Below are positions 1 through 12,558 of a DNA stretch of 12,558 nucleotides, piece by piece. Made by a program: the position numbers and the translations under genes. Origin of the DNA: a virus. The stretch's first letter is position 1, and the number at the start of each line of letters is the position of its first letter. The notes beneath the pieces are model-generated. The model was not told the DNA's origin, searched no databases, and saw only the letters and a list, made by a program, of their open reading frames with translations. The stretch lies in IMG/VR virus record IMGVR_UViG_3300045988_106316, positions 1 to 12,558 of that record. One strand, 5' to 3'.

Positions 1-55
1 CATGTACGGCCATGGTTGGGATTTGGAATTTGTGGAAGAGTGAGGTGTTATCATG
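1..55. repeat. Left inverted terminal repeat (55 bp)
   Basis: Bases 1-55 (CATGTACGGCCATGGTTGGGATTTGGAATTTGTGGAAGAGTGAGGTGTTATCATG) equal the reverse complement of 12504-12558 at every position. Identity ends at base 56 (G on the left, A on the right). The repeat reaches the very first and last base of the window. Confidence 0.95.
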
Positions 56-83
56 GCGGCCTATGCGGCCGCCTCATTTTTTT
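55..83 (+). terminator. Intrinsic-terminator-like hairpin just inside the left ITR (plus-strand sense)
   Basis: GGCGGCC (55-61), loop TATGC, GGCCGCC (67-73), then TCA and T7 (77-83). Near-identical to the minus-strand hairpin at 11710-11736. Confidence 0.6.
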
Positions 84-119
84 GAAAACAAACGATAAGA
101 GGGCCATTTCTGGCCCTCT
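84..119 (-). terminator. Rho-independent terminator of the late (structural) operon
   Basis: On the minus strand, 14 nt after the tailspike stop (134): AGAGGGCCA, loop GAAA, TGGCCCTCT (perfect 9-bp GC-rich stem, 119-98), followed by TATCGTTTGTTTTC. Confidence 0.75.
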
Positions 120-133
120 GACGGGGTGCGCGT

Positions 134-1510
134 TTAATCTCGTTTCACTCGTACGGTGGCCGTAAGTGCAAAGCTTTTGATGCCGCTTTCTTCGCTCGTA
201 TAGAATCGAATCTCGCTAGCGCCTGAGATAGCAAACATGTTAGTATTTGCCGCAGCGTATGCCGCTCCAAGGTATCCCGCATGATAGGTATATGATATCG
301 GATAAAAGGGCGCCGGAATTTTAGCTACGTCCACATATCCCCTCGTATTACCACTGAATGATATTGAACCGTGAATCTCAACCGTTACCGTGTCATCCTC
401 AATATACATGCGGTTACTGTCGATCGTTGCCCCATTTATGGGTGTTACCTCGACATAATAACTTGTTTTTGCGGGTACGTCGATATAGTCGGTGAGTGTC
501 AAGCCGGTTAAGCGGCCCGAAAATTGACCGTCGCATAGTTTGTTTATTTTATGCCCATTTCCCTGTATACCGTTGATATAAACCTTTGTAGTATCTCCGG
601 CGAAAAGTACGCAATTGGGCTTGTTATCATGATAAGCCAGAAGGTCATAAACAAACAATAGTGTATCGTTTGCGACGTTGAAACTGATATCAAAAGTGTC
701 AGTTGTGCATGCCGTGAAAATGTTATAATCTTCTTTGATATCGGCAAACTTGGTATTGTTCCAACTGCTGCTTGACGTGTTCCAGCAATGACAAAAACTG
801 ATTCGGTTATTACCGCCGGTCATATCGAAAATCGTTTGATAGTTTACTGCATAAACCTCTTTGAAATGACAATCCCACGACTGGCATTTAACGGCAATAT
901 TTCCCAGTGCACCATCAGCATTGAACAAAAGCGCTTTGGATAGCGTGACTTCGTAACCGGTTACGACATCAATGAAATTTTTACAATGAATTGAATATAC
1001 ATTGGTAATGAATGTGTTATTGCTTCGTGAAATTTTAATCATAGTTGCAGGCGAATCATTACCATCAAAACAGATTGCGTTAAAAGATGATGCATATCCC
1101 ATGCTGTTATAGTCAATTACGGGGGTTTGCATGCTTCCCGGGCATTTAAGATACGAATAACCAAAGTTACAATGAACTGGGCCATTTACTTTAATCGTAT
1201 CAGTAACATAATATGTTACGCCGAAACTGTAAAGCGTTTTTTTGCTGGTAGTAGCTGCATCAAAAGCCGCTTGGAGTGCTGCCGTGTCATCTGTCACGCC
1301 GTCGCCCTTCGCGCCGAACATTTCCGGCGTCAAGAAGCTATTAGCGACTTCTGCCGGAATAGCGTCAACCTTTTTGGTTAGCGCGTTATATTTGTTATTC
1401 AGTTCGTCAAATTGAGCTTTGAAATCGGCTTGCGATCCTTTAATTGTGCCTAAAATCCAATCGAGATTGAGATTGTGCAAATTGCTGTAGGGCCATTCGT
1501 TAAACCACAT
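134..1510 (-). CDS. Tailspike / appendage protein with pectate-lyase-type beta-helix (putative polysaccharide depolymerase, receptor binding)
   Basis: 458-aa ORF with RBS AAAGGGGGG 8 nt upstream of the ATG. FGAKGDGVTDDTAALQAAFDAA is the hallmark start of Pectate_lyase_3-type right-handed beta-helix domains, the fold class of the phi29 gp12 appendage. The N-terminal ~25 aa (MWFNEWPYSNLHNLNLDWIL) plus a helical linker look like a virion-anchor module. It is the last gene of the operon, in the gp12 position. Confidence 0.8.
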   Translation of the reverse strand: MWFNEWPYSNLHNLNLDWILGTIKGSQADFKAQFDELNNKYNALTKKVDAIPAEVANSFLTPEMFGAKGDGVTDDTAALQAAFDAATTSKKTLYSFGVTYYVTDTIKVNGPVHCNFGYSYLKCPGSMQTPVIDYNSMGYASSFNAICFDGNDSPATMIKISRSNNTFITNVYSIHCKNFIDVVTGYEVTLSKALLFNADGALGNIAVKCQSWDCHFKEVYAVNYQTIFDMTGGNNRISFCHCWNTSSSSWNNTKFADIKEDYNIFTACTTDTFDISFNVANDTLLFVYDLLAYHDNKPNCVLFAGDTTKVYINGIQGNGHKINKLCDGQFSGRLTGLTLTDYIDVPAKTSYYVEVTPINGATIDSNRMYIEDDTVTVEIHGSISFSGNTRGYVDVAKIPAPFYPISYTYHAGYLGAAYAAANTNMFAISGASEIRFYTSEESGIKSFALTATVRVKRD

Positions 1511-1525
1511 ATTTTTTACCCCCCT

Positions 1526-2290
1526 TTAATATACACCGATACAGAATTTATCAATAAATTCGTTCACGATAATTGAATAGATATCGGTTTGACGCAGGTC
1601 GAGTTCGGCCTCCACCATCCGCTGATTCGTTGTTACGCCGATATTGCCATGAGTATGTATAACAGTATGCCGTGTGTCGCCGCCCGTGTATCCTTTGTTG
1701 CGATTATCGCCGCCCGTGTATCCTTTGTTGCGATCATCGCCGCCCGTGTATCCTTTGTTGCGATCATCGCTGCCCGTGTAGCTGCGCGTATCGTCGCTGT
1801 GGTCTTCGCTGCTGCTGCTGTCGGTAACCTGTAGGTCGCCGCTGTTGTACCCTGTTCGGCTGTTTTGTGTGCTGCCGCTGCTGTTGTTGTTTCCGCTGTC
1901 CGTCAGATTGCGAGTGTAATTATCGTTTTCTTTAAGGTCTCGCGTGTAATTATCGCTTTCTTTAAGGTCTCGCGTGTAATTATCGCTTTCTTTAAGGTCG
2001 CGCGTGTAGTCTTCAAGATGATCTTCGTATCTGTCGGTATTTTCAATTGGGTTATACTCTGCATCGAGTGCCGCTGCAATCCGCGCCCATGCGTTTTGAC
2101 GGCCGTTGCTCCATGCTCCGATAATCACTCGCAAAATATCCGGGTTTGGATATAGTATCTCAAGCTCTGCCGCCTCGCTGATAATCAAATCAATGATTGT
2201 TTGCTGCTGTACGCTATCGGGAAGGTGCAACATCTCAAAAATATTGGGGTCATAATTATACATTCCCAAAATTGACATTGTTGCGGCCAT
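1526..2290 (-). CDS. Lower collar / proximal tail-tube connector-like protein (gp11 position) with internal decapeptide repeats
   Basis: ORF-track ORF 1526..2299 begins with GTG inside the RBS. The ATG at 2290 has GGAGG 8 nt upstream, giving 254 aa; ATGs at 2278 and 2263 are alternative starts. It lies directly after the portal gene, as phi29 gp11 does. The flanks (EYNPIENTDR ... HGNIGVTTNQRMVEAELDLR) fit my unverified recollection of gp11-family conserved blocks. The central part is 4 x (D/N)YTR(D/N)LKE(S/N)D and 4 x KGYTGGD(D/N)RN. Confidence 0.6.
   Translation of the reverse strand: MAATMSILGMYNYDPNIFEMLHLPDSVQQQTIIDLIISEAAELEILYPNPDILRVIIGAWSNGRQNAWARIAAALDAEYNPIENTDRYEDHLEDYTRDLKESDNYTRDLKESDNYTRDLKENDNYTRNLTDSGNNNSSGSTQNSRTGYNSGDLQVTDSSSSEDHSDDTRSYTGSDDRNKGYTGGDDRNKGYTGGDNRNKGYTGGDTRHTVIHTHGNIGVTTNQRMVEAELDLRQTDIYSIIVNEFIDKFCIGVY
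1677..1780 (-). repeat. 30-bp tandem repeat array A (coding, about 3.3 copies)
   Basis: Unit CGCCCGTGTATCCTTTGTTGCGAT(T/C)ATCGC occurs at 1681-1710, 1711-1740 and 1741-1770, with a partial copy at 1771-1780. It encodes the KGYTGGD(D/N)RN repeats of the collar-like protein. Confidence 0.95.
1914..2008 (-). repeat. 30-bp tandem repeat array B (coding, about 3.2 copies)
   Basis: Unit GTGTAATTATCG(T/C)TTTCTTTAAGGTC(T/G)CGC occurs at 1914-1943, 1944-1973 and 1974-2003, with a partial copy from 2004. It encodes the DNYTRDLKES repeats. Confidence 0.95.
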
Positions 2291-3188
2291 CCTCTGCACC
2301 TCCGTTCAGATTTTGTGAGAAGTCAACCCACAATTTACCGTCAAGCTCTGGGAAAAGCTCAACGCATTTCTTCATTCCCGCGCGCATTTCATCGAGCCAC
2401 AATTCGGCTTTGCTGCGCGTGTAGATATCGCCTTTGTTCACCTCGTCGGTAAGCAGGCGCTCCTTTTTACGTACAAGCAAATTGGGAATACCAATTTCAG
2501 CGCGGAACGCTGCTTGCACATTTTGCAAAGCCTCGATTAGGTCGGGCGTGATGAAATTCTGCCCGACATTCTGCGTCAAAAGCTGCATGCCCTGCGAATC
2601 ATCAGGACGCTTTTTGCTGCTTTCGCGGTATACCACAAGCGGAATACCGCTTGCGATCTGGTCATAGCCGGTTTTATACGCTTCGGCCTCGGCTTTGCTT
2701 GTGCTGTATGCGGTATAGGACATATGCGAGTTAAGCACGTTGACGGCTGCGCATTGCCAAATCAGCGCCATCATGTTTCCGTAATTGTCAATGATATCAC
2801 GGATACTGCCGAAATCCGGCTGCACCTTGATAATCTCGCAGTCTTTTCCGATACGCAGTTCGCGCGCCTGCAATAGTGGATTTGCTACAATGGCGCGAGT
2901 AGGCATATAGTAGACATTGCGCCCGGACAGGCTGCACGGCTGCGCGATGATTCCAAACAGGTCTGTTTTGAGTACAGCGACAAAACCGCAACCGATCAGC
3001 CAATATCGAAAGGCGTCTGCATCAATGCTATCAGGCAACGTAAAATCATATACGCTGATAGCATCCTGCAAGAGATACCGCTTGAAAACTCGCGCAATTT
3101 GCGTATCATTGATATGTAGGAAAGACGGATGTATCATACCATCGACAGAGTTTAAAAACTGGTATGTAAACGGTGGATTGTATGCCAT
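2256..3188 (-). CDS. Portal (head-tail connector) protein, phi29 gp10-like
   Basis: The ATG at 3188 overlaps the upstream stop (TGATG), with AAAGGAGTG upstream. This gives 310 aa; phi29 gp10 is about 309 aa. The block IGIPNLLVRKKERLLTDEVNKGD closely resembles the phi29 connector segment as I recall it ([23 protein letters not shown]). The ORF-track start at 3224 adds 12 aa with no RBS. Confidence 0.85.
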   Translation of the reverse strand: MAYNPPFTYQFLNSVDGMIHPSFLHINDTQIARVFKRYLLQDAISVYDFTLPDSIDADAFRYWLIGCGFVAVLKTDLFGIIAQPCSLSGRNVYYMPTRAIVANPLLQARELRIGKDCEIIKVQPDFGSIRDIIDNYGNMMALIWQCAAVNVLNSHMSYTAYSTSKAEAEAYKTGYDQIASGIPLVVYRESSKKRPDDSQGMQLLTQNVGQNFITPDLIEALQNVQAAFRAEIGIPNLLVRKKERLLTDEVNKGDIYTRSKAELWLDEMRAGMKKCVELFPELDGKLWVDFSQNLNGGAEDGRNNVNFGNV

Positions 3189-3811
3189 CAAATCACTCCT
3201 TTCCGAAATTTGAATAATAGCCAAATCGGTAATTTTTTGCCCGGCAATGGCGGCAGTACACCGCCGAAAAACTCATACCATGCCGCCGCCTGTTCGCCGC
3301 GACTTCCCGGCCCCTGCGCGCTGCTGCGCTCGTATTGCCAATAGTACGCTTCGGCCAGTGTTCGCGGATCGTCGGTTGATTTTTTGAATCCCGGCCATGT
3401 GTAGTTGAATCCCTCATTGCTATACCAATCTCGCCCGGTTGTCGCGCTGTACTCATGGAAGAGCATCTGCACATCAATAGCTGATAGCGGGTTGTCATCT
3501 GTTGCAGTTGGCGAGATGCCGAGATTTGTCAACGCCCAATCTCCAATTTTGCGCCCCCATGGGGTCCACTGCGGGAGACCAAAGCCGCCACTGCGTGTTG
3601 TCGGAAAATTTGCTGACGTTGGATAATTGGGATTTAGGCGACACTCGCTTTCCCAGTTTCCCAGCATCGCGCAAGCGCTATTGATCGTAAACCCCAGCGC
3701 GCCCAGATACGCCGCAAAAACGGTTGCGTTTTGCTCCATCTGTGCGCGGTCCGGGTAGACGCGGAACGTGTGGAAATAAGATGCAAAATCAGGAGGCTGG
3801 ATGTCACTCAT
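3188..3811 (-). CDS. Tail-associated peptidoglycan hydrolase (phage tail lysozyme domain, phi29 gp13 N-terminal-domain-like)
   Basis: The ATG at 3811 overlaps the upstream stop (ATGAGTGA), giving 207 aa. LGNWESECRLNPN ... GGFGLPQWTPWGRK ... YYWQYERS matches the Phage_lysozyme2 (PF18013) pattern GN-ES-NP / GxGLxQWT / yER. The ORF-track start at 3964 would overlap the upstream gene by 160 nt. Confidence 0.7.
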   Translation of the reverse strand: MSDIQPPDFASYFHTFRVYPDRAQMEQNATVFAAYLGALGFTINSACAMLGNWESECRLNPNYPTSANFPTTRSGGFGLPQWTPWGRKIGDWALTNLGISPTATDDNPLSAIDVQMLFHEYSATTGRDWYSNEGFNYTWPGFKKSTDDPRTLAEAYYWQYERSSAQGPGSRGEQAAAWYEFFGGVLPPLPGKKLPIWLLFKFRKGVI

Positions 3812-5255
3812 AGTAAAAGCCCCCGCGCAAAAAAGATATAATTGCATCGTGCTCTTCAGCCGTCGCCACGACGTACAGCTCCGGGTTTTGACACATGATA
3901 AACCCGGATAGGCTTTTGATATTACGCACAGCGCACAATGGCCTGCCAGCTCGTGCGTTGTCATTGTCCACCAGGATTGAAAAATCAGCTCTCAAAATAG
4001 GTGGTAGCTGATAGGCCGCAATGCTGCCGGACGCTGACAGCGTTTGCACCGTCGGCGTGCTCGTCGGAACAACCTCATTGATAGCAGCTTGCGCGAAACC
4101 ACTTGCAATATTGCCGTAGTTAGACCAGCTTCGCACGCCTGCTTTAACCGCGCCCATAATGCCCTGTCCCGCTGCCGTGGCAGGTGGAGGCGCCAGAAGC
4201 CCGGTAACACCGCTTGCAATACTGTCAAACATGCTCATTGTAACCTGTGATAGCTGGATATCAACCCCCACCGATGCAGCAGTTCGCAGAATTTCGCTCG
4301 AACCCGCCGAGAAAGTCGAAATGCCGTTACCTGATACACAATCAACCAATGTCGATACAGTGAGCGCTTTAGCGTCGCCGCGGACGAAAAAATCCGGTGC
4401 GATTGCCACATCCCCCCACGGCCCATAGTTATAGGTGAGGCGTGTATAAGGGCTGCCGTTGAGATAGCCCCCGCGCGTCGCTGCCTGCGGGTGCTGCGGA
4501 ACATCCAGCGTCCAAGTGTCTTTGAAAATCGGCGTTTTTGCAAGGCGCTTGCAGTTGACAGGGAGGGTCCACCACCCTACTTTAATTGACGCTTGCAAGT
4601 CTCCCTCTGTCGGCGCAACAAAGGGGAACCATTTACAGCTCACAATATACTGAAATGGGTTAAACAGTGTTTTGGCAAGCTCGCTTGAAATCTCGCTTGA
4701 TGGGATCTGCAAATAATCCGTGTTGATAAATAGTGCATCTCTGAGCGCTGCCATGTATGACTGTGTCAATACATAATAACTTGTACCGCCCCGAGCATTG
4801 TCGTCGCCGTTGATAACACCGATCACATAAGTGCCATCACCCAGGTTTGAGGTCCACGGAAAACTAGCAACCGTCCGGTCCATTGTGATTCCGGCTTTGG
4901 CGCTGTAAAATCCATCGGGCACAAATTCATCGTATTCAGACGCCGAGCGCAATACATATTGCGCTGAATTCCCAATCTCCGTGCGCCAGCTTGCCAGCAC
5001 GTCAACCGCGCAGTCAGCTATCCACAATCCATCTTGCCACGTCCACGATGCGAAATAGTACCGCGACCAAATCGGAATGTGAATATAATTGATCTGTGCT
5101 GGCGTCCAGCCGTCTACCATGTGAAAAACAAGAGACGGCGAAAGAATGCTGCAAACGTCTTTGAGTTCGCAGGCATAAGTCACTCCGTTTGCTGGCTTTG
5201 GTATGGCTGTGCTGTCCGCCTTTTTTGCAAACGAATACAGGATTACATCAAGCAT
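3804..5255 (-). CDS. Tail knob / distal tube protein (gp9-like), structural
   Basis: 483-aa ORF with RBS AAAGGAG upstream, lying directly after the capsid gene. The N-terminal pattern INYIHIPIWSRYYFASWTW...AVDVLASW resembles the phi29 gp9 N-terminal region as I recall it (NYIMFQNPNYSNKWFYAFVT...EIDVIQTW). This is unverified. Confidence 0.5.
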   Translation of the reverse strand: MLDVILYSFAKKADSTAIPKPANGVTYACELKDVCSILSPSLVFHMVDGWTPAQINYIHIPIWSRYYFASWTWQDGLWIADCAVDVLASWRTEIGNSAQYVLRSASEYDEFVPDGFYSAKAGITMDRTVASFPWTSNLGDGTYVIGVINGDDNARGGTSYYVLTQSYMAALRDALFINTDYLQIPSSEISSELAKTLFNPFQYIVSCKWFPFVAPTEGDLQASIKVGWWTLPVNCKRLAKTPIFKDTWTLDVPQHPQAATRGGYLNGSPYTRLTYNYGPWGDVAIAPDFFVRGDAKALTVSTLVDCVSGNGISTFSAGSSEILRTAASVGVDIQLSQVTMSMFDSIASGVTGLLAPPPATAAGQGIMGAVKAGVRSWSNYGNIASGFAQAAINEVVPTSTPTVQTLSASGSIAAYQLPPILRADFSILVDNDNARAGRPLCAVRNIKSLSGFIMCQNPELYVVATAEEHDAIISFLRGGFYYE

Positions 5256-5273
5256 CTTTCGCCGTCTCCTTTA

Positions 5274-6497
5274 TTAGTCGAGCAGGAACACAACGCCGTT
5301 TTCCGTCGTGTCGTTCCAGTAGCGCCGCCAGAAATGCCAGAAAGTATTGTAGTATCTGCCGCGCGCGTTAATCGGGGTCATTTCGACGCCGTCGCCGTCG
5401 TTGACGATACTGTAACCCATAGCCCAGCGATCATACAGGACGCCCAGCATGTAAGGAGCGGATACCGCCGCGCCCTTCACCGCGCTGCCCTCGCTGTTAA
5501 GCATCGTCGGGGTTACGTTGATTCCCGCGCCCTGCTTGACATCCTGCCAGTAGTCAAGCGAATCATGCGGTACGAGCTTCAAGAAGTTTTCATTGAACGT
5601 CCACGGGAGAACCATTTTCTGAATCATATTCTCGAACGGTGCATAGAACAGCATGCGCTGGTCAGCTTTGGGCGTGATGCGAAGGAGCTTTCCGGCGCTC
5701 TCGCCGCCCGCCTGCTGGTGATGCATCACCGTGAGATTGCGCGACATTAGGTCAGATGCCGTCTGGATACGCGCGCAAAGCCAGCCCACAAAATCCGCAA
5801 AATTTTCCGGCTGGAATACCGTTGTAGCCGTAAGCGCCTTCCCCGTGAGAGTGTTATACTCCGTCAGACAATGCACGACATGCACCGGCGAATTATCCGC
5901 ATTTGCTGCTGCGATTTTCGCGCCCGCGAAATTGCAGACCGTACCGTGTCCGAGCGCGGTTTTCTGCTGGTTGATGAGATTCTGCGCTGCCGTGAACTGA
6001 CTGCCCAGCCACTGGCCATATTCAGCAGGCCCGCGCAAAGACATACGCATAGCGTTTGTGTGGATGGAAGGTCCCTGCACGCACCACTGAACAGCCGACG
6101 TGAACGACGTTTCCAGCGTCTGGGGCAGATTCATTTTCCACTGGTCCACGCTCTCGCCGTTCTTCGGTCTGTCCTGCTGCTCGGGGTTTTCCTGCGCGCT
6201 GTCCGGGTCAACAATTGGCGTCAGCTTGCGCACAACAAAACCCCAGTCCACGTCATCCGCATCGAGAAGCGTGATACCGCCCATGTACGGACGAATGGAA
6301 AAAATCGTGCGTGCGATCAGCGCCGTCATGGAGCGGGTCAGCGCGTCAGTACCGCAGGTAAGCCCGCGCTGCGCCAGCGCGACAAACTGCGACGTATCAA
6401 CAGGCGTTTCGAGCGGATTCGCGTTCCTGCCCTGCGCGCCCGCAACGATCGTATTCAAGATTGTTGCAATCTGCGTGAAAGAATAGGGGTTAGCCAT
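5274..6497 (-). CDS. Major capsid protein (phi29 gp8-like HK97-fold core)
   Basis: 407-aa ORF whose ATG overlaps the scaffold stop (TAATG), with GGAGGTGG upstream. The position after the scaffold-like gene fits. The C-terminal LGVLYDRWAMGY...NARGRYYNTFWHFWRRYW resembles the recalled gp8 segment VLVDKDWFMVY...NPRGLYWNYYYHVWQ. Confidence 0.8.
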   Translation of the reverse strand: MANPYSFTQIATILNTIVAGAQGRNANPLETPVDTSQFVALAQRGLTCGTDALTRSMTALIARTIFSIRPYMGGITLLDADDVDWGFVVRKLTPIVDPDSAQENPEQQDRPKNGESVDQWKMNLPQTLETSFTSAVQWCVQGPSIHTNAMRMSLRGPAEYGQWLGSQFTAAQNLINQQKTALGHGTVCNFAGAKIAAANADNSPVHVVHCLTEYNTLTGKALTATTVFQPENFADFVGWLCARIQTASDLMSRNLTVMHHQQAGGESAGKLLRITPKADQRMLFYAPFENMIQKMVLPWTFNENFLKLVPHDSLDYWQDVKQGAGINVTPTMLNSEGSAVKGAAVSAPYMLGVLYDRWAMGYSIVNDGDGVEMTPINARGRYYNTFWHFWRRYWNDTTENGVVFLLD

Positions 6498-6808
6498 TAC
6501 TTACCACCTCCCGGAATAACCTGCGCAAGCGCCTGCTCTGCCGTCAGCTGCTGCGGCTCCGCGCTGCCCATCATCGACCTAAACATACCCTGCAAAGCTG
6601 CCGTCTGCTGCTGCTGCGCCGCGATCAGCGGCGAAAGGTCAAGCGCGGGGGCCTGCACCGGCTGCATCTGCTGCACCGGCTGCATGGGCTGCATGGGCTG
6701 CATGGGCTGCATGGGCTGCATGGGCTGCATGGGCTGCAACATCTGGTTAATCTGGTCAACCGTAAAGCCCGCTTTCATCATTTCATAGGACTTTTCAAAC
6801 AGTGTCAT
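6497..6808 (-). CDS. Scaffolding-like protein with (QPM)n repeat
   Basis: 103-aa ORF with RBS AAAGGAGG 8 nt upstream. It is small, Q/A/M-rich and probably helical, and lies immediately upstream of the capsid gene, as phi29 gp7 (98 aa) does. The function is assigned by position only. Confidence 0.45.
6651..6740 (-). repeat. 9-bp tandem repeat (GGCTGCATG)n, coding
   Basis: Six perfect copies at 6678-6731 are flanked by degenerate copies (GCCTGCACC, GGCTGCATC, TGCTGCACC, GGCTGCAAC). The array encodes [28 protein letters not shown]. Confidence 0.95.
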
Positions 6809-6947
6809 TTTTCGTTCCTCCTTTCTTCGTCTCGCGGAAAACCTGCATGCTCACGACGTCAAGATCTGCGCCGACTTCCAGCCGCTCGGTCTGAATCGCG
6901 CCGCTTGCGTCTTTGGTCTCGATATCAATATAACTCGTGTAACTCAT
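6795..6947 (-). CDS. Small hypothetical protein (50 aa), not in the ORF track
   Basis: ATG at 6947 is preceded by AAGAGGTGA (the last codons and stop of the endolysin gene) at good spacing. Translation: [50 protein letters not shown]. Its stop overlaps the scaffold start by 14 nt. It fills an otherwise unexplained 143-nt gap in a very compact genome. Confidence 0.5.
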   Translation of the reverse strand: MSYTSYIDIETKDASGAIQTERLEVGADLDVVSMQVFRETKKGGTKNDTV

Positions 6948-6951
6948 TGTA

Positions 6952-7467
6952 TCACCTCTTTTCGATTGCCTCAATCAGTGTGTTAATCTGGTCACGGATA
7001 TCAAGTAAATCCTGCATGATATCGTCGAGCGTCACGCCGTCCGGCTGCGTATCTTCCTCAGGATATGCTACATCATAAACCTTTGCGTGATGTGTCCATC
7101 TGCCGTCACTGATGCTGGACATCTGCACGCCGCCCGTTGTGCTGTGCATCACTTCGCCGTTGCCCAGATACAGCCCTACATGCTTTGCATTGCCCATATC
7201 GTCATGATAACCGCGCGCCACTTCGCCGCCGTCATGCCGCACCGTAAAAACCCATTCGCCCGGCTGAATCGCGGCCATATCGTCCGAGCGATCATAAACA
7301 GCATCGCGCCACATCTGATTACTTCCCCGCCAATTTTTGGAGAGCGCATTGCAGTCTTTGAGCACCTGTTCCACAAACGCCTGACAATCAAGCTGCTTAT
7401 ATGGTGTACCCAGATAGCCGCCAGTGAGAGCGCGATCTACATAAGCATCAGCTTTCACCTTCGCCAA
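6952..7467 (-). CDS. NlpC/P60 (C40) family cell-wall endopeptidase, endolysin
   Basis: Catalytic-type motifs are present: PYKQLDCQAFVEQVL (Cys) and HVGLYLGNGEVMHS (His). The preferred start is TTG at 7467, 7 nt after GGAGGTG and overlapping the end of the upstream small membrane protein gene (171 aa). The ORF-track ATG at 7521 lacks an RBS and would overlap that gene by 74 nt. Confidence 0.8.
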   Translation of the reverse strand: MAKVKADAYVDRALTGGYLGTPYKQLDCQAFVEQVLKDCNALSKNWRGSNQMWRDAVYDRSDDMAAIQPGEWVFTVRHDGGEVARGYHDDMGNAKHVGLYLGNGEVMHSTTGGVQMSSISDGRWTHHAKVYDVAYPEEDTQPDGVTLDDIMQDLLDIRDQINTLIEAIEKR

Positions 7468-7651
7468 TTCTGAGCACCTCCAAGATTCGGCTGAGCGCCT
7501 GCGTGTTGTTGTTAAGTGCATCGGTCATTTTGCTAACTTCCTCTTTGTGCGCATCGTCGCTCAGCCTGCGATCATAGAGCAAGTAGCAGCAGATTGCAAT
7601 AGGGAATCCCATTTGCTGGACAAACTGGACAAAAGTCTGCCAAAATTCCAT
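7448..7651 (-). CDS. Small single-pass membrane protein, YvrJ-like; candidate holin
   Basis: 67 aa, with RBS GGAGGTG 5 nt upstream. The N-terminal hydrophobic segment QQMGFPIAICCYLLY resembles the YvrJ-family core (GFPIVVTFYLL, from memory). The C-terminal tail is charged. It lies immediately upstream of, and overlaps, the endolysin gene. Confidence 0.5.
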   Translation of the reverse strand: MEFWQTFVQFVQQMGFPIAICCYLLYDRRLSDDAHKEEVSKMTDALNNNTQALSRILEVLRIGEGES

Positions 7652-7661
7652 GCTAACACCT

Positions 7662-7749
7662 CCAATAAAAATCAGTCAACCATTTTTGTGCGGATGCCTC
7701 GCGCGCCCCGCCCCTTCTGGGGGCTGCATGTGGGAGATGGTTGACTGTT
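7662..7749 (-). ncRNA. Candidate ~85-nt structured RNA or leader attenuator, closed by an 11-bp helix and a U-tract
   Basis: On the minus strand, CAGTCAACCAT (7747-7737) pairs perfectly with ATGGTTGACTG (7683-7673). The helix encloses a 53-nt GC-rich core with an inner GCCCC-N5-GGGGC hairpin and is followed by ATTTTTATT, then the RBS of the next gene. It starts a few nt downstream of the predicted transcription start of the 7756-7784 promoter. No coding potential. Confidence 0.35.
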
Positions 7750-7755
7750 GATATC

Positions 7756-7784
7756 ATTATATTCTGTTGTTGGAAAAATTGCAA
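7756..7784 (-). promoter_or_regulatory. Near-consensus sigma-A/sigma-70 promoter (late operon and/or small RNA)
   Basis: Minus strand: TTGCAA (7784-7779), 17-nt spacer TTTTTCCAACAACAGAA, TATAAT (7761-7756), with an A/T-rich UP-like tract upstream. It lies in the only sizeable intergenic gap (7652-7798). Confidence 0.65.
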
Positions 7785-7798
7785 TATATATTATAGTA

Positions 7799-8845
7799 TC
7801 ATATCATGCCTAGATAACCACGGAAAATAAGCTCTGTATCGTAACTATCAAACGTCAAATAGTTCTCAAAATATAGCGTTTTCATAAGCCCGTATCGCTT
7901 GCGCCATTGCTCAAGGCCGAACCCCTGCGGGTCATATGCGCGCGTTTTCTGCGCGGCCCTGCAAATATAAAATTCCCGGCGCGATTTGTGGCGATACATG
8001 CCGATTGTGCCAATCGTGCAAAGATATTCAAACTCGATCAGTGGCCGGGATGCAACCCTCGTCGGGTCTACATAAAACGCGTTGTTTATGGCCATTTCAA
8101 TAAAATCCTGCGGCGCGTTTTTGTATAGCCCGGTCTGCATTTTCCGGCGGCTTATCGGACTATCTTGCAATATAATCATTGCCCGGCTCCCATCAGGTGA
8201 GCGATAGATCATCTGTTTACCGCGAATCATTTTAATGGCAGTGCTCATAAAATCCCAACCAATATAATAGGGATTTGCTAGCTGATTGGCATTGCCCAAC
8301 AACAACGCTTTCACAGGCGCGAGGCCCTGCAATTCGCGATTTCTGTTCACTGTTTCATAAAAATCCAAAAACGCCGTGAACTCGTTCGTAAGCGTCCGCT
8401 CAGTCGTGAGCGGAATGTACTCATCAAAAACGATGGTATCAAACCCCGAAAAATCCATGCCGCGGACATTTGCCAACGCTGACAAACTCGTGCCCACGCC
8501 GAGTAGAGCACCATCCGGCGCGATTTTCCCGCGCTTATTCTGTGCGGCCTCGTAAAACGCGACCATATCAGCGGACAGGGAAAACGCCTGCACATTCCAG
8601 CCCATATCCTTGTTGAGTCGTGCAAAGGGGTTGCCCACAGGTGTCCGCGCTTTCAAGATCTGCGTGCCCCAGCGCCTCAACCACACAAATTTTCCGCCGC
8701 CATTGCGTACAATTTCAACCGCGCGCTTTGCGACTCCATATGTTTTTCCAGTGCCACGCGACGACGTGACAGTCACAAAATTAGACGCACTATCCCAAAT
8801 ATAATCAATATTTGGATAGCCATTATCAAGATACAACTTTCCCAT
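7799..8845 (-). CDS. DNA encapsidation (packaging) ATPase, phi29 gp16-like
   Basis: The ATG at 8845 (GGAGGG 9 nt upstream) gives 348 aa; the ORF-track TTG is at 8869. Walker A is SSRGTGKTYG and Walker B is DTIVFDEYI. Blocks match recalled gp16: NFVTVTSSRGTGKTY vs NFVIGARGIGKSY, KFVWLRRW vs QFIYVRRY, ETVNRNRE vs DTVFRNRE, and LGNANQLANPYY vs LSNAVSVVNPYF. Confidence 0.9.
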   Translation of the reverse strand: MGKLYLDNGYPNIDYIWDSASNFVTVTSSRGTGKTYGVAKRAVEIVRNGGGKFVWLRRWGTQILKARTPVGNPFARLNKDMGWNVQAFSLSADMVAFYEAAQNKRGKIAPDGALLGVGTSLSALANVRGMDFSGFDTIVFDEYIPLTTERTLTNEFTAFLDFYETVNRNRELQGLAPVKALLLGNANQLANPYYIGWDFMSTAIKMIRGKQMIYRSPDGSRAMIILQDSPISRRKMQTGLYKNAPQDFIEMAINNAFYVDPTRVASRPLIEFEYLCTIGTIGMYRHKSRREFYICRAAQKTRAYDPQGFGLEQWRKRYGLMKTLYFENYLTFDSYDTELIFRGYLGMI

Positions 8846-11006
8846 TTTGTTTAGCCCTCCAACTTCCAAACAAGTTTATTTTTGTAAGCAGCCGCTCATA
8901 ATCATCAGAATGAGACATTGTATAACTATTCTGCACCATCGCCACATTACGGGTAATGTGTAGATCGTGTCCATCCACTTTAATCCAAAAATCCGCGCTG
9001 TCATTGTAGACTGATATGCTGCCAGCCGCCAACGTCCAGACCATACCGCCCTCCCGCAGCCGTCGGCCTTTTTCATCCTTTTTATAACGCCCGGCTTCAT
9101 CTTGTGCATATCGTCCGGGTTTAAATGCAGGCAAGCCTCCGGCCTCTTTAAGTTCAAGCGCACCCAGCGTCAAACCTGCTGATTTGACTTTTTTTGTGCT
9201 GACACCTGAGACGGTCACTCCAAGTTTGCCATCACGTTCATAAGCATATCGTTTTGCCCCCTGCGTGATAAATCGGTCATAGCCATCCTCCTTGTCAAAA
9301 ACGCCCATATAATACACCTTGCCATTACGATCATGTGCATATGCTCCACAGCGTTTCGCGCGATCAACCAAGCGTGCATTGAGCTGAGACAAATCAATAG
9401 GAGCATCTGTTTTAACACTGTCAGTATCATTATAGACAATGTTGTCTCCCGCGATCTGTATTGCCTCGTGCAGCGCATAGCGCGCCCAAGCGGTCGTGTA
9501 TACACCCCATTGATAGGGGAAATATGCTTTTTCAAGCGCCTGCCGTTTTTCCTCGTCTGTTTTATGCACTGCTTGATAGTCGCCGTCGATAAATTGTATT
9601 GACTCGCGTATCGGGTCTTGCGCACTCATGCCATAGATGCCGTTCAACTTGTTCTTCGATTTCATATACTGGTATTGGCGCTCGTCCGCAGCATCTTCTG
9701 ATTCGCCGTCAGGGCCATTTTTCAACATTGTTTTATCCTGATAATATTTATCTATCACATCAAGATACTGTTTGGGCAGTGGCCCTTTGCGCGCGATCAT
9801 TGCTTCTTCACATGCGATTTTATCCGCGCAATATTGGCGCATAACAACCGCCAAATCGATTTCTGTAAGCGTCGTTGTGCAAAGATCTGCTGACAGCAAT
9901 CGGCCATTGTCAACCACAAAAACGCTGCTTTGCGTTTTTGACAGCGACAAATAGGGCACTGGTTCCCGCTCATTGCGTAAGCGTAAGCCGGAAAACACAT
10001 AGCGCCCGACAACCGCGCGCCCATGCCGGATATAATCAATGATGTTCGCCATTTGTAAATCATCGCCGCTGAGCCAGCGAAATGGGGTAATTGGAAAGTT
10101 TCTTGTTCTCTGCTGCGCGGGATATGCCGACGTTTCGTCATACGATTCGACGTTATCAAGGATTTTTCCCACTTTATAGCGATTTGCATGTGTATCACCG
10201 CCACGAAAAGCCGCCCGAAGCATCGCATACTCCCGTTGATAGGGGAGTATTGATTCGATCTTCCATCTAATCGGCCACAGCGCCGCTTTAGCGTCTCGCC
10301 GTACATAGCCGGTAGACGTGAGGGGCAACGTGTGCAGTGTATCTCCATCGCGTTTCATTTCCGTCTTGATCGCCTCCACAAGGCCCAATACATCGTTAAT
10401 ACAGTATTGCGTCTCATAGTCGGTCAATTCTGACCATGGATAGCGCACAATATCATAATCAAAAGTGTCACCGTCTAGTTTGCGATGCTCGCATTTCATA
10501 ATTTCTGTGAATTTTGATAGACTCATATTGCTATGCATGTAGCTACATCGAAATTCAATACAGCCCAGCATGCGCGCATATATCGGTTTGCGCGCCTCCC
10601 GCAAAAAGACTTCTTCCGGCTGGAATGGATAAAGCCCAGCCAGAAATTGAAATTCATAAGCGAGATTATGTACAAACATCACCAGATAAGGTTTTGTGTC
10701 AAGATTGTTCGATTCCTGCAAAGCCGCACACATTTCATCAACATGGCCGAGAAATGCAAAAAACTCATCCCAATAGCGGCCCATGATAACATCTGAGTTT
10801 ATTGCAACCTGCCACACATACATAAAAGCATGTGGCTCATCCTCGCCGTTCTCCATGCGATGCAAAACCGACGTTTCAATGTCGAAAGCCGCCACCACGT
10901 TGACATATTCCACTCGCTGACTTTTTGCACGCTTTCCGCGTTTTCGCGCTGCTATGCCGCTCTCATAGATACGCTCAAATGGGTAAGTCTCTGCTGTATA
11001 TATCAA
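8826..11006 (-). CDS. Protein-primed family-B DNA polymerase
   Basis: 726 aa. Motifs: Exo I AAFDIETS; Exo II FVHNLAYEFQF (phi29 YFHNLKFDGAF); Exo III QYCINDVLGLVEA; motif A SYDETSAYPAQ (Dx2SLYP); motif B KNKLNGIYGMSA (Kx3NSxYG); motif C IVYNDTDSVKT (YxDTDS); and the KxY-like GAKRYAY. The start must lie upstream of Exo I. TTG at 11006 overlaps the upstream stop (TTGA). Confidence 0.93.
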   Translation of the reverse strand: MIYTAETYPFERIYESGIAARKRGKRAKSQRVEYVNVVAAFDIETSVLHRMENGEDEPHAFMYVWQVAINSDVIMGRYWDEFFAFLGHVDEMCAALQESNNLDTKPYLVMFVHNLAYEFQFLAGLYPFQPEEVFLREARKPIYARMLGCIEFRCSYMHSNMSLSKFTEIMKCEHRKLDGDTFDYDIVRYPWSELTDYETQYCINDVLGLVEAIKTEMKRDGDTLHTLPLTSTGYVRRDAKAALWPIRWKIESILPYQREYAMLRAAFRGGDTHANRYKVGKILDNVESYDETSAYPAQQRTRNFPITPFRWLSGDDLQMANIIDYIRHGRAVVGRYVFSGLRLRNEREPVPYLSLSKTQSSVFVVDNGRLLSADLCTTTLTEIDLAVVMRQYCADKIACEEAMIARKGPLPKQYLDVIDKYYQDKTMLKNGPDGESEDAADERQYQYMKSKNKLNGIYGMSAQDPIRESIQFIDGDYQAVHKTDEEKRQALEKAYFPYQWGVYTTAWARYALHEAIQIAGDNIVYNDTDSVKTDAPIDLSQLNARLVDRAKRCGAYAHDRNGKVYYMGVFDKEDGYDRFITQGAKRYAYERDGKLGVTVSGVSTKKVKSAGLTLGALELKEAGGLPAFKPGRYAQDEAGRYKKDEKGRRLREGGMVWTLAAGSISVYNDSADFWIKVDGHDLHITRNVAMVQNSYTMSHSDDYERLLTKINLFGSWRAKQNGKVVS

Positions 11007-11695
11007 CGCCGAGCCTCGTCATCAAAAAATTCCATAGCAGCCTCATAGAGCGGCCCCAGCTCGCCTTCTGTTGACGGCTCATTATCAAGAGCGGATAAAG
11101 CTGCTTCGATTTCCTGCTCGCGATCTGCAAGATAATCTTGCATATCTGCAAGCACATCTTTCACAGATGCACCCTCGCGCATCTGGTCCGCCATGCGTCG
11201 CACCTCGTCGCGAAATTTATAAATGCTGTAATCCTGTTTTGCGCTATCCAAAAAATGGATGTAGTCCATCCAATCGTGGACATTTGTGGGATTGATAGCA
11301 CTCTGCATATCAGACGGCAACCAATCGCGCACACCATCGACAAAGTTTTTGGTTTTCTCATCGCGCCACAGCGAATTGGCGGCTTTTCGGCGCTGTTCAC
11401 GCTCTTTTGTGCGCCTTGTAAGCTCTCGGACACGATTATTATAATCCCTGATATACGCGTCTCGCTGCCTTTGTCTTTCCAGTTCACGCGCGCCAGACAC
11501 TGTTGTGTCCTTGCGCGCTACCAAGCGTTTCAGCCGAGCAAGCGAATTTCTGAGGTCTCGCGCTGTTTTAATATCCGCCAACCGCGCCCCCGTGTCAAGC
11601 GGATTGAATCCAGCAGACACAAGTCGTCTGCTTCGATCTTGTAATAAATTTCGGAGACGGCGATATTCTGCGCGGGTTTTTTCACTGCCAACCAT
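11003..11695 (-). CDS. Candidate terminal protein (replication primer), assigned by position
   Basis: 230 aa with RBS AAGGAGG 7 nt upstream. It lies immediately upstream of the protein-primed polymerase and is translationally coupled to it, as phi29 gp3 is to gp2. It is highly charged and helical, with a basic N-terminus and an acidic C-terminus. I recognise no sequence motif. Confidence 0.45.
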   Translation of the reverse strand: MVGSEKTRAEYRRLRNLLQDRSRRLVSAGFNPLDTGARLADIKTARDLRNSLARLKRLVARKDTTVSGARELERQRQRDAYIRDYNNRVRELTRRTKEREQRRKAANSLWRDEKTKNFVDGVRDWLPSDMQSAINPTNVHDWMDYIHFLDSAKQDYSIYKFRDEVRRMADQMREGASVKDVLADMQDYLADREQEIEAALSALDNEPSTEGELGPLYEAAMEFFDDEARR

Positions 11696-11709
11696 TATAC
11701 GACCTCCTT

Positions 11710-11736
11710 AAAAATGAGGCGGCCTAATAGGCCGCC
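11710..11736 (-). terminator. Intrinsic terminator/attenuator between the SSB and terminal-protein genes
   Basis: Minus strand: GGCGGCC, loop TATTA, GGCCGCC, then TCATTTTT, followed immediately by AAGGAGG and the ATG at 11695. It is a near-copy of the hairpin at 55-83. Confidence 0.65.
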
Positions 11737-11742
11737 ATAATA

Positions 11743-12099
11743 TCAACGTTTGCGTCTGTATTGAGACGTGGGCTGCGTATCAGACGGCGAGCGCGACATG
11801 AAATCAAACGTTTCAACATTGACTTCATGTGCATTCACGCGGCATCCGTCCTTATCGGTATAAGTATACAGCCGGATAGAGCCGCACAGCGCGAGCTTAT
11901 CGCCTTTACGGCAATACTTGCCAATGAGTTCAGCCGCGCCACCCCATGCCGTGCAGTGGAAAAAATCAGCCGGGTCATCTTTTTGCCGACCGGGCACTGC
12001 AAGCGTGAATTTTGCCAGTGTGCGAGTTTCGTCTTTAACTTGCACCTCGCGGATTTCAGGATCTGCCGTAAAACGACCTACGATATAAAGCTTATTCAT
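11743..12099 (-). CDS. ssb: Single-stranded DNA-binding protein (bacterial-type OB fold)
   Basis: The ATG at 12099 (GGAGG 6 nt upstream) overlaps the RHH stop (ATGAATAA), giving 118 aa. MNKLYIVGRFTADPEIREV...LAKFTLAV...DFFHCTAWGGAAE...KGDKLALCGSIRLYTYTDKDG fits the PF00436 SSB pattern. The C-terminus is basic (QYRRKR), not the canonical acidic tip. Confidence 0.85.
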   Translation of the reverse strand: MNKLYIVGRFTADPEIREVQVKDETRTLAKFTLAVPGRQKDDPADFFHCTAWGGAAELIGKYCRKGDKLALCGSIRLYTYTDKDGCRVNAHEVNVETFDFMSRSPSDTQPTSQYRRKR

Positions 12100-12262
12100 G
12101 TTCTGCCTCCATGCGCTTCGCGCGTCTATCTTTTTCATTGTAGTAGCGGTTGATAATCATTGTGAGCAGGGCTGACCGACTGATTCGTCGTTTCTCTGCA
12201 TCCGTGGTCAGGCGCTCCAAGAGCGCTGTATCTATTGTCACCGTCGCGGCTGTTTTCCGCAT
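12092..12262 (-). CDS. Ribbon-helix-helix (CopG/Arc/MetJ-type) DNA-binding protein, probable transcriptional regulator
   Basis: The ATG at 12262 has AGGAGGTG 6 nt upstream, giving 56 aa. The N-terminal beta-strand TVTID is followed by two helices (TALLERLTTDAEKRRISRSALLTMIINRYY), the typical RHH layout. The ORF-track ATG at 12280 lies inside the RBS. Confidence 0.65.
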   Translation of the reverse strand: MRKTAATVTIDTALLERLTTDAEKRRISRSALLTMIINRYYNEKDRRAKRMEAEHE

Positions 12263-12311
12263 AAAAAACACCTCCTGCATAAATCAGACCTTGGTAAGTG
12301 CCGCATAGCTC

Positions 12312-12506
12312 TTAAATATTCGCCCATCGTAACCACCCCCGCAGAATAAGCTCTGCGCTGCCTCCAGTGACTTGAGATAGCGCCTCAGCGCATGCGCTCA
12401 AATCGTGGATGAGATAGAGCTGCGCATAGCCGCAACGCCTCGATCTGACTATGATTGACAGCACTTCCCGGCGGATGAACTCTTGTATCGTTCCAGACTG
12501 ATTCAT
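12312..12506 (-). CDS. Hypothetical early protein (64 aa); start codon and RBS lie within the right ITR
   Basis: The ORF has RBS AGGTG 6 nt upstream of the ATG at 12506. I recognise no motif. Whether it codes is uncertain, because any promoter would have to fit in the terminal ~40 bp. Confidence 0.4.
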   Translation of the reverse strand: MNQSGTIQEFIRREVLSIIVRSRRCGYAQLYLIHDLSACAEALSQVTGGSAELILRGWLRWANI

Positions 12507-12558
12507 GATAACACCTCACTCTTCCACAAATTCCAAATCCCAACCATGGCCGTACATG
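12504..12558. repeat. Right inverted terminal repeat (55 bp)
   Basis: Perfect reverse complement of 1-55. Its inner end carries the RBS (GAGTGAGGTG) and ATG of the first minus-strand ORF (orf64). Confidence 0.95.

Follow-up and report, generated by a model that had tools for sequence, protein, structure and literature searches.

The stretch of DNA analysed here (the window; 12,558 nt) is, at a probability of about 90%, the unique core (12,448 bp) of the linear, protein-primed genome of a phi29-like podophage of the human gut, flanked at each end by 55 nt, the k-mer size of the assembler, of one of two much longer inverted terminal repeats (ITRs). We reach this reading because the length of the repeat equals k, because relatives extend past the window ends, and because both ends cut through a conserved 68-aa gene. 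The initial annotation had described a complete, unidirectional genome of 12.6 kb bounded by perfect 55-bp ITRs. As judged from related sequences, each true ITR measures about 500 nt, which would bring the full genome to about 13.4-13.6 kb. Phi29-type small tailed phages of the human gut are a kind already known.

Window ends and inverted terminal repeats

The features at the two ends of the window are as follows:
1-55, no strand: inner 55 nt of the tail-spike-end ITR; length set by assembler k=55, not by biology
2-43, plus strand: last 13 codons and stop of the 68-aa gene (MYGHGWDLEFVEE*), in the tail-spike-end ITR copy
55-81, plus strand: hairpin terminator (GGCGGCC-TATGC-GGCCGCC and T-run), directly after the ITR copy
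98-119, minus strand: hairpin 3' of the tail-spike gene that resembles a terminator of the late operon
12557-12516, minus strand: truncated 3' end of the 68-aa gene, in the early-end ITR
12504-12558, no strand: inner 55 nt of the early-end ITR; length likewise set by assembler k

The arms, 1-55 and 12504-12558, are perfect complements (100%, 55 nt) that touch both window ends, so an exact inverted repeat is indeed present, but it is not the whole ITR. A repeat of the same 55 nt is found in scaffold L001, which is independent of the window and stops at the same bases. Three contigs from the same sample as the window (ERR589826) go further, namely: k119_133102, which is 100% identical to the window and runs 64 nt past its end, with a repeat of 55+64=119 nt; k127_130528 (L002/L026), which is 100% identical and runs 72 nt past the end; and k127_78064 (L029), which agrees with the window at every position over 4,056 nt. 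In both k127 contigs the repeat is 55+72=127 nt, and the two have exactly 127 nt in common, in inverted orientation. The repeat length tracks the assembler k, and the 55-bp repeat is an assembly artefact at the inner edge of the ITRs.

At least 14 relatives (91-96% DNA identity) also continue about 247-440 nt past the window ends, with L008, L009, L011 and L017-L025 reaching 247-440 nt beyond position 12558. The supposed terminus 5'-CATGTACGG lies within the codons ..A-M-Y-G.. of the 68-aa gene, and in ERR589826 it would be continuous outward with ...GAAAATATGATCTATGC. The extension sequence makes this ORF whole, and 20 homologues of it were found. The ribosome-binding site (RBS; GAGGTG) and ATG of the next gene are at the inner boundary of the early-end ITR. 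The exactness of the repeat at both ends, together with the coincident end of L001, is what a complete 12,558-bp genome with real ITRs of exactly 55 bp and ends at 5'-CATGTACGG would give; yet such a genome is very improbable given three 100%-identical assemblies that run 64-72 nt further in step with k, the extended relatives and the severed ORF, and the same break in the k=55 graph accounts for where L001 ends.

The 72-nt tail of L002 is absent from the window and might thus be taken for host or other foreign DNA, adjoining an integrated element (a prophage or self-synthesising transposon) or joined in a chimeric contig. We give this hardly any weight, since the tail, once reverse-complemented, matches the first 72 nt of L029 at the opposite end (127 nt identical), codes for the C-terminal part of the 68-aa protein of the phage itself, and is homologous to L008 369-440 and L011 1-88. 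Moreover, all 59 of 59 relatives in genome collections are free contigs of at most 14.3 kb, never inside bacterial DNA.

Assembly errors can also yield inverted-repeat ends, and the genome might instead be circular or terminally redundant, with the repeat a fold-back chimera. The chance of this is minimal: many assemblies and samples that are independent of one another show ITRs (L012, L014, L011, L035, L036 and HM2), no direct terminal repeat was found in the window, and the polymerase is of the protein-primed type. L012 has an exact terminal ITR of 182 nt and L014 one of 252 nt, while the inverted copy in L011 runs from the window's ITR boundary for about 480 nt to the contig end. In addition, contig ends cluster at one position: eight of them (L008, L009, L012 twice, L020 and L035-L037) fall within 8 nt of one another, at 5'-CCCTATTGTATTGACTG.

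The unique core with longer ITRs is thus retained, and its physical terminus is likely to lie at about 5'-CCCTATTGTATTGACTG, with true ends that begin 5'-CCC; the exact terminus is uncertain because the first bases differ among contigs (CCCTATTG vs CTCGCCTATTG). The absence of a terminal reiteration, remarked on in the initial annotation, is moot because the window ends are not genome termini. ITR lengths vary among relatives (about 180, about 500 and about 710 nt). For the window's own strain, 72 nt past each window end are directly seen, and we infer the outer ~370 nt and the terminal bases by extrapolation from the relatives of 91-96% identity. Within each ITR would lie the terminus with the replication origin (~5'-CCCTATTGTATTGACTG...), a promoter for early transcription (TTGAAT-17-TATAAT) and the complete 68-aa gene, and then the RBS and start codon (ATG) of the gene that follows. 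The single coding direction holds for the window, where all 15 long ORFs are on the minus strand, but not for the full genome, in which the tail-spike-end ITR copy would place the 68-aa gene on the opposite strand.

Early and late genes of the unique core

The early block, all on the minus strand, comprises:
12312-12506: 64-aa early protein, whose ATG is the final 3 nt of the ITR
12092-12262: ribbon-helix-helix (RHH; CopG/Arc-like) regulator, 56 aa as called
11743-12099: single-strand DNA-binding protein (SSB), 118 aa as called
11718-11736: hairpin terminator between the SSB and terminal-protein-candidate genes
11003-11695: 230-aa protein, helical and highly charged, whose position alone makes it the terminal-protein candidate
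8826-11006: protein-primed-type family-B DNA polymerase (PolB), 726 aa
7799-8845: gp16-type DNA packaging ATPase, 348 aa as called (PF05894, 1.5e-12)

PolB matches PF03175 (8.6e-7) and phrog_1907 (3.9e-54), and its sole PDB match is the phi29 DNA polymerase (3e-8). In line with a phi29-type, protein-primed enzyme, its Exo I/III, YxGG, A, B, C and KxY motifs align with phi29 DNA polymerase, as do insertions of TPR1/TPR2 size; the Exo II Asp of phi29 is Glu throughout the window's PolB clade. The 3' end of the polymerase gene and the ATPase gene overlap, and the 230-aa gene is translationally coupled to the polymerase gene by an ATGA overlap. The terminal-protein gene proposed next to the polymerase is a candidate by this position: profile searches of the 230-aa protein against PDB, Pfam and PHROGs revealed no similarity to known terminal proteins, and Foldseek with a pLDDT-71 model gave no match to a known terminal-protein fold. 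As a terminal protein, it would prime DNA synthesis at both ends and remain covalently attached. The ITR promoter would read the 68-aa, 64-aa, RHH, SSB, terminal-protein-candidate, PolB and gp16 ATPase genes.

The late block, also on the minus strand, comprises:
7756-7784: late promoter (TTGCAA-17-TATAAT)
7748-7672: 77-nt structured RNA with a three-way junction, behind the late promoter
7448-7651: holin-like membrane protein, 67 aa, first gene of the late operon
6952-7467: NlpC/P60 peptidase, 171 aa as called, candidate endolysin
6497-6808: 103-aa PMQ-repeat-rich protein, scaffold-like
5274-6497: major capsid protein (MCP), 407 aa, phi29-like (weak Pfam match)
3804-5255: 483-aa structural protein, encoded between MCP and portal and at the position of phi29 gp9 (tail knob)
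3188-3811: tail lysozyme, 207 aa as called, gp13-like (Phage_lysozyme2 domain, PF18013, 3e-19)
2256-3188: portal/upper collar connector, 310 aa as called, gp10-like (PF05352, 4e-9)
1526-2290: 254-257-aa protein at the position of phi29 gp11 (lower collar)
134-1510: tail spike/appendage protein, 458 aa, gp12-like, pectate-lyase fold

The clear promoter reported downstream of the ATPase gene is present at 7784-7756. It is of the sigma-70 type and would drive the leader RNA and then the holin, peptidase, scaffold, capsid, tail, portal and spike genes. The phi29-like gene order, the linear genome and the reality of the ITRs are supported, and the gp16-, gp10-, gp13- and gp12-like assignments agree with the Pfam matches and the pectate-lyase tail spike. 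The gp8-like MCP has a weak match to Phi29_MCP (21.4 bits, below the 27-bit cut-off) but is similar (27.5% identity, E 2e-35) to a protein annotated as hypothetical and encoded between the packaging-ATPase and portal genes of Amedibacillus phage AD70P3. The 483-aa and 254-257-aa proteins have no family match; the former is kept in all relatives and the latter in relatives including AD70P3. The 254-257-aa gene contains two 30-nt tandem repeat arrays. A 9-nt tandem array (6641-6756) in the 103-aa gene is collapsed or uncertain, as other assemblies break there or have at least 59 nt more. The terminator at 55-81 is 89% identical to that after the SSB gene.

A structured RNA at the head of the late transcript

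The RNA at 7748-7672 is a previously undescribed structured RNA at the start of the late genes. It consists of P1, an arm of P2a, a 7-nt internal loop and P2b, and P3, with a U-rich tract after P1; AUGC in the internal loop can pair with GCAU in the loop of P3. Covariation is very strong and includes this loop-loop pairing, which is arranged like that of the phi29 packaging RNA (pRNA). No match was obtained in Rfam, either to riboswitch, ribozyme or leader families or to pRNA (RF00044), which in phi29 is a 174-nt RNA at the left end, and the covariance model of the late-leader RNA found nothing in AD70P3.

The layout nonetheless resembles that of pRNA, and a putative packaging role is suggested by this analogy. 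Both RNAs are from phages with a gp16/gp10 motor and have a three-way junction in which the 5' and 3' ends pair (helix A of pRNA, P1 here). The first arm in both has a 5'-side internal loop (the CE/right-hand loop of pRNA, J2 here) and a capped hairpin (E), while the second, a hairpin (D), carries a loop of which 3-5 nt can pair with that internal loop, and this complementarity covaries. The late-leader RNA differs in size (72-77 nt vs 117-174 nt), in its short closing helix (9-11 bp) without the CCA bulge, in its location, where the late transcript begins and not at the left end of the genome, and in showing no covariance-model similarity to pRNA.

Alternatively, the RNA may be a cis-acting leader of the late transcript (e.g. 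an antiterminator, attenuator, ligand sensor or 5' stabiliser) and not a packaging RNA, a possibility that we rate at somewhat short of even odds. A strong promoter always precedes it at the start of the late operon, also in L252 and L266, whose ATPase genes lie in another place, and P1 with its U-rich tract looks like a leaky terminator. On the other hand, its topology corresponds one-to-one to that of phi29 pRNA, it resembles no Rfam riboswitch, ribozyme or leader family, and it shows the covarying 3-5-nt pairing between internal loop and hairpin loop that is the hallmark by which pRNAs are recognised (PMC5066667, PMC12670572).

Comparison with known phages

Phi29 (Bacillus phage, Salasmaviridae) shares with the window phage the motifs of a protein-primed PolB, a linear genome with ITRs, the gp16 ATPase and gp10 connector, a lysozyme domain of the gp13 type and a gp12-like appendage. 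However, phi29 is 19.3 kb with 6-bp ITRs and divergent early and late operons, whereas the window phage would be about 13.5 kb, with gene-bearing ITRs of ~500 nt, a single coding direction and the ATPase in the early block. The small size, single coding strand and ATPase after the polymerase, which the initial annotation singled out as unusual, are common to AD70P2/P3, Astrithrvirus and more than 500 IMG/VR contigs; hundreds of gut contigs of 12.5-14 kb have the same traits.

The Amedibacillus phages AD70P2 and AD70P3 (OP172638/OP172639), labelled Guelinviridae and cultured from sewage, are close to the window in size (12.2-12.3 kb). AD70P3 and the window share a one-strand order of PolB, gp16 ATPase, capsid, 439-483-aa protein, portal, lower-collar-like and tail protein genes, but AD70P3 has three small genes, including a holin-like one, between PolB and the ATPase and three small end genes on the opposite strand. 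Homologues in AD70P2/P3 are detectable for 7 of the 15 window proteins, at low identity (PolB 34%, ATPase 29%, MCP 28%, portal 25%), the deposited records contain no ITR, and GC content is 27% (PMC11476376, Table 1) vs 50% in the window.

Astrithrvirus (Salmonella phage astrithr, 11.6 kb, with related phages of Gram-negative hosts) is also small and phi29-like, with PolB followed directly by the ATPase gene and short ITRs (18 nt in the record), but its portal/capsid gene order and tail genes differ and its PolB is 33% identical. The 'phages' collection contained no DNA-level relatives. Uncultured human-gut contigs of the phi29-like kind (MT836263, MT835998 and others, and IMG/VR UViGs) share the size class, habitat and gene order of the window. 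Table 1 of PMC11476376 also lists such gut clusters, among them 'Virus sp. ctxAI8' (13,382 bp, 49.8% GC), and five IMG/VR contigs belong to the same species-level group as the window (PolB 96-97%).

Gene content and relatives

The 15 long ORFs of the window all lie on the minus strand and, when read down from position 12558, follow a phi29-like order.

Genes of the window, numbered in the order read down from position 12558 (minus strand), with domain matches and E-values where found
1. 64-aa ORF
2. RHH regulator
3. SSB (PF00436, 1.4e-20)
4. 230-aa protein, no domain match
5. Family-B DNA polymerase, PolB, 8826-11006 (PF03175, 8.6e-7; phrog_1907, 3.9e-54)
6. gp16-type ATPase (PF05894, 1.5e-12)
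7. 67-aa protein, holin-like
8. NlpC/P60 peptidase
9. PMQ-repeat protein, scaffold-like
10. Capsid protein (Phi29_MCP, 21.4 bits, under the 27-bit cut-off)
11. 483-aa protein
12. Tail lysozyme (PF18013, 3e-19)
13. gp10 connector (PF05352, 4.3e-9)
14. 257-aa repeat protein in the lower-collar position
15. Tail spike, pectate-lyase

The core identification made in the initial annotation, namely a phi29-like protein-primed podophage (of the Salasmaviridae/Guelinviridae/Madridviridae type), is right: a phi29-type PolB, a gp16 ATPase and a gp10 connector are all found, and the domain and ORF searches bear out both the gene set and its placement on a single strand. The packaging ATPase and the connector also match phrog_2150 and phrog_2038, and the sole solved structure (PDB) matched by the PolB is the phi29 DNA polymerase (3e-8). 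We aligned the window PolB with five others, from phi29, AD70P3, astrithr and two gut relatives. The alignment contains Exo I, Exo III, YxGG, motifs A, B and C, TxxAR and KxY, together with insertions of TPR1 and TPR2 size; throughout the clade, Glu takes the place of the Exo II Asp. At residues ~640-665, the thumb region has a 23-aa Lys/Arg-rich insertion (GRYAQDEAGRYKKDEKGRRLREG) that the phi29, AD70P3 and astrithr enzymes, and those of the relatives L014 and L030, lack. The match of the capsid protein to the phi29-type (HK97-fold) family (PF25622) is weak. The capsid protein of another relative, L024, gives an unmarked match to the same family, and the protein in the capsid position of AD70P3, annotated only as hypothetical, is 27.5% identical to that of the window (E 2e-35). 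A member of the Tectiviridae or another tailless PolB virus, whose hallmarks we take to be a double-jelly-roll capsid protein, an FtsK-type ATPase and the lack of a portal, is ruled out by the portal, gp16 ATPase, tail lysozyme and tail spike. The lower-collar-position protein contains the 10-aa repeats DDRNKGYTGG and DNYTRDLKES, encoded by two arrays (1677-1780 and 1885-2004) of three 30-nt repeats each. A tRNA search found none.

We infer protein priming from the polymerase type, the inverted terminal repeats (ITRs) and the linear contig ends. The 230-aa protein, whose ORF has an ATGA overlap with the polymerase gene, is a candidate terminal protein (TP), a placing made only from its position, size and helical, charged character. 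An exhaustive search of 1.84 billion proteins returned 9 representatives of it. Phmmer finds no similarity to phi29 gp3 or any other TP, and no link to TPs emerges for the family from a profile search of the PDB, Pfam on 11 members or PHROGs; a Foldseek search of the PDB with its AlphaFold model (pLDDT 71) gives no E-value below 5. Terminal proteins usually lack detectable similarity to one another. In the 230-aa protein, two nearly invariant tyrosines, Y145 and Y159, are candidates for the priming residue.

Searched by megablast against 50,697 phage records, the window as a whole gives no match. At the protein level (tblastn), the PolB matches uncultured human-faecal phages of 12.4-14 kb (30-43% identity), the cultured Amedibacillus phages AD70P2 and AD70P3 (12.2-12.3 kb, 32%), Clostridium phage HM2 and the 11-12 kb Astrithrvirus group; its pairwise identity to HM2 and AD70P3 is 31-34%. 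For HM2, only the portal and tail spike are detectable beyond the PolB, whereas AD70P3 has a near-identical one-strand layout and detectable homologues for 7 of the 15 window proteins. An ATPase profile recovers at least 546 related IMG/VR contigs and, in addition, 59 contigs that are binned into gut MAGs, mostly of Clostridia; all 59 are at most 14.3 kb long and none is embedded in bacterial DNA. A 2024 review already describes many human-metagenome clusters of similar size, including 'Virus sp. ctxAI8' (13,382 bp, 49.8% GC), and places the Amedibacillus phages apart from the Clostridium Guelinviridae (PMC11476376); the GC content of the window is 49.7%. The small size, single coding strand and position of the ATPase after the polymerase, which had been regarded as unusual, are thus traits of the clade, as they recur in the relatives, AD70P3 and the gut contigs. 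Among the abundant phi29-like gut phages of 12.5-14 kb, this one is ordinary.

The 55-bp repeat and the true genome ends

The exact inverted copies at window positions 1-55 and 12504-12558 (55 nt, 100% complementary) had been read as the ends of a complete 12.6-kb genome. This reading is wrong, since other contigs pass the window ends and the repeat length equals an assembler k: the 55-bp ITR is a product of the assembly, and the window stops short of the genome ends. The same phage was traced in other assemblies by exact-protein look-ups. An ENA scaffold of 12,717 nt (L001) has ends identical to those of the window and differs from it only in a 9-nt tandem array (window 6641-6756, coding for (PMQ)n in the scaffold-like protein), where L001 carries extra copies as well as a 100-N gap. 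Run ERR589826 yielded two MEGAHIT k127 contigs, L029 for the early half and L002/L026 for the late half; both match the window at 100% identity and end inside this array. The copy number of the window is unreliable because every assembly breaks or has a gap there. Each k127 contig runs 72 nt beyond a window end, and their outer ends show inverted identity over exactly 127 nt, i.e. 55+72. Another assembly gave a k119 contig (L027) that passes position 1 by 64 nt, and 55+64=119. In a de Bruijn graph, where a unique segment abuts a longer inverted repeat, the resulting contig has k bases of repeat left at either end. The apparent ITR length of 55, 119 or 127 is therefore set by k, and the true inner edge of the ITR lies at 55/56 and 12503/12504.

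Sequence upstream of position 12558, from 247 to 440 nt of it, is present in five IMG/VR contigs and nine ENA/Logan contigs. The extending contigs share 91-96% DNA identity with the window, and the polymerases of the five from IMG/VR are 96-97% identical to that of the window. The outer region of one of them, L008, is organized as follows.

Outer region of the extending contig L008 (L008 coordinates)
Outermost: non-coding terminus
181-209: promoter, TTGAAT-17-TATAAT
277-483: 68-aa gene, whose last 13 codons and stop are the 'terminus' of the window

The apparent terminus of the window, CATGTACGG..., therefore encodes the end of this early protein (M-Y-G-H-G-W-D-L-E-F-V-E-E-stop), and the 72-nt extensions of both k127 contigs (L029 and L026), when translated, give the corresponding stretch that precedes it. 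The 68-aa protein has 20 homologues; neither it nor the 64-aa protein belongs to a family in Pfam or PHROG, and an exact-protein look-up of the 64-aa ORF gave no record. In the outer ITR, two tandem sigma-70-like promoters (L008 78-106 and 181-209) precede the 68-aa gene; the entire early promoter region is outside the window. The 276-nt non-coding leader of the outer ITR was considered as a source of a prohead RNA (pRNA) and rejected, as its fold is no more stable than those of shuffled sequences (z = +1.13).

Contig ends from eight independent assemblies fall within 8 nt of one another at CCCTATTGTATTGACTGATAACC (CTCGCCTATTG in L012), and L012, a contig of the same group, has an exact 182-nt ITR that ends at this position. 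The clustered end is likely the physical terminus, its exact first bases being uncertain, and the 5' starts of the genome likely lie near 5'-CCCTATTG. The termini had been thought to lack the short reiteration used in sliding-back initiation; this puzzle disappears, since the likely real end has a 5'-CCC run that would allow it.

At the tail-spike end of another contig, L011, an inverted copy starts at the ITR boundary of the window and continues for ~480 nt to the contig end, while L008 numbering gives an ITR of ~498 nt; from these we estimate an ITR of 498-518 nt. In the window strain itself, an ITR of at least 127 nt is seen directly; its outer ITR is absent among the 68-aa protein clusters searched. 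The genome is estimated at ~13.4-13.6 kb, namely: 12,448 bp, two ITRs and at least 59 nt of repeat array beyond what the window contains. ITRs at the ends of a linear genome, as proposed initially, are thus present in relatives and in longer-k contigs, and the 55-bp figure falls away.

In the full genome, the ITR copy at the tail-spike end would place the 68-aa gene on the opposite strand, converging on the tail spike gene, and its transcription would be stopped by the hairpin at 55-81. This hairpin terminator, next to the inner edge of the ITR at the tail-spike end, resembles the one that separates the SSB gene from the TP-candidate gene: 46-81 (plus strand) and 11710-11745 (as read on the minus strand) share 89% identity over 36 nt. 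The likeness, which includes 10 nt upstream of the stem, hints that the junction may have arisen by recombination.

Three ITR classes are found at the right-end junctions within one species-level group.

ITR classes among contigs 91-96% identical to the window
~175-182 nt: L008 (junction ~12952), L012 (182), L037
~500 nt, including the 68-aa gene: window (55/56), L038, L011 (12583-12728)
~704-708 nt, also including the 64-aa gene: L035 (~708), L036 (~704)

These steps (~180, ~500 and ~710 nt) may have arisen by copying of one early gene, or two, to the opposite end, and the polymorphism offers natural material on how ends are extended and homogenised in protein-primed genomes. Long ITRs are also found in relatives (252 nt in L014 and ~170 nt in HM2).

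An exact ITR whose length is a common assembler k (55, 77, 119 or 127) thus marks a repeat boundary and not a genome end, and a truncated linear genome can be taken for complete where completeness is judged from terminal inverted repeats. L008 itself, an IMG/VR contig, finishes with exactly 77 nt of its own ITR (12952-13028 against 99-175), a k-mer signature (k=77) like that of the window's 55, so a completeness flag that rests on the ITRs of such a contig may be unreliable.

A structured RNA at the start of the late operon

A structured RNA is encoded after the late promoter (7784-7756) and ahead of the holin gene, in an intergenic stretch whose conservation exceeds that of the genes on either side. 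At least 119 IMG/VR contigs contain its 21-nt core, GCAGCCCCCAGAAGGGGCGGG, without a mismatch.

Copies of the late-leader RNA
Window: 7748-7672, minus strand
L030: 7945-8018
L013: 4516-4589
L014: 5059-5129
L252: 3201-3276
Others: ~50 further loci

A covariance model (CM) built from one sequence type only recovers the window copy (E 7e-10) and 52 further copies, whose carriers have ATPases ~30-48% identical to that of the window; it gives no match in AD70P3, and no cultured carrier was found. As MAFFT misaligned the closing helix between the two RNA types, a CM-based alignment was used instead. In this model-fitted alignment, the RNA forms a three-way junction with paired 5' and 3' ends and all four helices (P1, P2a, P2b and P3) covary: 98% of cells are paired, double changes occur in 19 of 21 pairs, and the covariation score is 0.908 as compared to 0.194 for shuffled and at most 0.141 for slid alignments.

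In addition, the 7-nt internal loop of the first arm (J2) and the hairpin loop of the second (L3) share 3-5 nt of complementarity. Watson-Crick pairing of at least 3 nt between the loops is found in all 34 distinct sequences, using 11 different sequence pairs; shuffles reach a mean of 13.9 and a maximum of 23 of 34 (2,000 trials). This result is independent of the CM, which held no information on the pairing. Rfam gives no match at E<=1 on the window or at E<=10 on 7640-7790, and only spurious ones in the L008 repeat array. Judged by sequence and covariation, the RNA appears to be an undescribed family with a pRNA-like topology.

We consider that the RNA may be a compact prohead/packaging RNA, with a probability of about 0.4. 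Its layout maps one-to-one onto that of phi29 pRNA: helix A, a C/E arm with the right-hand CE loop and a D hairpin with the left-hand loop. Interlocking loops that covary are the accepted pRNA hallmark (PMC5066667, PMC12670572). It departs from the pRNAs of the phi29 family in that these are 117-174 nt long with a long helix A carrying an ATPase-binding CCA bulge, whereas the late-leader RNA has 72-77 nt, a P1 of 9-11 bp without a bulge, and no similarity to the Rfam pRNA CM. The RNA may instead be a cis-acting leader of the late transcript, a reading that we hold just as tentatively. Its placement favours such a leader: in L252 and L266 the RNA follows the late promoter wherever the ATPase gene sits, and a tie to that gene can be rejected. 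The pRNA-like layout and interlocking loops speak against a leader.

To our knowledge, pRNA-dependent packaging is documented so far only in Bacillus relatives of phi29. If the RNA is indeed a pRNA, this mode of packaging would extend to a large phi29-like clade of gut Clostridia phages. Counted by the exact core, this clade comprises at least 119 IMG/VR contigs; counted by a related ATPase, it comprises at least 546 contigs. The RNA thus provides a concrete molecule on which to ask whether phi29-like phages outside Bacillus use pRNA, and it is the item worth following up here, the kind of phage being already known and abundant. In one distant relative, L266, a putative tRNA-like sequence (~6010-6080) lies directly downstream of the late-leader RNA.

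Follow-up and report, generated by a model that had tools for sequence, protein, structure and literature searches.

The stretch of DNA analyzed here (the window; 12,558 nt) belongs to a 12.6-kb phi29-like phage with 55-bp inverted terminal repeats, all of whose major open reading frames (ORFs) are coded by the minus strand. Its proteins match the profiles PF05894, PF05352, PF25622 and PF03175, and the phage encodes a full-length homolog of gp16, a gp10-type connector, a phi29-like major capsid protein and a PolB of the protein-primed type. The family profile of the ATPase, whose true start is likely to be the ATG at 8845, matches phi29 gp16 (7jqq) over residues 6-315 with an E-value of 8e-18, and hhalign recovers the same relationship with a probability of 99.1%. 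Between the ATPase gene and a gene for a 67-aa holin-like protein (PHROG 4898, holin; E = 2e-5) lies a gap of 147 nt (7652-7798), the longest internal gap between major ORFs, as had been noticed in an earlier, sequence-only reading of this DNA. Two small ORFs that overlap the gap, 7653-7784(-) of 43 aa and 7547-7744(+) of 65 aa, were rejected as genes because the relatives vary here by paired compensatory substitutions and indels with no codon pattern.

The promoter, the long closing helix with its GC-rich core, the inner hairpin, the U-tract and the ribosome-binding site that the sequence-only reading had described in this gap are all present where it placed them (Table 1). The TATAAT hexamer ends 8 nt before the closing helix, P1, and the transcription start is therefore predicted at about 7749. 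P1 is a perfect helix of 11 bp that encloses 53 nt (7736-7684); the outermost enclosed positions, C7736 and A7684, are mismatched in the window and form a U-A pair in relatives that are 96-98% identical. What the sequence-only reading had missed is a second hairpin, P4, and with it the three-way junction, as well as the complementarity of AUGC in the bulge (7729-7726) to GCAU in the P4 loop (7697-7694). In the register shared by the family, P4 has three G-C pairs (7704/7690, 7703/7691 and 7702/7692), and an alternative register offers five pairs with one C-A mismatch. The start codon of the holin-like gene follows P1 after 21 nt.

Table 1. Features of the gap and its flanks in the window; RNA elements are listed with their proposed equivalents in the phi29 prohead RNA (pRNA).
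Feature	Position	Strand	Remarks
gp16-type DNA encapsidation ATPase gene	7799..8869	-	upstream neighbor; PF05894, E = 1.5e-12
-35 hexamer TTGCAA	7779..7784	-	consensus scan
-10 hexamer TATAAT	7756..7761	-	consensus scan; spacer to -35 of 17 nt
Whole predicted RNA, ~85 nt	7664..7749	-	predicted start to end of U-tract
P1 5' arm CAGUCAACCAU (DNA CAGTCAACCAT)	7737..7747	-	pRNA A-helix equivalent
P2 5' strand UCCC	7732..7735	-	pairs with GGGG 7706-7709; pRNA C-helix equivalent
One-sided 7-nt bulge ACAUGCA	7725..7731	-	pRNA CE-loop equivalent
P3 hairpin GCCCC-CAGAA-GGGGC	7710..7724	-	loop 7715-7719; pRNA E-hairpin equivalent
P2 3' strand GGGG	7706..7709	-	pairs with UCCC 7732..7735
P4 hairpin	7688..7704	-	pRNA D-hairpin equivalent; GCAU (7694-7697) in loop
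A-rich junction strand P4/P1	7684..7687	-	AAAA here; usually A-GAA in relatives (alignments)
P1 3' arm AUGGUUGACUG (DNA ATGGTTGACTG)	7673..7683	-	pairs with 7737..7747
U-rich tract AUUUUUAUU (DNA ATTTTTATT)	7664..7672	-	immediately 3' of P1
Shine-Dalgarno GGAGG	7659..7663	-	of the 67-aa holin-like gene
ATG of the holin-like gene	7649..7651	-	start of the 67-aa holin-like gene

When folded as the delimited 86-nt RNA (7664-7749), the element reaches -32.4 kcal/mol (z = -3.25; none of 200 shuffles is as stable), and its minimum free energy (MFE) fold is the three-way junction. Folding of the region had been proposed in the sequence-only reading; across the 121-nt range 7640-7760 the fold is no better than that of shuffles (z = -0.44), and the signal is seen only with the RNA delimited by its promoter and U-tract. 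Folded singly, five divergent members of the family show the same topology, four with z-scores of -3.2 to -7.0 and the fifth, that of the Amedibacillus phage AD70P2, with -1.8. A covariance model built from the relatives finds a single match in the window, at 7677-7743(-), with 56.9 bits (E = 2e-12). A descriptor scan of the whole genome, run with fixed-start folding (local folds can be diverted by sequence that precedes the true 5' end), likewise returns this site alone on the coding strand, and one set of descriptor rules recognizes phi29, the window and AD70P2.

Searches against known RNA families, also proposed at the outset, gave no match: among the 4227 models of Rfam 15, none matches the whole window at the gathering score or the range 7600-7850 at E <= 10, be it a riboswitch, leader or ribozyme family or the phi29 pRNA family RF00044 (Phage_pRNA), which scores 145.4 bits on phi29 itself as the positive control. 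A blastn search with positions 6900-9000 against 50,697 phage records was likewise without a match. Our covariance model R1 gives at best 8.1 bits, the level of chance, on phi29, and finds nothing in AD70P2; despite this miss, the AD70P2 RNA shows the architecture of the window type by eye, in its MFE fold and in the descriptor scan.

Comparison with more than 80 related phage contigs reveals a conserved three-way-junction RNA, in which the two ends of the molecule pair as P1, P2 is followed by the one-sided 7-nt bulge and by P3 with its CNGAA loop, and P4 forms the second hairpin. Relatives in IMG/VR number more than 560. In a gapless seed of 20 sequences, 93.7% of the cells are paired, as against 33-39% in slid controls, and 22 of the 27 pairs show double changes; in 57 distinct sequences aligned with the covariance model the corresponding values are 91.7% and 35-43%. 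The covariation foreseen as a check on the closing helix is borne out, with all eight modelled P1 pairs covarying through four to five pair types each and 97.7% of the cells paired. P2 columns are 95% paired, with compensatory changes in each of the five pairs; P3 is 99.6% paired and likewise shows compensatory changes (e.g., C-G to U-A in the locus L008); and four of the five P4 columns pair well and covary. Little or no variation is seen in the P3 loop pattern, C-N-G-A-A followed by G, and P1 ranges from 8 to 19 bp among the relatives with no conserved bulge. The core helices and the tertiary pair are kept by compensatory changes down to 33% identity of the ATPases. The RNA was found solely in phages with gp16-type ATPases, with one match in 76 of the 83 sources, and the covariance-model matches in the retrieved loci all lie on the ATPase strand. 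Judged by this comparative evidence, the gap contains a real, conserved and strand-specific RNA structure. A cruciform or an origin acting at the level of DNA is disfavored by the excess of G-U over A-C cells in the alignment (64 vs 27) and by the orientation of the promoter. The sequence-only reading had also raised the idea of a switch in which the segment AUCUCC pairs with the downstream GGAGGU Shine-Dalgarno sequence. This segment corresponds to the P2 5' strand, for which other clades have UUGCAC, UGUCC, GGCC and the like; because the strand is not conserved, nor is any alternative pairing, we reject such a fold as a general mechanism.

The complementarity between bulge and P4 loop deserves separate consideration. 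About 20 different complementary bulge/loop pairs are found among the relatives, and these covary although the covariance model leaves them unmodelled. When complementarity was scored without a fixed register, runs averaged 4.03 in the observed pairs and 2.45 +/- 0.12 in 2000 permutations, none of which reached the observed value. Among near-identical RNAs, this pair changes faster than the inner helices (21% vs 7.6%); between the loci L031 and L041, for instance, none of the 28 inner-helix positions differs, while six of the eight kissing positions do, with their complementarity kept. The fast concerted change and the geometry of the junction are only indirect hints of a possible intermolecular bulge/loop pairing. 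Selection on partner specificity would be expected to result in change of this kind; the pairing could also be an intramolecular pseudoknot, which is equally compatible with the sequences.

In most of the relatives' loci TTGACA stands 16-18 nt upstream of a TATAAT-like box, and of 55 distinct relatives 45 have a -10 box (at least five of six positions) that ends 0-13 nt, most often 7-8 nt, before P1. At least five U are found in the first 9 nt after P1 in 28 of the 55, the others being U-poor. In the window, P1 and the U-rich tract together resemble a putative intrinsic terminator, on which a simple terminator scanner makes no call because the loop measures 53 nt. A promoter 0-13 nt ahead of P1 and a U-rich tract behind it would fit a discrete RNA with paired ends. 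In 50 of the 55 relatives, P1 is followed after 15-34 nt by the next start codon, and the space between them accommodates no second promoter, so that the RNA physically makes up the 5' leader of the late genes. The order of promoter, RNA and gene for a small membrane protein is kept in nearly all loci examined, and the architecture of the RNA persists where the next gene is not a holin gene (AD70P2 and the loci L030 and L045). In different clades the RNA is adjacent to the ATPase gene, one gene apart from it, or on the opposite strand at a distance of about 8 kb, and even there it stays promoter-proximal at the head of the lysis and structural block. The conserved object is therefore the RNA with its own promoter.

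We further identified a sister class of RNAs, of about 115 nt, upstream of the gp16 gene in the Clostridium phages CI55P1 and CI461P1 and in related IMG/VR contigs, its carriers being phi29-like phages of gut and rumen. It has 14 matches on the sense strand and none on the antisense strand, and displays the junction layout of phi29, covarying bulge/D-loop pairs, a C helix of 8-11 bp, and a long A helix in which a conserved bulge, UUUAA, is set off from the junction by 8-9 bp. The two classes share homologous ATPases, the topology, the covarying bulge/loop pair, a promoter-proximal location with a U-tract after the RNA and one copy per genome, and the E loop of the sister class contains GAAG, as does that of the window class. 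The latter differs in being shorter, in lacking the bulge in the A helix and in lying upstream of a holin-like gene rather than the ATPase gene. Complete genomes carry one class or the other, never both. The sister class is missed by RF00044, as is the window class, and is undetected by our covariance model R2 of the window class; judged from its predicted fold, it is the more phi29-like of the two. Structured RNAs upstream of Podovirus_gp16 have been read as possible cis-regulators by Fremin et al. 2023 (PMC10690425), whose 'six csRNAs upstream of Podovirus_gp16' may be the sister class. We found no description of either class as a pRNA in the literature.

The closest known system is the pRNA of phi29 and related Bacillus phages of the Salasmaviridae (RF00044), which reviews describe as exclusive to phi29 and closely related Bacillus phages (PMC5066667, PMC11476376). 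A further 12 pRNAs, reported in 2025, come from phages with Bacillus-type names, all with gp10 and gp16 homologs in their genomes (PMC12670572). The window RNA shares with it the order of elements, namely A helix, C helix, a bulge on the 5' side only, E hairpin, C', D hairpin and A', and a loop of the second hairpin that shows Watson-Crick complementarity to the bulge over 3-6 bp, a pair that covaries between phages. Both are encoded by small protein-primed podoviruses with a gp16 ATPase and a gp10-type connector, both have a strong sigma-A-type promoter before them and a U-tract after them, and both combine a highly variable primary sequence with a conserved structure.

There are also differences. 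Members of the window class measure about 75-95 nt, as against 117-174 nt for phi29 pRNA. Their P1 of 8-19 bp lacks a bulge, whereas in phi29 the A helix of about 26 bp contains an essential CCA bulge, located some 8 bp from the junction, that serves as the docking site of gp16. The C helix has 4-5 bp rather than about 9-10, and the junction has 0-1 nt between C and D and 4-5 A-rich nt between D and A, where phi29 has UUU (3) and 0. The conserved CNGAA pentaloop of the E hairpin is unlike that of phi29, and the gene is sited at the head of the late operon and not at the genome end. RF00044 detects phi29 and not the window RNA, and the phi29 RNA forms a ring and binds the prohead, properties that are predicted for the RNA described here. 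On the protein side, the N-terminus of the connector has no basic cluster, and the pRNA-binding RKR segment of phi29 gp10 is absent. The gp16 residues K236 and K239 are reported as pRNA contacts (PMC7672431); in the hhalign alignment, which is of low confidence in that stretch, they align to I and E, and among K236, K239, F240 and W254 only the aromatic positions are kept.

With moderate confidence, we propose that the gap RNA is a compact prohead or packaging RNA and at the same time the 5' end of the late transcript. It would be transcribed from the sigma-A-type promoter at 7784-7756, with the transcript beginning at the base of P1, and would be the functional counterpart of the phi29 prohead RNA. 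Copies of it might join head to tail through intermolecular AUGC/GCAU pairing into a ring seated on the prohead's portal vertex, where the conserved pentaloop region could contact the capsid or connector, and P1, pointing outward, is the predicted docking site of the gp16-like ATPase. P1 and the U-tract would free part of the transcripts as a discrete RNA, and in read-through transcripts the RNA would head the holin, endolysin and structural block as a 5' leader. The pRNA topology, the covarying bulge/loop pair, the full-length gp16 homolog and the sister-class RNA lend real support to this proposal. The phi29-like lead, one of the options in the sequence-only reading, is strengthened by these findings; its argument from adjacency to the gp16-like gene is weak because in other clades the RNA lies one gene or about 8 kb from the ATPase gene.

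The strongest competing explanation, which we regard as unlikely though deserving of serious consideration, is a cis-acting 5' leader of the late operon, akin to the attenuator or antitermination switch that the sequence-only reading had offered as an alternative. Its junction and intramolecular pseudoknot would serve as a binding site for RNA polymerase or for a factor of phage or host, and would either control read-through at P1 and the U-tract, by attenuation or by antitermination like that of HK022 put, or shield the 5' end of the mRNA from decay. The Fremin et al. 2023 interpretation of RNAs upstream of Podovirus_gp16 as cis-regulators (PMC10690425) speaks for it, as do the position of the RNA directly after a consensus promoter with the predicted start at the base of P1, the 15-34 nt to the next start codon into which no second promoter fits, the frequent U-rich tract after P1, and an order of promoter, RNA and small membrane protein that holds even with the ATPase gene about 8 kb off on the other strand. 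A leader of this kind would, however, be hard to reconcile with a core locked entirely in P2-P4 with no conserved alternative pairing or expression platform, with a transcript that has no sequence upstream of P1 able to compete, and with a Shine-Dalgarno sequence that is not sequestered in a conserved way. Further, the architecture is kept while the downstream gene varies, from non-holin genes in three loci to the ATPase gene in the sister class, and the fast concerted evolution of the kissing pair is not predicted by a neutral intramolecular pseudoknot. The put RNAs resemble the window RNA in being structured and located at the 5' end of a long phage operon right after the promoter, but they are two simple stem-loops and are not known to have a closing helix of 5' and 3' ends, a covarying tertiary pair, or a terminator-like U-tract directly behind them.

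Three-way junctions with loop-bulge tertiary pairs are also seen in RNAs of unrelated kinds, the THF riboswitch and the hammerhead ribozyme among them, and the fold could be shared with pRNA incidentally by a trans-acting small RNA with a non-packaging function, for example sequestration of a host protein or binding of a phage protein. The dissimilarity to RF00044 in both sequence and covariance-model searches and the lack of conservation of the protein residues that contact pRNA in phi29 would agree with such an RNA. We consider it improbable in light of the restriction to phages with gp16-type ATPases at one copy per genome, the mutual exclusion with a clearly phi29-like class in sister phages and the absence of any matching Rfam family at E <= 10.

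That the element is a mere intrinsic terminator of the early (TP-Pol-ATPase) operon beside a late promoter, with incidental inner structure, can be virtually dismissed, since, although it offers a perfect 11-bp G+C-containing helix followed by AUUUUUAUU at the early/late boundary of the window genome, the promoter stands immediately upstream and not downstream of the helix, which thus closes the whole transcript, the 'loop' is a conserved branched structure of 51-53 nt with three further helices and a tertiary pair kept by compensatory changes to 33% ATPase identity, its hairpin loop CNGAA is conserved, and a good U-tract is missing in about half of the relatives.

Cultured phages carry both types of RNA, the window type in the Amedibacillus phages AD70P2 and AD70P3 and the long type in the Clostridium phages CI55P1 and CI461P1, and the packaging-RNA proposal is therefore directly testable. 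Were the RNA a leader instead, it would still define a new class of structured regulatory RNAs, widespread among phages. If it is a packaging RNA, its 51-nt core with a short helix would constitute a natural minimal pRNA, and RNA nanotechnology would gain from the family dozens of orthogonal kissing pairs of natural origin.

The comparative evidence suggests that RNA-dependent packaging motors may be far more widespread than the Bacillus phages. We see about as much reason to accept as to doubt the broader proposal that phages with gp16-type ATPases, among them hundreds of podoviruses of 12-19 kb that infect Firmicutes of gut and rumen, use such motors as a rule, and that the window RNA is a minimal pRNA of about 70-90 nt, with a rewired junction, that doubles as the 5' end of the late operon and as a partial terminator and so couples the supply of motor RNA to late transcription. 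The window RNA also bears on the origin of pRNA, as an ancient component or a late acquisition. If the packaging-RNA proposal is true, the occurrence of this architecture in a very large and diverse set of phi29-like gut phages would extend the only known RNA-containing DNA-packaging motor across a whole viral supergroup.

At its two ends the window carries perfect 55-bp inverted terminal repeats and thus, unless the repeat is an assembly artefact, represents an entire phage genome of the protein-primed type, linear and 12,558 bp long. All its major genes lie on the minus strand, in the order: small early ORFs; a 230-aa protein in the terminal-protein position; a family-B DNA polymerase (PF03175); a gp16-type encapsidation ATPase (PF05894); a 147-nt gap; a 67-aa holin-like protein and an NlpC/P60 lysin; and lastly a phi29-like major capsid protein, a tail lysozyme and a gp10-type connector. 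The ATPase-family profile matches phi29 gp16 (7jqq) over its whole length (E = 8e-18; hhalign 99.1%), which places the phage in the phi29-like supergroup as a small and distant member. Among cultured phages, the Amedibacillus phages AD70P2 and AD70P3 (Guelinviridae, ~29% ATPase identity) are closest to it; CI55P1 and CI461P1, two Clostridium phages of human faecal and sewage origin, are more distant. The ATPase ORF as called has a TTG start and 356 aa; a database protein that is 99% identical to it measures 348 aa and points to the ATG at 8845 as the true start, with a shorter polymerase-gene overlap. Two G+C-rich hairpins (GGCGGCC...GGCCGCC), each followed by a T-run, form an inverted pair that is 89% complementary, and look like terminators reused at two sites. 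Sigma-70-like promoter matches over both strands of the whole window number 43, against 18.2 +/- 3.8 in dinucleotide shuffles (2.4x).

Coordinates of the features discussed
Feature	Genome	Position	Strand	Remark
Inverted terminal repeats	window	1-55; 12504-12558		
Encapsidation ATPase	window	7799-8869	-	as called
Connector	window	2256-3224	-	
Paired hairpins	window	46-81; 11710-11745		just inside left end; between small early ORFs and 230-aa gene
Window RNA	window	7664-7749	-	U-tract (7664) to predicted start (~7749)
Window-type RNA	AD70P2 (L086, OP172638)	~6402-6470	-	between ATPase gene and 89-aa gene
Window-type RNA	L031, L041, L043	~3558-3626		
Window-type RNA	L092	12673-12741	-	same site in L089, L094, L096, L097
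Sister-class RNA	CI55P1 (L100, OP172759)	~4764-4870	+	
Sister-class RNA	CI461P1 (L099)	~9900-10030	-	
Sister-class RNA	L130-L185			upstream of ATPase gene

A sequence-only reading had placed a promoter, a closed GC-rich structured RNA and a U-tract in the gap after the ATPase gene, and all the features it named are found there on the coding strand. The range that it proposed for folding is no more stable than chance (z = -0.44); the RNA bounded by the predicted start and the U-tract folds better than chance (z = -3.25, 0/200 shuffles). Using the ATPase as anchor, we fetched 80 IMG/VR loci with ATPases 33-98% identical to that of the window. At only 33-38% identity, the segment downstream of the ATPase gene shows little sequence identity and one common design: a closing helix P1 with no fixed sequence, a P2 helix of 4-5 bp, a 7-nt bulge confined to the 5' side, a P3 hairpin of 4-5 bp with the loop C-N-G-A-A, the P2 return strand, a 0-1 nt linker, a P4 hairpin with a ~7-nt loop, an A-rich strand of 4-5 nt and the P1 return strand. 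The core enclosed by the P1 arms measures 51 nt in most members.

In a gapless seed alignment of 20 diverse members (67 columns), 93.7% of cells are paired, as against 33-39% with partners slid by 1-3 columns, and 22 of the 27 pairs show changes on both sides. The covariance model built from it, with the tertiary pair left out, yielded 76 hits in 83 sources, never more than one per source, on the ATPase strand in all fetched loci with a hit and on the coding strand in the window, which scores 56.9 bits (E = 2e-12). Among 57 distinct aligned sequences, 91.7% of cells pair (35-43% in slid controls), and the covariation in relatives for which the earlier reading had called is borne out by compensatory changes in each of P1, P2, P3 and P4. 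G-U cells outnumber A-C cells (64 vs 27), and hence the structure belongs to the transcribed strand. The A+U-rich RNA of AD70P2, missed by both covariance models, comprises P2 UUGC/GCAA, the bulge AUAUCCAA, P3 UAGUG-UCGAA-CACUA and P4 AGU-AGGGAU-ACU, with AUCC complementary to GGAU.

Complementarity between bulge and P4 loop is seen in every lineage, though the sequences differ: AUGC/GCAU in the window, and in relatives GUGC/GCAC, GAGC/GCUC, GUAUCA/UGAUAC, UCGCC/GGCGA, CGC/GCG, the trio AGUCA/UGACU, GACCA/UGGUC and GGUCA/UGACC (in the loci L031, L041 and L043), and others. The three central pairs show four pair types each and few unpaired cells, though these columns were unmodelled in the covariance model. 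In a register-free test the mean complementary run is 4.03 nt, versus 2.45 +/- 0.12 with bulges and loops re-paired between sequences, and 0/2000 permutations attain the observed mean. When RNAs near-identical elsewhere are compared, the rate of change at kissing positions (21%) is roughly threefold that of the inner helices (7.6%); L031 and L041 differ at 0/28 inner-helix, 0/15 other unpaired and 6/8 kissing positions, with complementarity kept. Amid identical helices and other loops, the different, still complementary pairs of the trio look like a switch of partner specificity.

The MFE fold of the 120-nt phi29 pRNA, our reference, comprises an A helix from the 5'/3' ends with a CCA bulge, a C helix, a 9-nt bulge that contains AACC and is confined to the 5' side, an E hairpin, the C return strand, UUU, a D hairpin with GGUU in its loop and the A return strand. 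The window RNA shares this element order, P1 to P4 being likened to A, C, E and D, and the same kind of bulge/loop complementarity. Unlike phi29 pRNA, however, the window type is smaller (75-95 nt), with a short P2, a short P1 devoid of a bulge, redistributed junction strands and a conserved pentaloop. The Rfam pRNA model RF00044, a comparison suggested by the earlier reading, does not detect the window RNA at any threshold (phi29 control, 145 bits); hence, we take it as sharing the pRNA architecture rather than as a demonstrated member of that family. Compared with phi29 gp10, the window connector is missing 30-odd residues at the N-terminus, among them the basic RKR segment that has been implicated in binding pRNA.

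No window-type RNA was found in CI55P1 and CI461P1, which carry a ~107-nt structured element between the polymerase and ATPase genes. In this element a long 5'/3' helix leads into a three-way junction, and a one-sided bulge of 6 nt (AUACCA) is matched by the complementary loop of a second hairpin (CUGGUAA). Its helices show compensatory changes among 13 close relatives. In 80 loci with CI55P1-related ATPases, we searched the 280 nt preceding the ATPase gene with a topology descriptor that had beforehand recovered phi29, the window and AD70P2. The pattern occurs on the sense strand in 21 loci, with bulge/loop complementarity of at least 4 bp in 14, versus two and none on the antisense control. 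The pairs differ by lineage (AACCA/UGGUU, ACCA/UGGU, GUCA/UGAC, AAUCA/UGAUU, AUCA/UGAU, CACUA/UAGUG, UAUCA/UGAUA). This sister class, ~115 nt in total and placed immediately before the gp16 gene, resembles phi29 pRNA in its U-rich C-D strand and lack of a D-A strand; in its A helix a proximal part of 8-9 bp is separated from a distal part by a conserved UUUAA that bulges from the 5' strand, with a TATAAT box ~6 nt before the distal part and a U-tract after it. Neither RF00044 nor R2, a covariance model of the window type, detects it. Scanned with the descriptor over their whole genomes, the window and CI55P1 each have just one such RNA on the coding strand, indicating that related phages carry one class or the other.

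In the window and most relatives the RNA directly follows the ATPase gene. One extra gene (~130-250 aa, conserved N-terminus MELTRVEIFKAMN...) intervenes in L009-L027, the clade whose ATPases (42-46% identity) come nearest to that of the window, and in the L089-L097 clade the RNA lies ~8 kb away on the other strand, the early module with the ATPase gene being inverted relative to the late module; there the promoter, the U-tract and the holin-like gene stay with the RNA. Nearly all of the loci examined have a promoter (TTGACA / 16-18 nt / TATAAT-like) that ends a few nt, mostly 7-8, before P1, and a gene for a small GFPI-motif membrane protein that begins 15-34 nt past P1; P1 is often followed by a U-rich stretch. 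In AD70P2, L030 and L045 the gene downstream is not holin-like. Being promoter-proximal in all arrangements, the RNA always stands at the 5' end of a predicted transcription unit, a position as compatible with a late-operon leader as with a separate small-RNA gene of the phi29 A1-promoter type.

We consider it fairly probable that the window RNA is a pRNA-like packaging RNA, which would then presumably oligomerise and bind the prohead. The comparisons demonstrate its structure, conservation and distribution, while the transcript ends, oligomerisation, binding to proheads and a part in packaging are inferences. This reading draws on the architecture, the covarying, fast-evolving kissing pair, the phi29-type gene set, the single copy per genome, the mutual exclusivity with a more phi29-like class and the promoter/U-tract frame that would give paired ends. 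Against it stand the short, bulge-less P1, the junction unlike that of phi29, the RF00044 result, the connector devoid of the RKR motif, the apparent non-conservation of gp16 K236/K239 and the tight fusion of the RNA to the late operon. The main rival, a cis-acting leader in which the tertiary pair forms an intramolecular pseudoknot, appears rather unlikely to us, and the packaging and leader roles are not mutually exclusive.

Reviews confine the known pRNAs to phi29 and Bacillus phages related to it (PMC5066667; PMC11476376), and a 2025 Infernal-based survey added 12 pRNAs, with Bacillus-type phage names, from genomes with gp10 and gp16 homologues (PMC12670572). A gp16 homologue was noted in Clostridium perfringens podoviruses, with no pRNA reported (PMC3362512), and a reported pRNA-like RNA of archaeal ampullaviruses is mentioned in PMC7672431. 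A large automated IMG/VR survey listed 'six csRNAs consistently upstream of Podovirus_gp16' as possible cis-regulators, with no link to pRNA (PMC10690425); the window motif may be an anonymous candidate therein. The either/or distribution of the two RNA classes argues more strongly than any other finding for one shared role in these phages, and for this role being that of pRNA.
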